This document shows, piece after piece, positions 1 to 64,000 of a DNA stretch of 64,000 nt (its first letter is position 1; the number at the start of each line of letters is the position of its first letter). The stretch lies in contig OZ024743.1 of NCBI GenBank assembly GCA_964016885.1, positions 66,030,001-66,094,000 on the forward strand, in the 5' to 3' direction. The position numbers were made by a program, and so were the translations under genes. The stretch is from Eledone cirrhosa. Its lineage: Eukaryota. The notes beneath the pieces are model-generated. The model had not been told where the DNA came from. It ran no database searches and was given only the letters and a program-made list of their open reading frames with translations.

Positions 1-38
1 TCAAATCAAGAATACATTACCCCATCTATCCTTACATG

Positions 39-465
<427 letters not shown>

Positions 466-977
466 ATGGTGGCTGCCAACTCGTTTTCGAGTACGGCCAC
501 TACTTTATATCCATGTAGGAGAACCCCTACCGATGCGCTGAACGAGTGTGGCTTTTTAGTCCAGCCAGCGACTTGAAAACTCTGGTACAAACACTACACT
601 TGTGACAATTATTGACAGTGCAGGGCCCATGGTTCCATGTGACAACAAGTGCAGAGAGATCTCCAGATATAAAGCAATGCCTGTGCTGTGAAGCTTTTAT
701 AGTGAGCAAAGGCACTGCACAAAGCCAGTCCCACTCTCTTAACCAAGATGATATTTACCAAAAAGAAGAGCAAGTCAACATCATTGGATACCATCAGGGT
801 TGCAGGTGTTATATCAGAGTTTTCCTTCTCCTAGAATTCTGCCTTGACAAAGGCTAAGGGGTCATCTCTCCCGGTGATTTTGGATGGCCATTGACTCTTA
901 AGAGCTCCTTTGCCCTTTGACAGGTTTTGTTTTTAGTCCTGCAGGATGTCCAAAGTCACCCTCCTCACCAAGAAACC
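466..977 (-). mobile_element. Non-autonomous RTE-derived retroelement, family A (5'-truncated)
   Basis: Near-identical copies at 4636-5132 (+) and 18965-19551 (-). The sense 3' end is GGCAGCCACCATG+(TATG)n. It encodes a C2H2 finger remnant ([17 protein letters not shown]) resembling the RTE 3' end at 5198-5778. Confidence 0.75.
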
Positions 978-1100
978 TACATACATACATACATACATAC
1001 ATACATGCATACATACATACATACATACATGCATAAATACATACATACATACATACATACATACATACATACATACATACATACATACATACATACATGC

Positions 1101-1914
1101 ATGAGACCTAAAACACAGACCATAGAGGGGATAAACCACTCTAAAAGCCTGGCATGGAGTTCCGACAAGTTTATAACATCACACCATGAGGGATACCTCT
1201 ATGCAATACAGGAACAAGAACTCCCTACCAAATATCTGCTGCACAAAAGGGGAGGGCCATCAGCTGACAATAAATGTAGGTCATGTAAAACAAAAATCGA
1301 GGATGTAAGCCACATTGTTGCCAGCTGCGAAAGAATGTCATCTCGCTACTACCTCCCCATGAGACACGATGGGATAGCTAGAACCATCTGGAATGCACTT
1401 CGGAAAACAAAATTAACATCAAACGAGGAAGAATATATTGAGACAGATGGCACTAAGGAATAATGGTGGAACCTGAAAATAAAAACTGCCACCAAATTAA
1501 AGCACAACCGGCCTGATATTGTTGTTTGGGACCACACATTGAAAACGTGTTCTGTTGTGGAGATCAGCTGCCCACTTTATGTAAACGTTGTCAGAAAATA
1601 CAGGAGAAGGAGGACATCTACGGACCATTGATGAGGAGTTTGCAAATCCAGTATCCAAGATACACCTTTAGCTTCATACCCATCATTATTGGAACTACGG
1701 GTTATATACCAACCCGTTTGAACGAAAGTATGACTGAACTTGGATTTGCGGATAACGAGCGCAGCACCCTAATTCATAGTCTACAAATGGCTGCGATAGC
1801 TGGCACCTTCAAAATTTGCGATTCAAGGGATGACAATTTCTTTTCTTTTACAACCTTGCCACCAGGAAGGTGGCCGGTCAAAAAAATATACTCGAAACTA
1901 AGAGAAAGAGATAA
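1101..1914 (+). mobile_element. R4/Dong-clade non-LTR retrotransposon 3' fragment (CCHC knuckle + restriction-like endonuclease), disrupted
   Basis: CRSCKTKIEDVSHIVASC, RHD, then WWN..HNRPDIVVWD..VVEISCP after a TAA stop at 1461; frameshift further on; flanked by (CATA)n. Confidence 0.88.
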
Positions 1915-1923
1915 CATACATAC

Positions 1924-3338
1924 GATCTGAAATCTGAAACTCTATGCCAAGAACATGGATGGGATGAAGAAAAATCTTGACCTGGTTACAACGTTCTCAA
2001 AGGATATAGGAATGGAGTTTAGCCAAGATAAATGCTCATACATGACTGTAAAGCGGGGAAAAACAATAACCCAACATCAGTCCAGACAATATTTGAATGT
2101 CGCATCATATGTCTCCGACAACATCTACTAACCTCGAAGCGTAGGAGCCCGTTTCTCGATCAAGTCTATCTGCATGAAACAGATAAGATCATGAGAGTTG
2201 GGAAGGAACTCCTTGAGAGATATTTCCTGTGTGATAATCAAAAATTCACACCCAGGGAAGATGCTCAGCAGTATCGCAGTGAATCCATGGATGAAAAACT
2301 GCATGCCTATCAGCAAAACATCATGCATGGATATGTTGCCAGGAAGCTCCAGTGTGAGAGTAATATAGATAAGGAAAGTAGTCTATCTTGGACCAACAAC
2401 CGCTATATTGGCTCCCACTTTGAAGGATACGCTTTTGCAATCCGGAAACAGGAGTTTAATACGAAAAACCTGATTCACAAAAGAGATAGGGATGCAGGCA
2501 AAACACCTGGATGTGATAACAAGTGCAGACTCTGCAGAACTAACATCGAGGATATCACCCATGTCATCAGCAGCTGTCCAAAGATGTCATCACGGTACTA
2601 TCTACCTATGAGGCATGATGTAGTGGCCAAAACGCTGTACAATGCAGTTCGTAAAAAAGATAGCCCCGATAATAAACACATTAAAAGCTACAACAATGTG
2701 GAAGACATCCATGTACATAATATAAAAGAGTACTGGTGGAATGTTCCAGTAAAAACCCCAATCAAATACAGGCATAACAGACCAGCTATTATGATATGGG
2801 ACAGGGAGAAGAAAACATGCACAGTAGTGGAAATTAGCTGCCCAGCAGATGCAAATATAATATCAAAGATTAGTGAAAAGGCGAATATTTATGCAGAACT
2901 GATGAGAAATCTGCAGATACTCCACCCTGATTACACCTTCAGATTTATGACTGTCATTATTGGGGCACTGGGATATGTTAGTAACTGCCTCAATACAAGT
3001 CTTGAGAATCTAGGCTTCACAAGAACACAATTAGTTAGGAAATTACAAGTAGAATCCATTAATGGAACAGTAAAAATATGTAAAATATTCCAAAGATTTT
3101 GCATCTAATAACTGCATATACACATGTACAGATACAAAGTATATACACATGCACACATACAACTCAAAACATACACATCCACACATACAATAACATCCAT
3201 ATCTACACTTGCATGCATACATACATATCTACCTAGTTGATGTTGTGTAAATTCCAATGAGAGAATCTTGTGTCTATGTTAGAAACGGACTCTCTCTCTC
3301 TATTGGTAAAACTTTGTGAAATTATAAAACCAGAAGAA
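1924..3338 (+). mobile_element. Second R4/Dong-clade family, internally deleted: RT remnant fused to the C-terminal CCHC+RLE ORF (2032-3108), then 3' UTR
   Basis: 1933-2040 reads LKLYAKNMDGMKKNLDLVTTFSKDIGMEFSQDKC (just downstream of the RT YxDD position). The ORF has CRLCRTNIEDITHVISSC, RHD, HNRP(A)IMIWD and VEISCP. Ends in (CATA)n. Confidence 0.88.
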
Positions 3339-3379
3339 CATACATACGAATATATAAATATATATGTAAATATATAATG

Positions 3380-3658
3380 AGAGTCCCGAGTGAAGATAGG
3401 AAAATGAACGTGGCCACTTACCTTTTGCGGTTTCGGAAGCATCCGATGATGTTGACCAGTTCTCCTTTTCGAGTAGTGTTTTCGATGCTCAGAGAGTGGG
3501 ATTGCTCGAGTGCAAGGCCTTTCCCCACTTAAAAAACCTTCAAAACACAGACAATGCTTGTTCAGGATATGTTACAGGTTCGTGTAGCTGGCTGTAGCCT
3601 TAAAAGTGCACCAAACTCTATAATCTGACAAGCGATTGCAGAGTTTGCCGCCATCATG
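3380..3658 (+). mobile_element. Non-autonomous RTE-related element, family B (3' part)
   Basis: Homologous to 6990-7515 (-); ends GCCGCCATCATG+(TATG)n. Confidence 0.65.
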
Positions 3659-3681
3659 TATGTATGTATCTATGTATGTAT

Positions 3682-4247
3682 GTCAGGTTGATTTTCAGTG
3701 CTACTGGTGACATGTAACCCACTACAACCTGTGAATAGTCGGGTCGTCGGTGACAAAACCGGGAACCACACCAAGCTTGCTATGTGAGGCGGGGTGAATT
3801 TGGTCACCCCGCGGGACGAAAAACAAAACCCGTCATAGGGCGGAGGAACTCAGGAGAGTCAAAGGCCACCTAATAAAGTTAATTTATTTATTCATCTATT
3901 TTGAGCGAGAGACTCCTAGTCTTCATTAAGACATATCTCTAGAAGGTCACTCTGATATAAAACCTGCGACTTCCTTTGCATCCAATGATGTAGGCCAGTT
4001 CTTCTTTTGGGGTAAATGCATTCGTAAATGTTCAGAGAGAGAGAGAGGGGGATTGGCCCTGTGCAAAGGTTTTTCTCACTTAAAAAAGTTTCAAGCCCAG
4101 GCATCACTCGATATGTGTCATATTTTGCCATGCAAGGTATTGCTGGCCATAGGCAAGTCCCTAGCAAGGCTAAAAAGCCATGCCCGTGATGCTGATGCTT
4201 AAGTATCAAGCGATGGCATTACTCGAAATCGAGTTGCAACTATCATG
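3682..4247 (+). mobile_element. Non-autonomous RTE-related element, family C (appears full length)
   Basis: Starts with the shared GTCAGGT head, has the shared middle modules and ends ACTATCATG+(TATG)n. Confidence 0.6.
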
Positions 4248-4279
4248 TATGTATGTATGTATGTATGTATGTATGTTGT

Positions 4280-4548
4280 GTCAGGTCACCAGTTGGTGCT
4301 ACTGGTAACATGTATCCCAGTACAACCTGTCTCATGGTCGGGTCGTTGGCGACTAAACTGGCAACCCCATGTATGTATGTATATATATCAGCACTATGTA
4401 TCAATGATTGTCACAGGTGTAGTGTTTGTACCAGAGTTTTCAAGTCGCTGGCTGGACTAAAAAGTCACACTTGTTTAGCGCATCGGTAGGGGTTCTACAT
4501 GGATATAAAGTGGTGGCCGTACTCGAAAACGAGTTGGCAGCCACCATA
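4280..4548 (+). mobile_element. Family A head (4280-4370) and tail (about 4390-4548) separated by a short TATG tract
   Basis: Head matches 19485-19551 and 7425-7515; tail matches 4975-5132. Confidence 0.65.
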
Positions 4549-4568
4549 TGTATGTATATATATGTATG

Positions 4569-4600
<32 letters not shown>

Positions 4601-4635
4601 TGTATGTATATGTATGTATGTATATGTATGTATGT

Positions 4636-5132
4636 GGGTTCCTTGGTGAGGACTAAAAACAAAATCTGTCAAAGGGCAAAGGAGCTCTTAAGAGTCAATG
4701 GCCATCCAAAATCACCGGGAGAGATGACCCCTTAACCTTTGTCAAGGCAGAATTCTAGGAGAAGGAAAACTCTGATATAACACCTGCAACTCTGATGGTA
4801 TCCAATGATGTTGACTTGTTCTTCTTTTTGGTAAATATCATCTTGGTTAAGAGAGTGGGACTGGCTTTGTGCAGTTTTGCAGTGCCTTTGCTCACTATAA
4901 AAGCTTCACAGCACAGGCATTGCTTTATATCTGGAGATCTCTCTGCACTTGTTGTCACATGGTACCATGGGCCCTGCACTGTCAATAATTGTCACAAGTG
5001 TAGTGTTTGTACCAGAGTTTTCAAGTCGCTGGCTGGACTAAAAAGTCACACTCGTTCAGCGCATTGGTAGGGGTTCTCCTACATGGATATAAAGTAGTGG
5101 CCGTACTCGAAAACGAGTTGGCAGCCACCATG
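4636..5132 (+). mobile_element. Non-autonomous RTE-derived element, family A
   Basis: Reverse-complement match to 466-977; flanked by (TATG)n. Confidence 0.75.
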
Positions 5133-5197
5133 TAAGTATGTATGTATGTATGTATGTATGTATGTATGTATGTATGTATGTATGTATGTATGTATGT

Positions 5198-5778
5198 TTG
5201 ACACACAAACCAAAAATGCGCTACCGGGACTGTGTCAGGGGCACCTTGGCTTGTGCTGGAATTTCATCTGACCAATGGGAGAAAATGGCTGTGGAGCGTG
5301 TGAAGTGGGGATGTTTGATCAAGTCAGGTAGTGAATATTTTGAAACTAGTCGGAGAGAACACCTAATACTGAAAAGGAAGATGAGAAAAAGATACTGTCT
5401 TGAACTGCCTGCTGTTGAACATCATCTGGTTTGCCAGCACTGTGGTCGAATCTGCCTGAGTACAACTTTACTCAGATTTGACAAGACACGAACACATTCA
5501 TGTCAGTAGACCTCATGTAAATTATGATCTGAAAAGGTGTAGGAAATGTGGCAAAGAATTTGGCAAGGAATGTGGCTAGTATGGGAGATCTTAAAAAACA
5601 CATGAGAACAGAACGCCAGAACAAAGCAATGGAAAGTCCCAGAAGAGCCTATACTTGCTATGTATGTGCCAGAGGGTGCAAGTCTTTGGCTGGTTTAAAG
5701 AGCCACATTTGTGCCTCATATTTTTGAGCATTTTATCGGGTGATGGCAATGCATGAACATGAGTTTTCAGCCATCATG
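5198..5778 (+). mobile_element. RTE-clade LINE 3' end with C2H2 zinc fingers, decayed
   Basis: [30 protein letters not shown] is a typical RTE C-terminus. It is followed by CQHCGRIC and [17 protein letters not shown] fingers, and the tail CAGCCATCATG(TATG)n. Confidence 0.8.
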
Positions 5779-5989
5779 TATGTATGTATGTATGTATGTA
5801 TGTATGTATGTATGTATGTATGTATGTATGTATGTATGTATGTATGTATGTATGTACAAAGGGCGGAAGAACTCATAAGATTCAACGGCCATCCAAAAAT
5901 GTGTAAATATGTATATACACATGTACATATGTATGTATATGTATATGTGTATATACATGAGTGCATGTGTATGTATATGCGCGGCGACA

Positions 5990-6332
5990 TAGAAATAGTC
6001 GGACTGGATACCCGACCGCGCGGTTAAACCACTGGGAGTGAAGGACCCCTAGCCCTTGTCAGGAAATTCTTCTAGGAGAACGGAGCTCAGGAAACTGGGA
6101 TAACTCCCACATAAAACCTACGGCTCAGTAGTTACCGATGATGTTGAGCTTTTCTTCTTTTCGGGTTATAGCTACTGTCGCTCAGAGAGTGGGATTGGCT
6201 CAGTGCACAGTCTTTCCTCACTTTAAAAAGAATCTTCACGCACAGGCATTGCACGATAGCTTAATTGATAATTATTAAAAAAGGTTATATCGTGCAATGT
6301 CCATACTGGATAACGAGGGAGCAGCCATCATG
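5990..6332 (+). mobile_element. Non-autonomous RTE-related element, family D
   Basis: Copy at 18532-18872 (-); shared middle modules; ends GCAGCCATCATG(TATG)n. Confidence 0.65.
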
Positions 6333-6989
6333 TATGTATGTATGTTAGTTAGGTGTGTAACAACAGTTACCGGTGATGCTCCTTCAATTGATGCTCTTAC
6401 GAGGTCCGTTTTGGTTATATTCCAGTGTTACGGCTGTAGTGTACAGAGTGTAAATAGATTTCCTCTTACATTTATTCTTTTTATAATTTTATTTAAGGTT
6501 TTCTATATATTTTTTAATATAATATATTTGTATCTTTTACATCCTTTACCTTTTATATTTTTATATTTTTAGCTTTCACCCTTATACCCCACCCTCTAAA
6601 CCTAAACCTACTTTACCACTACCCCCTACAGACCCACTAATAACTGTCTTTGCACATATAAGCTCATATATCTGATGAGATGTCGAAAAAGAGTCGCGCT
6701 CCGTTACATTGATTGTACCCAAGCCGAGCGATATCGAAACATTTGTAATATGCAAATAAATTTTGTACATATGCTGCAACACTATCTTCGACACTTTTAT
6801 CTCTCTCTCTCCCCTCCCCCTCTCTCTCTCTATATATATATTTATATATATATATATAATTATTCTGCATCCCCTTGCATTGAACCACAAAGTTACTAAG
6901 ACAAAACCTATATATTTGCTAGCATAGGTATGCATCTGTATATATATGTTGGTAGATATACTAATTCTTGATATATATATATATATATA

Positions 6990-7515
6990 CATGATGGCTG
7001 CAAACTCTGCTAAGAGTACTGCAATCGCTTGTCACGTTATAGAGTTTGGTGCACTTGTAGGCTACAGCCAGCCACATGAACCTGTAAAATATCCTGATCA
7101 AGCAATGCCTGAGCTTTCAAGGTTTTTAAGTAGGGAAAGGCCTTGCACTCGACCAATCCCACTCTCTTAGCATCGAAAACACTACCCGAAAAGGAGAACT
7201 GGTCAACATCATGGGATGCTTCCGAAGCCACAGGTTTTTTTTCAGAGTTTCCCTCTCCTAGAAAGGTGCTGTGACAAAAACTGGGGGTCTTCCACTCCCA
7301 GGTGAAAAAAAAAAAGTACTATTTGGATGGCTGTTAACTCTACTGAGTTACTCCACTCTTTGGCGGATCTTGTATCTTATCCCGCAGGGTGTCTAAATAT
7401 CACCCTCCTCACCAAGCAAGCTTGATGGGGTTGCCAGTTTATTCGCCAACGACCCGACCATGAGTCAGGTTGTACTGGGTTACATGTTACCAGTAGCACT
7501 CGAGAGTGACCTGAC
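6990..7515 (-). mobile_element. Non-autonomous RTE-related element, family B with intact GTCAGGT head
   Basis: Sense start GTCAGGTCACTCTCGAGTG, sense end GCAGCCATCATG. Confidence 0.65.
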
Positions 7516-7648
7516 ATATATCATCTTTATTCAAGTAAAAAACCCTCGATTGATCAATTAGACGACCGATTGTAGTGTAAACAGACGTAAAGTACTCCAC
7601 GACTTGGGTTCCTTAAAGTATTATCAATAAGATATCAGACGGAATGTC

Positions 7649-7700
<52 letters not shown>

Positions 7701-7938
7701 CATCGATTGGGCCGCGTATACACGATGATGGCAGATGAAGGAAATTCAAAGGGACGGAATACAACAGACAGAAGATTTGCTTCGAAGTCGTCGCTAGACG
7801 TATCTGAGGAACTTACGAATCCGACTCAGGTTCGATCCACAAATAGATCGCACCTCGAGCTGTTCGAGGGAGAAACAATTGTAATACGTTAATAAATTGT
7901 CTCAATGCATCACTGATTCTTTGTTTTACACACACACA

Positions 7939-7999
<61 letters not shown>

Positions 8000-8019
8000 G
8001 CACACACACACACACACGC

Positions 8020-8075
<56 letters not shown>

Positions 8076-8078
8076 ACA

Positions 8079-8135
<57 letters not shown>

Positions 8136-8317
8136 GTATATGTATATTTATTAAAATAACAGATTAAAGTTTAAGCAAAGAATCGCTGCTTTCACCCTTA
8201 ACGGGATCTTCTGAAACTAACGAAGTCAATCTGTAAACGCAGAACTGGATATTTCAAAATACGTTGCAACCGGAGGAAGACAGGAAGACGATACTTTGGT
8301 TCGTGGTAACGTTCGCT

Positions 8318-8570
8318 GGCAAAGAACGGGAAAAAACGGATAATACGTCATTAATAGGAGCGGTGAAAAACAATTACGCGCAAAGACAAAACCACGTTTA
8401 TGGTATAAAAGAGGTCGTAGACTAATGTTCTCTTAGGTGGTGCATAGAGACGTTCTCTGGCAATGAACGAAAAAACGAAGATAATAAGTCATATGTGGAG
8501 TGTGGAGAACAATAGCACGTAAAGACAAAACCACGTAAATGGTATAGCAGAAATCGTAGACTAAAATTCT
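8318..8570. repeat. Diverged tandem duplication, about 141 bp period
   Basis: GGCAAwGAACG...AAAGACAAAACCACGT...TCGTAGACTAA occurs at about 8318 and 8459. Confidence 0.7.
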
Positions 8571-9239
8571 AACTAGGAGACCAAATGGATCTCCGCTACA
8601 GAGTTAAGAACAAAGTAAATAAATACAATACAGAAGTAATAGGAACAAATAAATACATACACGCAAACAGATACGTACATACACAAGCATACGCAAAACC
8701 TTACCATGGGTATACAAAACCACGCACATATAAATATGTGTGTGTGTGTATGCTTGTGTACAAATAAATAAATAATTATATAAACGTATATAAGTAAATA
8801 AATACGTATATAACAAGTGCACACGCATACCTACATATAAATACACGAATGTTCGGAGACGTAAGTCAACTAAAACAAGAAGTACACATATACACACACC
8901 CACCATACGTACGAACCTGCACACTCACGCGGACGCAAAACTCCCGTATACACATAGCCAAACCCTAAATACCAGAATATGTAAAAATTATACGCTATAA
9001 CAGTCAAATATACGTACGAGAAGGTATACATACCTTCACAAAACATACAGCCAACCTTGTAAATCTTCATTCTTTAACTATTATTACTCCAAGTATAACC
9101 TGCATAGAAATTACCACGAACTCGCTGCATATCTATGGAAGCATCTTGTTGACCCCAACAAAGCCGTACGTTAAAACTATCCACGACGCAGAGTACTCAC
9201 AACCTCTAACTGGATTACCTATAACGATAACTTGTTATC

Positions 9240-9280
<41 letters not shown>

Positions 9281-9723
9281 GGAGATGAGTTTTATTGTAG
9301 CACAATAAAGCAATCCTTCCTTTTTATACTCCTCCTCCGTTATCCTTTTCTTATTATTATATTTTTTTCTTCTATCTATATTCTTTCTTCCTCTTTCTTA
9401 CCTTTTCTTTCCCCCTTCCTTTCCTATTTTCCAATCTCATATATCCATCTTATTTTATTTTTTATATGTTGATTTAACACTTCACTGCTCGCAAGTGTTT
9501 TTTAAGCTTCATATTATGTATCCCTATTTTATCTGATGAGAACGCAAATATCATCCCATGATGAAATTTGTTTTTGAAATGCGCATAATAAAATACATGG
9601 AACTCTTTTAACCATCTTTTGATTTTATATATATATATATACGCTTGTACTAAGAGCGTGTCTCTTTTTATAATATTTGTACACACACACACATACCACA
9701 CTTACCCCCCCCCCCACGTATAC

Positions 9724-9781
<58 letters not shown>

Positions 9782-9950
9782 ATAGACTGACTGCAGAATT
9801 TATTTATAATTTTAAATGATGTGTCTATATATTGTATAACATTAAAGATCCTTGATTAAATAATACAACCAATGTATGTGGACAATAATCACCCCACGTA
9901 ATTTGATGCCTCATTAATCGTCTCATCTCTTCCCATTATCATTGCTAGAA

Positions 9951-10140
9951 GGGCGGAGGATTGGCAGTATCGGTAGAGGGTCGGACGCCATGCTTTCCAG
10001 CATAGTTACGTCCCTTTATGGTCTGAGTTCAAATCCCGCCGAGGTTAACTTTGCCTTTCATCCTTACGGGGTCGATAAAATAAAGCACCAGTAATGAACT
10101 GCAATAATTGCCGGCCTTGTGCCAAAAGTAGAAGCAATTA
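9951..10140 (+). mobile_element. tRNA-derived SINE, family S1, with 15-bp TSD
   Basis: A box TGGCAGTATCGG, B box GAGTTCAAATCC, body GCCTTTCATCCTTACGGGGTCGATAAAAT. TSD ATTATCATTGCTAGA at 9935-9949 and 10137-10151. Confidence 0.88.
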
Positions 10141-10528
10141 TCATTGCTAGACGTTGGCAATCATAGAAAATTGCACCTACTCTCATCTGTATGACGTTGT
10201 ATGTTCCTAATTCTCAGCGGGGAAAAAAAGGTGACGTCGGTGGGCTCCGAATTCTTTACCGACCTTTTTAATGAAGCCAGTGAAAATATTTAAACGGTTT
10301 TGTATTGAAGATACAAGTTATATGAGTTGTCGTTTGGTTTCAAATATAAAGCTGCAGCTATTATCCGTCCTGTGTACTTCGTACTTTTTTCTCAATTGTA
10401 CGTGATGATATAAACATGGTTTCATCTTGAAACCTTTGGTAGGGGTAGAATTTAAGTTACATTCCTAATATAAATACTAAAATTCCACATTACGCGAAGA
10501 CTGCTCTTTACAAACACACACACACACA

Positions 10529-10577
<49 letters not shown>

Positions 10578-10786
10578 AAGAGTGAAGAATAACATGGTCG
10601 GCTGTACAAAACGGGTTTTATTTACAGTATTAACAATTGTTTCATTGATCAGGGGAGTTTAAAGGCCGCTAATCACTCAAAATTGGGTCAAACAACGCCG
10701 TACGTTAAAACTATCCATAGTACAGAGTACTCACAGCCTCTAACTGGATTACCTAAAACGATAACGTGTTATCCCCCCCCCCACCC

Positions 10787-10819
<33 letters not shown>

Positions 10820-10927
10820 AAATAACAAAATGCAGACAAAGATAATGTTCTTGAAGCCTTCACCCGGTCTATTCCTTTGTCATTTTAATTTGTATTACCT
10901 CGAGAACGTAACCTTGTTATGTAAGAA

Positions 10928-11002
10928 GTTGTCTGATGAGATCAAGGCACTGGTTAGGCGGAATCGCGTGGCCATTGTCGTCATTGAAATATGTATCACA
11001 GC
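10928..11002 (+). ncRNA. Type I hammerhead ribozyme motif with a long stem II insert
   Basis: GTTGT-CTGATGA-(46 nt)-GAAAT-ATGT-ATC^ACAGC; stem I is GTTGT/ACAGC. Confidence 0.65.
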
Positions 11003-11136
11003 CGTATCAAAAATGCACTTAAACACCTGAAACTACTTCGCATTTTCTTATTCTAAATATACTCTCTCATTCATATGTGGAAAAAGTACGTAGAGTGCTT
11101 CAATTGATTTGCATCAATGTTTACCGGAAGTATATA

Positions 11137-11210
<74 letters not shown>

Positions 11211-11212
<2 letters not shown>

Positions 11213-11399
11213 AACCAGTAAGACCCCGACAGCTGAGCTCAAGCCGTTTCGACGGCTAATTCTGGACTGAATTAGCCGTCGAAACGGCTTGAGCTCAGCT
11301 GTCGGGGTCTTACTGGTTCCTATTACCCACTCTACTACCTCAAGTATTGAGTACTTTGGTGCGTTATGGTCCACCTGGTTCCTTACCACATTTCCTTCG

Positions 11400-11402
<3 letters not shown>
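11211..11402 (+). mobile_element. Palindromic (arm+arm+tail) Penelope-like non-coding insertion, family P1, carrying the 3' half of a hammerhead
   Basis: Inverted arms 11211-11262 and 11269-11320 plus an 82-bp tail; GAAACGGCT..AGCTGTC^GGGGTC; inserted in (TA)n. Confidence 0.75.
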
Positions 11403-11436
<34 letters not shown>

Positions 11437-11512
11437 TGTGCGTGTATGTGTGTGTTTGTGCGTGTATGTGTGTGTGTGTGTGTATATATTTTATGTATGT
11501 ATGTATGTATGT

Positions 11513-11550
<38 letters not shown>

Positions 11551-11628
11551 TACATTAGATTTTAATTTCAAATCTTTAGTTTTTAACTCCTATTAATTTA
11601 ATTATTTTTAATTTTTATTTCAACACTC

Positions 11629-11676
11629 AGAATTTGATAAGGTGGATTTTTATAATACATCGAAACCGGTATTTCT
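11629..11676 (+). ncRNA. Degenerate hammerhead motif
   Basis: AGAAT-TTGATAA-GGTG..CATC-GAAAC-CG-GTA^TTTCT; two core substitutions. Confidence 0.45.
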
Positions 11677-11855
11677 TCATATACTTTATATACTTTATAA
11701 AACTTTAAAAAAAAGAATTTTCCCTCTCATTTTTTCAATAATGTTATCTTTTATAATGTCACTTTGACGAATCAAAAAAGAAAAACAGACCCTTAAATAT
11801 ATTTTCCGTGCTATTTCCAACTTCACCTTCCCCCCTCTCTCTCTCTCTCTCTGTC

Positions 11856-11888
<33 letters not shown>

Positions 11889-12128
11889 TATATATATATA
11901 ACTAATATATGCATAACTAATACTTTGTAGATAGCAGCTGTTTTCAGGTTATGTCACTGTTATAGAAACACGTGTCAATAAATTCCTTTTAACTAAACTG
12001 TATCCATTAAAATCCTTCTATTTTTCTCCGGATTACTTTTGGAACTACAACTGGAACCGTCGAGCAAAATCTACGTGAGCTGTCCATCTACTGTGTGTAA
12101 TATTTATATTACAACACTACGGAAAATA

Positions 12129-12194
<66 letters not shown>

Positions 12195-12199
<5 letters not shown>

Positions 12200-12525
12200 A
12201 AAGTAAGTCCATAGAATCATTTGATAAAATATATACAGTAATTCTCCTCCCAATCAGCATAATTAACCACACAAAAAATCAATTAAACGAGGCTATATGT
12301 TTAAAATGTATCTATGAAGAAACAATAGATAAATAAATGATAGCTATTTTATCCGCGATCAACAGCCACAGAAAATGTACCTAGTATTTCTAATAGCCCG
12401 TAGAAACTGATTAGACAGATAGCCAACCATACTCAATTAGGTACAAAATCAAAGTTAGAAGAAAAAATGTACATAAACATACCAAAATTTTGGTATGTTT
12501 ATGTACATTTTTTCTTCTAACTTTT
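12195..12525. mobile_element. Unclassified interspersed repeat ending in a local palindrome (about 12451-12524)
   Basis: Homologous to 46930-47210 and, inverted, to 23815-24035; abuts (TA)n. Confidence 0.6.
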
Positions 12526-12703
12526 TGGTGCTTATCAAAGCTAAGTACCAAAAAGTGTGAAACAGAGCTCTGTCAGCTTTATCTCTCCTGTTTGCTGAAA
12601 ATTAAAGTAAGTGAGACTGTCACTACTCTAAAACAATAGCGTAAGGTCTTCGAAATGCTTTTAATTAAGCATACAGTGTATTGCAAAATACACTATATAT
12701 ACA

Positions 12704-12889
<186 letters not shown>

Positions 12890-13055
12890 CATATGTATGT
12901 ATATATAAATATATATATATATACATACATACATATGTATGTATATATATATACATACATATGTATGTATATATATATACATACATATGTATATATATAT
13001 TTATAAATAAATATATATATATATATACATACATATATATATGTGTGTGTGTATT

Positions 13056-13089
<34 letters not shown>

Positions 13090-13128
13090 AAGGGGGTAGA
13101 AAGAGAGAGAGGGAGAAAGAAAGAGGCA

Positions 13129-13162
<34 letters not shown>

Positions 13163-13787
13163 ACCGGGCGTGGATTAAAAGATTACTAGAGTGCAAAACT
13201 AATGTAGTTTGATATATTTAATTTTATTCAATCTTTCTATATATAGTTTTCATTTGTAAACGAGAAGCAACTTCCTAGTGAAAATCTAGACAACTTTTAC
13301 TTCACTTTCGACTATTCATTCAGAGATTTTGTGAAAATTTAGCAAAAAATTTGATAGGTCTTACAATTCATTCTTTTTAGTTTTGTTTTGCTATTTTGCA
13401 ACAAGGCAAACTGCAGCTTTGCTTACGATGATTATTCTCCTGAAGTCCCCCATGTTCTTAAGTAACACTCCCTTGATATTTGTGTATATTTTCAGCCATA
13501 GTATATTGCTCTTTTATTCTTTCTTTTGTTAAATATTTATTTCATAGTCATGTATAATTTATATGAGATTTGGCATGTTTGTGTTTCTATGTGGTTCATT
13601 TTATAACAAAATGGCTACCGATTCGATCCTTCTAAGTGACACGTGGTGTGTATTCTTCTATAGGTTCCTGGCTGACTAAGTTATATGTGGTCGACGTAAA
13701 CTTGGCACACACACACACACATATATATATAAAATAATTAAGTAAAATAGGTAAAACTTGGCTTCGTTTATTATAAATTATAGATAT

Positions 13788-13842
13788 ACTGCTATAAATA
13801 TTTCGGTGACAGCCGTCATTGGCTTTGACGTCTTCAGGCTGT
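13788..13842 (-). ncRNA. Type I hammerhead, family H-AUA
   Basis: Sense ACAGC-CTGAAGA-stem II-GAAAT-ATTT-ATA^GCAGT; homologous to 31042 and 56353; one stem I mismatch. Confidence 0.6.
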
Positions 13843-14080
13843 CCGAATTGGTGTGGTAGAGACGGGTACACATGTTGTTTAAGTGTGTTTTACTCCGTCA
13901 ATACTTCGTTATGTCCAGCTCCTGGTAGTGTTGTTATTTTTCTTAGTAACTGGAATCATATGATTCCAGTTCCTAAACAAACCAACCTGCGTACTTCGTC
14001 GAGTGCTTCAATCTGCATACTGAGGTGTCGGTAAACAACCAACATATACTAAAAAAAAAAAAAATATATATATATATATA

Positions 14081-14290
14081 TAACGAAGGAAATGTGGTAA
14101 GGAACCAGATGAACCACAACGCACCAAAGTACTCAATACTTAGGGTAGTAGAGTGGGTAATAGGAACAAGTAGGACCCCGACGGCTGAGCTCAAGCCGTT
14201 TCGACGGGTAATTCTGGACTAAATTCATTTAGTCCAGAATTAGCCGTCGAAACGGCTTGAGCTCAGCCGTCGGGGTCCTACTTGTTCCTA
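14081..14290 (-). mobile_element. Family P1 palindromic insertion
   Basis: Reverse-complement match to 11211-11402 with a longer central hairpin. Confidence 0.75.
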
Positions 14291-14310
14291 TATATATATA
14301 TATATATATA

Positions 14311-15729
<1,419 letters not shown>

Positions 15730-15996
15730 GTGTGTATGTATATATATATAGTGTTAAAAGGTGAAGGTAAAAGTGCGCAGAAGTATATTTAATGATTACC
15801 TTTTCTTTAAAATGATAGAATGAATAATTTTATAATAGTTGCATTAAATATAACCGGTTTCCATTGGATAACAACCTTAACAAATATTAAATATAAAAAA
15901 AATGTACTTTCATGTATTTTGAGAGCAGTTTCAATATAAGTAGATATTGTACAGCCGACCATGTTATTCTTCACTCTTTTACTGTATATATATAGC

Positions 15997-16150
15997 GAGA
16001 GTAGATCCGTTCGGATCTAGCTGTCGAAATAGCCGGGACTCAGCTGTCGGGTTCCTGACACTTTTCCTATTACCCACTTTACTACCCTAAGAATTGAGTA
16101 CTCTAGGGGGTTATGGTCCACCTGGTATCTTACCACACTCTCTTTGTTAT
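15997..16150 (+). mobile_element. Diverged P1 copy without the inverted arm
   Basis: Hairpin TAGATCCG-TT-CGGATCTA, then GTCGAAATAGCC..AGCTGTC^GGGTTCC and the P1 tail. Confidence 0.6.
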
Positions 16151-16242
16151 ATATGTATATATATATATGAATACATACAGTAGTATTCAAAACATTTAAA
16201 CACTGATTGATCGCTCAATACTGGAGGGTAATATTTAGAGAA

Positions 16243-16420
16243 TGGCGGTAGATTGGCAGTATCGGCACTTTATGATCTGAGTTCAAATCCTGCCGAGGTT
16301 AACTTTGCCTTTCATCCTTACGGGGTCGATAAAATAAAGTACCAGTCACGCACTGGCGTCAATTTAATCGACTTTCCCCTCCTCCCAAATGGCCTTGAGC
16401 CTATAATAGAAAGCAATATT
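16243..16420 (+). mobile_element. SINE S1 with internal deletion
   Basis: A box, B box and S1 body. Confidence 0.8.
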
Positions 16421-16514
16421 TAGAGATGTCTTTCCTAAGTGTAAATGCAGCAGTGACATCGAAGTTTCAGCTGAAATAGAGAGAATAATGAAATTGAATA
16501 TTTCTATAGAACAG

Positions 16515-16760
16515 AAGCATAGATGTGATTAAGGAAGCTCTCAAGGGACTTGAAGCTGCCTTGGGAGATGCAGAGGAGCTGGTATGGGACCACCACCGAT
16601 GTAGGGCATTGGTGGACGTGGTCCGATCTAGACACGTTGATACCTCTGGGATCACTGACCTAGGATGACCTCTGTCTCTTCGAACAAGAGCAAAGAAGAA
16701 GAAGAAGAAGAAGAAGAAGAAGAAGAAGAAGAAGAAGAAGAAGAAGAAGAAGAAGAGGGG
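16515..16760 (+). mobile_element. RTE-like LINE extreme 3' end with (GAA)n tail
   Basis: DVIKEALKGLEAALGDAEELVWDHHRCRALV resembles an RTE C-terminus (D..K.D......A.DR..WR); followed by (GAA)n. Confidence 0.55.
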
Positions 16761-17215
16761 AAGAAAAATGAGAAGTAGGAGGAGGAAAGGGAAGAAAAAG
16801 GAAAAGAAGGAGGAGGAGGGAGAGGAGGGGAAGAAGAGGGGAAGAAGAAAAGAAAGAAAGAAAGAAAAAGAAGAAGAAGAAGAAGTAGTAGATAACGCGT
16901 CAATACTGAGTTCTCCTTTCAGATTCAGATTCTCTGTTTAATATATTCAACATCCTTCAACTTGCTAATTCCTTTCAGAGACATCTTTAAACAGCTCAGT
17001 TCTCCTCCAAAGGAAGATTTTGTTACTAGCGAAAAGAAAGTGTTAATTACACATACACACATGCACCGCCCCCACAAGCACGCACACACACTGCTGATAC
17101 GCATACACACATATACATATATACATATATATATATATATATTACACAAACGTGCACCACCCCCACAAGCACGCATACACACATATACATATATACATAC
17201 ACACACACACATATA

Positions 17216-17302
<87 letters not shown>

Positions 17303-17319
17303 CGTATATATATATATAC

Positions 17320-17365
<46 letters not shown>

Positions 17366-17369
<4 letters not shown>

Positions 17370-17960
17370 AAAAATGAAATTTCATTTCTCACTCTTAGTA
17401 CGGCTGATACTTAAATATAAGTATGTATACGTACATACATATATGTATACATGCGTACAGTAGTATGTATATACATACATACATGCACACATATATATAT
17501 ATATATATATACGTGCGTATGGGTTTCCCGAACATTTATTATAATGCTCGGTTTGTTTGTAAACAAACAGCCCGAATTATTAGCCGTACGGTGTTCGGCA
17601 ACCATCGTTGCCATTTTGTTCAACACTGACAAAGGAACGATGAACTAGTTTCTAGCTTATTAGCTGTCATCAGCACTGTATACCTTCCTGTCAGTCAATT
17701 GAACGTTTGAAAGTATATACTTTCCTTATGCATATGAAGAGTGAGAAATGAAATTTCATTTTTTCCATTTATCGTTTTCGGTACGCCCGATCGACTAACT
17801 CACTCGATATGCAAATTAGGCTGCTCAGCCGTTAATATGCATTATAATAAATGTTCGGTAAACCCATACATACATATATATATATATATATGTGTGCATG
17901 TACATACTACTGTACGTCTGTATACATATATATGTACGTATACATACTTATACATATATA
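17366..17960 (-). mobile_element. Hammerhead retrozyme-like family P2, with an inverted segment from about 17737
   Basis: Homologous to 51863-52730, 55100-55570, 56577-57706 and 62760-63327; hammerhead at 17638-17678 (-). Confidence 0.8.
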
Positions 17961-18531
17961 TATATACTACGATATAAATATCTCAGATATGATTTATAGG
18001 TACAACATATTAATATCTTTCATTGCCAAGAGACTAGAGATTGGTAGATGTGAGAGTTGAAATATATGTCTGGTACTTCTAGTAACGACCTCTAGAGACA
18101 TGGCCAGATTTGAACTGGAAACACAGGAAGCCGAAACTAAATATTTTAATACATTTAATAAAGCTCATGGCGCCTTCAATATTTAACACTATATGGATAC
18201 ATATATTTATCGTTTTCTATTGACGGTGAATTAGAACGTTGTATAGAATGCCTGGCTGTATTGGTTCCGGTGTTTTGTCTTCTGAGCTGAAATCCCTCAA
18301 CGTTCCATTTAATTCTTTCGAGGTCGATAAAAAAAAGTACTAGTCCACTACTGGAGTCGACACATCCTCTGCATCTCTTTCTCACTTCCTCTTTCTCCCT
18401 CCTTCTCTGATAGATATCGGCCGTGTTCAAACCTGGAGAAGGGATAGGCTCCACCAGGCTATAAAAATGTCCAAGCCATGTTGTATGTCCCTATCAGGAA
18501 TGACAGGTTCATACGTACATACTTACGTATA

Positions 18532-18872
18532 CGATGGCTGTCCTCTCGTTATCGTGTATGGCCATTGCACGATATACCATTATTAATAATTATTAATTAA
18601 TTCTATCGTGCAATGCCTGTGCGTAAAGATATTTTTTAAAGTGAAGACAGACTGTGCACTGAGCCAATTCCACTCTCTGAGCGACAGTAGCTATAACCCG
18701 AAAAGAAGAAAAGATCAACATCATCGGTAACTACTGAGCCGCAGGTTTTATATCGGAGTTATCCCAGTTTCCTGAGTTGCCTTCTCCTAGAAGAATGCCC
18801 TGACAGAGGCTAGGGGTCCTTCACTCTCAGTGGTTTAACCACACGGTCGGGTATCCAGCCCGATTATTTCTA
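18532..18872 (-). mobile_element. Non-autonomous RTE-related element, family D
   Basis: Reverse-complement match to 5990-6332. Confidence 0.65.
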
Positions 18873-18964
18873 ACATGTATGTATGTATATGCATACATGC
18901 ATACATACGTACGTACGGACGGGCGTACATACATACATACATCCATACGTACGTACGCACACAC

Positions 18965-19551
18965 ATGGCGGCTGCCAATTCGTCCTCGAGCACGGCCACT
19001 ACTGTATATCCATGTAGGAGAACCCCCACCGACGCGCCGAACGAGTGCGACCTTCTAGTCCAGCCAGCGTATTGAAAACTCTGGTACAAACACCACACTT
19101 GTGACAATTACTGACACATAGCGCCGGGCCCATGGTACCATGTGACGACAAGTGCAGAGAGATCTCCAGATATAAAGCAGTGCCTGTGCCGTGAAGCTTT
19201 TATAGTGAGCAAAGGCACTGCACAAAGCCAGTCCCACTCTCTTAACCAAGATGATATTTACCAAAAAGAAGAACAAGTCAACATCATTGGATACCATCAG
19301 GGTTGCAGGTGTTATATCAGAGTTTTCCTTCTCCTAGAATTCTACCTTGACAAAGGCTAAGGGGTCATCTCTCCCGGTGATTTTGGATGGCCATTGACTC
19401 TTAAGAGCTCCTTTGCCCTTTGACAGGTTTTGTTTTTAGTCCTGCAGGATGTCCAAAGCCACCCTCCTCACCAAGAAACCTTGGTGGGGTTGCCAGTTTA
19501 GTCGCCAACGACCCGACCACGAGACAGGTTGTACTGGGATACATGTTACCA
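18965..19551 (-). mobile_element. Non-autonomous RTE-derived element, family A (near full length)
   Basis: Matches 466-977 and extends into the shared head. Confidence 0.75.
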
Positions 19552-19616
19552 CATATTACCACCACATGTTACCACGCACACACATACATACATACATACA
19601 TACATACATACATACA

Positions 19617-19650
<34 letters not shown>

Positions 19651-21194
19651 CTTACATATATTGGCGAGTGACTTAGGCACTATATTATGTCAGCTTAGTC
19701 CACATGAAACCTCCTTGACCACAAATACAGGTTGACTCATAAGCGGACAGTATATGCAAGTTTATTGCATCCGCTTTATGTTTTAATTATATATTTTTAG
19801 CTGATTTTGTTTGATGTATTTATAATCTGGCACTGTATGACCAGAAGTTTAGTAAATATTATTATTACATATATATACTGTATGTTGGATTCTCCGGTTA
19901 TTTATGAGTCACCATGTATAATCAAACTTTTTCTGACCGCAATCATCCTATCTATTGTTCAGAGAATGTAACTAGGATCTAAGGAATCCCTCCATCCTCC
20001 GAGGAAACACCTTCTATATTCTGGCCGCCCGTGCTTGCTCATAATAGAGAGTGACAGGGAGAGGGGGAGCGACGTAGGTAGTGACAGTGGGAGTTTGTGT
20101 CATGGACTCACTCACAGTTAGTTGTACTCACGAGACAACATACACATGTAAAGCTTCATGGAAATATTCTCTAATACAGACATTTGTAACTTATAATGAA
20201 ACACTGGGAAACAATATTTCCATTGGTCTTTCCAATTGATAATACTATCTACCGGTCGCAAATCCAGGCAAAAAGAACAATATGAAATAAAGTGTCTTGC
20301 TCGAGGACATAACGCATTGCCCGGTCTGGGTATTGAACTCACAACATCAGGATTGCGAATCCAATTCTCTAGCCAAGTTATATATTGAACACAAATATCT
20401 CATATAAAATGCATCAAGAGAGTTGATTTGGCTCTTGTGTAATGTCCATATTTCAAATCCAAACATCAAGTCAGTCAATCATATTTGTGGCCTCCCCACA
20501 GCCCCGGCGGACAGAATAGAGAAGGCGTTTCCCCTGAGGACGGCAAATCTGAAGTGATGTAGATTTGTCAGCAATTTCTAGCTGTGACAGCTTACGTCCA
20601 TTTTTGGATCGCTTTGATTGTCGTGATAAACCTTGATTTTACAAATATGTGATCAACCACGATTCACCTGTGACTATCTCATTGATGCTTCAAGGCATAG
20701 AGTTACGGCCATTTAAGTTCTGATTGAAAATGACGCCGAGATTAGCTTCGCCATTCATCCTCACGGGGTCGATAAAATAAAGCACCAGTAACGCGCTGGT
20801 ATCAATTTAATCGACTTTCCTCTCCCCTAAATTGCTGCCCTTATGCATAAATCAAAAACCCTTCTTTTCTTATATAAACAGTGTATATAAAATGACATTT
20901 TAAAAGGTGTCTCCACTGATTTTTTTAACATAAGAGGGTATAATTTTAGAGTTCAGGATTTATAGGTTTTGGGGGCTTTTACAACAACCGGATTATTTTG
21001 ATTCTGTTCAGACACTAGCCAAATATTGCGGGTATTGGGATCAAATTCAGGAGCACGGGCTTGCATACAAACTTCCTCCTAGCGCGTCCACATATACACA
21101 TATAGTACGTACATACTACCAATACAAACTGTTTAAAGTGAACTCTCGCCGGCAGAGGCTTTGTAAAATCGTAGAAAAGCATACAGAGAAAGCA

Positions 21195-21561
21195 TATATA
21201 TATATATATATATATCGTTTCTGAATTTGTTTAGCAAGATTTTTTTTTTTTGTTTTTTAAATCTGAAAACGTGTGTTGAAACCGATATTGTTATACTTTG
21301 GGAGGGTCATGTTGCCAATAAGAAAGACACGCACCAGGTGCTTTCACTTCAATTTATTGTAAATTAAATTTATAAATAGGAATTTATAAATTTCCAGTTG
21401 GTTGGTTGGTTCCACAACCAGACGAAAGAACTTTGACAATATATGAACAATCGACCGGAAATTTATAAATTCCTAAATTTATAGATTTAATTTACAATAA
21501 ATTGAAGTGAAAGCAACTGGTGCGTGTGTTTCTTATTGGCAACATCACCCTCCCAAAGTAT

Positions 21562-21568
<7 letters not shown>
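21195..21568 (-). mobile_element. Palindromic Penelope-like insertion, family P3 (arm+arm+tail)
   Basis: Inverted arms about 21285-21395 and 21455-21568; homologous to 54439-55042. Confidence 0.72.
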
Positions 21569-21640
<72 letters not shown>

Positions 21641-21643
<3 letters not shown>

Positions 21644-21923
21644 CAAAGGAATTGTGGTAAGGAACCAGATGGACCATAACGCACCAGAGTCATATTTTTG
21701 GGGGTCATACTTTTTCCTATATATATATATAGGAAAAAGTATGACCCCGACGGCAGAGCTCAAGCCGTTTCGACGGCTATTTCTGGAGTCCAGAAATACC
21801 CGTCGAAACGGCTTGAGCTCTGCCGTCGGGGTCATACTTTTTCCTATTACCCACTCTACTACCCTAAGTATTAACTACACTGGTGCGTTATGGTCCATAT
21901 GGTTCCTTACCACAACTCCTTCG

Positions 21924-21926
<3 letters not shown>
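21641..21926 (+). mobile_element. Family P1 palindromic insertion (21731-21926) with extra P1 pieces at 21641-21720
   Basis: Same arm+arm+tail structure as 11211-11402. Confidence 0.75.
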
Positions 21927-21979
<53 letters not shown>

Positions 21980-22413
21980 GGTTATGCACGAGTGCATTAA
22001 GGTTTTCCAGGACACAGTGCTATGTACCGTGTAGGGGAAGGTCAGCTTACAACAGAGTGGTGCTCAACGAAATGCAGAAAATAGGTGTATATTCCAGTTT
22101 AGCTATATTCCGGGGCGTGTATAAAGAATTAAAAAGAACAGAAAGATGTCTCTCGTCTTTGTCACATCCTCCTTCTTCTCTACTTCAACTTCACATGAAT
22201 TCCTATAAAAACCTGAACATTCTGGTGCGGTAAACATAATCTCTGAGGATATGGGATCGATTGTGCATTGGATGTCGAATGCTCTACTAACTATATAATA
22301 TTATAGATGCAGCGAGATCTAGGCAAATTGATGTCTATTGAAACGTACGTTAGAACCGAATAAATCTCTTTTACTGCATCTTTCTGTTCTTTTTAATTCT
22401 TTATATATATATT

Positions 22414-22444
<31 letters not shown>

Positions 22445-22453
22445 ACGTAATAA

Positions 22454-22503
<50 letters not shown>

Positions 22504-22584
22504 AATAAGAGAGGCGGATTTATTCGTACATCTTCACTTTATTATCTAATTCTATTATACGTACTTCTAAAGAAATACGGTATG

Positions 22585-22992
22585 TTTATAAATAAACATT
22601 TAGAAAGCCGTAGCTATGCAAAATCCCCGATGACTATCGCCACCTGGCGGTGTCCAGCAGAAGCAAGGGGGACTTTCGTCGATGCATTTCGAGCTGCACT
22701 GGTACTTATCAGGACGACCCCTCCCGCTCTTGCAGCTTGTTGGACTTTGCAAACAGGAGAGAATATATAGTTTTCTCGTCTGTGTAAATGAGGTGATTAA
22801 TCTCATTTGCATATGAAGCTGTATAAGTTGGCTCACTTTGCAAGAGCGGGTAGGATTGACCTGATGAGAAACCAGTTCAGTTCGAAATGCATCGATAATT
22901 GTCTCCCTTGCTTCTGGTGGACACCGCCAGTGTTTTTGCATAGCTGCCAGTATTTTTGCATAGCTACGGCTTTCTAAATGTTTATTTATAAA
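22585..22992. mobile_element. Diverged palindromic insertion with a hammerhead motif in each arm
   Basis: Minus 22676-22717: TCGTC-CTGATAA..GAAAT-GC-ATC^GACGA. Plus 22856-22898: TTGAC-CTGATGA..GAAAT-GC-ATC^GATAA. Confidence 0.68.
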
Positions 22993-23063
22993 CGAAATTT
23001 AGAAATTCCGCATATATATATATATATATACATAAATACAGTATATATATGCATATATATGTA

Positions 23064-23095
23064 CCAGCATTAAAGCCCGGCGTTGCTCGGGTTCA
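23064..23095 (-). mobile_element. Probable Helitron 3' terminus
   Basis: Sense ACCCGAGCAACGCCGGG hairpin, short spacer, CTGG|T (CTRR end); extent of the element unknown. Confidence 0.5.
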
Positions 23096-24044
23096 GTAAG
23101 TTACCAAAGTTAGGTTGCACCACCCATTTTATGGCAGCACTTTTTTGTCTGCCAGGCACTAGTTGAATGAATTGCAGACCTGGACTGCCGAAGCAGGAGC
23201 TGCGCCAGCAGTGACAATTGTAGTTTCGCCTAAAGTGTTGAAATTGTAGTTTCGCGCAAAGTGTTGAAATTTATTGTTTCACAGTACTTGCGCAACACGC
23301 GCGTAAACGATGCCAGCCGAACAACAGAGCTGTGATGGAGTTGTTCTGCCTGGTTGTCTAATGTGTGTTTTCTAAATTTAAGACAGTAGGGAGGAGTGTG
23401 ATAGGGAGGAGTGTTAGCTGCTGTTTCTAGCAGGTTTAGTGACCTCATAGAGGATATGTTTTCTAAATTTAAAACAGTAGGGAGTGGTGTGATATGGGGG
23501 AGCGTTAGCTGCTATTTCTAGCAGGTTTAGTGACCACATAGAGGATATTATTGTGTATAGTAAATGAACTGATACTTCTTTCTTCCACGTTCGTTGATAG
23601 ATGTTTTAAAAAAGATTTATCGCTATTTTTTTGTTGTTGAATACATTTATCTGTTGCTTTTGAATAATTGTTGTTTCGTATGAAATGTAATAAGTTCTCT
23701 TTGTCATTGAAGTAAATAAATGTTTGACCGTTCCACACTCAAAAACAAACGTTCTCTCTCTCTCTCCCTCTCACTCTCTCTCTCTTAAAGTTTAAGGAGA
23801 GTCGAGAGAGGTTTAATTTTACACCTAATTGTGTATGGTTGATGGTATATTTAGTCAGTTTCTACATGCTGTCGAAATGTTGGGGCCACCGCGAAGAGGC
23901 CACTTTCGATTATTTATCGGAGATTTCTTCATAAGAGCCTTTCTTCTTATAGCTTGGTCTAATTGATTTTTTATATGGTTAATTATGCTAATTGGGAGAG
24001 GAAATGGTATATATTTTATCTAATAATTCTAAGGACATGATTTA

Positions 24045-24088
<44 letters not shown>

Positions 24089-24269
24089 ATATGTGTATAC
24101 CTACATATATTCATATATATTTTCCACATCAACAATTGCTTTCAATCAAGCTGCTTATCTGATCAGTGTTAAAATGACATTGACATTGGGATAATACAAT
24201 CAGAGGTGTTTTGCTTTATTTTCTTCTCTGTTTTGTTTTAATCATTCCCTCATATGTCTAATTAATTAG

Positions 24270-24347
<78 letters not shown>

Positions 24348-24473
24348 GTATATATATATATATGTATATGTATATATACATATATTCGTAGTTACAATAT
24401 AAATACATACACGATACACATGCATACGCATACGCAAACACACACACATATTTATACATATGCATACCCCCCC

Positions 24474-24506
<33 letters not shown>

Positions 24507-24674
24507 GGGGGGGGGGGGGGGCATGCATGTGTATAAATATGTGTGTCTGTGTATATATATATATATGCATACATAAATATACATATATATATATATATGC
24601 ATATATATGTATACGTACATATATATACATATATGCATATATATGTATACATACATATATATAAGTATATATAC

Positions 24675-24736
<62 letters not shown>

Positions 24737-25207
24737 CATACATGCACTTATATGAACATATATGTATATCGTACATACATACATGTATACATACTTGCAT
24801 ACATACTTGTATACATATACATACACATACATATATACATACATACATAGATACATGCCTACATACATACGATATACAACCATGTTCGTATATACAAAGA
24901 CAGACACTCACTTAAATAGGTCTGGATAAGCATTCGGTAGGAAGCTGTGCCAGATAACCTATAAACAGTTAAATCACTCTCTCTCTCCCTCTCCCTCTCC
25001 CTCTACCTCTCTCTCTCTACACACACCCCGCTATTCAACCGTTTACTTTCAGTTAATCTTACCCCTCTTTATCTATTTCCTCGTTACACGGCGGCCTTGG
25101 CAACTGTAACGACGGCTTTAAGAAGGATTACTGGCAGATCATTCTGTTCTATGGGACCTCATTCTATCAATCTTCTGACCTAACTGTTTATATTATTAAC
25201 GTTGCAA

Positions 25208-25430
25208 GGGTGGTGGATTGGCAGTATCGGTAGAGGGTCGGACGCTATGGTTTGCAGCATAGCGTTACGGTCCTTTATGATCTGTATTCAAATCCCGCCG
25301 AGGTTAACTTTGCCATTCATCCTTACGGAGTCGATAAAGTAAAGTACCAGTAATGCACTGGGGTCGATTTAATCGACTTTCCCCTCCCTAAAAATTGCTG
25401 GCCTTGTGCCAATATAAGAAACAATTATTA
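25208..25430 (+). mobile_element. SINE S1 full length with TSD
   Basis: A/B boxes; ATTATTAACsTTGCAA on both sides. Confidence 0.88.
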
Positions 25431-25579
25431 ACCTTGCAATTTATTCGGATTTTGGCTACTAGTCACGTATTTCAGTTTGGTGAAATATTTTCAGCCCTAG
25501 TTTTTAGTATTACATAGGGTAGTGGATTAGCAGAATTGGTAGAGCGTCGGATAAGATTCCATTGCAATATTTGTTCTGA

Positions 25580-26092
25580 CCTAGTGGTAAAGTTGCTGGA
25601 TTTACGATCGTAATGTCGTCGGTTCGATTCCTGTGTTGTGAGTTGTGTTCTTGAACAAAACACGTTGTTCCGGTATACTCAGTAGAAAACGAGTAACAGC
25701 AATAGATCAGGGTTTAACCCTGCAATGGACTGGCGTCCTGTCCGGAGGTAGGTCTCGTACTCTCAGTGGCTTAACGTTACGAAACCGGGATAAGCACCGG
25801 CCTGACAAGTTTCCTGGATTTAGACTTAGAGCGTCAGATAACATTCCATTACGATATTTTTTCTGGCCAAGTGGTGAGGGTTCTGGACTTACGATCATAA
25901 TGTCGTGGGTTTGATTCCTGGGTTGGCCTGTGTGATGTGTTCTTGAGCAAAACACTTCATTTCATGTTGCTCCAGAATATTCAGCAGAAAATGAGAAACA
26001 GAAATAGCTGAGAATTTAACCCTGCGTTGGGCTGGCGTCCTATTAAGGGGGGAGGAGGAGTTTTGAACTCTCAGTCGCTTAACGTCACGAAA
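25580..26092 (+). mobile_element. Two tRNA-derived SINEs of family S2 (CORE-like body), nested in older SINE sequence
   Basis: AGTGGT..GGTTyGATTCC..GTGTTCTTGArCAAAACAC; related copies at 20280-20375, 28905-29330, 33470-33608, 36765-37063 and 44660-44780 (all -). Confidence 0.75.
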
Positions 26093-26434
26093 TGGCGTTG
26101 CCCCATGCCTGCTTCTTTTATCCTTGGGTAGTTGCCATTAGATTACACAGAAATAGGGGGGGGGGGGGTGAAATACATTGTGTTATTTGAAAGCTTCTCA
26201 CTCAATCATTGATTATAATTGAGTACTAACGGAAGAGGGACAATACCACGTGTTTTGAGGGAGATCTTATAGCTATTTATACATTAGGAAGACGACCACA
26301 GGTTTTGGTGGGAGGCTGAAGTCGATTATAATGTAAGGACAAAATTAACACATTTTGGAGGAAAGCTATAAATGATTACAATGGAGAGACGAGACAACAG
26401 TGTTTTGTGGGGTGGGTTAATATGAGAGATTATA

Positions 26435-26607
26435 CCAGGGTCGGCTGAAAAGTTCATAGGATGAACATGAAGAAATGTTGCTAGAGCTGTGAAATCTTGC
26501 ATGCATTAATGTCAACTGCTCTTATTAATTGTTTCTTTTCAGAGACTATGTTGAAAAATAAGCCCCAAGGAGAGTATCTTGGTCAGCCCATGAACTTTTC
26601 ACCCTCG
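26435..26607. mobile_element. Mariner-derived MITE
   Basis: TA-CsAGGG..TGAAAAGTTCAT ... ATGAACTTTTCA-CCCTCG-TA; second copy at about 59273-59473. Confidence 0.72.
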
Positions 26608-28195
26608 TAAGGTAGGAACAAAACCACAGGTTTTGAAAAGCAATTAAAGCAAAACCCAATACTTCACTGATGTTTATTTTTCATCTACTGTAGAACGAAA
26701 AGCATATCAATTGTGGCAGCCATTGAGAACTGAGAACACAAGAACCGTAACTAAACTCTGCAATACTAAACTCCTACAATCTACAGATTCTATTAACCAT
26801 TGATCTATTCTTATTGATGATAATATTGCAGATTTATTTTATTGAACGTGAATTTATGACTTAATTTCTGAATAGTTTGTTTAAACATCATTTAACAAGA
26901 GTTTATCTAAAACTAAACATAGAACAACTTTAGAGAAAGAAACTTCTATAGAATACATAAAAGAGGTCAATAGCAAGCACTAGTGAGATTCGAACGCACA
27001 GGCTGTAGATTACTTACATTTAATTACCTTTCTTTCGTATATTTCTTTGTATCTGGATATACATTGGGTGAGGCGGTGATTTTCAGAGTCGTTAGGCCAT
27101 CGAATTAAATCAATCACGGTATTTGCTACGGTTTCCTACGTCCTGAGTTCAAATCCCGCTGACGTCATCTTTCCTTTGCAGCCTTTAGAGGTTGATAAAT
27201 ATAGTACCAGTCCCTTATTCGGGTCGATGTTTCCTTTAACACACACACAAAGAGTGACACAAACACACTGACACACACACACATATATATATACACACAA
27301 ACAAAAAACGATGACACACACACACATATATATATACACACACAAGCACACGCTGATACACACACATACACCCAGCTTCTCTTCCTTTGAAAGAAATCAG
27401 TTGTGTTCAGTCGTGGAGATAAACTCCATCGTGGGGATAAACTCCACCAGGTCTAAAATGCCCAGGATATGCCATATGTCAAGACTCCATTAGGGATTAA
27501 GGATCCTTTAACTTACACAGTTTGTTGATGAGTATAAGAGAGAGAAATTAAAACGAGATCGCTATAACTGCTACATACGTATACATCGCCTCAATGTTAC
27601 TTCATATGTATTTCGTTTAGGTCCTGTACTTCCTGATGGTAAACGGTGTTTCTTTGGCATTTTAAGCCTGGTGGAGCATAAACCCTCTCCAGGTCTTAAC
27701 ACAGCAAATTCATCCTACAGAAAGATATAAAGTCAGAAGCGGGGACGGGAGAAAGAGATATAGAGGAAGAATCGAACTCAGTACTTCACTGGTACATTTT
27801 ACCGACCTTGAATAGATGAAAGGCAGAGTTGACCTCGACAGGATTTCATCTCGGAGAGCAGTGAGCTGGAACGAATACAACAAAACATTCTATCCGACAT
27901 TCTAACGACTCTGCCAATTCGTCACCCTCCTTATGTGTAAACACATACATATACGAACATACATATATATTAAACAGATCTCGCTTCGTGTGGGAAGTGC
28001 TCCAGTTTCTCAATCTATGTAAAATAAAATTAAGGACCTGTAATCCCTGATGAAATGTTTGGGCCATTTTAAACCTGGTGAAGCCTACACCTGTCTAAAC
28101 ACAGCCAATTTCTTACAGAGAGAGAGGGAGGAGAGGGAGAGGAGGAGAGCGAATGAGAGAGGGAGAATGAGTGAGTGAGAGTGAGAGGAGAGAAA

Positions 28196-28234
<39 letters not shown>

Positions 28235-28336
28235 TCTTTTACTCTTTTACCTGTTCCAGCCATCCGGCTGAGGCTATGAAGTGGTATATATATATATATA
28301 TATATATACACAATACAATGGGAGGAAACATAATAG

Positions 28337-28380
28337 TACCACTGATGATGTTGCAGATGTGCGACGAAAGAACTTTGATC
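28337..28380 (+). ncRNA. Type I hammerhead, P3-related
   Basis: TACCA-CTGATGA-T-GTTGCA-GATG-TGCGAC-GAAAG-AA-CTT^TGAT, in an element spanning about 28310-28578 that is homologous to 46050-46295. Confidence 0.62.
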
Positions 28381-28573
28381 GACTATATATATATATATAT
28401 TTATATCTGTATTTTTAACCGCTGGTCAATCAATGATAAACATTGATTGCCAAATAAATTAACTATGGAGATATAAAAGATACACAAGCGAAAACCAGCC
28501 CAAACCAAACAGTGAGTGTGTTCTGTTATTATTTCTGGCAATATTATAACAATATGACCCTCCCCAAGTATAG

Positions 28574-28638
<65 letters not shown>

Positions 28639-28645
28639 TATATAT

Positions 28646-28706
<61 letters not shown>

Positions 28707-28904
28707 GTGAACAAATCGACCTCAGTACTTGACTGGTTCAAGTTCGAAAGGATGAGAAGAAAAGTTGACAACTGCGGGACAGTTTGACTGCCTGTTTTAA
28801 GCACTCGGCCAATTCGCCGCCATCAATGTAATTACCCACTCATGAAATTATATTGTAAATGGTCGAGTATTCCTCAGATATATATAGCCAGGAGCATCGT
28901 TAGG

Positions 28905-29330
28905 CTAGTGCTTATCCCAGTTTCGTTGCATGAAGCGACTGACATTACAAGTCTTCTCTCTGGACAAGACGCCAGTCCATCGCAGGTTTAAACTCACATC
29001 TATTGCTGGTATTAATTTTCAGTTGAGCATACTGGAGCAACGTGAAGTGAAGTGTTTTGCTCAAGAATATATAAAGAAACCCAGGAATCGAACCCACGGC
29101 ATTATGACCGAGGCGTTAATCGACTCAGCGTACATGACTCACCTTTGGACAGGACGCCAGTCTATCGCAGGGTTAAACCCCCATAGATTGCGGGTACTAA
29201 GTTTCAAATGAGTATAGTGGAGCAACGCTAAACGATGTGTTTTGTTCAAGAACACAACACGCAACCCAGTCAAGGAATAGAACCCACGTTATGATCGTAA
29301 GTCCAACACCCTTACCAGTAGGCCACACGG
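28905..29330 (-). mobile_element. Two adjacent S2 SINEs
   Basis: Reverse-complement match to 25580-26092. Confidence 0.72.
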
Positions 29331-29361
29331 TCCACACACACACACACACACATACATACAC

Positions 29362-29408
<47 letters not shown>

Positions 29409-30089
29409 ATATATAGACGTTACGTAATTATCATTCATTATCATTGTAACATGCACAAAAACACACCCATCCTAGGTTCGCCTACAGTGTCTGTCTAACG
29501 GAATTCCCTGTATTGCCTCCCTAGAATGATTGGACCAAACGGAGGCTATTTATGGGCTATAACACTTGATTAATGTGTCTTTAGTGTGATTCGCCCCGGA
29601 GATTGAAGTGGAATTCTTAATAATTCGTTCACGCAGCCACATAAAATGCACCCACATTCACAGGCATAATTGAACGTGTTAGATAAGATTTTAGTATGTG
29701 TAGGCAGAAAACAATATGAGGTGGCTTTTCTGAGAGAATATACTAGTGTCAAATAGCTGCTCACCAACGCAAACATTTGGTTGCGTCATTTTTAGCATTC
29801 ATTAATTATAAACCCACATAAACACGTGGAGTTTCTTACATTCTAGAATAATAATTGATTGGTAATGTGCAAATTAATAGCCCTAATTCACTACTAATGT
29901 GATTTGTCTATTTATCTATCTATCTATTTCTCTTTCTCTTTCTTTCTCTCATTCTCTCTCTCTTTCTCTCTCTCTCTCTCTATCTCCCCCCCCTCTCTCT
30001 CTGTCTGTATGTCCCCCCCCCCATCTCTCTCTTTATATATACACGTATGTAACGTGGATAAATGGTTGTTAAACGTTGTTGATAATGAT

Positions 30090-30273
30090 AATTGTTTCTA
30101 CTTTAGGCACAAGGCCAGCAATTACCCATGCATTACTGGTACTTTATTTTATAGACCCCGTAAGTATGAAAGGCAAAGTTAACCTCGGCGGGATTTAAAC
30201 TCAGATCGTAAAGGGACGTAACTATGCTGGAAAGCATGGCGTCCGACCCTCTACCGATACTGCCAATTCACCG
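30090..30273 (-). mobile_element. SINE S1 with TSD
   Basis: GTTGTTGATAATGATAAT on both sides. Confidence 0.88.
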
Positions 30274-30354
30274 TTGTTGATAATGATAATGATGATGATG
30301 ATGATGATATATATATATCTATATATTTATCTATATATATATATTACGTATATA

Positions 30355-30879
30355 CGAGGGGGATTCAAAAGGTTCGTTGAAAAAGTACAGAGCTAAACAT
30401 CATACGCAGGAATTTTGATCTCAAATCACCAGTACATTCTCGTACTAACGTGTCATAACATTGCATGCTGCAACGTGGGGCCGCCAGTCGGAAGTCAGGT
30501 CTCACTCAAGCAGCATGGCCTCCATCAAAACATCGAATTCATGGTGAAGCTAGGGTGGAAGAGCCTGTCAAAGTATTGATGCTCTGGAGCAAGTTTATGG
30601 GGAATGCCCCTAAGAAATGACAAACCTACAAATGCATAAGTCGTTTTAGAAGTGGAAGAGATGAGGTTCAAGATGATCCCCAGTTGAAGATATTAAAAAA
30701 GGTGCTTTGAGATGGTTTAAATCGCATAGATCTCATGGATTTAAATGGATTTAAAGGCTAGTATCAACGCTTGCAGAAATGTATTGGTCTGGATGGAGCA
30801 TATGTTGCAAAATAAACATCATAACTTAAACCGTTTTTTCCAACTGTTTTTTTTCCACGAATGTTTTGAATTACCCTCG
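30355..30879 (+). mobile_element. Internally deleted mariner element
   Basis: TA-flanked TIRs CGAGGG..ATTCAAAA..TTCGTnGAAAA; remnant of the N-terminal HTH (FMVKLGWK..IDALEQVYGE..ISRFRSGRDEVQDDP). Confidence 0.8.
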
Positions 30880-31041
30880 TATATATATATAATATTTAAT
30901 ATAGAAATGGCTTCTACAGGACTAGAACTGTTTCATTCGAAGGAAATCACGAGGAAATGATTTCCTATATATATATATGTCCCAAGACTCTAACACCATC
31001 AACACCAATAACCCAGAGCTGGCATATCTAAGAACTTACTA

Positions 31042-31097
31042 ACTGCCTGATGAGGTCATAGCCATACAATGGCTATCATCGAAATATATATAGCGGT
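31042..31097 (+). ncRNA. Type I hammerhead, family H-AUA
   Basis: ACTGC-CTGATGA-GGTC-ATAGCCAT-ACA-ATGGCTAT-CATC-GAAAT-ATAT-ATA^GCGGT. Confidence 0.8.
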
Positions 31098-31239
31098 AAA
31101 TAAAGGATTATGAGTTCATACAATTGACTTATGTTTCGTCACTATATAAAGAGAGAGAGAAACAAAAAAGGAAAAAAAAATTTTTTATTCCTCATAATCG
31201 TCTCTTTCTCCCTGTTTTTATATATATATATATATATAT

Positions 31240-31796
31240 AATTAAGTTAAAGTGTACATCTATATATGTATACGGAAGTATCAGTATGCATATATATATA
31301 CATATGTATACACACATGTGATTTATATATATATATATGCATACTGATACTTCCGTATACATATATAGATGTACACTTTAACTTAATTGTTTAAGCGTCA
31401 GTCATACAAAAGTGAGTTAGAAGCGAAACGAAATTTAATTTCGTTTCGTTATTCGTTTTTATCGTTTCCGCTGAACCGGTGCGTACAATGACTCACGTTC
31501 TATGCAAATTAGTCTGCCCACTACTGATTTTCATAGAAAAAGCATATAACGATATGTGCTTTTACAATTCTCCAGAGAAGCCGGAAAGATAGGTATATAT
31601 TGCTGATGAGATGTAATAACATCGAAACTAGTCCAATATTCCTGTCTGGCTCTCTGGAGAATAGAGGAAATGTGTTTCCTTGAAAACTCGTATGACTCTA
31701 AAACCCGGTTCGTCTGTTTACATACAGACTAGCTGGACACTCACTGTAAAGTGTCTAGTGAAAAGCTCGGTACATGTATATATGTATACATATGTG

Positions 31797-31860
<64 letters not shown>

Positions 31861-31978
31861 TACTGATACTTCCGTATACATATATAGATGTACACCTTAA
31901 CTTAATTGTTTAAGCGTCAGTCATACAAAAGTGAGTTAGAAGCGAAACGAAATTTAATTTCGTTTCGTTATTCGTTTT

Positions 31979-31981
<3 letters not shown>
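31240..31981 (+). mobile_element. Hammerhead retrozyme-like element, 519-nt unit, with a direct terminal repeat and an inverted 5' piece
   Basis: 31339-31462 is repeated at 31858-31981; an inverted copy lies at 31240-31300. Confidence 0.78.
31597..31639 (+). ncRNA. Canonical minimal type I hammerhead ribozyme
   Basis: ATATTG-CTGATGA-GATGT-AATA-ACATC-GAAAC-TA-GTC^CAATAT; all core nucleotides and stems are intact. Confidence 0.9.
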
Positions 31982-32021
<40 letters not shown>

Positions 32022-32645
32022 GTATGTGTATATGTATATATATGTATGTATGTAAATATATATATATATATATATATTCGTTTCACCTGTTTATCATATT
32101 TGTATGCGTTTTTGTTTGTGTATGTATATGTATATATGTGAGTGTGTGTGTGTTGATTTGCAACAATGTATCGTTAAACATTTGATTGACTGTTGTAGTC
32201 AGGGGAAATAATCGAACGGTAAAAATATGGCGACCTAACAAGATAGATTTCTTTGTGTATCCTCCAAGGAGTTCCAGAGCAACATTCTTAACCTAGTTTT
32301 GTTTTTCTCAAAGAAATATTCCTGTCGTTTTTACAGATGGTGTAAACATTTTACGTATTTTTTTTTTCTAGTTGGGAAAACCCTAAAATATGTAGAGATT
32401 AGGCGTTTCAGAATCAGTTTGTACAAAAATATGAGGTATTGTGTGAACTTTGTGAAAAAATTTAAAGGGCAAAAGTGACAGTAATAACATCTTTGAAGTA
32501 ACCCGAGAAACCATTATCTATCAACAGTTTGGGAGAGGTCCCTTTTTTTTCAACCACTTGCATCAATAATCTTCTGCAATAGCATGTAAGATAAGTGTGT
32601 TTTTATAGATACACAAATACACAAATTAGAGCATATGATATGCAT

Positions 32646-32716
<71 letters not shown>

Positions 32717-33917
32717 CTTGGACACTTATACATAGAAGAGAAACTCGTTCACCGATATCGAAATACACACATATGCACGTAGTATTAATATATTATATAA
32801 ATAGCATACAGTCTTTCCTAATAATTAGGTGCAGTCTTACACTTACAAACACACACACAGTGATTTATATATATATATATATATATATACATACATACAT
32901 ATATATGTATATATGTATATATATGTATGTATATTTGTATATGTTTCTAGTCAAGTAGAACAGATGCCGATGACGCCCTTAAAAGAAACCCTTGTTTGAC
33001 AATAGAGAATTTGATATAGGGTGGCGGTATTCCAAGGAGAGTTGAACAATAATACAATAGTAAGAGGTTGAGGAAGGAGGGGATTTATATCTTAGGACAT
33101 TTATTGCTTGTTAATACACACAAATTTTCTTGAATATTTATTTATGATTGTGAGCTTGAAATAACCTTTCAACTAAGAATCGGTAATATAAATCTGTTGA
33201 ACATTGCTAAAGAAAGTGGAAAAATGAATCGCGATACCAAGTGGTCTTGCAGATGGTTGTATCTGTTACAATTGATATCACATACCACACACAGAAATGC
33301 CGATTCCTAATTTTTTCTCTTTTTTTTTTACTACATTTGCTTCGTTATTCTGTGTGGAGTTGTGTGTGTGACAGCTCACAGCTATGTAGCTTTAGCTGGC
33401 CTCCTCCAAGGTGTATCTCGTTGGAAATGTCTTGGGTAATTTAATGATAGGGACCCCGGTCCTATCATCTCATTTCTACAGCTGAGTAGACTGCAGCAAC
33501 GTGAAATAAAGTGTCTTGCTCAAGGAAACAACAAATACCCGGTCCGAGAATTGAACTCACAACCTTTCGATTGCAAGCCCAATGCTCTAACCACTAAGCC
33601 ATGCGCCTGTGAAGGCGCGTTTGTGGAGGTGGCACAGTTGATAATGGTATTGAATTTATACGTTGTCTTCTTGTGTTCCGAGATCAGATTTGCGACGTAT
33701 TTTCTTATGCATTCTAAATTATTATTAATAACTTTTTTTATCAAAGTGCTTACCGGAGTGTTTCATTCGTAGTATTTCGTAAGCTTAACCAAGAAATAAA
33801 TTTTAGCGTTTTCCACGAATTGAATCGGCATCACTGATTCATGTCACCAGTTGCTTCATGCTCACTTAATCAGTAATATTTAGCGCTTTATTTCTGGATG
33901 AACATCTTTTCTTTTGG

Positions 33918-34425
33918 TGACGGAATGACAGAATCGTAGAGAACGTCAAATAGAATGCTCTGCAGTCTACGTTCCGGCTCTGAGTTCAAAACCTACCGAG
34001 GTCAACTTAAACTTTATATTTTTCGAAGTCGATTAAAAAAGTACCAATACAGTACTGGGGTCGATTCCTTCTCTCCGTCAGTTTCTCACTTCCCCTCTCT
34101 CTCATTCACTCTCACTCCATTTCTGGCAGAAATCGACTATATTCAGACCCGGACAGGGGATGGGCTCAACCAGGTTTAAAAAAGCCTAAGATACGCCATA
34201 TGTCATAACGGTGTCCCCATGACCGTATCAGATAAAGTACCAATACAGTACTGGGGTCGATTCGTTCTCTCCGTCAGTTTCTCACTTCCCCTCTCTCTCA
34301 TTCACTCTCACTCCATTTCTGGCAGAAATCGACTATATTCAGACCCGGACAGGGGATGGGCTCAACCAGGTTTAAAAAAGCCTAAGATGCGCCATATGTC
34401 ACAACGGTGCCCCTACGACAGTATC
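33918..34425 (+). mobile_element. Older S1-related SINE variant with a 196-bp tandem duplication of its 3' part
   Basis: GTACCAATACAGTACTGGGGTCGATTC occurs at 34041 and 34237; related copies at about 18220-18500, 27075-27490, 27650-27910 and 36200-36480. Confidence 0.65.
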
Positions 34426-34725
34426 AGTGGTTATGGGTTCCTGCAAGCAAATATTTCATAGGCATAAAGAAATTTATTTTGCCTTTTCCAGGAATGGAAC
34501 CCACATCTCTGACTCGGGTTAACACTAGCTCATGTCTCTTAATCCGTAACATTCTGTGTTTTACTGATATTCTTTCTTTACTGCCGCTGCTGTTGCTATT
34601 GATGTTGCCACTACCATTGCAGGTACTGCTCCAGTATGGTCTTTGTCATGATGGCTGAAGTAAACTGAAAATCTTAGTCTCCCACGATTGTTCATTTGTC
34701 TTGTCATATTTACTGTTTATTGAAG

Positions 34726-35042
34726 AGGTGGTGATGGTGAGGTGGTGATTGTGGTGGTGGTGGGAGTGGTGGTGATGGTGATGGTGGTGGTAGTGGTGTT
34801 GGTGATGGTGATGGTGTTGGTAGTGGTGATGGAGTTGGTAGTGGTGATGGTGATGGTGATGGTGGTGATAATGGTGTTGGTGATGGTGGTGATAATGGTG
34901 TTGGTGATGGTAATGCTGGTGATGGTGGTGATAATGGTGGTGATGGTGGTGATGGTGGTGGTGGTGGTGTTGGTGATAATGGTGTTGGTGTTGGTGGTGG
35001 TGGTGATGATGGTGGTGGTGGTGGTAATGATGGTGGTGATGG
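34726..35042. repeat. (GGT/GAT)n trinucleotide array
   Basis: Visible periodicity. Confidence 0.95.
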
Positions 35043-37399
35043 AATAGAAAAAATGAGGAAGAAAAGTAAAGGATTATGACGTTCGTGTGTTTTGCCCCCT
35101 GAGACTTTAAACATATTGACAACGTAACGAGGTGAATTGAAACCAACGGGTAATTGAATCCACTTTTGAGTTTGTGCTTGCCTGGGGCTGAAATCTTGCA
35201 ATGCCAGAATCCCTATATAATATTCCATCAGATAACACAACTCTTATATTTTATTTTATTTTATTTTATTTTGACGTTTACTGACATATCATGCTTCACA
35301 TTGGAAATTTAGATAAACTAACATTTACTTATTTCTTCTCATATTCAAAATAATTATCAGAGGCTGTTTCAGTAAAAAAACAACAACAAAAACAATCCCC
35401 CACAAAAAAAAAAGAAGATACAAAAAGAAAAAGTAACAAACGAGGAAAGAAGGAATTTTCTGAATATCTGTTCCTTGAAAACAGTAACGATCTATAAATA
35501 AAGACTATAATTTTTTTTTATAGATTTATACACGCCTAGGACTTTTAAATCGTTAAGGGAATTCTAAAAATGCCTTTAGGTTATTATATTTCGGGAATAG
35601 GGGTATAAACGATTTTATTAGATCAGAAGTATTCGTTTTCATTTATTTTGAAAAGTTAATACAATGAAATCTATTTAAACGATTTCAATCTAATTGCTGT
35701 ATAGATATCTCTAGTTCAATCTCAACAAAGGTGGTAGTTTTATTTCCGTAACAAAATTCGATACTATTTTATTCTCTAAGCATTTCTTTATTAAGAACAA
35801 TATTTATGTGTGATATTTTTTTACATCAATTATGGAGACCACGAAGGTCGGTGGTTTGTTAGAATCGGTAAAGTGCCACACAAAATACCTTGGGCTATTC
35901 GGCTGAACTCTTTATACTCCAAGTTCAAATCCTGGCAAAACAAATGACACAAAGGTTTGCTAATGATTTCGCTCTGTGCTAATACTTTATTTATCGACCA
36001 CGATAGAATGAAAGACAAAGTAGATCCAGGCCTGATTTAAACAGAAAACGCAAAAGCAGGAATAAATACCACTCCAACATTTCTACTAACCCACTCGTGC
36101 GATTTAGAAAAAATTGACTGCTATTTCCAGCAAATAAAAAGACCACGTATAGACTTATTTCAGGCCAATACAAGGCATTTCTCTTCTCTCATTTCTATAA
36201 CATGTTTTAAGATCAAATCCCGCCGAAATCAACTTTGCTTTCATTTTTTAGATGTCGAAAAATAAAATTCAGAAATGGAGTCGATTCTTCTCGATTCTTC
36301 CTCTATACCTCTTTCTCACTTACTCTGTCTCATTCTCTGTCTTTTTCTGAAAGAAATCGCATGTCTTTAGTCTTGAAGAGGAAATGGACTTCTCTAGGTT
36401 TAAAGTGCCCAAGACATACTTTATGTCACTACAGCAACCCCAACGATACAACCAGAAGTTACGGGGTCATATATACATTATGATTGTCTGTGATTGGCTA
36501 CCAATTGTTCAATACCTGTCCAGTGTAGCAACAGGTTTTCTAAGTAAAAATTATCCAGATTTCTGAACAGGCACTAATAACTAAAATCAATAAATCGTTG
36601 AAATAAACAAGCACTAAAACTTGTAAAACTTTTCTGTCCAATTATTCAAACATTATATTATACATGCATCTCCATACACATACAGGCTTCAGGCAGATAG
36701 CAAATATTATAAAGAATATCTTATTATACATACATACATGCATGCATGCATACATACATTTTAAGACACCCTTTGGTCACGAATGACCATTGGATTTGCA
36801 CCTAGAAAGTTTCCGTTGGAGGCCTAATTCCTGGCAAAGTTGTTTGTGAAAGATCAGCCTCCTCTCTCCTCCACACCGACGTTGTCCAAAGGCAAACGCT
36901 AACACAGCTTGGCACCAATGATATCACAAGTCATTTCTACAGCTGAGTGAACTGGAGCAACGTGAAATAAAGTGTCTTGCTCAAGAAAATAACGCAAAGC
37001 CCGGTGCTTGAATTGATCTCACAATCGTGATTGCCCGACGCTCTAACCACTAAGCCATGCGCCTCCCCGCTCTCTCTTTACGTACACACACATATGCATT
37101 TACATACATACAACATTAGTGGAGGAGAAAGAGCAGAAGAAACTATGATTCCTGGATTATCTCCAGTCGGGAGATCAGATCCGAATCCTTTCAGCATTGT
37201 TGCCTTCAAACTTGAGATCCCCACAGGATGACACTTAAGACTACAAGTGATCTGACAAAGTTAAACTCTACTGAATATATTTGTCTTGCTGTGTCTTTTA
37301 CTGTAATTGCATTCACGTACCTGGCAAATGACTGCCAAAATAATAAAGAAGCTCAACGTTTTCTAACAAGGAATAATCCCGAAAATCATTTATCGAGAC

Positions 37400-37716
37400 C
37401 GGATTACTAATGTAGAGGTGCAGAAGAGAAGCAAACAGAGGCTACTGACTGACACCATCGCTGAAAGGGGCCTGAAACAGGCTAGAGACATTATGCGCAT
37501 GTCTGAGTACCGGATTCCCTCTGTGGCAATGAGATGAATCCCAGTCTGTGGTAAGCGAGAAAAAAGGAGACCCAAGAAAAGCTGGCGCTCAAAGATCTCC
37601 AGGGGATTGGACTAGACTGGACAATTACGTCAGATACCGCAGCTGATCGCGTAAATTGGAGAAGACTCATTGCCCAATAAGCCCCAGGGTATAGGAGGAC
37701 CTAAGATTAAGACTAT
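37400..37716 (+). mobile_element. RTE-like LINE 3' end, decayed
   Basis: RIPSVAMR*IPVCGKR..RPKKSWR..DLQGIGLDW..TAADRVNWRRLIAQ; short (TAAGAy) tail. Confidence 0.7.
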
Positions 37717-38158
37717 GATAGGAACCGTTATAGAAATCGACCTATTCCTCAGGACTTCACTTTATTTTATCCTTTTCAGATTGAAGGAAAGCAAAGAATT
37801 TAACGATCTGTAAATAAATAGGAATTTTGTTAAATGTTTCACTAAACTGAACGTTATGTGTGAATGCAGAAAACACTGGATTGGCAGAATCGGTGGAGCC
37901 TCGTGAAAAATACTTTGCAAAATTTACTGACTTGGCTCATTATGTACTGAATTCAAATCTTACTAAAGTCAACTTTACCTTTCATTCACCAGGGATCGAT
38001 AAAATAACAGTCAAGCACTGGGGTCGATATAATCGACTTTCTCTTGCCCCAGAAACCATTATGTATAGGTGCAGCCAATAAGCGAGAAATATTTCTGTAA
38101 CATTGCACATGTGTATCTCTATACAGTTGCTGAGGGTCCACATTTTAACGACTGAACG

Positions 38159-38211
<53 letters not shown>

Positions 38212-39623
38212 ATAAAGACAAATGTACTTGCTGAAAATCCATTTAAGGAAGGACCCTTATACATTTTAACGCGCTACACATGTACTTTGTATTTGAGAAT
38301 TTAAAAATAGAATAAAGAGAGAGGGGTGAGGGGGAGAAAAAGAAAGAAAGAGAAAGAGAGATGAATACATATGTACTTGTATTGTGTATAGCTGAATGTT
38401 TTACAAAATCAATAGTAATATCGATTACAACTTGAAAACTTCAAACAGTTTTACAATTTCTGTTAGTTAGCTTTCAATAATCGATGACATATTCGTCTTG
38501 TGTAAGTAACAATTAAACAAAGCTGGCGATTTTACTAGTAAAACTTATTTCTCATTTGTGTAAGATGAGTGGAAAATGTAGTTGCATTGTGGTTGACATT
38601 TGTCTTTTTATGTGTTGCTTCTAAATGTCTGATCCATTTATACTGATATCATTTAGTGAGCGCTGTAATATCCGAGGTAAACTGCTGTCAATCCTAATTC
38701 GATAGTGGATAAAAGCATCTACTTTCGGGTCCCAAATAAAAGGAAGGGGGCTGCCAACCTGTCAACTCTTCCCATCTGACGGGGAGATCTCACTTTGGGG
38801 TGGCTGAGAGATGTCTTCTCCTGTGAAAATGGGTATAGCTTTCATTATGTAAAATCTCCCCATTTTGCCTCATTTCTCTCCGTTTTGGGGCACCTTTTTT
38901 TCATAGTACTCCTCGTTTGGGTTTTTAGAGGCTGGAAGGTCTGGGGTTGGAATAAGAGGGGTTTGGCGTCGAGTCGGTAATTTTTGTAGGTTGTCTCTGT
39001 TGATTTTTAAAAAACTAGAATTAGTCGTTTAGTTTACATATTGAAACCCCAACCCATCCTAGTTATTTTATAACGTAAAGGATTTCTAGTAATGTACATG
39101 TTTTGGTCATGTATAATGTTTTTTAATGTATAAAATAAAATTTCGCCGGAGATAAATTAGTAAAATTTAATAAGCAGGGGTGGGGTGGAATAGTAGCGGG
39201 GGTGGGGTGGAATAGTAGCGGGGTGGGGTGGAATAAGAGCAGAGGGTGGGGTGGAAAAAATCTGAAAATTTAATAAGTGGGGTCAGGGACGATTATTCGA
39301 GACATCAGCGTACCATTATTTATCATACACCAATAAATGTTTTCGTAGAAATACTTCCGATGAGCTTTCATCTTTGCTGTTCCATTTTCACGTATTTAAC
39401 CGGAGCACTAGACAGAATAGAATTTTTGATTGCAGTTAGGAACTTCAAATAAAAATGGATGAGACGTAGTTGCCTGATAGTTTCTTCCTTCACATATCCC
39501 AGCTATGAACTCGTCCGGCTTCTTGGTCTCCTAACCACTACAAATTGCAAAAATTCAAAAGCAACATCAATCATCATCTTCTCTCTCCTTAAATTATGTT
39601 CTCATTATCTTGTCCCTTCTTAG

Positions 39624-39845
39624 AGCGGTGGATTGGCAGTATCGGTAGAGGGTCGGACGCCATGCTTTGCAGCATAGAGTTACGGCCCTTTATGATCTGA
39701 GTTCAAATCCCGCCGAGGTTAACTTTGTTTTTCATCCTTATGGGATCGATAAAATAAAGTACCAGACACGCACAGGAGTCTATTTAATCGACTTTCCCCT
39801 CTTCCCGAAAATTGCTGGCCTTGTGCTTATATAAGAAACCATTAT
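39624..39845 (+). mobile_element. SINE S1 full length with TSD
   Basis: CATTATyTTGTCCCTTCT on both sides. Confidence 0.88.
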
Positions 39846-40943
39846 TTTGTCCCTTCTCAAAAAACTTCTGGCATTTTAGTAGTTTTGTTGTCTTGCTTAG
39901 AGCGAGCGAGCAAAAAGAAAAATAATAATAAAAAACCTAATGTAGACATAGTAGTATGAGATAGCAAATATTGTAAGTATTTAGTTTCTTTTCCGGTGAG
40001 TTCTGAGATAAAAATATCACAAAGGTAAATTTGGTTCGTCATTCCTCTTGGGTTGATAAAAAATTAAGGAAATGTAATCAACTACACTTACATATGTGCG
40101 GCGTTGTGTTATTAGGGACAAAATAATAATTCTAAGTTCAGTCGAAAACCAGTGAGAAACAGTGAGAACCAGTAATATTCTATGATCGATCTATTGAACT
40201 GCTGCCCAAGAAATGTATTAATGTAAGGAATCAATATATTAAACTATGAATTTTTAACACTCAATACGCCATTAAAATTGATATGGCAAACCACCAGATT
40301 TTAAAAAGTTATTAGGTAAAATATAAATAACGATTATTAACGATTATTAAGATAACATCCATGAACTTGGCTGGTTGCTTCTGAGATTGCTCCAAGCATT
40401 GGATTTTACCTCAAAAGATTCAATGTCCCGATGTGTTGCATTATAAAATGCACAAAATTTCTATATATCCAGACATGTTTTGTTTTACTTCTACAAATTG
40501 CACGTGTGTAGATCATACATGGCACAGAAGTGTAATGTAGGACAGTTGTTGACAACGTCTGTGTTGAGTGGATATCAACGTGTTAGAAGTATTATTATAG
40601 AATTAGGATCTTCCGGAGAAACACATTCTCTATTCTGTCCGCCGAGCCGCCAGGTGGACAGCGCGTGGATCCCATTTATTTATAGTAGTGAAAGATGGGG
40701 AGAGTGAGAGAGACGCAGGCAGTGAGTGAAAGAGAACATCAACACTTATTTACTTATATATCTATTTGTTTTTTTAAAAATTAATAGTGAATTAGGTTTC
40801 ACTATAGTCATTTATATAGCCAGTAACTTAGCCATAACTGTGGATTCTACACGACCACTTTACAGTGTGGGTTGGTGCTTTTCTGTCCGCCATGCGACCA
40901 GTCAGCCCAGCGGCCAATGCATGGGCCTCCAATTGCTCATAAT

Positions 40944-41128
40944 AATTGTTTCTACTTTAGGCACAAGGCCAGCAATTACTCAGTGTATTACTGGTACTTT
41001 ATTTTATCGACCCCGTAAGGATGAAAGGCAAAGTCAACCTCGGCGAGATTTGAACTCAGATCGTAAAGGGACGTAACTATGCTGGAAAGCATGGCGTCCG
41101 ACCCTCCACCGATACTGCCAATCCACCG
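40944..41128 (-). mobile_element. SINE S1 with TSD
   Basis: TCCAATTGCTCATAATAAT on both sides. Confidence 0.88.
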
Positions 41129-41689
41129 TTCCAATTGCTCATAATAATGAGGGATGGGGAGAGCGGAGGTGACGGAGGCAGTGACTGTCATCTTTATCAT
41201 GTGCAGAGAAGAATGTTTAGCATCATTTCAAAATTTTGTTTTGTTAAAAAGAAGACATTAAAAAAATTAGGACTTTTAACAGTACCACTAACAAGGCGTG
41301 ATTCATGATAAAAGTGTATTTGAAAGTACACACGATATGTTTATAATACACATATATAACGGATTCTGATTTAGGCCCAAGGCCAGCAATTTATGGGAGA
41401 AGGGAATGTCGATTAAATCGACTCCAGTTCGTTACTGGTACTTTATTTTATCGACCCTCGGTGGTCTTTGAACTCAGAACGGAAAACGTCGTAACTCTAT
41501 GCTGCAAAGCATCAGCACCAGCACCAACTACCCGACCCACCCCCACCACAAAACTACAACAGCACCATAACTTCCACCCCACTATGACAAACAATAATGG
41601 TTTCTAATTTAGGCACAAGGCCAACAATTTTGAGAAAGGGGAAAGTCGATTAAAAATCAATAACAACTTTTTGAATCAAAAGATTATAA

Positions 41690-42366
41690 ATCAGCCAGCT
41701 AACCACCCAACCGACCAGCCAACCAACCAATCACCCAAACACCCAACCACCCAACCAGCCAGCCAACTATCGAGAGACCCAACTACCAAACCAGCCATCC
41801 ACCCAGCCAACCAGCCAACCACCAACCACCCAACCACCCAATAAGACAGCCAACCAACCAACCACCCAACCAACCAACCAACCAACCAACCAACCAACCA
41901 ACCAACCAGGCAACCAGGCAACCAAGCAACCAACCAGCCAAGAACAAGCTAGCCAACCAACCAGCCAAACCCCGCCCCCATCTCCTCAACCACCCAGCCA
42001 GCCAGCCAACCCCCAACCAGCCAACTACCCAACCACCCAACCACCCAATCTATCCCCCCCCCCAACCAGCCCCCCTCCTCCCCCAACCTCCCAACCAGTC
42101 AGCCAACCCCCAACCAGCCAACTACCCAACCACCCAACCACCCAATCTATCCCCCCCAACCACCCCCCAACCTCCCAACCAGTCAGCCAACCACCCAACC
42201 ACCCAACGAGCCAACCAATCAACCAGCCAGCCAGCCAATAACTAGCTAGCCAACCAACCAACCACCCAACCAACCAGCCAACCCCCAACCAACACCCAGC
42301 CAGCCAACCAGCCAGCCAACCACCCAACTAACCCCCCCCCCTCCAACCATCCACCCAGCCAGCCAG
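41690..42366. repeat. Degenerate (CCAA/CCAG)n array with an internal duplication
   Basis: Visible periodicity. Confidence 0.92.
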
Positions 42367-42767
42367 TCACTGCCGACATCAGTAAGTAGGTAGTCTGAAA
42401 GACATGAAACTGAAGAGAAAAGTAATGAGTCAGCTTGCAAAGGTGTTTGGTTCCGTTTGTGTCCACATACAAACACATCGTACGCCGCCTCCTTGCGCTA
42501 TTAAACAACAAATCGATTTAATGTGACAGCTAATATAAGGTGAGTAGGAGGAAATGCAAGACATATCCATACCCATAACGATATTGTATACTTTGTATGT
42601 ACAATTTGACATGATTTGCTCAGTGTGGATAGCAGCCGAATTATCAGAGTCATTAGAACATCAGATAGAATGATTAAAGTTACTCTAACCAGTTATCTAC
42701 ACTCTGGGTTCAAATCTCAGCGAAGCCAACTTTGCCATCCTGTAAATGAGTAAACAAACAGAATACC

Positions 42768-43120
42768 TTCTCCAGCGATTAACCTAGGCTCTGCTGCACT
42801 TCGAGCCGAGGAGGGTAAACTCTTCAAATATCGGCCACTCTCCGACAGGTTTGCGGTCGAGCCCGTAGCCGTGAAGACTTCAAGTATCTTTAACCCTAGG
42901 TCCAACTTCCTATTCACCCCTCATCAGTCCGGAGTTGGCTGCCCGCAGATATGAGCCTCACGAGCTGGAATGGCTCTTCCAACGCGTCTGCCCCACCACC
43001 CACCGGGGAAACGCCTTCTCTATTCTGTCCGCCGGGGCCGCGGGGCGGCCAGCGCGTGGGCCCCCGTTTGCTTATAATAGTGAGAGATGGGGCGAGGGAG
43101 AGAGACGGAGGCAGTGACAA
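42768..43120 (+). mobile_element. CRE-like RLE retrotransposon 3' end
   Basis: LGSAALRAEEGKLFKY..FAVEPVAVKTS..YEPHELEWLFQRV..RGNAFSILSA; homologous to 52850-53530; shorter ends at about 20000-20090, 20485-20545 and 40610-40730. Confidence 0.75.
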
Positions 43121-43444
43121 TGGAAATTTGATTCTGTTATGTTCAGTCCTTGTTAGGATTTTTTTGTTTCAGTGTATATATATGAACACACACATATATA
43201 TACACACACACACATACACACACTCACACACACACACACACACATATACACATACACATACACACACTTGCACAGTGTAAGCTATTATATTTTACTTCAC
43301 TTCCATTTTTACTCTTTTTTTGTGTAGCATACACCTTACTAGGACGACAACCACCACCAACAACAATAACACCAATATTATTTAAAAGCAGTTGAGAGTT
43401 CCACCGTTCATAATCTCTCACTGACGTTGTAATGTGTCTATAGC

Positions 43445-43872
43445 ATTATTAGAAGGGCGGTGGATTGGCAGTATCGGTAGAGGATCGGACGCCATGCTTG
43501 GCAGCTTAGAGTTACAGCCCTTTATCATCTGAGTTCAAATCCCGCCGAGGTTAACTTTGCCTTTCATCTTTACGGGGTCGATAAAATAAAGTACCAGTCA
43601 CGTACTGGGGTCGATTTAATCGACTTACCCCTCGCCCAAAATTTATGGCCTTGTGCCTATATAAGAAACCATTATTAGAAGGGCAGTGGATTGGCAGTAT
43701 CGGTAGAGGGTCGGACGCCATGCTTGGCAGCTTAGAGTTACAGCCCTTTATCATCTGAGTTCAAATCTCGCCGAGGTTAACTTTGCCTTTCATCTTTACG
43801 GGGTTGATAAAATAAAGTACCAGTAATATACTGGTATTTGCTGGCCATCTGCCAAAAGTAGAAATAATTATT
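43445..43872 (+). mobile_element. Head-to-tail S1 SINE dimer
   Basis: ATTATTAGAAGGGCrGTGGATTGGC at 43445 and 43671. Confidence 0.85.
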
Positions 43873-44308
43873 AGGTGTTATGACCAAATCAACCAACCAA
43901 GAAACATCATTCTCCTGCAGGTGCTGAATTGGCAGGGTCGTTACAATGTTGAATATAATGCTTTGCCTTATTCCTTCCGGGTTTCTACTTTTTGATGTCA
44001 AATCCCGCGGAGGTCAACTTTACCTTTCATCCTTTCACAGTCGTTGAAAATAGAACCAGTCGAGGAACCGGGGTCGATTTTTTTTCTGTACACATCTTCT
44101 AATTTCTCTGTTCCTCTCACTTCTTTTCTGGAAGAAATAGGCGAATTGGCAGATTCGATAGAACGTCGGATGCGGTATTCCCCCCGACTCTCTGAGCTCT
44201 TTGAGTTAAAAACCCTCCCAGACCAACTTTATTTTCATCATATCGAGATCGATAAAAAAGTACCAGTCCAGTACTGGGGTCGATAGTTCCTCTGTATCTC
44301 TTTCTCAT

Positions 44309-44354
<46 letters not shown>

Positions 44355-44787
44355 ATTTAGGCCCAAGCTCAGCAATATTTTTGAGGAGGGAAAACTCGAT
44401 TAAATCGACCCAGTGTGTTACTGGTATTTATTTTATCAACCCCATAAGGATGAAAGGTAAACCTAACGTCGAATGGATTAGAACTCAGAACCTAAAGGGC
44501 CGTAATTCTATGCTATAAAACATGTTGTCCGACGTCCTTACAATAATAATTAAAAAAAATAAAATTGTCGATCGACTTTCGTCAAATTGGACCGAGGAAA
44601 CAATGTTTCCGTTGGTCTTTCCAATTGCTAACACTATCTATCGGTTGCAACGCCAGGTAGAAGGAACAATGTGAAATAAAGTGTCTTGCTTAAGGACATA
44701 ACGCATCGACCGGTCCAGGAATCGAACTGACATCCTCACGATTACAAATCCAGTTCACTAACCAATCAGCCACACGCCTACACTAAT

Positions 44788-44972
44788 AATTGTTTCTACT
44801 TTAGGCACAAGGCAATTACCCAGTCCATTACTGGTTCTTTATTTTATCGACCCCATAAAGATGATAGGCAAAGTGAACCTGGGCGGGATTTGAACTCAGA
44901 TCATAAAGGGCCGTAACTCTATGCTGCAAAGCATGGCGTCCGACCCTCTACCGATACTGCCAATCCACCGCC
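44788..44972 (-). mobile_element. SINE S1; further S1 copies at about 41365-41512, 44355-44540, 50478-50660 and 58600-58765
   Basis: A/B boxes and body on the minus strand; CACTAATAAT repeated nearby on both sides. Confidence 0.85.
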
Positions 44973-45206
44973 CTCACACCTTCACTAATAATAAAAATAA
45001 TAATAAAAATAATAGTAATTATTTTTATTTTATTTTACATGATCGTGGCAACATTTGTGACAGTTGTTTTACAAAGCTGAATCTATTTCAAAAGAACACC
45101 ATGTTTAACTATCCTTAAGAGGGATTGAATATATAGTAACACAAAAATCAAACCATAAAATAAAAACAACAACACAAAAAGAAAACTAATGTAAAATTAA
45201 ATAAAA

Positions 45207-45490
45207 TACAACAACAGCAGCAACAAAACAGCAACAACAACAACAATAACAACAGCAACAACAACAGCAGCAACAACAACAACAACAACAGCACCACCAC
45301 CACCAACAACAACAACAACAACAGCCACAACAGCAACACCTCCACCAACGCCGGCACCACCAACACCACCACCACCACCAACAACAACAACAGCCACACC
45401 AGCAACACCACCACCAACCACCACCAACGCCGGCACCACCACCACCACCAGCACCACCACCACCAACAACAACAACAACAACAACAGCAC
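45207..45490. repeat. (CAA/CAC/CAG)n trinucleotide array
   Basis: Visible periodicity. Confidence 0.95.
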
Positions 45491-46189
45491 TATACTAAAT
45501 CTTATTTCACGCTCTACTCTATGTTATCATATGTTACAACATTGTTTTCAGTAAATATTGATTGTTGTATTTTCAATTTCAACAGAAGTTTATAAGAGTG
45601 ACAACAATAGCAATATAGACACATATATTGATATATACACACATAGACTTCTGCAATATGTGTGTGTATGTTTATATCAATGTATATATGTATATATACT
45701 CTCTCTCGCCCCCCCCTCTCTACACACACACATATATATATAAGCAAAAGGGATATTTAATTTGTTGGTAATTCAACAAATATATATGTTTATAACTGAT
45801 TCGAAGCACTCGACATATTTCTGGAGTATAATAGCAATGATATTAAATAAATGGAAACTATATTTATAAACCCATATTTATTCTATTCAAGGGTACTAAA
45901 ACTTTGATACGTTCTCATCAGATAAAATACAAATTTTGTTTTATAAATATTGACATATCCAGGAAGAAGATCTTAACAGTTCAAGTTTTTCCTGGATATA
46001 TATATATATATATATGGGTGTGTATGTGTTATACTTGGGGGGGGGGCATATTGTTATAATAATGCCAGAAATAATAACAGAACACACTTACTGTTTGGTT
46101 TGGGTTGGTTTTCGCTTCTGTATCTTTTTATATCTCCATAGTTAATTTATTTATGTTTATCATTGATTGACCAACGGTTAAAATTACAG

Positions 46190-46220
<31 letters not shown>

Positions 46221-46223
46221 GTC

Positions 46224-46267
46224 TATCAAAGTTCTTTCGTCACACATCTGCGACATCATCAGTGGTA
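46224..46267 (-). ncRNA. Type I hammerhead, P3-related
   Basis: Sense TACCA-CTGATGA-T-GTCGCA-GATG-TGTGAC-GAAAG-AA-CTT^TGATA. Confidence 0.65.
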
Positions 46268-46329
46268 CTATTATTTTTCATCCCATTGTATTGTTAAGTC
46301 TACGCCATTTTTCTACGCCATTTACCTTT

Positions 46330-46361
<32 letters not shown>

Positions 46362-46657
46362 AAGATGGGGGGGGGGGGCAGAGAGAAAGATAGAGTGAGA
46401 GAGAGAGAGAGAGAGAGAGTGTGAGAGAGAGAGAGAGAGAGAGAATCTCGGGAGCTGAGATTGGGAAGGACACAAATCATGGGAGAACTCAATCCATGGG
46501 GAGATGCAGAATGGGTATAGAAATATTTAAATTCCGAACGTGTAGCGCAAAGGTTTCGGCTAGTGTGTTCAGCAGGCCTTTTTAAGGGTGTAGACAACAC
46601 CTTTTTAGGCTTGCTGAAAATACAAGCCGAAACATCGTGGCGCCGCTGTCGGAAATT

Positions 46658-46720
<63 letters not shown>

Positions 46721-47369
46721 AGATTCATTGGCAACATGACCCTCCCAAAGCATAACAATGTCGGTTTCAACACACGTTTTCAGATGCTAAACAAATTCAG
46801 AAACGAAATATCAAGATTTACATATACACAAACTAGACAAAGTTTCAGATATATATATGTTTTGGCAACCATTCACGATGTGGCTCAATGATGAATTAAT
46901 AAATGAAATAATCAGAGCAATATACTATAAAGTATGTCCATAGAATCATTTGATAATATATATACACCATTTCCCCTCCCAATTAGCATAATCAACCACA
47001 CAAAAAATCAATTAAACCAGGCTATAAGATTAAAAGGCACCTATGAAGAAATAGTAGATAAATAAACGACAGCAATCTATTCGCGACCAACCGCTATAGA
47101 ATATTTACCCAACATTTCAATAGCACGTGGAAATCGATTAAATATACCGTCAACCATACACAATTAGGTATAAAATTAAAGTTAGAAGAAAAAATGCATT
47201 TACACATACCAGGATTACGTTTCTACCCTTAGGGTTTCGTTCACTTTCGGAAATATCCTATCAAGGATAAAATCTCGAGTTTCGAACTCATCTGGAAACA
47301 AACAAACTCATTTGGACAAAGCATTTTCTTAAGTATAAATAGTATAAATATATATAGTATAAATATATA

Positions 47370-47531
<162 letters not shown>

Positions 47532-47533
47532 GT

Positions 47534-47583
47534 GAACTGTACTGATGAAGGATTATACCCAGAAACATTAGTGTCTGCAGTTC
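47534..47583 (+). ncRNA. Type I hammerhead, singleton family
   Basis: GAACTGTA-CTGATGA-AGGATTATACCCA-GAAAC-ATTAGT-GTC^TGCAGTTC; 8-bp stem I, weak stem II. Confidence 0.72.
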
Positions 47584-47712
47584 TGTTTACAGGCCAACAC
47601 AAGAGCAAGAATAAGGAGCTCATTCTACTGACATGGCTTTAAAAATGAGGCTTGCTTCCATAATTGCAAACGAAGCGAATATTATTATTGATATTCGAAA
47701 AACTGAGTTTAG

Positions 47713-47785
<73 letters not shown>

Positions 47786-47807
47786 GTATATATGTATATT
47801 ATATATA

Positions 47808-47968
<161 letters not shown>

Positions 47969-47997
47969 ATATATATAATATATATATATTATATATA

Positions 47998-48046
<49 letters not shown>

Positions 48047-48072
48047 ATATATATATTGGGGTCCTACTCGTT

Positions 48073-48111
<39 letters not shown>

Positions 48112-48113
<2 letters not shown>

Positions 48114-48422
48114 AATAGAAAACGAAAGATCAGTGATGCATCTGAACTCAATCTATTGTGTTACAATTGTTTCGCCGGGTGACAGCTCGAGACGCGATCA
48201 TTGTGTGGATCTGTCTGATTCTGGACCCGCAGGTTTGACGGACACGTCTAATGATTTCGTTCATATATGAGAGAATATGTTCCGAAATCATTAGACGTGT
48301 CCGTCGAACCTGCGGGTCCAGAATCAGACAGAACCACGCGTCTCGAGCTGTCCGTCGGCGAAACAATTGTAACACACAATAAATTGAGTTCAGATGTATC
48401 ACTGATTTTTCGTTTTCTATTC
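48112..48422. repeat. Long palindromic insertion in (TA)n (arms about 145 bp)
   Basis: Inverted arms with GAAAC-AATT-GTA; related to 7850-7925. Confidence 0.75.
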
Positions 48423-48497
48423 TATCATACTCTGCTCTGTAAGAGCATAGTGTGCTAAACCGGCATACCGCCTATGGAAGCATCTTAGCTACCATCA

Positions 48498-48623
<126 letters not shown>

Positions 48624-48775
48624 TGTATATATAGCTCTAACATTTCTAAGATACGTTCAATGTCCAAATATTCGGGATGAAAATATTCAATCTATTTAAT
48701 TTAATCTAATAAATGGATATTTGACTGGTACTTGCTTTACCGACCAACTGAAGAATTAATTATTAATATATATAT

Positions 48776-48983
48776 AGTAATAATAATAAATGTGAAGACT
48801 AAAATCCAAAGAGGGTTCGATAAGGATAAATATATATCAAATATATAAGAACCCTAGAGCAAATATTTATTATAATAACAGATGAAAATTTAAGCAAAGA
48901 ATCGCTGCTTTCACCCTTAACGGGATCTTCTGAAGATCACGTTAAGGGTGAAAGCAGCGATTCTTTGCTTAAACTTTAATCTG

Positions 48984-48984
<1 letters not shown>
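48776..48984. mobile_element. Arm+arm+tail palindromic insertion
   Basis: Centre ATCTTC-T-GAAGAT; related copies at 55577-55795 and 8145-8220. Confidence 0.7.
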
Positions 48985-49052
<68 letters not shown>

Positions 49053-49621
49053 AAAAGTTATGAAACGAAAGGAGCTGTGTGGTTACTAAAAACAAGGTTT
49101 AGGATGGTGGTTAGGGCGGAACAGGAGGAGAAAGGAAGAAAGGAGTTTCCATCGTCAGCTGTAAATGTTTCCCGGACCGATGTTTCGGCGCTGAATTACA
49201 GGACATCGGTGTAGTTCGGAGGCGCCAGAGGCCTTTTATTAATCAAAAGGCCAGGTGGAAAAGTAGAGAGAGAAGGAAAGAGAGGGAAAGGAGGAAGAAC
49301 AGGGGGGAAAGATGAGGAGAGAGGAAGAAGGGGAAAAATAGGAAAGGAATAGGAGAAAAAAAGTGTACAGGTCCCATCGTGGGAAGACACAGGTGAAAGA
49401 AACATGCAAAAAAAGTAACCGTGGAAAAATAGGGAAAGTAAGTTGTGGCCAGCCTGGTGGTCAGCTACGACTCAGAGCTAGTATAATCGTGCTGCCTCGC
49501 ACATAGACAGGAGAAAGTGAGAGAGAGACACTGACTATATATATATATATATATAATGTGGGAAAACATTGGGAGGTTATATCCGTAGTAAGTAGAGCAC
49601 TGCGTCCATAGGACGAGTTCG

Positions 49622-49814
49622 GTATAAAGTTAGTTCCACAATATATTAGCGAACCATCATCCAGGACACGTGTTTTCACCCAACGAACTTTCGACTCGAG
49701 TGAGGTAGTGCAGAATACCTTTTTTCAGCACAACCACACTCGAGTCGAAAGTCTGTTTGGTGAAACACATGTCCTGTAAGTGGGTTTGCTAATTTGTTGT
49801 GGAACTAACTTTAT
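49622..49814. repeat. Diverged palindrome
   Basis: ATAAAGTTAGTTCCACAA ... TTGTGGAACTAACTTTAT; GAAAC-ACAT-GTC in the right arm. Confidence 0.7.
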
Positions 49815-49816
49815 GC

Positions 49817-49878
<62 letters not shown>

Positions 49879-49940
49879 GGTAATTCCAAAGGGAAAGCAA
49901 AGTGGAAAAGAGTGCTCTATGTATAGAACAGAGCTATTTA

Positions 49941-50077
49941 ATTAGAAAGTGAACAACACAAAATATAACTACTCCATTACCAAAGGTTTCTGGATCCAGA
50001 CAATAATAATATACGTCTGGAATCCAGAAACCTTTGGTAATGGAGTAGTTATATTTTGTGTTGTTCACTTTCTTATT
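49941..50077. repeat. Palindrome centred on a hairpin immediately 5' of GAAAC..GTA
   Basis: Arms of about 55 bp; centre TCCAGAC-13 nt-GTCTGGA. Confidence 0.75.
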
Positions 50078-50939
50078 GAATATATATATATAATTTACTT
50101 TTTTACCTGTTCCAGCCACCCGGCTGAATCCACACTGGGGCACTGCCCTTGCTGCTACACAATCTATCTCCAATTTCTGTTGGCTGGCCATTGGTGTAAG
50201 AGGAAGTTCGTTGTTGCTGCCCTTAAGTTACCTTCGTACCGTGTTGTGGGCTCATCCAACGCCCCTAGTCATGAAGGTAAGTTCGATGTTAGCCTCAGAA
50301 GGATGGAAGAAGACTTTAACTTACTGAAGGTCAAATGGCCCGAGGGCCATCTCCTCCCTGGAATGGGATATAATCATTAAGGCCAATTACTACAATGGTA
50401 CCATATCAGGTACGTACGTTTTGTTACTCCTGAGGACAAACTCATTCAACCTGTGCTGGTATATCTAACCATCTCAAATAATTGTTTCTACTTTTGGCAC
50501 AAGGCGAGCAATTATCCAGTCCATTACTGGTACTTTATTTTATCGACCTCGTAAGGATGAAAGGCAAAGTTAACTTCGGCGGGATTTGAACTCAGAACAT
50601 AAAGGGACGTAACTATGATGGAAAGCATGGCGCCCGACCCTCTATCGATACTGCCAATTCATGAACCGATACAAAACTGGGATAACTACTGTCCTGACGA
50701 GCCTATTGGCCTGAGACATACTTTAGAGTTAGACATAGATATATGAATGGAGTCCATTATAGTTCGATCGTTACCAAATATCTAAGTACATTTGATACAG
50801 GTAATATGGTCTGCCCCCCAAAAAAAACAACCATATGTCTTTTTCTCCCTCTTTCCCTCGTTCTCTCCCTCTTTTTTGCACATATTTTTAATTTCCTTCA
50901 TCTCTTTTATTTTTTATTTTTCATTTATCTCTATCTCAC

Positions 50940-51003
<64 letters not shown>

Positions 51004-51283
51004 TTCTCTCAAACATTAAAAACAATTTTCTTCAATCTATTATTCTCTCTATTTCATTACCTCCCACTTATTTTATTCATTTTGATTTATATCTCATCTC
51101 TCTCTCCTTCTCTTTCTCTCTCTCTCTCACACACACACACACTGACTCTCTCTCTCTTTCTCTTTGTCTCTCTCTCTCTCATACACACACACACACACTC
51201 ACTCTCTCGCTCTCACATACACACACACACACTCACTCTCTCTCTCACATACACACACACACACACACACACACTCTCTCTCT

Positions 51284-51322
<39 letters not shown>

Positions 51323-51367
51323 TCACTCTCTCTTTCTCACACTCTCTTTCTTTACCCCCTCTCTCTG

Positions 51368-51429
<62 letters not shown>

Positions 51430-51524
51430 CAATCTTGTATTAAGAACAGTTCAGTGAGCTACGAATCTTGAATATGAATGTGATTAAATAAACTTTAACC
51501 ATGAAAAGCAGCCTAATTAGATGT

Positions 51525-51862
51525 TGATATGTTTATATATCTATATATGTATATACCTATGTTTATATATCTATATATGTATATACCTATGTTTATATAT
51601 CTATATATGTATATACCTATGTTTATATATCTATATATGTATATACATATGTTTATATATCTATAGATGTATATACATATGTTTATATATCTATAGATAT
51701 ATATACCTATTTTTATATATCTATATATGTATATACATACATATGTTTATATATCTATATATGTATATACATATGTTTATATATCTATATATGTATATAC
51801 ATATGTTTATATATCTATATATGTATATACATATGTTTATATATCTATATATGTATATACAT
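51525..51862. repeat. 30-bp AT-rich minisatellite, also present at about 53545-53690
   Basis: ATGTTTATATATCTATATATGTATATAC(CT/AT) repeated about 11 times. Confidence 0.9.
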
Positions 51863-52730
51863 GATAAATGGAAAAGAATGAAACGAAATTTCATTTCTCA
51901 CTCTTAGTACGGCTGATACGTAAAGTCGCCCGGGCATACCGAAAACGACAAACTCACTGATATGCAAATTAGGCTGTTCAGCCGTTAATATGCATAAGGA
52001 AAGTATATACTTTCAGACCTTCAATCATCTGACAGAAAGGTATACGATGCTGACGATAGCTAATAAGCTTGAGACTAGTACATCGTTCCTGTGTCAGTGT
52101 TGAACAAAAGGGCGACGATGGTTGCCGAGCACTGTACTTCGTAATTCGGGCTTTGTTTACAAACAAACCGAACATTATAATAAATGTTCGGTAAACCCAT
52201 ACGTACATATATATATGTGTGCATTTATGTATATATAAACATACTACTGTGCGTCTGTATACATATATGTATGTACTTACACATAGTTATATTTAGGTAT
52301 CAGCCGTACTAAGAGTGAGAAAGGAAATTTCGTTTCATTCTTTTCCATTTATCGTGTTCGGTATCCCCGGCCGACTAACTCACTCGATATACAAATTAGG
52401 CTGCTCAGCCGTTAATATGCATAAGGAAAGTATATACTTTCAGACGTTCAATCATCTGACAGAAAGGTATACGATGCTGACGATAACTAATAAGCTTGAA
52501 ACTAGTACATCGTTCCTGTGTCAGTGTTGAACAAAAGGGCGACGATGGTTGCCGAACACTGTACGTCGTAATTCGGGCTGTTTGTTTACAAAAAAACCGA
52601 ACATTATAATAAATGTTCGGTAAACCCATACGTACATATATATATGTGTGCATGTATGTATATATATAGATACTACTGTGCGTCTGTACACATATATGTA
52701 TGTACGTATACATACTTATATTTGTATCTA
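51863..52730 (+). mobile_element. P2 retrozyme-like tandem (427-nt period, about 1.8 units) with an inverted 5' piece
   Basis: Hammerheads at 52045-52085 (GAAA changed to GAGA) and 52472-52512 (intact core). Confidence 0.82.
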
Positions 52731-52849
52731 CATGTCATTTATGGAAACTGGAATACACTTACATTCAGGCAAATAGTAAAGTAGAAAATCAAACTTTCCA
52801 GTTGTTGTCTTCCTGTTTCTTCTATAACAACTACAACGGCACGTAATGG

Positions 52850-53530
52850 GGCACACTCACGGCGGACAGAATGGAGAAGGCGTTTCCCCGGAGGTCGGCA
52901 AGGGAGACGTGCTGGAAAAGCCACTCCAACTCGCGGGGCTCACACCTGCGGCTGGCCAGCTCAGCGCCTATGGTGGTGAGTAAGGAGGTAGACTTGGGGC
53001 CGAGGACACCAGAAGTCCCCACTGCCAGGGGTACGACCGCAAACATGTCGGAGAGCGTGGAATTTGAGGAGTTTGGCCCCCTCAGCCCGAGGTGCAGCAG
53101 AACCCGGTTCAGCCGCAGACTGCACCAGGTTGCGGCTGCAGAAAGTGTCGATGCAAGTGGCATCCCAGACGAGGGGTTTGCCACCGCGGAACAGGAAGAT
53201 GGTCATGCCATCTGCCTTTTGCCGTCCCCTTGATCCAGCCCACTGGCTAGAGCTGGGAAGGGAAGCCTGCAGCGTCCAAGCCATGCTTAGTGACCTCGTT
53301 GAGGGCAGCATGGCGTGTAATGCAGTCGGCACTGTGGCGACAGAAAGCGGGTGGAAGCTGAAAGAGTCCACGGTAGAACCGCAGCGACATTGGTGTTGCT
53401 GGCAGATCCGGAGGCCGAACCTCAGGGAAACGCCGATGCGCAGGCTATGGTTATCTAGCTGCGTGCCAGTGGAGAAGGAGGGCAGGGCATGGAGCCAGGC
53501 ACCACTGTGATGTTTGGAGGCCGCACGAAA
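52850..53530 (-). mobile_element. CRE-clade non-LTR retrotransposon 3' fragment (Zn knuckle + RLE), frameshifted
   Basis: SGAWLHALPS..LRIGVSLRFGLRICQQHQCRCG, RH, DGMT..GKPLVWDATC, RGNAFSILS. Confidence 0.82.
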
Positions 53531-53972
53531 ACAAGCAGGCGGTATATCTATATATGTATATACAAATATTTACATATCTATATATGTATATACAAATGTT
53601 TATATATCTATATATGTATATACAAATGTTTATATATCTATATGTGTATATCCATATGTTTATATATCCATATCTATATATGTATATGCTTATATAGATA
53701 TACAAAGACTTCCACAAAACGATAAAAACAAATTATGTTAATTACCTGTCATATTGCACCAGGTGACGTTACTAGATTAAACAATTATTTTATCTTATTA
53801 ATAATTTTGAACCAAATTTGTGTGATTACTGTCTTCATTGTGATGGCGGTTAATGTTTAGTTACACAGCTTGTACTGATTTCTTCCTATACTAAATCAAA
53901 ACGTTTGATAATTGATTAGCCGAATGTAGAACACTATAATACACACATACCCACACGCATATATATATATAC

Positions 53973-54127
<155 letters not shown>

Positions 54128-54371
54128 CGTGTGTTGAAAAGTCTTAACAAAAAAAGAAAACAGAACAAACTGTACAGTACACGGAAGAAATGTATTAGTT
54201 TAACGCTTGAAATAGCAGGAAGAGAGTTTTAACTTTTCGGACATTAGTCCTTCATCAGAAGATAGAGTTGAAAATGAAAGGTAAATAGAAAGTAAAGAGT
54301 GGTGATAGAAAGGAACGGGGAAAAAGAGAAAACATTTGGGAAGAAAAAACACACCCGTGCGTATTCAGTCG

Positions 54372-54438
<67 letters not shown>

Positions 54439-54440
<2 letters not shown>

Positions 54441-55040
54441 ATACTTTGGGAGGGTCATGTTGCCAATAAGAAACATACGCACCAGTTGCTTTCACTTCAA
54501 TTTATTATATATTTATAAATTTATAAATTTACAAATCTACAAACTTATAAATTTCTGGTTGGTTGGTTGGTTCCACAACCAGATAGTTGTTTATATATAG
54601 TCATAGTCCTTTCGTCACACACTCTGTGACCTCTTCAGTGACTGGAGATTCCTTTCTTTGTTTCTGTGCCTTTCCTTTCTTCTGTCCTACGCCATTTTGT
54701 TTCTGTGTGACACACAGAAACAAAATGGCGTAGGACAGAAGAAAGGAAAAGCACAGAAACAAAGAAAGGAATCTCCAGTCACTGAAGAGGTCACAGAGTG
54801 TGTGACGAAAGGACTATGACTATATATAAACAACTATCTGGTTGTGGAACCAACCAACCAACCAGAAATTTATAAGTTTGTAGATTTGTAAATTTATAAA
54901 TTTATAAATATATAATAAATTGAAGTGAAAGCAACTGGTGCGTGTGTTTCTTATTGGCAACATGACCCTCCCAAAGTATAAAAATATCGGTTTCAACACA
55001 CGATTTCAGATAAAGAATCTTGCTAAACAAATTCAGAAAC

Positions 55041-55042
<2 letters not shown>
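54439..55042 (+). mobile_element. P3 near-perfect palindrome (271-bp arms, 1-nt centre at 54710) plus a tail of about 60 bp
   Basis: Arms 54439-54709 and 54711-54981; one hammerhead in each arm. Confidence 0.85.
54777..54821 (+). ncRNA. Type I hammerhead (mirror copy at 54599-54643, -)
   Basis: AGTCA-CTGAAGA-G-GTCACA-GAGTG-TGTGAC-GAAAG-GA-CTA^TGACT. Confidence 0.82.
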
Positions 55043-55099
<57 letters not shown>

Positions 55100-55102
<3 letters not shown>

Positions 55103-55570
55103 GTACATACATATATGTATACAGACGTACAGTAGTATGTATATACATACATACATGCACATATATATATATATATATATATATGTACCTATGGGTTTAC
55201 CGAACATTTATTATAATGTTCGGTTTGTTTCTAAACAAACAGCCCGAATTAAGCCGTACAGTGTTCGGCAACCATCGTTGCCCTTTTGTTCAACACTGAC
55301 AAAGGAACGATGAACTAGTTTCTAGCTTATTAGCTGTCATCAGCACCCCGTATACCTACCTGTCAGTCGATGTCAGTCGATTGAACGTTTGAAAGTATAT
55401 ACTTTCCTTATGCATATTAACGGCTGAGCAGGCTAATTTGCATATCGAGTGAGTTAGTCGGCCGGGCGTACCGAAAACGATAAATGGAAAAAATGAAATT
55501 TGATTTCTCACTCTTAGTACGGCTGATACTTAAATATAAGTATGCATAAGGAAAGTATATACTTTCAATA
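55100..55570 (-). mobile_element. P2 retrozyme-like unit
   Basis: Hammerhead at 55308-55348 (-): GTG-CTGATGA-CAGCT-AATA-AGCTA-GAAAC-TA-GTT^CATCG. Confidence 0.8.
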
Positions 55571-56169
55571 TATATATAGTAATAATAATAAATGTGAAGA
55601 CTAAAATACAAAAAGGGCTCGATAAGGATAAATATATATCAAATATATAAGAACCCTAGAGCAAATATTTATTAAAACAACTGATTAAAGTTTAAGCAAA
55701 GAATCCTTAACGGGATCTTCTGAAACTAGTTTCAGAAGATTCCGTTAGGGGTGAAAGCAACGATTCTTTGCTTAAACTTTAATCTGTTATTTTAATATAT
55801 ATATATATATATATATGAATAATTCAATCACTGGATTTCACTGAACTACATTCTAACGGATTAACGGATTACATTGAATTCTAATTACGGTATAGACCCT
55901 ACTGAGAAAGGTAGACCATTGAATTGTATATATAATGAAGAAAACCCAAGGCTAACAACTTAAATCCATTCTTTAATTTCTACGTACATTTCTCTACTGG
56001 TGATGATAGTACATGAATATGTAAACAGTAAGTTAATCGCAAACAGTTAATTATCAATTATCAGGAACTACAAAACATTTAACCAAATTCAAATTATAAG
56101 AATAGATAGTATATCAAATGTTGAACGTTGGTAAATATTACTTTAAAAGATAATAGTGGTATACTCCAT

Positions 56170-56195
<26 letters not shown>

Positions 56196-56202
<7 letters not shown>

Positions 56203-56558
56203 AAGTTAAATAAAAGTCAAATGATTAAAATTTAGCTTCGTTTATTACTGCTATATATATTTCAGTGACAGCCATCTTTGGCTGTGACCTCTTCAGGCAG
56301 TTTGAATTAGTATGGTATAGACATTGTACTTGTCTATACCATACTAATTCAAACTGCCTGAAGAGGTCACAGCCAAAGATGGCTGTCACTGAAATATATA
56401 TAGCAGTAATAAACGAAGCTAAATTTTAATCATTTGACTTTTATTTAACTTTATTTTACACTACTCCGGAGTAACCAAACCAACCTGCGCACTTCGTCGA
56501 GTGCTCCAGCCTGCATACTGAGGTGTTGGTATACAACCAACATAAACTCAAAATCTCT
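56196..56558 (+). mobile_element. Palindrome (128-bp arms, 7-nt loop) plus a tail of about 100 bp
   Basis: Arms 56196-56323 and 56331-56458; the tail matches 13975-14050. Confidence 0.85.
56353..56407 (+). ncRNA. Type I hammerhead, family H-AUA (mirror copy at 56247-56301, -)
   Basis: ACTGC-CTGAAGA-GGTC-ACAGCCA-AAGA-TGGCTGT-CACT-GAAAT-ATAT-ATA^GCAGT. Confidence 0.85.
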
Positions 56559-56576
56559 ATATATATATATATATAT

Positions 56577-56692
56577 AAGTTGGAATAGAATGAAACGAAA
56601 TTTCATTTCTCACTCTTAGTACGGCACTTACTTAAATGTAAGTATGTATGTATACGTACATACATATATGTATACAGACGTACAGTAGCATG

Positions 56693-56724
<32 letters not shown>

Positions 56725-57706
56725 TATACATACAGGCACACATATATACATGTACGTATCAGTTTAGCGAATATTTATTATAACATTCGCTTTGTTCGTT
56801 TGTACACAAACGGACAGCCTGATTTATGCCGTACGGTGTTAAGGCAACCACGTCACCTTTTTGTTCAACACTGACACAGGAACGATGTACTAGTTTCAAG
56901 CTTGTTAGCTATCGTCACCACCGTATACCCTTCTGCCAGATGGTTGAACGTTCGAAAGTATATACTTTCCTTATGAAAATTAACGGCTGAGCAGCCTAAT
57001 TTGCATATCGAGTGAGTTCAGTCGGCCAGGCGCACCGAAAACGATAAGTTGGAATAGAATGAAACGAAATTTCATTTCTCACTCTTAGTACGGCACTTAC
57101 TTAAATGTAAGTATGTATGTATACGTACATACATATATGTATACAGACGTACAGTAGCATGTATATAGATATATATATATACATATACATACAGGCACAC
57201 ATATATACATGTACGTATCAGTTTAGCGAATATTTATTATAACATTCGCTTTGTTCGTTTGTACACAAACGGACAGCCTGATTTATGCCGTACGGTGTTA
57301 AGGCAACCACGTCACCTTTTTGTTCAACACTGACACAGGAACGATGTACTAGTTTCAAGCTTGTTAGCTATCGTCAGCACCGTATACCCTTCTGCCAGAT
57401 GGTTGAACGTTCGAAAGTATATACTTTCCTTATGAAAATTAACGGCTGAGCAGCCTAATTTGCATATCGAGTGAGTTCAGTCGGCCAGGCGCACCGAAAA
57501 CGATAAGTTGGAATAGAATGAAACGAAATTTCATTTCTCACTCTTAGTACGGCACTTACTTAAATGTAAGTATGTATGTATACGTACATACATATATGTA
57601 TACAGACGTACAGTAGCATGTATATAGATATATATATATACATATACATACAGGCACACATATATACATGTACGTATCAGTTTAGCGAATATTTATTATA
57701 ACATTC
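56577..57706 (-). mobile_element. P2 retrozyme-like tandem array (about 2.4 units of 459-469 nt)
   Basis: Unit starts at 56577, 57046 and 57505; hammerheads at 56883-56923 (core C changed to G) and 57342-57382 (intact). Confidence 0.88.
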
Positions 57707-58306
57707 ACTTACTATATATATATATATATATAGTAAAAGTAAACAACAATTACAAGGTGTACAGTTACGAAAGGTGTTAGGTATTATATATAGATACTAC
57801 TACACCAAATGACCAGCCCTGTCCACTGTCCAATTGGTCAAGTATAGATTAAAATTGGCACTCCCAAAAATTCTTATTTAGATAAAATAAACCATTTACT
57901 CATGGTATTCTCATTAGAAACCCTTTATATACTTGTTTAGCAGTAAATTGAATTACCATCTGTCATATACTATCCCCTCTCTTCTTCCTCTATTACTAAT
58001 ATAAATACTTCAATTTTTCTGATTTTATCCAATTTATCCAAAATCTCTGATGAAGTGACAACTGATTATACATTTGCTATCGAATACTTGCTAACATTAT
58101 ATGATTACGCAAGCAGCGATACATAGGTATTCCGTCTGTTACAGAAACATATGTCAATTCCTTTTTTTAAAAAAAGCACTTTCATTTTATATTCATCTTT
58201 TCTACATTTTCTCCGGAATATAATTTATACTCGTTGAGCAAACCTACACGTACGCTGTTCATCTCTAACGTAACGATATATTATCACTACATTATTGATA
58301 ACCTGA

Positions 58307-58399
<93 letters not shown>

Positions 58400-58459
58400 T
58401 GGAACTAGCTGTGGAAATGGCAAGAGTTTGGCCGCCGTGTCCCGACTCATTATAGTATA

Positions 58460-59250
<791 letters not shown>

Positions 59251-59482
59251 TTATATATATATATATATATATCAGAATCAGCTGAAAAGTTCATAGGCTG
59301 ACTATGAAGGATTGATGCTAGAGATGTGAAATCTTGCATGTATTAATTTCCTCTTTTTTTTTCAAATTAATAACTGCATTGATTCTTTCCAGTGACTATG
59401 TTGAAAAATAAACCTCAATTGGTCATTCCATGAGAGTATCTTGGTCAGTTTATGAACCTTTTTGCCGACCCTCACACACACA

Positions 59483-59561
<79 letters not shown>

Positions 59562-59866
59562 GATTAAGCTCATGTTCCTTGAGGTTACTGGAGTATGATG
59601 TAGAAGTCATGCTTCCATGTTGTAATCTAGATCAAGTCATCCAGGCAGAAAAAATCCATTGTCCCCACGAGAGGATATTAGCCAACTATTGCCAATTAAC
59701 GAAACACACGTCAATTACACATAGCTTGGATTACTTAGATCGTTAAGTAGTGAGAAATCGTACATATTTGTGTGTATGTATGTATCAGTATGTATGTATC
59801 AGTATGTATGTATCAGTATGTATGTATCAGTATGTATGTATCAGTATGTATGTATCAGTATGTATG

Positions 59867-60691
59867 TTATCTCTTTCTCTTAATTTCGAGTATATTTTTT
59901 TGACCGGCCACCTTCCTGGTGGCAAGGTTGTAAAAGAAAAGAAACTGTCATCCCTTGAATCGCAAGAATGTTTTGCAAATTTTGAAGGTGCCAGCTATCG
60001 CAGCCATTTGTAGACTATGAATTAGGGAGCTGCGCTCTTTGTCCGCAAATCCAAGTTCAGTTATACTTTGGTCCAAGCGTGTTGGTATATAACCCGTAGC
60101 TCCAATAATGATGGGTTTGAAGCTAAAGGTGTATCTTGGATACTGGATTTGTAAACTCCTCATCAATGGTACGTAGATGTCCTCCTTCTCATGTATTTTC
60201 TGACAACGTTTACATCAAGTGGGCAGCTGATCTCCACAACAGAACACGTTTTCAATGTGTGGTCCCAAACAACAATATCAGGCCGGTTGTGCTTTAATTT
60301 GGTGGCAGTTTTTATTTTCAGGTTCCACCAGTATTCCTTAGTACCATCTGTCTCAATATATTCTTCCTCGTTTGATGTTAATTTTGTTTTCCGAAGTGCG
60401 TTCCAGGTGGTTCTAGCTATCCCATCGTGTCTCATGGGGAGGTAGTAGCGAGATGACATTCTTTCGCAGCTGGCAACAATGTGGCTTACATCTTCGATCT
60501 TTGTTTTACATAGCCTACATTTATTGTCAGCTGATGGCCCTCCTCTTTTGTGTAGCAGATATTTGGTAGGGAGTTCTTGTTCCTGTATTGCATAGAGATA
60601 TCCCTCAAGGTGTGATGTTATAAACTTGTCGGAACTCCATGCCAGGCTTTTTGAGTGGTTTATCCCCTCTATGGTCTGTGTTTTACGTCTC

Positions 60692-60693
<2 letters not shown>
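59867..60693 (-). mobile_element. R4/Dong-clade 3' fragment, same family as 1101-1914
   Basis: CRLCKTKIEDVSHIVASC, RHD, HNRPDIVVWD, VEISCP; flanked by TATG/TATCAG repeats. Confidence 0.9.
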
Positions 60694-60722
<29 letters not shown>

Positions 60723-61283
60723 TGTATGTATGTATGTATGTATGTATGTATGTATGTATGTATGTATGTATGTATGTATGTATCAGTATGTCTGTATGTA
60801 TCAATATGTATGTATGTATCAGTATGTATGTATGTATCAGTATGTATGTATCAGTATGTATGTATCAGTATGTATGTATCAGTATGTATGTATGTATGTA
60901 TGTATGTATGTATGTATGTATGTATGTATGTATCAGTATGTATGTATGTATGTATCAGTATGTATCAGTATGTTTGTATGTATCAGTATGTATGTATGTA
61001 TCAGTATGTATGTATGTATGTATGTATGTATGTATGTATGTATGTATGTATGTATGTATGTATGTATGTATGTATGTATGTATGTATGTATCAGTATGTA
61101 TCAGTATGTTTGTATGTATCAGTATGTATGTATCAGTATGTATGTATGTATGTATGTATGTATGTATGTATGTATGTATGTATGTATGTATGTATGTATG
61201 TGTGTATGTATGTATCAGTATGTTTGTATGTATCAGTATGTATGTATGTATCAGTATGTATCAGTATGTTTGTATGTATCAGT
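60694..61283. repeat. (TATG)n array interspersed with TATCAG; also at 59772-59866
   Basis: Visible periodicity. Confidence 0.95.
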
Positions 61284-61523
61284 AACTCCTTGTGGAGTCG
61301 TAGGGAAAGTAATGACTTAAAAAATGTCATGGGCATTTTAAAAGGATGTAGAATCGATCTCGAAAGAATGACAATCAAAGTTATCTTCTGAGGAGTTGAA
61401 TTCAGATCGCAGATATCGGGACCGAATACACCCAAGCATTCTATCAGATGTTCTAATGATTCTGCCAATTCGCTGCATACATACATTTATTACATTATGT
61501 AAACGGAGTCATGCGCGCGCGCG

Positions 61524-61555
<32 letters not shown>

Positions 61556-61660
61556 ACAATATAATAAATGAAACAAAAATAAAACACAGGAGGCAAAATT
61601 ACAGTTATACCAGGTTCCCGCTCGGAGGAAGTGGATATATGCATATATATATATATATAA

Positions 61661-62678
61661 CTGAACAAAAGGGAAAAAACGAACTCAAACATATATATAT
61701 GTGTGTGTTCAAATCGTAATGGACCAAAATCGCTAAGGTCAAAAAATACTAACTACAGACAATAGGGTTTGCTGGACTCAATTTAAGAACAAATTAAGAA
61801 AAATAAATACAAACCAGTATTGTGGTAACTACCATCACCCAGACGGTCTTTGATATAACCGTTTCGCAATATTATTTGTGAAGAGAAATTCCAAATTGAG
61901 GCTCATCAGTGGGTGTTGAAATTAGTATACTCCTCACTTCTACTTCTAAATCAAATAGCAAACTGGAAAGTGTGTGTATATATAATGCACATGGTTCCCG
62001 AACTTAGCGTGACGCGTAGACATACGCCACTAAAAATAGCAGCCGCGTCTACACGACTTTTGAAATAGCTCTATACGGCTCGGAAAAGCCTTTTTCCTAG
62101 AGCTAATTTACTGTAATGAGAGTATTTTGAGTTTCTAACTCAATACAATCTTTTGATATATTCGGCTCCGTTAATTCGTAGAGCTATTTCAAATGTCGTG
62201 TAGACCCGGCTGCTATTTTTAGTGGCGTAAGTCTACGCAACACGCTAAGTTCGGGAACCATGTGCGTTATATATACACACACTTTCCAGTTTGCTATTTG
62301 ATTTAGAAGTAGAAGTGAGGAGTATAATAATTTCAACACCCACTGATGAGCCTCAATTTGGAATTTCTCTTCACAAATAATATTGCGAAACGGTTATATC
62401 AAAGACCGTCTGGGTGATGGTAGTTACCACAATACTGGTTTGTATTTATTTTTCTTAATTTGTTCTTAAATTGAGTCCAGCAAATCCTATTGTCTGTAGT
62501 TAGTATTTTTTCACCTTAGCGATTTTGGTCCATTACGATTTGAACACACACACATATATATATGTCTGTGTTCGTTTTTGCCTTTTTGTTCAGGCATATA
62601 CGGCTCGGAAAAGCCTTTTTCCTAGAGCTAATTTACTGTAATGAGACTATTTTGATTTTCTGACTCAATACAAGCTTT

Positions 62679-62684
<6 letters not shown>
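61661..62684 (+). mobile_element. Hammerhead element: inverted arm of about 410 bp plus a 525-nt unit with a direct terminal repeat of about 85 bp
   Basis: 61661-62073 is inverted relative to 62179-62593; TACGGCTCGGAAAAGCC.. occurs at 62074 and 62599. Confidence 0.85.
62337..62416 (+). ncRNA. Type I hammerhead with enlarged loops 2 and 3 (mirror copy at 61836-61915, -)
   Basis: CACCCA-CTGATGA-GC-(33 nt)-GC-GAAACGGT-TATATCAAAG-ACCGTC^TGGGTG. Confidence 0.85.
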
Positions 62685-62759
<75 letters not shown>

Positions 62760-62768
<9 letters not shown>

Positions 62769-63327
62769 GTATGTATATATATACATACTACTGTACGTCT
62801 GTATACATATATGAATGTACGTATACATACATACATTTAAGTACCAGCCGTACTAAGAGTGAGAAATGAAATTTCGTTTCATTCTTTTCCATTTAGCGTT
62901 TTCGGTGCGCCAGGCCGACTAACTCACTCGATATGCAAATTAGGCTGCTCAGCTGTTAATATGCATAAGGAAAGTATATACTTTCAGACGTACAACCATC
63001 TGACAGAAAGGTATACGATGCTGACGATAGTTAATAAGCTTGAAACTAGTACATTGTTCCTGTGTCAGTGTTGAACAAAAAGGTGACGATGGTTGCCTGA
63101 ACACTGTACGGCGTAATTCGGGCTGTTTGTTTACAAATAAACCGAGTATTATAATAAATGTCCGGTAAACCCATACGTACATATATATATATATGTGCAT
63201 GTATGTATATATATACATACTACTGTACGTCTGTATACATATATGTATGTACGTATACATACATATATTTAAGTAGCAGCCGTACTAAGAGTGAGAAATG
63301 AAATTTCGTTTCATTCTTTTCCATTTA
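62760..63327 (+). mobile_element. P2 retrozyme-like element (432-nt period, about 1.3 units)
   Basis: TACTAAGAGTGAGAAATG at 62851 and 63283; hammerhead at 63016-63056. Confidence 0.82.
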
Positions 63328-64000
63328 TATATATATATATAAATATATATATAAATATAAATATGTGTGTGTGTCAGTATATTCATATATATATATATAT
63401 ATGTATATATTCGCGTGTGTATGTCTGTGTGTTTGTAAAAAAAAATATATATATAATGTAAATGATTGAACTGACAGAGTAACCTACATGCCGTCGAAAC
63501 ATCCATAATCTCACATTGGCAATATATTTTGTGTACATTACTAGGTGACTTTCTTTGTTTCTGTAACAATCTAAACTATAATAAAGTAAGGAGTGCGGGA
63601 CCGCGTCTAGAATATATTTAAAAAAAATAAATAATGAATGAATATTACATAATTTATCTACTAAATTTCGTTATTCTTGATTAAATATTTTTGCTTATTT
63701 TAAGATCCAATTCATTAAAATTCTCATATGTCAAAACTTCCGGTTAGCGACCGCTTAAATAAACATTCATATATTTCCGTCACTAATTTTCTATCGTCTT
63801 TTTTTAATGTATCATGATTACGTTACTGATTACATAAGACAGTGTAACGCAGTCTTCGTTCAATTTCTGTGTATATTGTCAATTACGATTTTATTTGATG
63901 TATCTTAACTACATGCATATATGCTTGCGTATAATATCAATGTACATTACACATGCTATCAATGCACATTACACATGCTAGTTTTATTTGATGGAAGCAA

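Follow-up and report, generated by a model that had tools for sequence, protein, structure and literature searches.

A probable non-LTR retrozyme in Eledone cirrhosa whose insertion ends resemble those of Penelope-like elements

Positions 31240-31981 of the window (the whole 64,000-nt stretch of Eledone cirrhosa DNA analysed here) probably hold a retrotransposed, scattered copy of a non-autonomous non-LTR retrozyme that was mobilised in the way Penelope-like elements (PLEs) are, a reading to which we give a probability of roughly 0.7. The insertion carries a canonical type I hammerhead ribozyme in a closed, non-coding repeat unit, shares most of that unit with five other loci in the window, and ends at two preferred sites, here called A and B.

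Structure of the insertion

A 519-nt monomer is present in 1.27 units at the locus, together with an inverted arm, and the whole is embedded in (TA)n (Table 1). A sequence-only reading of this DNA had proposed a 519-nt unit, a direct terminal repeat of about 124 bp and an inverted 5' piece, and all three were borne out. The period of 519 follows from the direct repeat 31321-31462 = 31840-31981; the terminal repeat runs from 31339 onward and matches 31858-31981 with a single mismatch when the AT run is excluded; and the inverted piece is an arm at 31240-31320 that mirrors 31313-31388. Because the upstream and downstream repeats differ at just one of 124 non-microsatellite positions, the insertion appears to be fairly young. 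Both flanks are TA repeats, so a target-site duplication is not readable. No ORF of 130 aa overlaps the element, and the one 65-aa frame within it that was scanned had no Pfam match. Only one ribozyme is present, and since a single ribozyme cannot cut out a monomer, we regard the locus as a product of RNA circles and not as their source.

Table 1. Features of the insertion and of related loci (positions are those of the window; a slash marks the last base of the element)
Feature	Position	Strand	Remarks
Left (TA)n flank	31223-31239		target-site duplication, if any, masked by repeat
Inverted arm	31240-31320	-	outer end at site A (corresponds to 31388); forward end reaches 74 nt further
Palindrome CACATGTG	31313-31320		inversion junction, common to both arms
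Partial upstream repeat, 0.27 unit	31321-31462	+	124 bp from 31339 against 31858-31981, one mismatch
One full 519-nt monomer	31463-31981	+	33% GC
ACTCAC block	31491-31496	+	5' arm of long-range helix with GTGAGT 31931-31936; kept in P2
Conserved hairpin	31501-31535	+	5' arm with octamer ATGCAAAT at 31502-31509; candidate snRNA-type promoter element
Hairpin with TATA-like stretch inside	31538-31563	+	P2 hairpin at same position
Outer extension of helix I	31567-31662	+	11-bp arms 31567-31577/31652-31662; P2 has equivalent stem of other sequence
Canonical type I hammerhead	31591-31643	+	3-bp distal helix, TAT bulge, 6-bp helix I, core, helix II, 1-bp helix III
Long-range helix, 7 bp	31690-31926	+	31690-31696/31920-31926; two pairs changed on both sides against P2
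AU-repeat hairpin, expanded (AT)n run	31770-31895	+	explains much of length excess over P2
Small hairpin, loop holding site A	31896-31914	+	site A at 31907; 31388 in upstream repeat
GAAA..TTTC hairpin just upstream of site B	31941-31969	+	also 31422-31450; possible site of RT binding
Site B, forward 3' end TTTTTAT/	31975-31981	+	TAT matches flank
Right TA-rich flank	31982-32077		
P2, 2.5 units of 459 nt, two ribozymes (one core-changed)	56575-57710	-	end at site B
P2-family locus, ~1.3 units of 432 nt	62760-63328	+	end at site B; left boundary placed roughly
P2-family locus, two ribozymes 427 nt apart (one core-changed)	51863-52722	+	inverted arm end at site B, forward end near site A
P2-family locus, rearranged	17366-17955	-	forward end 5 nt before site B, inverted arm end at site A
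P2-family locus, exception	55098-55568	-	forward end ~8 nt before site A, inverted arm end elsewhere

The hammerhead ribozyme

The GUC hammerhead that had been seen at 31597-31639 is indeed intact, with its core at 31603-31633 and cleavage predicted after 31633. Its conserved parts are CTGATGA (31603-31609), GAAA (31624-31627) and GTC (31631-31633), so that the CUGANGA, GAAA and NUH signatures of the canonical metazoan type I class are all present. Helix I pairs 31597-31602 with 31634-31639, helix II pairs 31610-31614 with 31619-31623, and helix III is a single base pair capped by a palindromic CTAG (ACTAGT, 31627-31632). This geometry (helix I of 6 bp, helix II of 4-5 bp, helix III of 1 bp plus CTAG) fits the canonical metazoan motif, which is described as having a helix I of 6 bp, a helix II of about 4 bp and a helix III of 1-2 bp with a palindromic loop, and which in this palindromic-loop form needs a second copy for efficient cleavage (PMC4209133).

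An Rfam scan of the whole window gave zero matches at the gathering score. The full Hammerhead_HH9 model (RF02275) nevertheless aligns to 31585-31655 with 34.9 bits and an E value of 1.2e-7, below its 52-bit cut-off; the bulge, the 6-bp helix I and loop II line up along the full length of the model, and helix III is 5 nt shorter in the 519-nt element. Since the bulge is among these aligned nucleotides and is invariant in all eight ribozyme copies, we infer a tertiary contact between loop 1 and loop 2 in the ribozyme at 31591-31643. Across the eight copies 92.5% of 120 helix cells are paired, a level reached by two of 500 shuffles. Five of the 15 ribozyme pairs are changed on both sides, and because all five separate the 519-nt element from P2 they amount to one lineage contrast. 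A covariance model of the ribozyme recovered its eight input copies at six loci in the window together with one weak match, and no second copy of the exact 519-nt subfamily in the 64 kb.

In terms of folding energy the two loci disagree: at 52 kb a double hammerhead gains 1.9 kcal/mol over two single ones, and at P2 it loses 4.1. In free ensembles the palindrome duplex does not exceed a probability of 0.02, and other pairings emerged on co-folding. A blocked state in which CUG pairs with UAG is predicted with a probability of 0.95 in the 519-nt element and of 0.06-0.97 in five relatives; it may be a nearest-neighbour artefact, and we treat it as a lead only.

Stem I had also been proposed to be extended by pairing of 31567-31585 with 31645-31662. 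Both arms lie at these positions and form the 11-bp stem, but the 7-bp register did not hold, as the minimum free energy (MFE) structure pairs 31587-31593 with 31641-31647. The segment 31560-31670 folds at -41.5 kcal/mol (z -6.2), and none of 200 shuffles folds as well. We considered this outer helix as a separate blocker of the ribozyme and rejected the idea, because the helix runs continuous with helix I; it would instead keep the two ends of a cut monomer together.

The P2 family and conservation of the RNA fold

Five other loci in the window, at 17, 52, 55, 57 and 63 kb, make up the P2 family. The distant kinship of the 519-nt element with P2, previously based on short blocks, is substantiated by a 390-nt homologous stretch (63% identity over 362 columns, z 14.9) that covers most of the unit and not the blocks alone. 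The four P2-family loci that were compared are 87-93% identical to one another and 64-67% identical to the 519-nt element. An inverted arm occurs at three of the five. In the 17-kb copy (17366-17955) there are several switches of orientation, which suggests repeated template jumps within one insertion. Because both two-ribozyme loci have a core change in one copy, the source copies would lie elsewhere.

When the monomers are folded as circles, a check suggested together with the original observation, the 519-nt unit and P2 show the same order of helices. The 519-nt circle has an MFE of -179.3 kcal/mol with 71% of its bases paired (z -13), and without the AU repeat the z score is -10.6. Outside that repeat, 67 of 95 aligned base pairs are still pairable in P2, where uniform divergence would leave 52.5 (P 0.0016), and 71 of 90 in the 63-kb copy, where it would leave 50.8 (0 of 5000); double changes alone give P 0.008 against one relative and P 0.10 against the other. 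By this comparison the whole RNA fold, beyond the ribozyme alone, is under selection.

We give practically no weight to the view that the locus is a decayed satellite, or a foldback made by microsatellite slippage, in which a ribozyme-like motif arose by chance. A region so rich in AT repeats does yield many spurious hairpin matches, but eight ribozyme copies at six loci, their compensatory pairs and the strength of the fold outside the repeats all speak against it. Some miRNA-like matches at the locus, by comparison, were rejected, since they arise from the inverted arm and the AT repeats.

The short blocks shared with P2 are real and present in both families. Their reading as cis signals in the DNA is mostly unnecessary, since in both families ACTCAC, GAAATTT.ATTTC and TATGCAAATTAG prove to be arms of helices, TATGCAAATTAG forming the 5' side of a 12-bp hairpin. 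Recognition by a reverse transcriptase (RT) near the element end survives in modified form, and an internal promoter remains a candidate (see below). Five identity runs of 9 or more exceed what uniform divergence would give (P 0.003-0.03).

Two preferred insertion ends

The 3' end of the element, TTTTTAT/CG, had been thought homologous to that of P2, and P2 and the 63-kb locus do end on the same base. We counted ten outer ends at six loci as RT starts, excluding internal junctions and the ends at 57710 and ~62760, which are plain 5' truncations; positions were placed by hand, and site A is fuzzy by 5-10 nt. Five of the ten fall inside a 7-nt window at site B, three of them exactly at TTAT/CG, a concentration with P 5e-5 if ends are uniform, 0.0012 if they are confined to TA/AT sites and 0.034 if confined to TAT sites. 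Three more lie at site A, one about 8 nt before A, and one elsewhere. Taken together, eight of the ten are contained in two 11-nt windows (P 0.0008 under the TA/AT null, 0.031 under the TAT null); with six loci, the strictest null leaves clustering at two sites with borderline significance (P 0.03-0.06). The proposal of RT recognition at the conserved end thus stands for site B and has to be modified for the second cluster 50-75 nt upstream.

The distance from A to B is 74 nt in the 519-nt element and 51-61 nt in the P2 family. Site A is the loop of a small hairpin that is kept in both families upstream of site B, and both sites are predicted to be unpaired in P2 and partly so in the 519-nt element. 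At three of the four loci with an inverted arm (31240-31981, 17 kb and 52 kb, but not 55 kb) each site accounts for one end: the forward end is at or near B and the inverted end at A at 31240-31981 and 17 kb, and the arrangement is reversed at 52 kb. Eight of the ten outer ends run into TA repeats, and both 52-kb ends run into other AT-rich sequence. The short ends of site A type at 31240 and at 56200, the latter in a repeat described below, show nearly the same 12-nt U-rich word; both are AT-rich and the likeness is possibly due to chance.

Site B in the 519-nt element is a T5 run behind a stable hairpin, which is what would be expected if the ends were the 3' ends of a linear, SINE-like Pol III transcript stopping at a T run. 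We hold this to be highly improbable and rejected a Pol III terminator as the cause of the end: P2 ends on the same base with no preceding T run, copies exceed one unit and are circularly permuted, and site A would be left unexplained.

A candidate mobiliser and a proposed mechanism

Insertions of PLEs characteristically show partial tandems, an inverted 5'-truncated copy, a tail of 30-40 bp at one end only, a bias for (TA)n and palindromes at junctions (PMC8557442, PMC3846280). The insertion at 31240-31981 carries each of these marks, namely a partial tandem, an inverted 5' arm, a one-sided tail, a (TA)n target and the junction palindrome at 31313-31320, although the tails at these loci, of 50-75 nt, are longer than published ones. 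Among window remnants with PLE-type ribozymes the one-sided extension is 99 nt at 56.3 kb and, judged by eye, ~80-100 nt in two more families; long tails seem normal in this genome, the PLE identity of those remnants being putative. A PLE protein cuts both strands of AT-rich DNA, and the two positions inside the RNA at which its cDNA starts delimit the tail (PMC11167929). In the one PLE tested in vitro the RT start site was not homologous to the target (PMC11167929); site B, by contrast, has TAT in common with its flank. The pattern of ends at A and B points to a Penelope-type enzyme as the copier of such RNA circles. Octopus vulgaris has recently active PLEs, with 336 insertions (PMC13282606); the 150 longest of 250 filtered ORFs in our window gave no match to a GIY-YIG domain or a PLE RT.

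A LINE, for instance Dong-R4 or another element with a restriction-like endonuclease, could alternatively have copied the retrozyme by target-primed reverse transcription, with the inversions arising by twin priming. The window does contain LINE remnants with zf-RVT, and the hairpin just before the 3' end and the TAT microhomology would suit LINE-type priming; a 3'-end hairpin combined with microhomology priming is established behaviour of LINEs and SINEs. Dong-R4 is moreover very active in O. vulgaris, with 1129 recent insertions (PMC13282606). We nevertheless consider a LINE a distinctly unlikely copier, because the LINE remnants at 1101-1923 and 59858-60693 adjoin (TACA)n/(TATG)n arrays and not (TA)n, the element is without a poly(A) or repeat tail of its own, and a second, fixed end site together with a tail on one side has been described for PLEs (PMC8557442, PMC3846280, PMC11167929).

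The insertion anatomy, being PLE anatomy, would also fit a pseudo-LTR remnant of an autonomous PLE that lost its ORF by 5' truncation, in which case there would be no circle-forming retrozyme; some PLEs do bear canonical hammerheads (PMC4209133). Several features make this very unlikely. Units follow one another directly, head to tail (at 56575-57710, 2.5 units of 459 nt), and past site B the sequence continues round the unit with no long ORF. The unit folds closed, with a long-range helix kept by compensatory change, and no ORF for an RT or GIY-YIG domain was found in 31240-31981. Finally, the ribozyme has a tertiary-contact geometry that is missing from the minimal ribozymes of metazoan PLEs as given in the accessible text of PMC4209133 and PMC7761336.

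For a retrozyme copied by a PLE enzyme, we propose the following course. A source locus of two or more units would be transcribed into a multimer, from which the ribozymes would release a monomer. They would probably act as a double hammerhead, given that helix III has just 1 bp and a palindrome. The helix I extension would hold the monomer ends and a host ligase would circularise them. A PLE RT/endonuclease would nick AT-rich DNA on both strands, cDNA would begin at two places within the circle, B (which follows the GAAA hairpin) and A (the hairpin loop 74 nt upstream), and rolling reverse transcription would yield a forward arm of more than one unit and a short inverted arm that has no tail. 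The multimer transcript, cleavage, ligation and rolling reverse transcription are modelled on known families, and two-site priming by a PLE protein on the ends at these loci.

A more far-reaching version would make retrozymes self-contained parasites of PLEs with their own snRNA-type Pol II promoter, cutting only as dimers, silenced as monomer circles by pairing of the CUAG loop with the CUG core, and equipped with a structured domain (site A hairpin, ACTCAC/GTGAGT helix, GAAA hairpin, site B) that sets two PLE cDNA starts. We think it unlikely that all of these parts hold jointly. If they did, the loci would offer direct genomic traces of what mobilises retrozymes and of initiation at two sites of a circular RNA foreign to the PLE. 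The 519-nt element and P2 give base-level predictions for the two RT start sites and for the candidate octamer discussed below, and the two-start prediction is directly testable, as a PLE protein is already active in vitro (PMC11167929).

The octamer and transcription

The octamer takes part in snRNA promoters, and the promoter of newt satellite 2 includes it. This satellite has an snRNA-type Pol II promoter, as cited in PMC2220036. The exact octamer is present at all six loci (seven copies), with G>A in one further copy, and sits in a hairpin arm. Its arm is identical in five of six aligned copies and the partner arm varies at four of 12 positions; two of these four changes break a pair, and zero are compensatory. 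The asymmetry favours a role for this candidate element at the level of its sequence. An octamer is expected by chance in 519 nt with a probability of 0.037. Of 12 octamers in the window, five lie outside these elements, where chance predicts 5.5. Since the 12-nt identity run is unremarkable by itself (P 0.12-0.38) and the off-element octamers are at chance level, we do not accept the octamer as a proven promoter. A functional snRNA-type Pol II promoter in the element is possible on these sequence grounds, with the odds somewhat against it. No snRNA gene was found inside the window by the Rfam scan, no mollusc PSE in the literature search, and no locus when the octamer block was scanned against GTDB.

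Pol III terminates at T runs, and because runs of 4-6 T occur in all five units checked, Pol III read-through is argued against. A TGACTCA site, which we take to be AP-1-like, is found only in the 519-nt element.

Relation to known retrozymes

Metazoan non-LTR retrozymes have been described from coral, mussel and axolotl (Cervera and de la Pena 2020, PMC7229834). The present element resembles them in its type I hammerhead within a short, low-GC, non-coding and self-paired unit, in its partial or full tandems and in the presence of PLE-type ribozymes in the same genome. Its GC content of 33% lies below the 45-50% of the class, its ribozyme stands in a tandemly repeated unit (1.27 units here, 2.5 in P2), and its predicted circular fold is stable. 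It differs in size, the published repeats being 150-450 bp and the RNAs 170-400 nt against 519 nt here and 427-459 in the P2 family (PMC7229834). The 519-nt unit thus falls outside a range that is descriptive and not a mechanistic criterion, and does so with its expanded (AT)n run included; the sister units measure 427, 432 and 459 nt. It differs further in being dispersed, with 1-2.5 units, inverted arms and two preferred end sites, a combination not described in the accessible text of PMC7229834.

Newt satellite 2 and the axolotl HHR_Amex1 likewise have a 1-bp helix III with a palindromic tetraloop and are expected to act as dimers (PMC7229834); they belong to another host phylum, have a 330-bp monomer, and are likened here by description and not by sequence. 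Palindromic helix III has also been noted for repeat-type hammerheads (PMC3088659). With endonuclease-bearing (EN+) PLEs the element shares the partial tandem, inverted 5' arm, one-end tail, (TA)n targets, junction palindrome and a hammerhead (PMC8557442, PMC11167929, PMC3846280), and it differs from them in that it lacks an ORF and has a ribozyme of the canonical type where theirs is minimal, a tail of 50-75 nt and not 30-40 bp, and a closed repeat unit.

According to the accessible text of the review PMC7761336, animal retrozymes have no promoter and no motif pointing to a partner, and their copying enzyme and transcription are open questions. PLEs have already been proposed, without proof, as their mobiliser. 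Animal retrozymes make abundant circular RNAs. In the giant squid 235 unannotated Rfam hammerhead matches have been reported, as a count only (PMC6962438). Our literature search, which did not extend to Repbase, most subscription journals or the supplement of PMC7229834, returned no description of an octopus or other cephalopod retrozyme of this family, and ribozymes and retrozymes are absent from the main text of the O. vulgaris repeat paper (PMC13282606). The class is therefore known, and the 519-nt element is an added member, larger than the stated size range, with a footprint that makes the partner question testable.

Other repeats in the window

The window has 26-47% GC and is rich in microsatellites. 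LINE remnants with a zf-RVT or weak RVT_1 match lie beside (TACA)n arrays at 921-1930, 2032-3108 and 59858-60864; by their motifs we take them to be of the restriction-like endonuclease type. For the one at 2032-3105, an Octopus bimaculoides protein with 55% identity is the only named animal among 38 homologues. An abundant 200-bp SINE-like family with a tRNA-like head occurs at 9934-10145 and again at some 12 further places (e.g. 25187-25430, 30079-30275 and 43441-43874); ARAGORN called no tRNA genes in the window, the SINE-like heads included. A 273-aa stop-to-stop frame at 14637-15458 had no Pfam match at E 0.01, and by its motifs presumably resembles a decayed Tc1/mariner transposase.

Several further families fold back or carry hammerhead-like cores. 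A PLE-type hammerhead family with a long helix II, a 5-bp helix I and an AT palindrome in helix III is found at 56200-56555, 13720-14060 and 30979-31140; at 56.3 kb two of its copies face opposite ways (56296/56358), 62 nt apart, with the 99-nt extension on one arm only, and the copy at 31047 lies ~190 nt to the left of 31240-31981. TA-flanked families with inverted arms comprise one at 8148-8219, 48770-48985 and 55575-55800, in which one arm extends ~95 nt further, the hammerhead-like core is degenerate and the last copy shares a TA flank with the 55-kb retrozyme copy, and a foldback family at 11211-11400, 14083-14291 and 21643-21924, with a one-sided extension of ~80 nt, in which no hammerhead was recognised. 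A 410-bp imperfect inverted repeat (70%) at 22584-22993 has, at 22861, a hammerhead-like core whose helix III is palindromic, together with a mirror copy that is degenerate. A weak match to a ribozyme model (19 bits, E 0.03) at 47527-47587, directly after a long TA tract, is hammerhead-like and belongs to another family. Lastly, a TA-flanked repeat at 28310-28575 and 46027-46294 has a CTGATGA...GAAA core with a long helix II near 28345, and its end resembles the inverted family at 21216-21565 and 54433-55063.

What the first reader, a model, noticed from the sequence alone, without database searches (positions are those of the whole stretch)
56577..57706. Tandem 430-470 nt non-coding units with one hammerhead each: candidate cephalopod retrozyme / circular RNA family (P2)
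Seen: about 2.4 head-to-tail, nearly identical units with no ORF. Each complete unit has a minimal type I hammerhead (CGrTG-CTGAyGA-AGCT/AGCT-GAAAC-TA-GTA^CATCG) with the palindromic ACTAGT stem III. The family occurs at five loci (17366, 51863, 55100, 56577, 62760), three of them longer than one unit. Several copies end at the same sense position (TTCCA-yTTAT or a few nt short of it, running into TA repeats), about 270 nt downstream of the cleavage site rather than at it. Known: metazoan non-LTR retrozymes are tandem hammerhead repeats that yield circRNAs and are thought to be mobilised by Penelope-like elements, and minimal hammerheads with palindromic loop 3 can act as dimers. Inference: insertions that begin inside the unit and run across the ribozyme junction for more than one unit fit reverse transcription around a circular or multimeric template.
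Basis: partly seen in the sequence, partly recalled or inferred. Interest (0 to 1): 0.88.

Follow-up and report, generated by a model that had tools for sequence, protein, structure and literature searches.

The report
Retrozyme repeat with Penelope-type insertion ends
This is one of more than 27,000 genomic copies of a 459-base, protein-free repeat that carries a hammerhead-ribozyme motif and sits in TA microsatellites, often as two back-to-back arms ending at two different fixed sites; it is likely a retrozyme (a known kind of jumping element) copied by a Penelope-type retrotransposon, and its predicted self-cutting and circular RNA are untested.

Summary
The array is real: 2.5 units of 459 nt on the minus strand, without an ORF. 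Only one of its two hammerheads is intact; the other has C3G. By the 2014 definition the motif is a canonical metazoan type I hammerhead, not a minimal one. The family has 27,526 exact ribozyme matches; a related, younger group adds about 9,800. Helices I and II covary. Two-armed insertions carry one of each: 55 of 55 scorable in the young group and 18 of 26 in this family, none alike (hand count). That matches the Penelope 'tail at one end' signature. Intact Penelope-like families exist, but none of four tested shares sequence with the unit. A circular template is plausible but not shown; my RNA-editing evidence weakened on testing. Verdict: new member of the known animal non-LTR retrozymes. 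The scan noted this reading before on other DNA of this and other genomes.

The parts
56575..57706 (-). Main arm, about 2.5 units: starts at unit position 100 (57706), crosses two ribozyme junctions, ends at the distal end site E2 (unit position 303)
56888..57346 (-). One complete 459-nt monomer, predicted cleavage site to predicted cleavage site; 37.7% GC; fold z = -7.9 (-4.3 without the TA-rich hairpin)
57341..57383 (-). Intact type I hammerhead motif: helix I 6 bp, CUGACGA, helix II 4 bp over U-U, GAAA, helix III 2 bp in palindromic ACUAGU; predicted cut between 57347 and 57346
56882..56924 (-). Second hammerhead motif with C3G (GUGACGA), predicted inactive core
   Evidence: C3G effect as stated in PMC11167929
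56558..56577 (.). (TA)10 run at the E2 end; likely the insertion target; overlaps the unit end by 3 nt
57707..57712 (+). Six bases ACTTAC equal to unit positions 237-242 in the opposite orientation: possible vestigial second arm ending at the proximal end site E1
   Evidence: this 6-mer precedes 1 of 1909 TA runs scored, namely this one; suggestive only
57713..57732 (.). (TA)10 run at the other side of the insertion
57458..57465 (-). Octamer ATGCAAAT about 80 nt upstream of the ribozyme core (again at 56999-57006); kept in both related groups; promoter role untested
17366..17952 (.). Sister locus, two arms: minus arm with hammerhead ending at E2 (17366), plus arm with an internal deletion ending at E1
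51863..52723 (.). Sister locus, two arms: short minus arm ending at E2 (51863), plus arm of about 1.8 units with two hammerheads (one with GAGA for GAAA) ending at E1
55090..55547 (-). Sister locus, about one unit, ending near E1
62783..63328 (+). Sister locus, about 1.3 units, ending at E2
31240..31981 (.). Member of a related younger group (467-nt unit, hammerhead 31603-31633 on plus): short minus arm ending at E1, plus arm ending at E2

Best explanation
The array is one copy of a very numerous non-coding tandem repeat with a hammerhead motif, and it is likely a non-autonomous retrozyme that a Penelope-like reverse transcriptase-endonuclease copies in trans into TA microsatellites. Shown in the sequence: tandem units, a covarying hammerhead, two fixed end sites downstream of the ribozyme (E1 near 240, E2 near 303), TA runs at the ends, back-to-back arms with one end of each type, and scattered 5' junctions. 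Inferred: the enzyme nicks both strands of a (TA)n target; each nick primes reverse transcription inside the RNA, one at E1 and one at E2; both cDNAs run 5'-ward through the ribozyme junction for a variable length and are joined head to head by microhomology. Inferred and less certain (about 55%): the template is the ribozyme-cut, ligated monomer circle; otherwise it is an uncut multimer. Some arrays then grow by local duplication. The focal copy has since lost one catalytic core (C3G) and is probably a dead end as a source of monomers.
For: Copy number 27,526 with control 0. Helices I and II: 93.8% of cells paired, 6 of 16 pairs changed on both sides, 0 of 500 shuffles reach the covariation score; slid controls 30-49% paired. 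Young group: of 78 loci, 44 had hammerheads in both orientations; 42 were E1/E2, 1 E2/other, 1 complex; of 33 loci with one ribozyme-bearing arm, 13 had a short opposite arm, all of the complementary type, 20 had none detected. Focal family, position-ordered sample: 18 of 26 two-armed loci E1/E2, 8 with one arm ending elsewhere, none alike (hand count). Junction overlap of -2 to +5 nt in 30 of 43 loci. Autonomous Penelope-like copies show the same two TA-flanked ends in inverted arms (L130, L134). Young families with open 775-, 713- and 927-aa frames exist. Literature: tail on one of the inverted pLTRs (PMC3846280; PMC8557442); the Anolis enzyme cuts and extends both strands and starts at two internal sites, using unprocessed RNA (PMC11167929). 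For one template unit: 167 of 169 locus-by-site cells uniform at subfamily sites and 5 variants fixed across passes; the focal array's T83G haplotype occurs only in its own two passes (2 hits) against 324 for the T form.
Against: No partner found: the unit profile does not match the 3' regions of four Penelope-like families, and a resemblance between the unit's end and one family's end is not significant (22-127 of 500 shuffles score as high). Clade labels are recalled. Long arrays show block-shared variants (C1:5.74 Mb, 14.0 Mb, one arm at 56.4 Mb) and L214 alternates with period two, so units also multiply locally or come from mixed multimers. The focal T83G lies in a part that a 1.5-unit insertion would hold once, so later duplication explains it equally. 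The 20-pass triple A-to-G haplotype is at 7 places, not one. In the Anolis system, ribozyme mutants insert normally, and only 1 of 9 Xenopus dimers cleaved in vitro (10.64898/2026.07.22.740005).
Confidence: 0.8

Rival explanations
1. Same enzyme, but the template is an uncut linear multimer transcribed from tandem loci; the hammerhead is a passenger or acts rarely, and long arms arise by later unequal exchange. No circle is needed.
For: Unprocessed RNA is the main substrate in vitro for the Anolis element. Period-two and period-three variant patterns. The triple A-to-G haplotype is shared by 7 places, as from one genomic source. No pile-up of 5' starts at the cut site.
Against: Several arrays carry a variant in every pass of both arms while all other differences are single-unit (L184, L172). 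The catalytic core is kept with compensatory helix changes across groups only about 65% alike. Related retrozymes of coral, mussel and axolotl accumulate as circles (PMC7229834).
Confidence: 0.35
2. The units are solo, amplified pseudo-LTRs of an autonomous Penelope-like family not sampled here, moved in cis as 5'-truncated products.
For: 24 of 57 Xenopus retrozyme families matched known elements, 21 of the 22 being Penelope-like. The end pattern equals that of autonomous families. At L135 a unit abuts the start of a full-length ORF. Only four of many families were tested.
Against: Arms run head to tail through unit position 303 into the next unit, up to 31 ribozymes, without any ORF. No sense-continuous ORF in the neighbours printed. 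No similarity to four families' 3' regions.
Confidence: 0.1
3. A satellite spread at the DNA level (unequal exchange, extrachromosomal circles, fold-back repair), with no RNA step.
For: Local expansion is visible in long arrays; TA runs favour slippage and fold-back.
Against: It does not predict two fixed outer ends, always one of each type, with scattered inner junctions, nor sequence-identical copies on different contigs, nor conserved RNA helices.
Confidence: 0.04

Closest known systems
Animal non-LTR retrozymes of coral, mussel and axolotl (Cervera and de la Pena 2020, PMC7229834; passages and parts 2-4 of 6 read)
   Same: Tandem non-coding units with one type I hammerhead, GC under 50%, stable fold; U-U mismatch at the base of helix II as in axolotl HHR_Amex2; Penelope-like elements proposed as helpers.
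   Different: Unit longer (422-538 nt against about 220-390). The parts read report no fixed end sites or two-armed insertions. RNA, cleavage and circles were shown there and are untested here. Supplement not read.
Vertebrate non-LTR retrozyme survey (Li, Clavereau, Pollet 2026, 10.64898/2026.07.22.740005; parts 1-3 of 5 read)
   Same: Retrozymes as non-autonomous Penelope-like derivatives; monomers, dimers and multimers dispersed through the genome.
   Different: Their link rests on co-occurrence and pLTR similarity; no mollusc was sampled; here the link rests on insertion anatomy and no pLTR similarity was found. The focal locus fails their 'active' rule of two consecutive complete ribozymes. 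Supplements closed.
Endonuclease-bearing Penelope-like elements (PMC3846280 passages; PMC8557442 passages; PMC11167929 parts 1-2 of 4; PMC4209133 parts 1-2 of 4)
   Same: Partial tandems, an inverted 5'-truncated arm, a tail on one end, AT-rich or microsatellite targets, ends internal and downstream of a hammerhead.
   Different: No ORF; tail about 60-70 nt, not 30-40; ends 220-300 nt after the cut site; canonical rather than minimal ribozyme; both ends overlap a few TA-like bases of the unit, whereas the Anolis enzyme starts at sites not homologous to the target.
Newt satellite 2 (seen only as a cited statement in PMC2220036)
   Same: Hammerhead satellite with an internal snRNA-type promoter; our unit has an octamer upstream of the ribozyme (that the newt promoter uses an octamer is recalled).
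   Different: Promoter function untested here; a haplotype with the octamer broken is still found at 7 places.

Membership tests
Animal non-LTR retrozyme | Short head-to-tail tandem units, dimers to multimers | tested here: met
   Period 459, 2.5 copies; 43 distinct monomers of 422-538 nt; arms up to 31 ribozymes in the related group
Animal non-LTR retrozyme | One type I hammerhead per unit | tested here: met
   Family level: 27,526 exact matches, covariation. At the focal locus 1 of 2 cores is intact
Animal non-LTR retrozyme | No coding capacity, GC under 50% | tested here: met
   Longest ATG frame 54 aa; 37.7% GC
Animal non-LTR retrozyme | Highly self-paired monomer | tested here: met
   z -7.9, 0 of 100 shuffles; z -4.3 and -9.4 without the TA-rich hairpin, 60 shuffles each
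Animal non-LTR retrozyme | No LTR, primer-binding site or polypurine tract | not tested
   No LTR layout seen in the loci mapped; no dedicated search for PBS or PPT
Animal non-LTR retrozyme | Target-site duplication longer than 4 bp when present | tested here: inconclusive
   Both flanks are TA runs, so a duplication cannot be read
Animal non-LTR retrozyme | Self-cleavage, more efficient as dimer | not testable with these tools
Animal non-LTR retrozyme | Expressed as linear and circular monomer RNA | not testable with these tools
   Needs RNA reads or a northern blot
'Active' retrozyme locus (Li et al. 2026) | Two consecutive units with complete ribozymes | tested here: not met
   Focal locus has C3G in one core; many sister arrays meet the rule
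Minimal hammerhead of Penelope-like elements (Cervera 2014) | No helix III, helix II 7-8 bp, helix I 4-5 bp | tested here: not met
   Helix I 6 bp, helix II 4-5 bp, helix III 2 bp = canonical metazoan type
Penelope-type insertion product | Inverted 5'-truncated arm next to the 5' end | tested here: met
   57 of 78 young-group loci show an opposite arm (44, 13 more); 26 two-armed cases in 55 focal-family stretches (hand count); at most a 6-nt vestige at the focal locus
Penelope-type insertion product | Tail extension at one end only (two internal start sites) | tested here: met
   55 of 55 scorable pairs E1/E2; 18 of 26, none alike
Penelope-type insertion product | AT-rich or microsatellite target | tested here: met
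   TA runs follow nearly all E1 and E2 ends; empty sites not available
Autonomous Penelope-like element or its pLTR | Attached RT and GIY-YIG ORF, or similarity to a pLTR | tested here: not met
   No similarity to the 3' regions of four families; other families untested

The most novel reading that the evidence does not exclude
A dimeric Penelope-like enzyme loads on one small ribozyme-made RNA circle, primes from both nicks of a TA break at two fixed sites 60-70 nt apart, and rolls around the circle for up to tens of turns; the E1/E2 rule would then be the general explanation of the Penelope tail and inverted arm, and some insertions would preserve A-to-I edits of the circle in every turn.
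Probability: 0.35. Interest if true: 0.7.

Novelty: new member of a known kind. Interest (0 to 1): 0.45.

Why it matters
Animal retrozymes were assumed to borrow Penelope-like enzymes on indirect grounds. Here tens of thousands of copies carry the Penelope insertion signature with a strict rule, one arm at each of two start sites, and young autonomous families with open frames are present in the same genome. That gives a short RNA, two predicted priming positions, a defined target and candidate enzymes for an in vitro test of how Penelope-like elements make tails, inverted arms and tandems, and of whether a circle is the template. The element class itself is known, and this locus is an ordinary, partly decayed copy. 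Searches for a printed cephalopod retrozyme or a printed two-end rule for retrozymes found none; the library lacks most subscription papers and repeat databases.

Tried and rejected
Rfam at gathering thresholds: no match. Expression: no RNA holder listed; contigs of four runs of unrecorded kind could not show starts, ends or joints. Shared 3' motif with the 775-aa family as a sign of partnership: looked convincing by eye, not significant against shuffles (first try failed). Unit as pLTR of four Penelope-like families: no match. Penelope-like fragments near units: read as separate insertions into the same TA runs, not tested statistically. A-to-I editing of the template: strict set 9 A-to-G against 1 T-to-C of 15 fixed variants, singletons 55 against 51 of 499; looser set 16 against 10 of 40; focal family 1 against 3 of 19; best example not private; kept as a lead only. 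cDNAs stopping at the cut site: not seen. An automatic end caller for the focal family overran into AT-rich flanks (31 of 107 ends unclassed), so the anchor-based table was counted by hand. L181 was dropped as a duplicate of L173. The protein alignment was not used further. A paper search on retrozymes and editing gave nothing relevant. The scan's look-up by sequence returned nothing.

Full report
Observation. Tandem Repeats Finder reports 56575-57710 with period 459, 2.5 copies and 98% matches. The ribozyme reads on the minus strand. The arm starts at unit position 100 (57706), passes two junctions and ends at position 303, between two (TA)10 runs. The core pattern occurs 8 times in the window against 0.36 expected. 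The upstream ribozyme (57377-57347) is intact; the downstream one (56918-56888) reads GTGACGA. PMC11167929 states that C3G abolishes cleavage, so this locus probably cannot release a monomer alone (inference). Within the arm the passes differ by this change, one other substitution and a 10-nt TA-rich insertion. There is no ORF above 54 aa, GC is 37.7%, and Rfam gives no match. The five window loci are real, and three have an arm longer than one unit. The host taxon was not tested.

The ribozyme and the fold. On 12 sequences from the family and a related group, 93.8% of cells pair, 6 of 16 pairs change on both sides, 0 of 500 shuffles reach the covariation score, and slid controls pair at 30-49%; the sequences are related, so the changes are few independent events. 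The base of helix II is unpaired in the 9 focal-family rows and G-C in the 3 others. Helix III is invariant, with 2 bp and a 2-nt loop inside ACUAGU; the energy model forbids that loop, while two copies pair at -4.8 kcal/mol, which fits dimer action but does not show it. PMC4209133 calls this build canonical and keeps 'minimal' for motifs without helix III. The monomer folds at z = -7.9 and -4.3 without its TA-rich hairpin.

Family size. The genome holds 27,526 exact matches to the family's ribozyme pattern, control 0. A second group, found at window 31240-31981 and about 65% alike by eye, shares the layout, an octamer and a hairpin before the end. It has copies identical over 386 nt on different contigs. 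Two patterns count 4,176 and 5,661 matches; the second includes a few variants of the first family.

Ends. There are two: E1 (about 235-245 in the focal family, 221-227 in the young group) and E2 (296-303 and 291-297); among the closest relatives of the focal copy some arms also stop in the internal TA run. In the young group 78 loci were scored. Of 44 with ribozymes in both orientations, 42 had one E1 and one E2 end, one had E2 and another end, and one was complex. Of 33 with one ribozyme-bearing arm ending at E1 or E2, 13 had a short opposite arm, always of the other type, and 20 had none detected; one locus ended elsewhere. In 55 stretches of the focal family taken in order of position, I count 26 two-armed cases: 18 E1/E2, 8 with one arm ending elsewhere, none alike (by hand). 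The window loci at 17366 and 51863 follow the rule. At the focal locus six bases (57707-57712) equal the E1 end in opposite orientation; that 6-mer precedes 1 of 1909 TA runs scored, this one, so a vestigial second arm is possible. Inner junctions overlap by -2 to +5 nt in 30 of 43 loci; the 74 resolved 5' starts are spread over the unit, four lie just upstream of the cut site and none at positions 1-11.

Link to Penelope-like elements. An inverted 5'-truncated arm and a tail on one end are described for these elements (PMC8557442; PMC3846280). The Anolis enzyme cuts and extends both strands of AT-rich DNA, starts at two internal RNA sites whose spacing is the tail, is predicted to dimerise, and uses mostly unprocessed RNA. 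The genome has young families with open frames of 775, 713 and 927 aa and an older one; a GIY-YIG domain is detected in one fragment, and homologues carry RT and GIY-YIG labels. I call them Neptune-like and Hydra-like from recalled motifs. Their copies show two TA-flanked ends in inverted arms. None of the four shares sequence with the unit in its 3' region, and an end motif that looked shared was not significant. The helper is therefore inferred by signature and not identified.

Circle or multimer. For a single template unit: 167 of 169 cells are uniform at subfamily sites in the young group and 1167 of 1216 in the focal family (where some stretches hold two separate insertions); five variants are fixed across passes, among them one in 8 of 8 passes over both arms and one in 7 of 7, in arrays whose other differences are mostly single-unit; one insertion has 18 of 18 identical units over both arms; the focal T83G haplotype is found only in its own two passes, against 324 hits for the T form. 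Against: long arrays show block-shared variants, L214 alternates with period two, later duplication explains T83G equally well, and inverted arms can be homogenised by conversion. Fixed variants were rich in A-to-G under a strict rule (9 of 15, T-to-C 1; singletons 55 and 51 of 499), less so under a loose rule (16 and 10 of 40), and not in the focal family (1 and 3 of 19). The best case, three A-to-G changes in 20 passes, is present at 7 places (69 hits), so it marks a small subfamily and not one edited circle. I put the circle at about 55%.

Comparison and novelty. The element fits the non-LTR retrozymes shown to form circles in coral, mussel and axolotl (PMC7229834). A 2026 preprint argues from co-occurrence and pLTR similarity that they are non-autonomous Penelope-like sequences and found cleavage in 1 of 9 dimers. 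PMC4209133 already proposed circles as templates for more-than-unit copies. Searches showed no cephalopod retrozyme paper and no two-end rule for retrozymes; the supplement of PMC7229834 was not read and that of the preprint is closed, and either could list related repeats. After my end and variant counts I looked up the scan's notes: other agents reached the same two-armed, two-site reading on other DNA of this and other genomes. These notes are not independent evidence.

Verdict. A real, partly decayed copy of a very large retrozyme family with a strict Penelope-type insertion signature: new member of a known kind, interest 0.45. The rolling-circle, two-primer model is the bold reading (probability 0.35, interest 0.7).

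Noticed in passing
window 54590-55040: Another non-coding element with a hammerhead-like core (CTGAAGA ... GAAA) in a palindromic two-armed layout between TA runs; its ends recur in the flanks of many loci.
   Followed up: no
window 55580-55800: Solo terminus of the 713-aa Penelope-like family, two-armed around ACTAGT, one arm ending at its far end and the other at its near end, directly beside a unit of the focal family.
   Followed up: partly
window 47542-47575: A further hammerhead motif with an 8-bp helix I and a different helix III, next to a long TA run.
   Followed up: no
window 56190-56460: Perfect palindrome with CTGAAGAGGTCACAGCC arms between TA run and unique DNA; probably another two-armed terminus.
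   Followed up: no
window 8309-8564: The 139-nt tandem matches, by eye, the 3' untranslated region of the 713-aa family in reverse.
   Followed up: no
L129, 3' region: The 775-aa family has a hammerhead-like motif with TTGAAAA in place of CTGANGA and a palindromic ACCGGT loop, about 78 nt before its near end; resembles the U3-A8 variant of PMC4209133.
   Followed up: no
L135, upstream of 2728: A two-armed unit insertion abuts the 5' start of a full-length 713-aa ORF; either insertion into the flanking TA or a template switch.
   Followed up: partly
L259-L260 (G000:C1:30.83-30.84 Mb) and six other places: A haplotype with three A-to-G changes that break the octamer is still spread as long arrays (69 hits); the octamer may not be needed, or one source made them all.
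   Followed up: partly
L172, L214, L217: Higher-order patterns: a deleted unit recurring every second unit, and variants alternating between passes; dimeric templates or later block duplication.
   Followed up: partly
L032-L034 (G000:C28:19.363-19.384 Mb): A cluster of about 35 units of the focal subfamily, 82-97% alike, many with damaged cores; looks like an ageing expanded array rather than a master locus.
   Followed up: partly
window 2032-3108, 14637-15458, 52830-53570: ORF fragments that look like other mobile elements (non-LTR C-terminal region, mariner-type transposase, GC-rich retroelement piece); names recalled, not tested.
   Followed up: no
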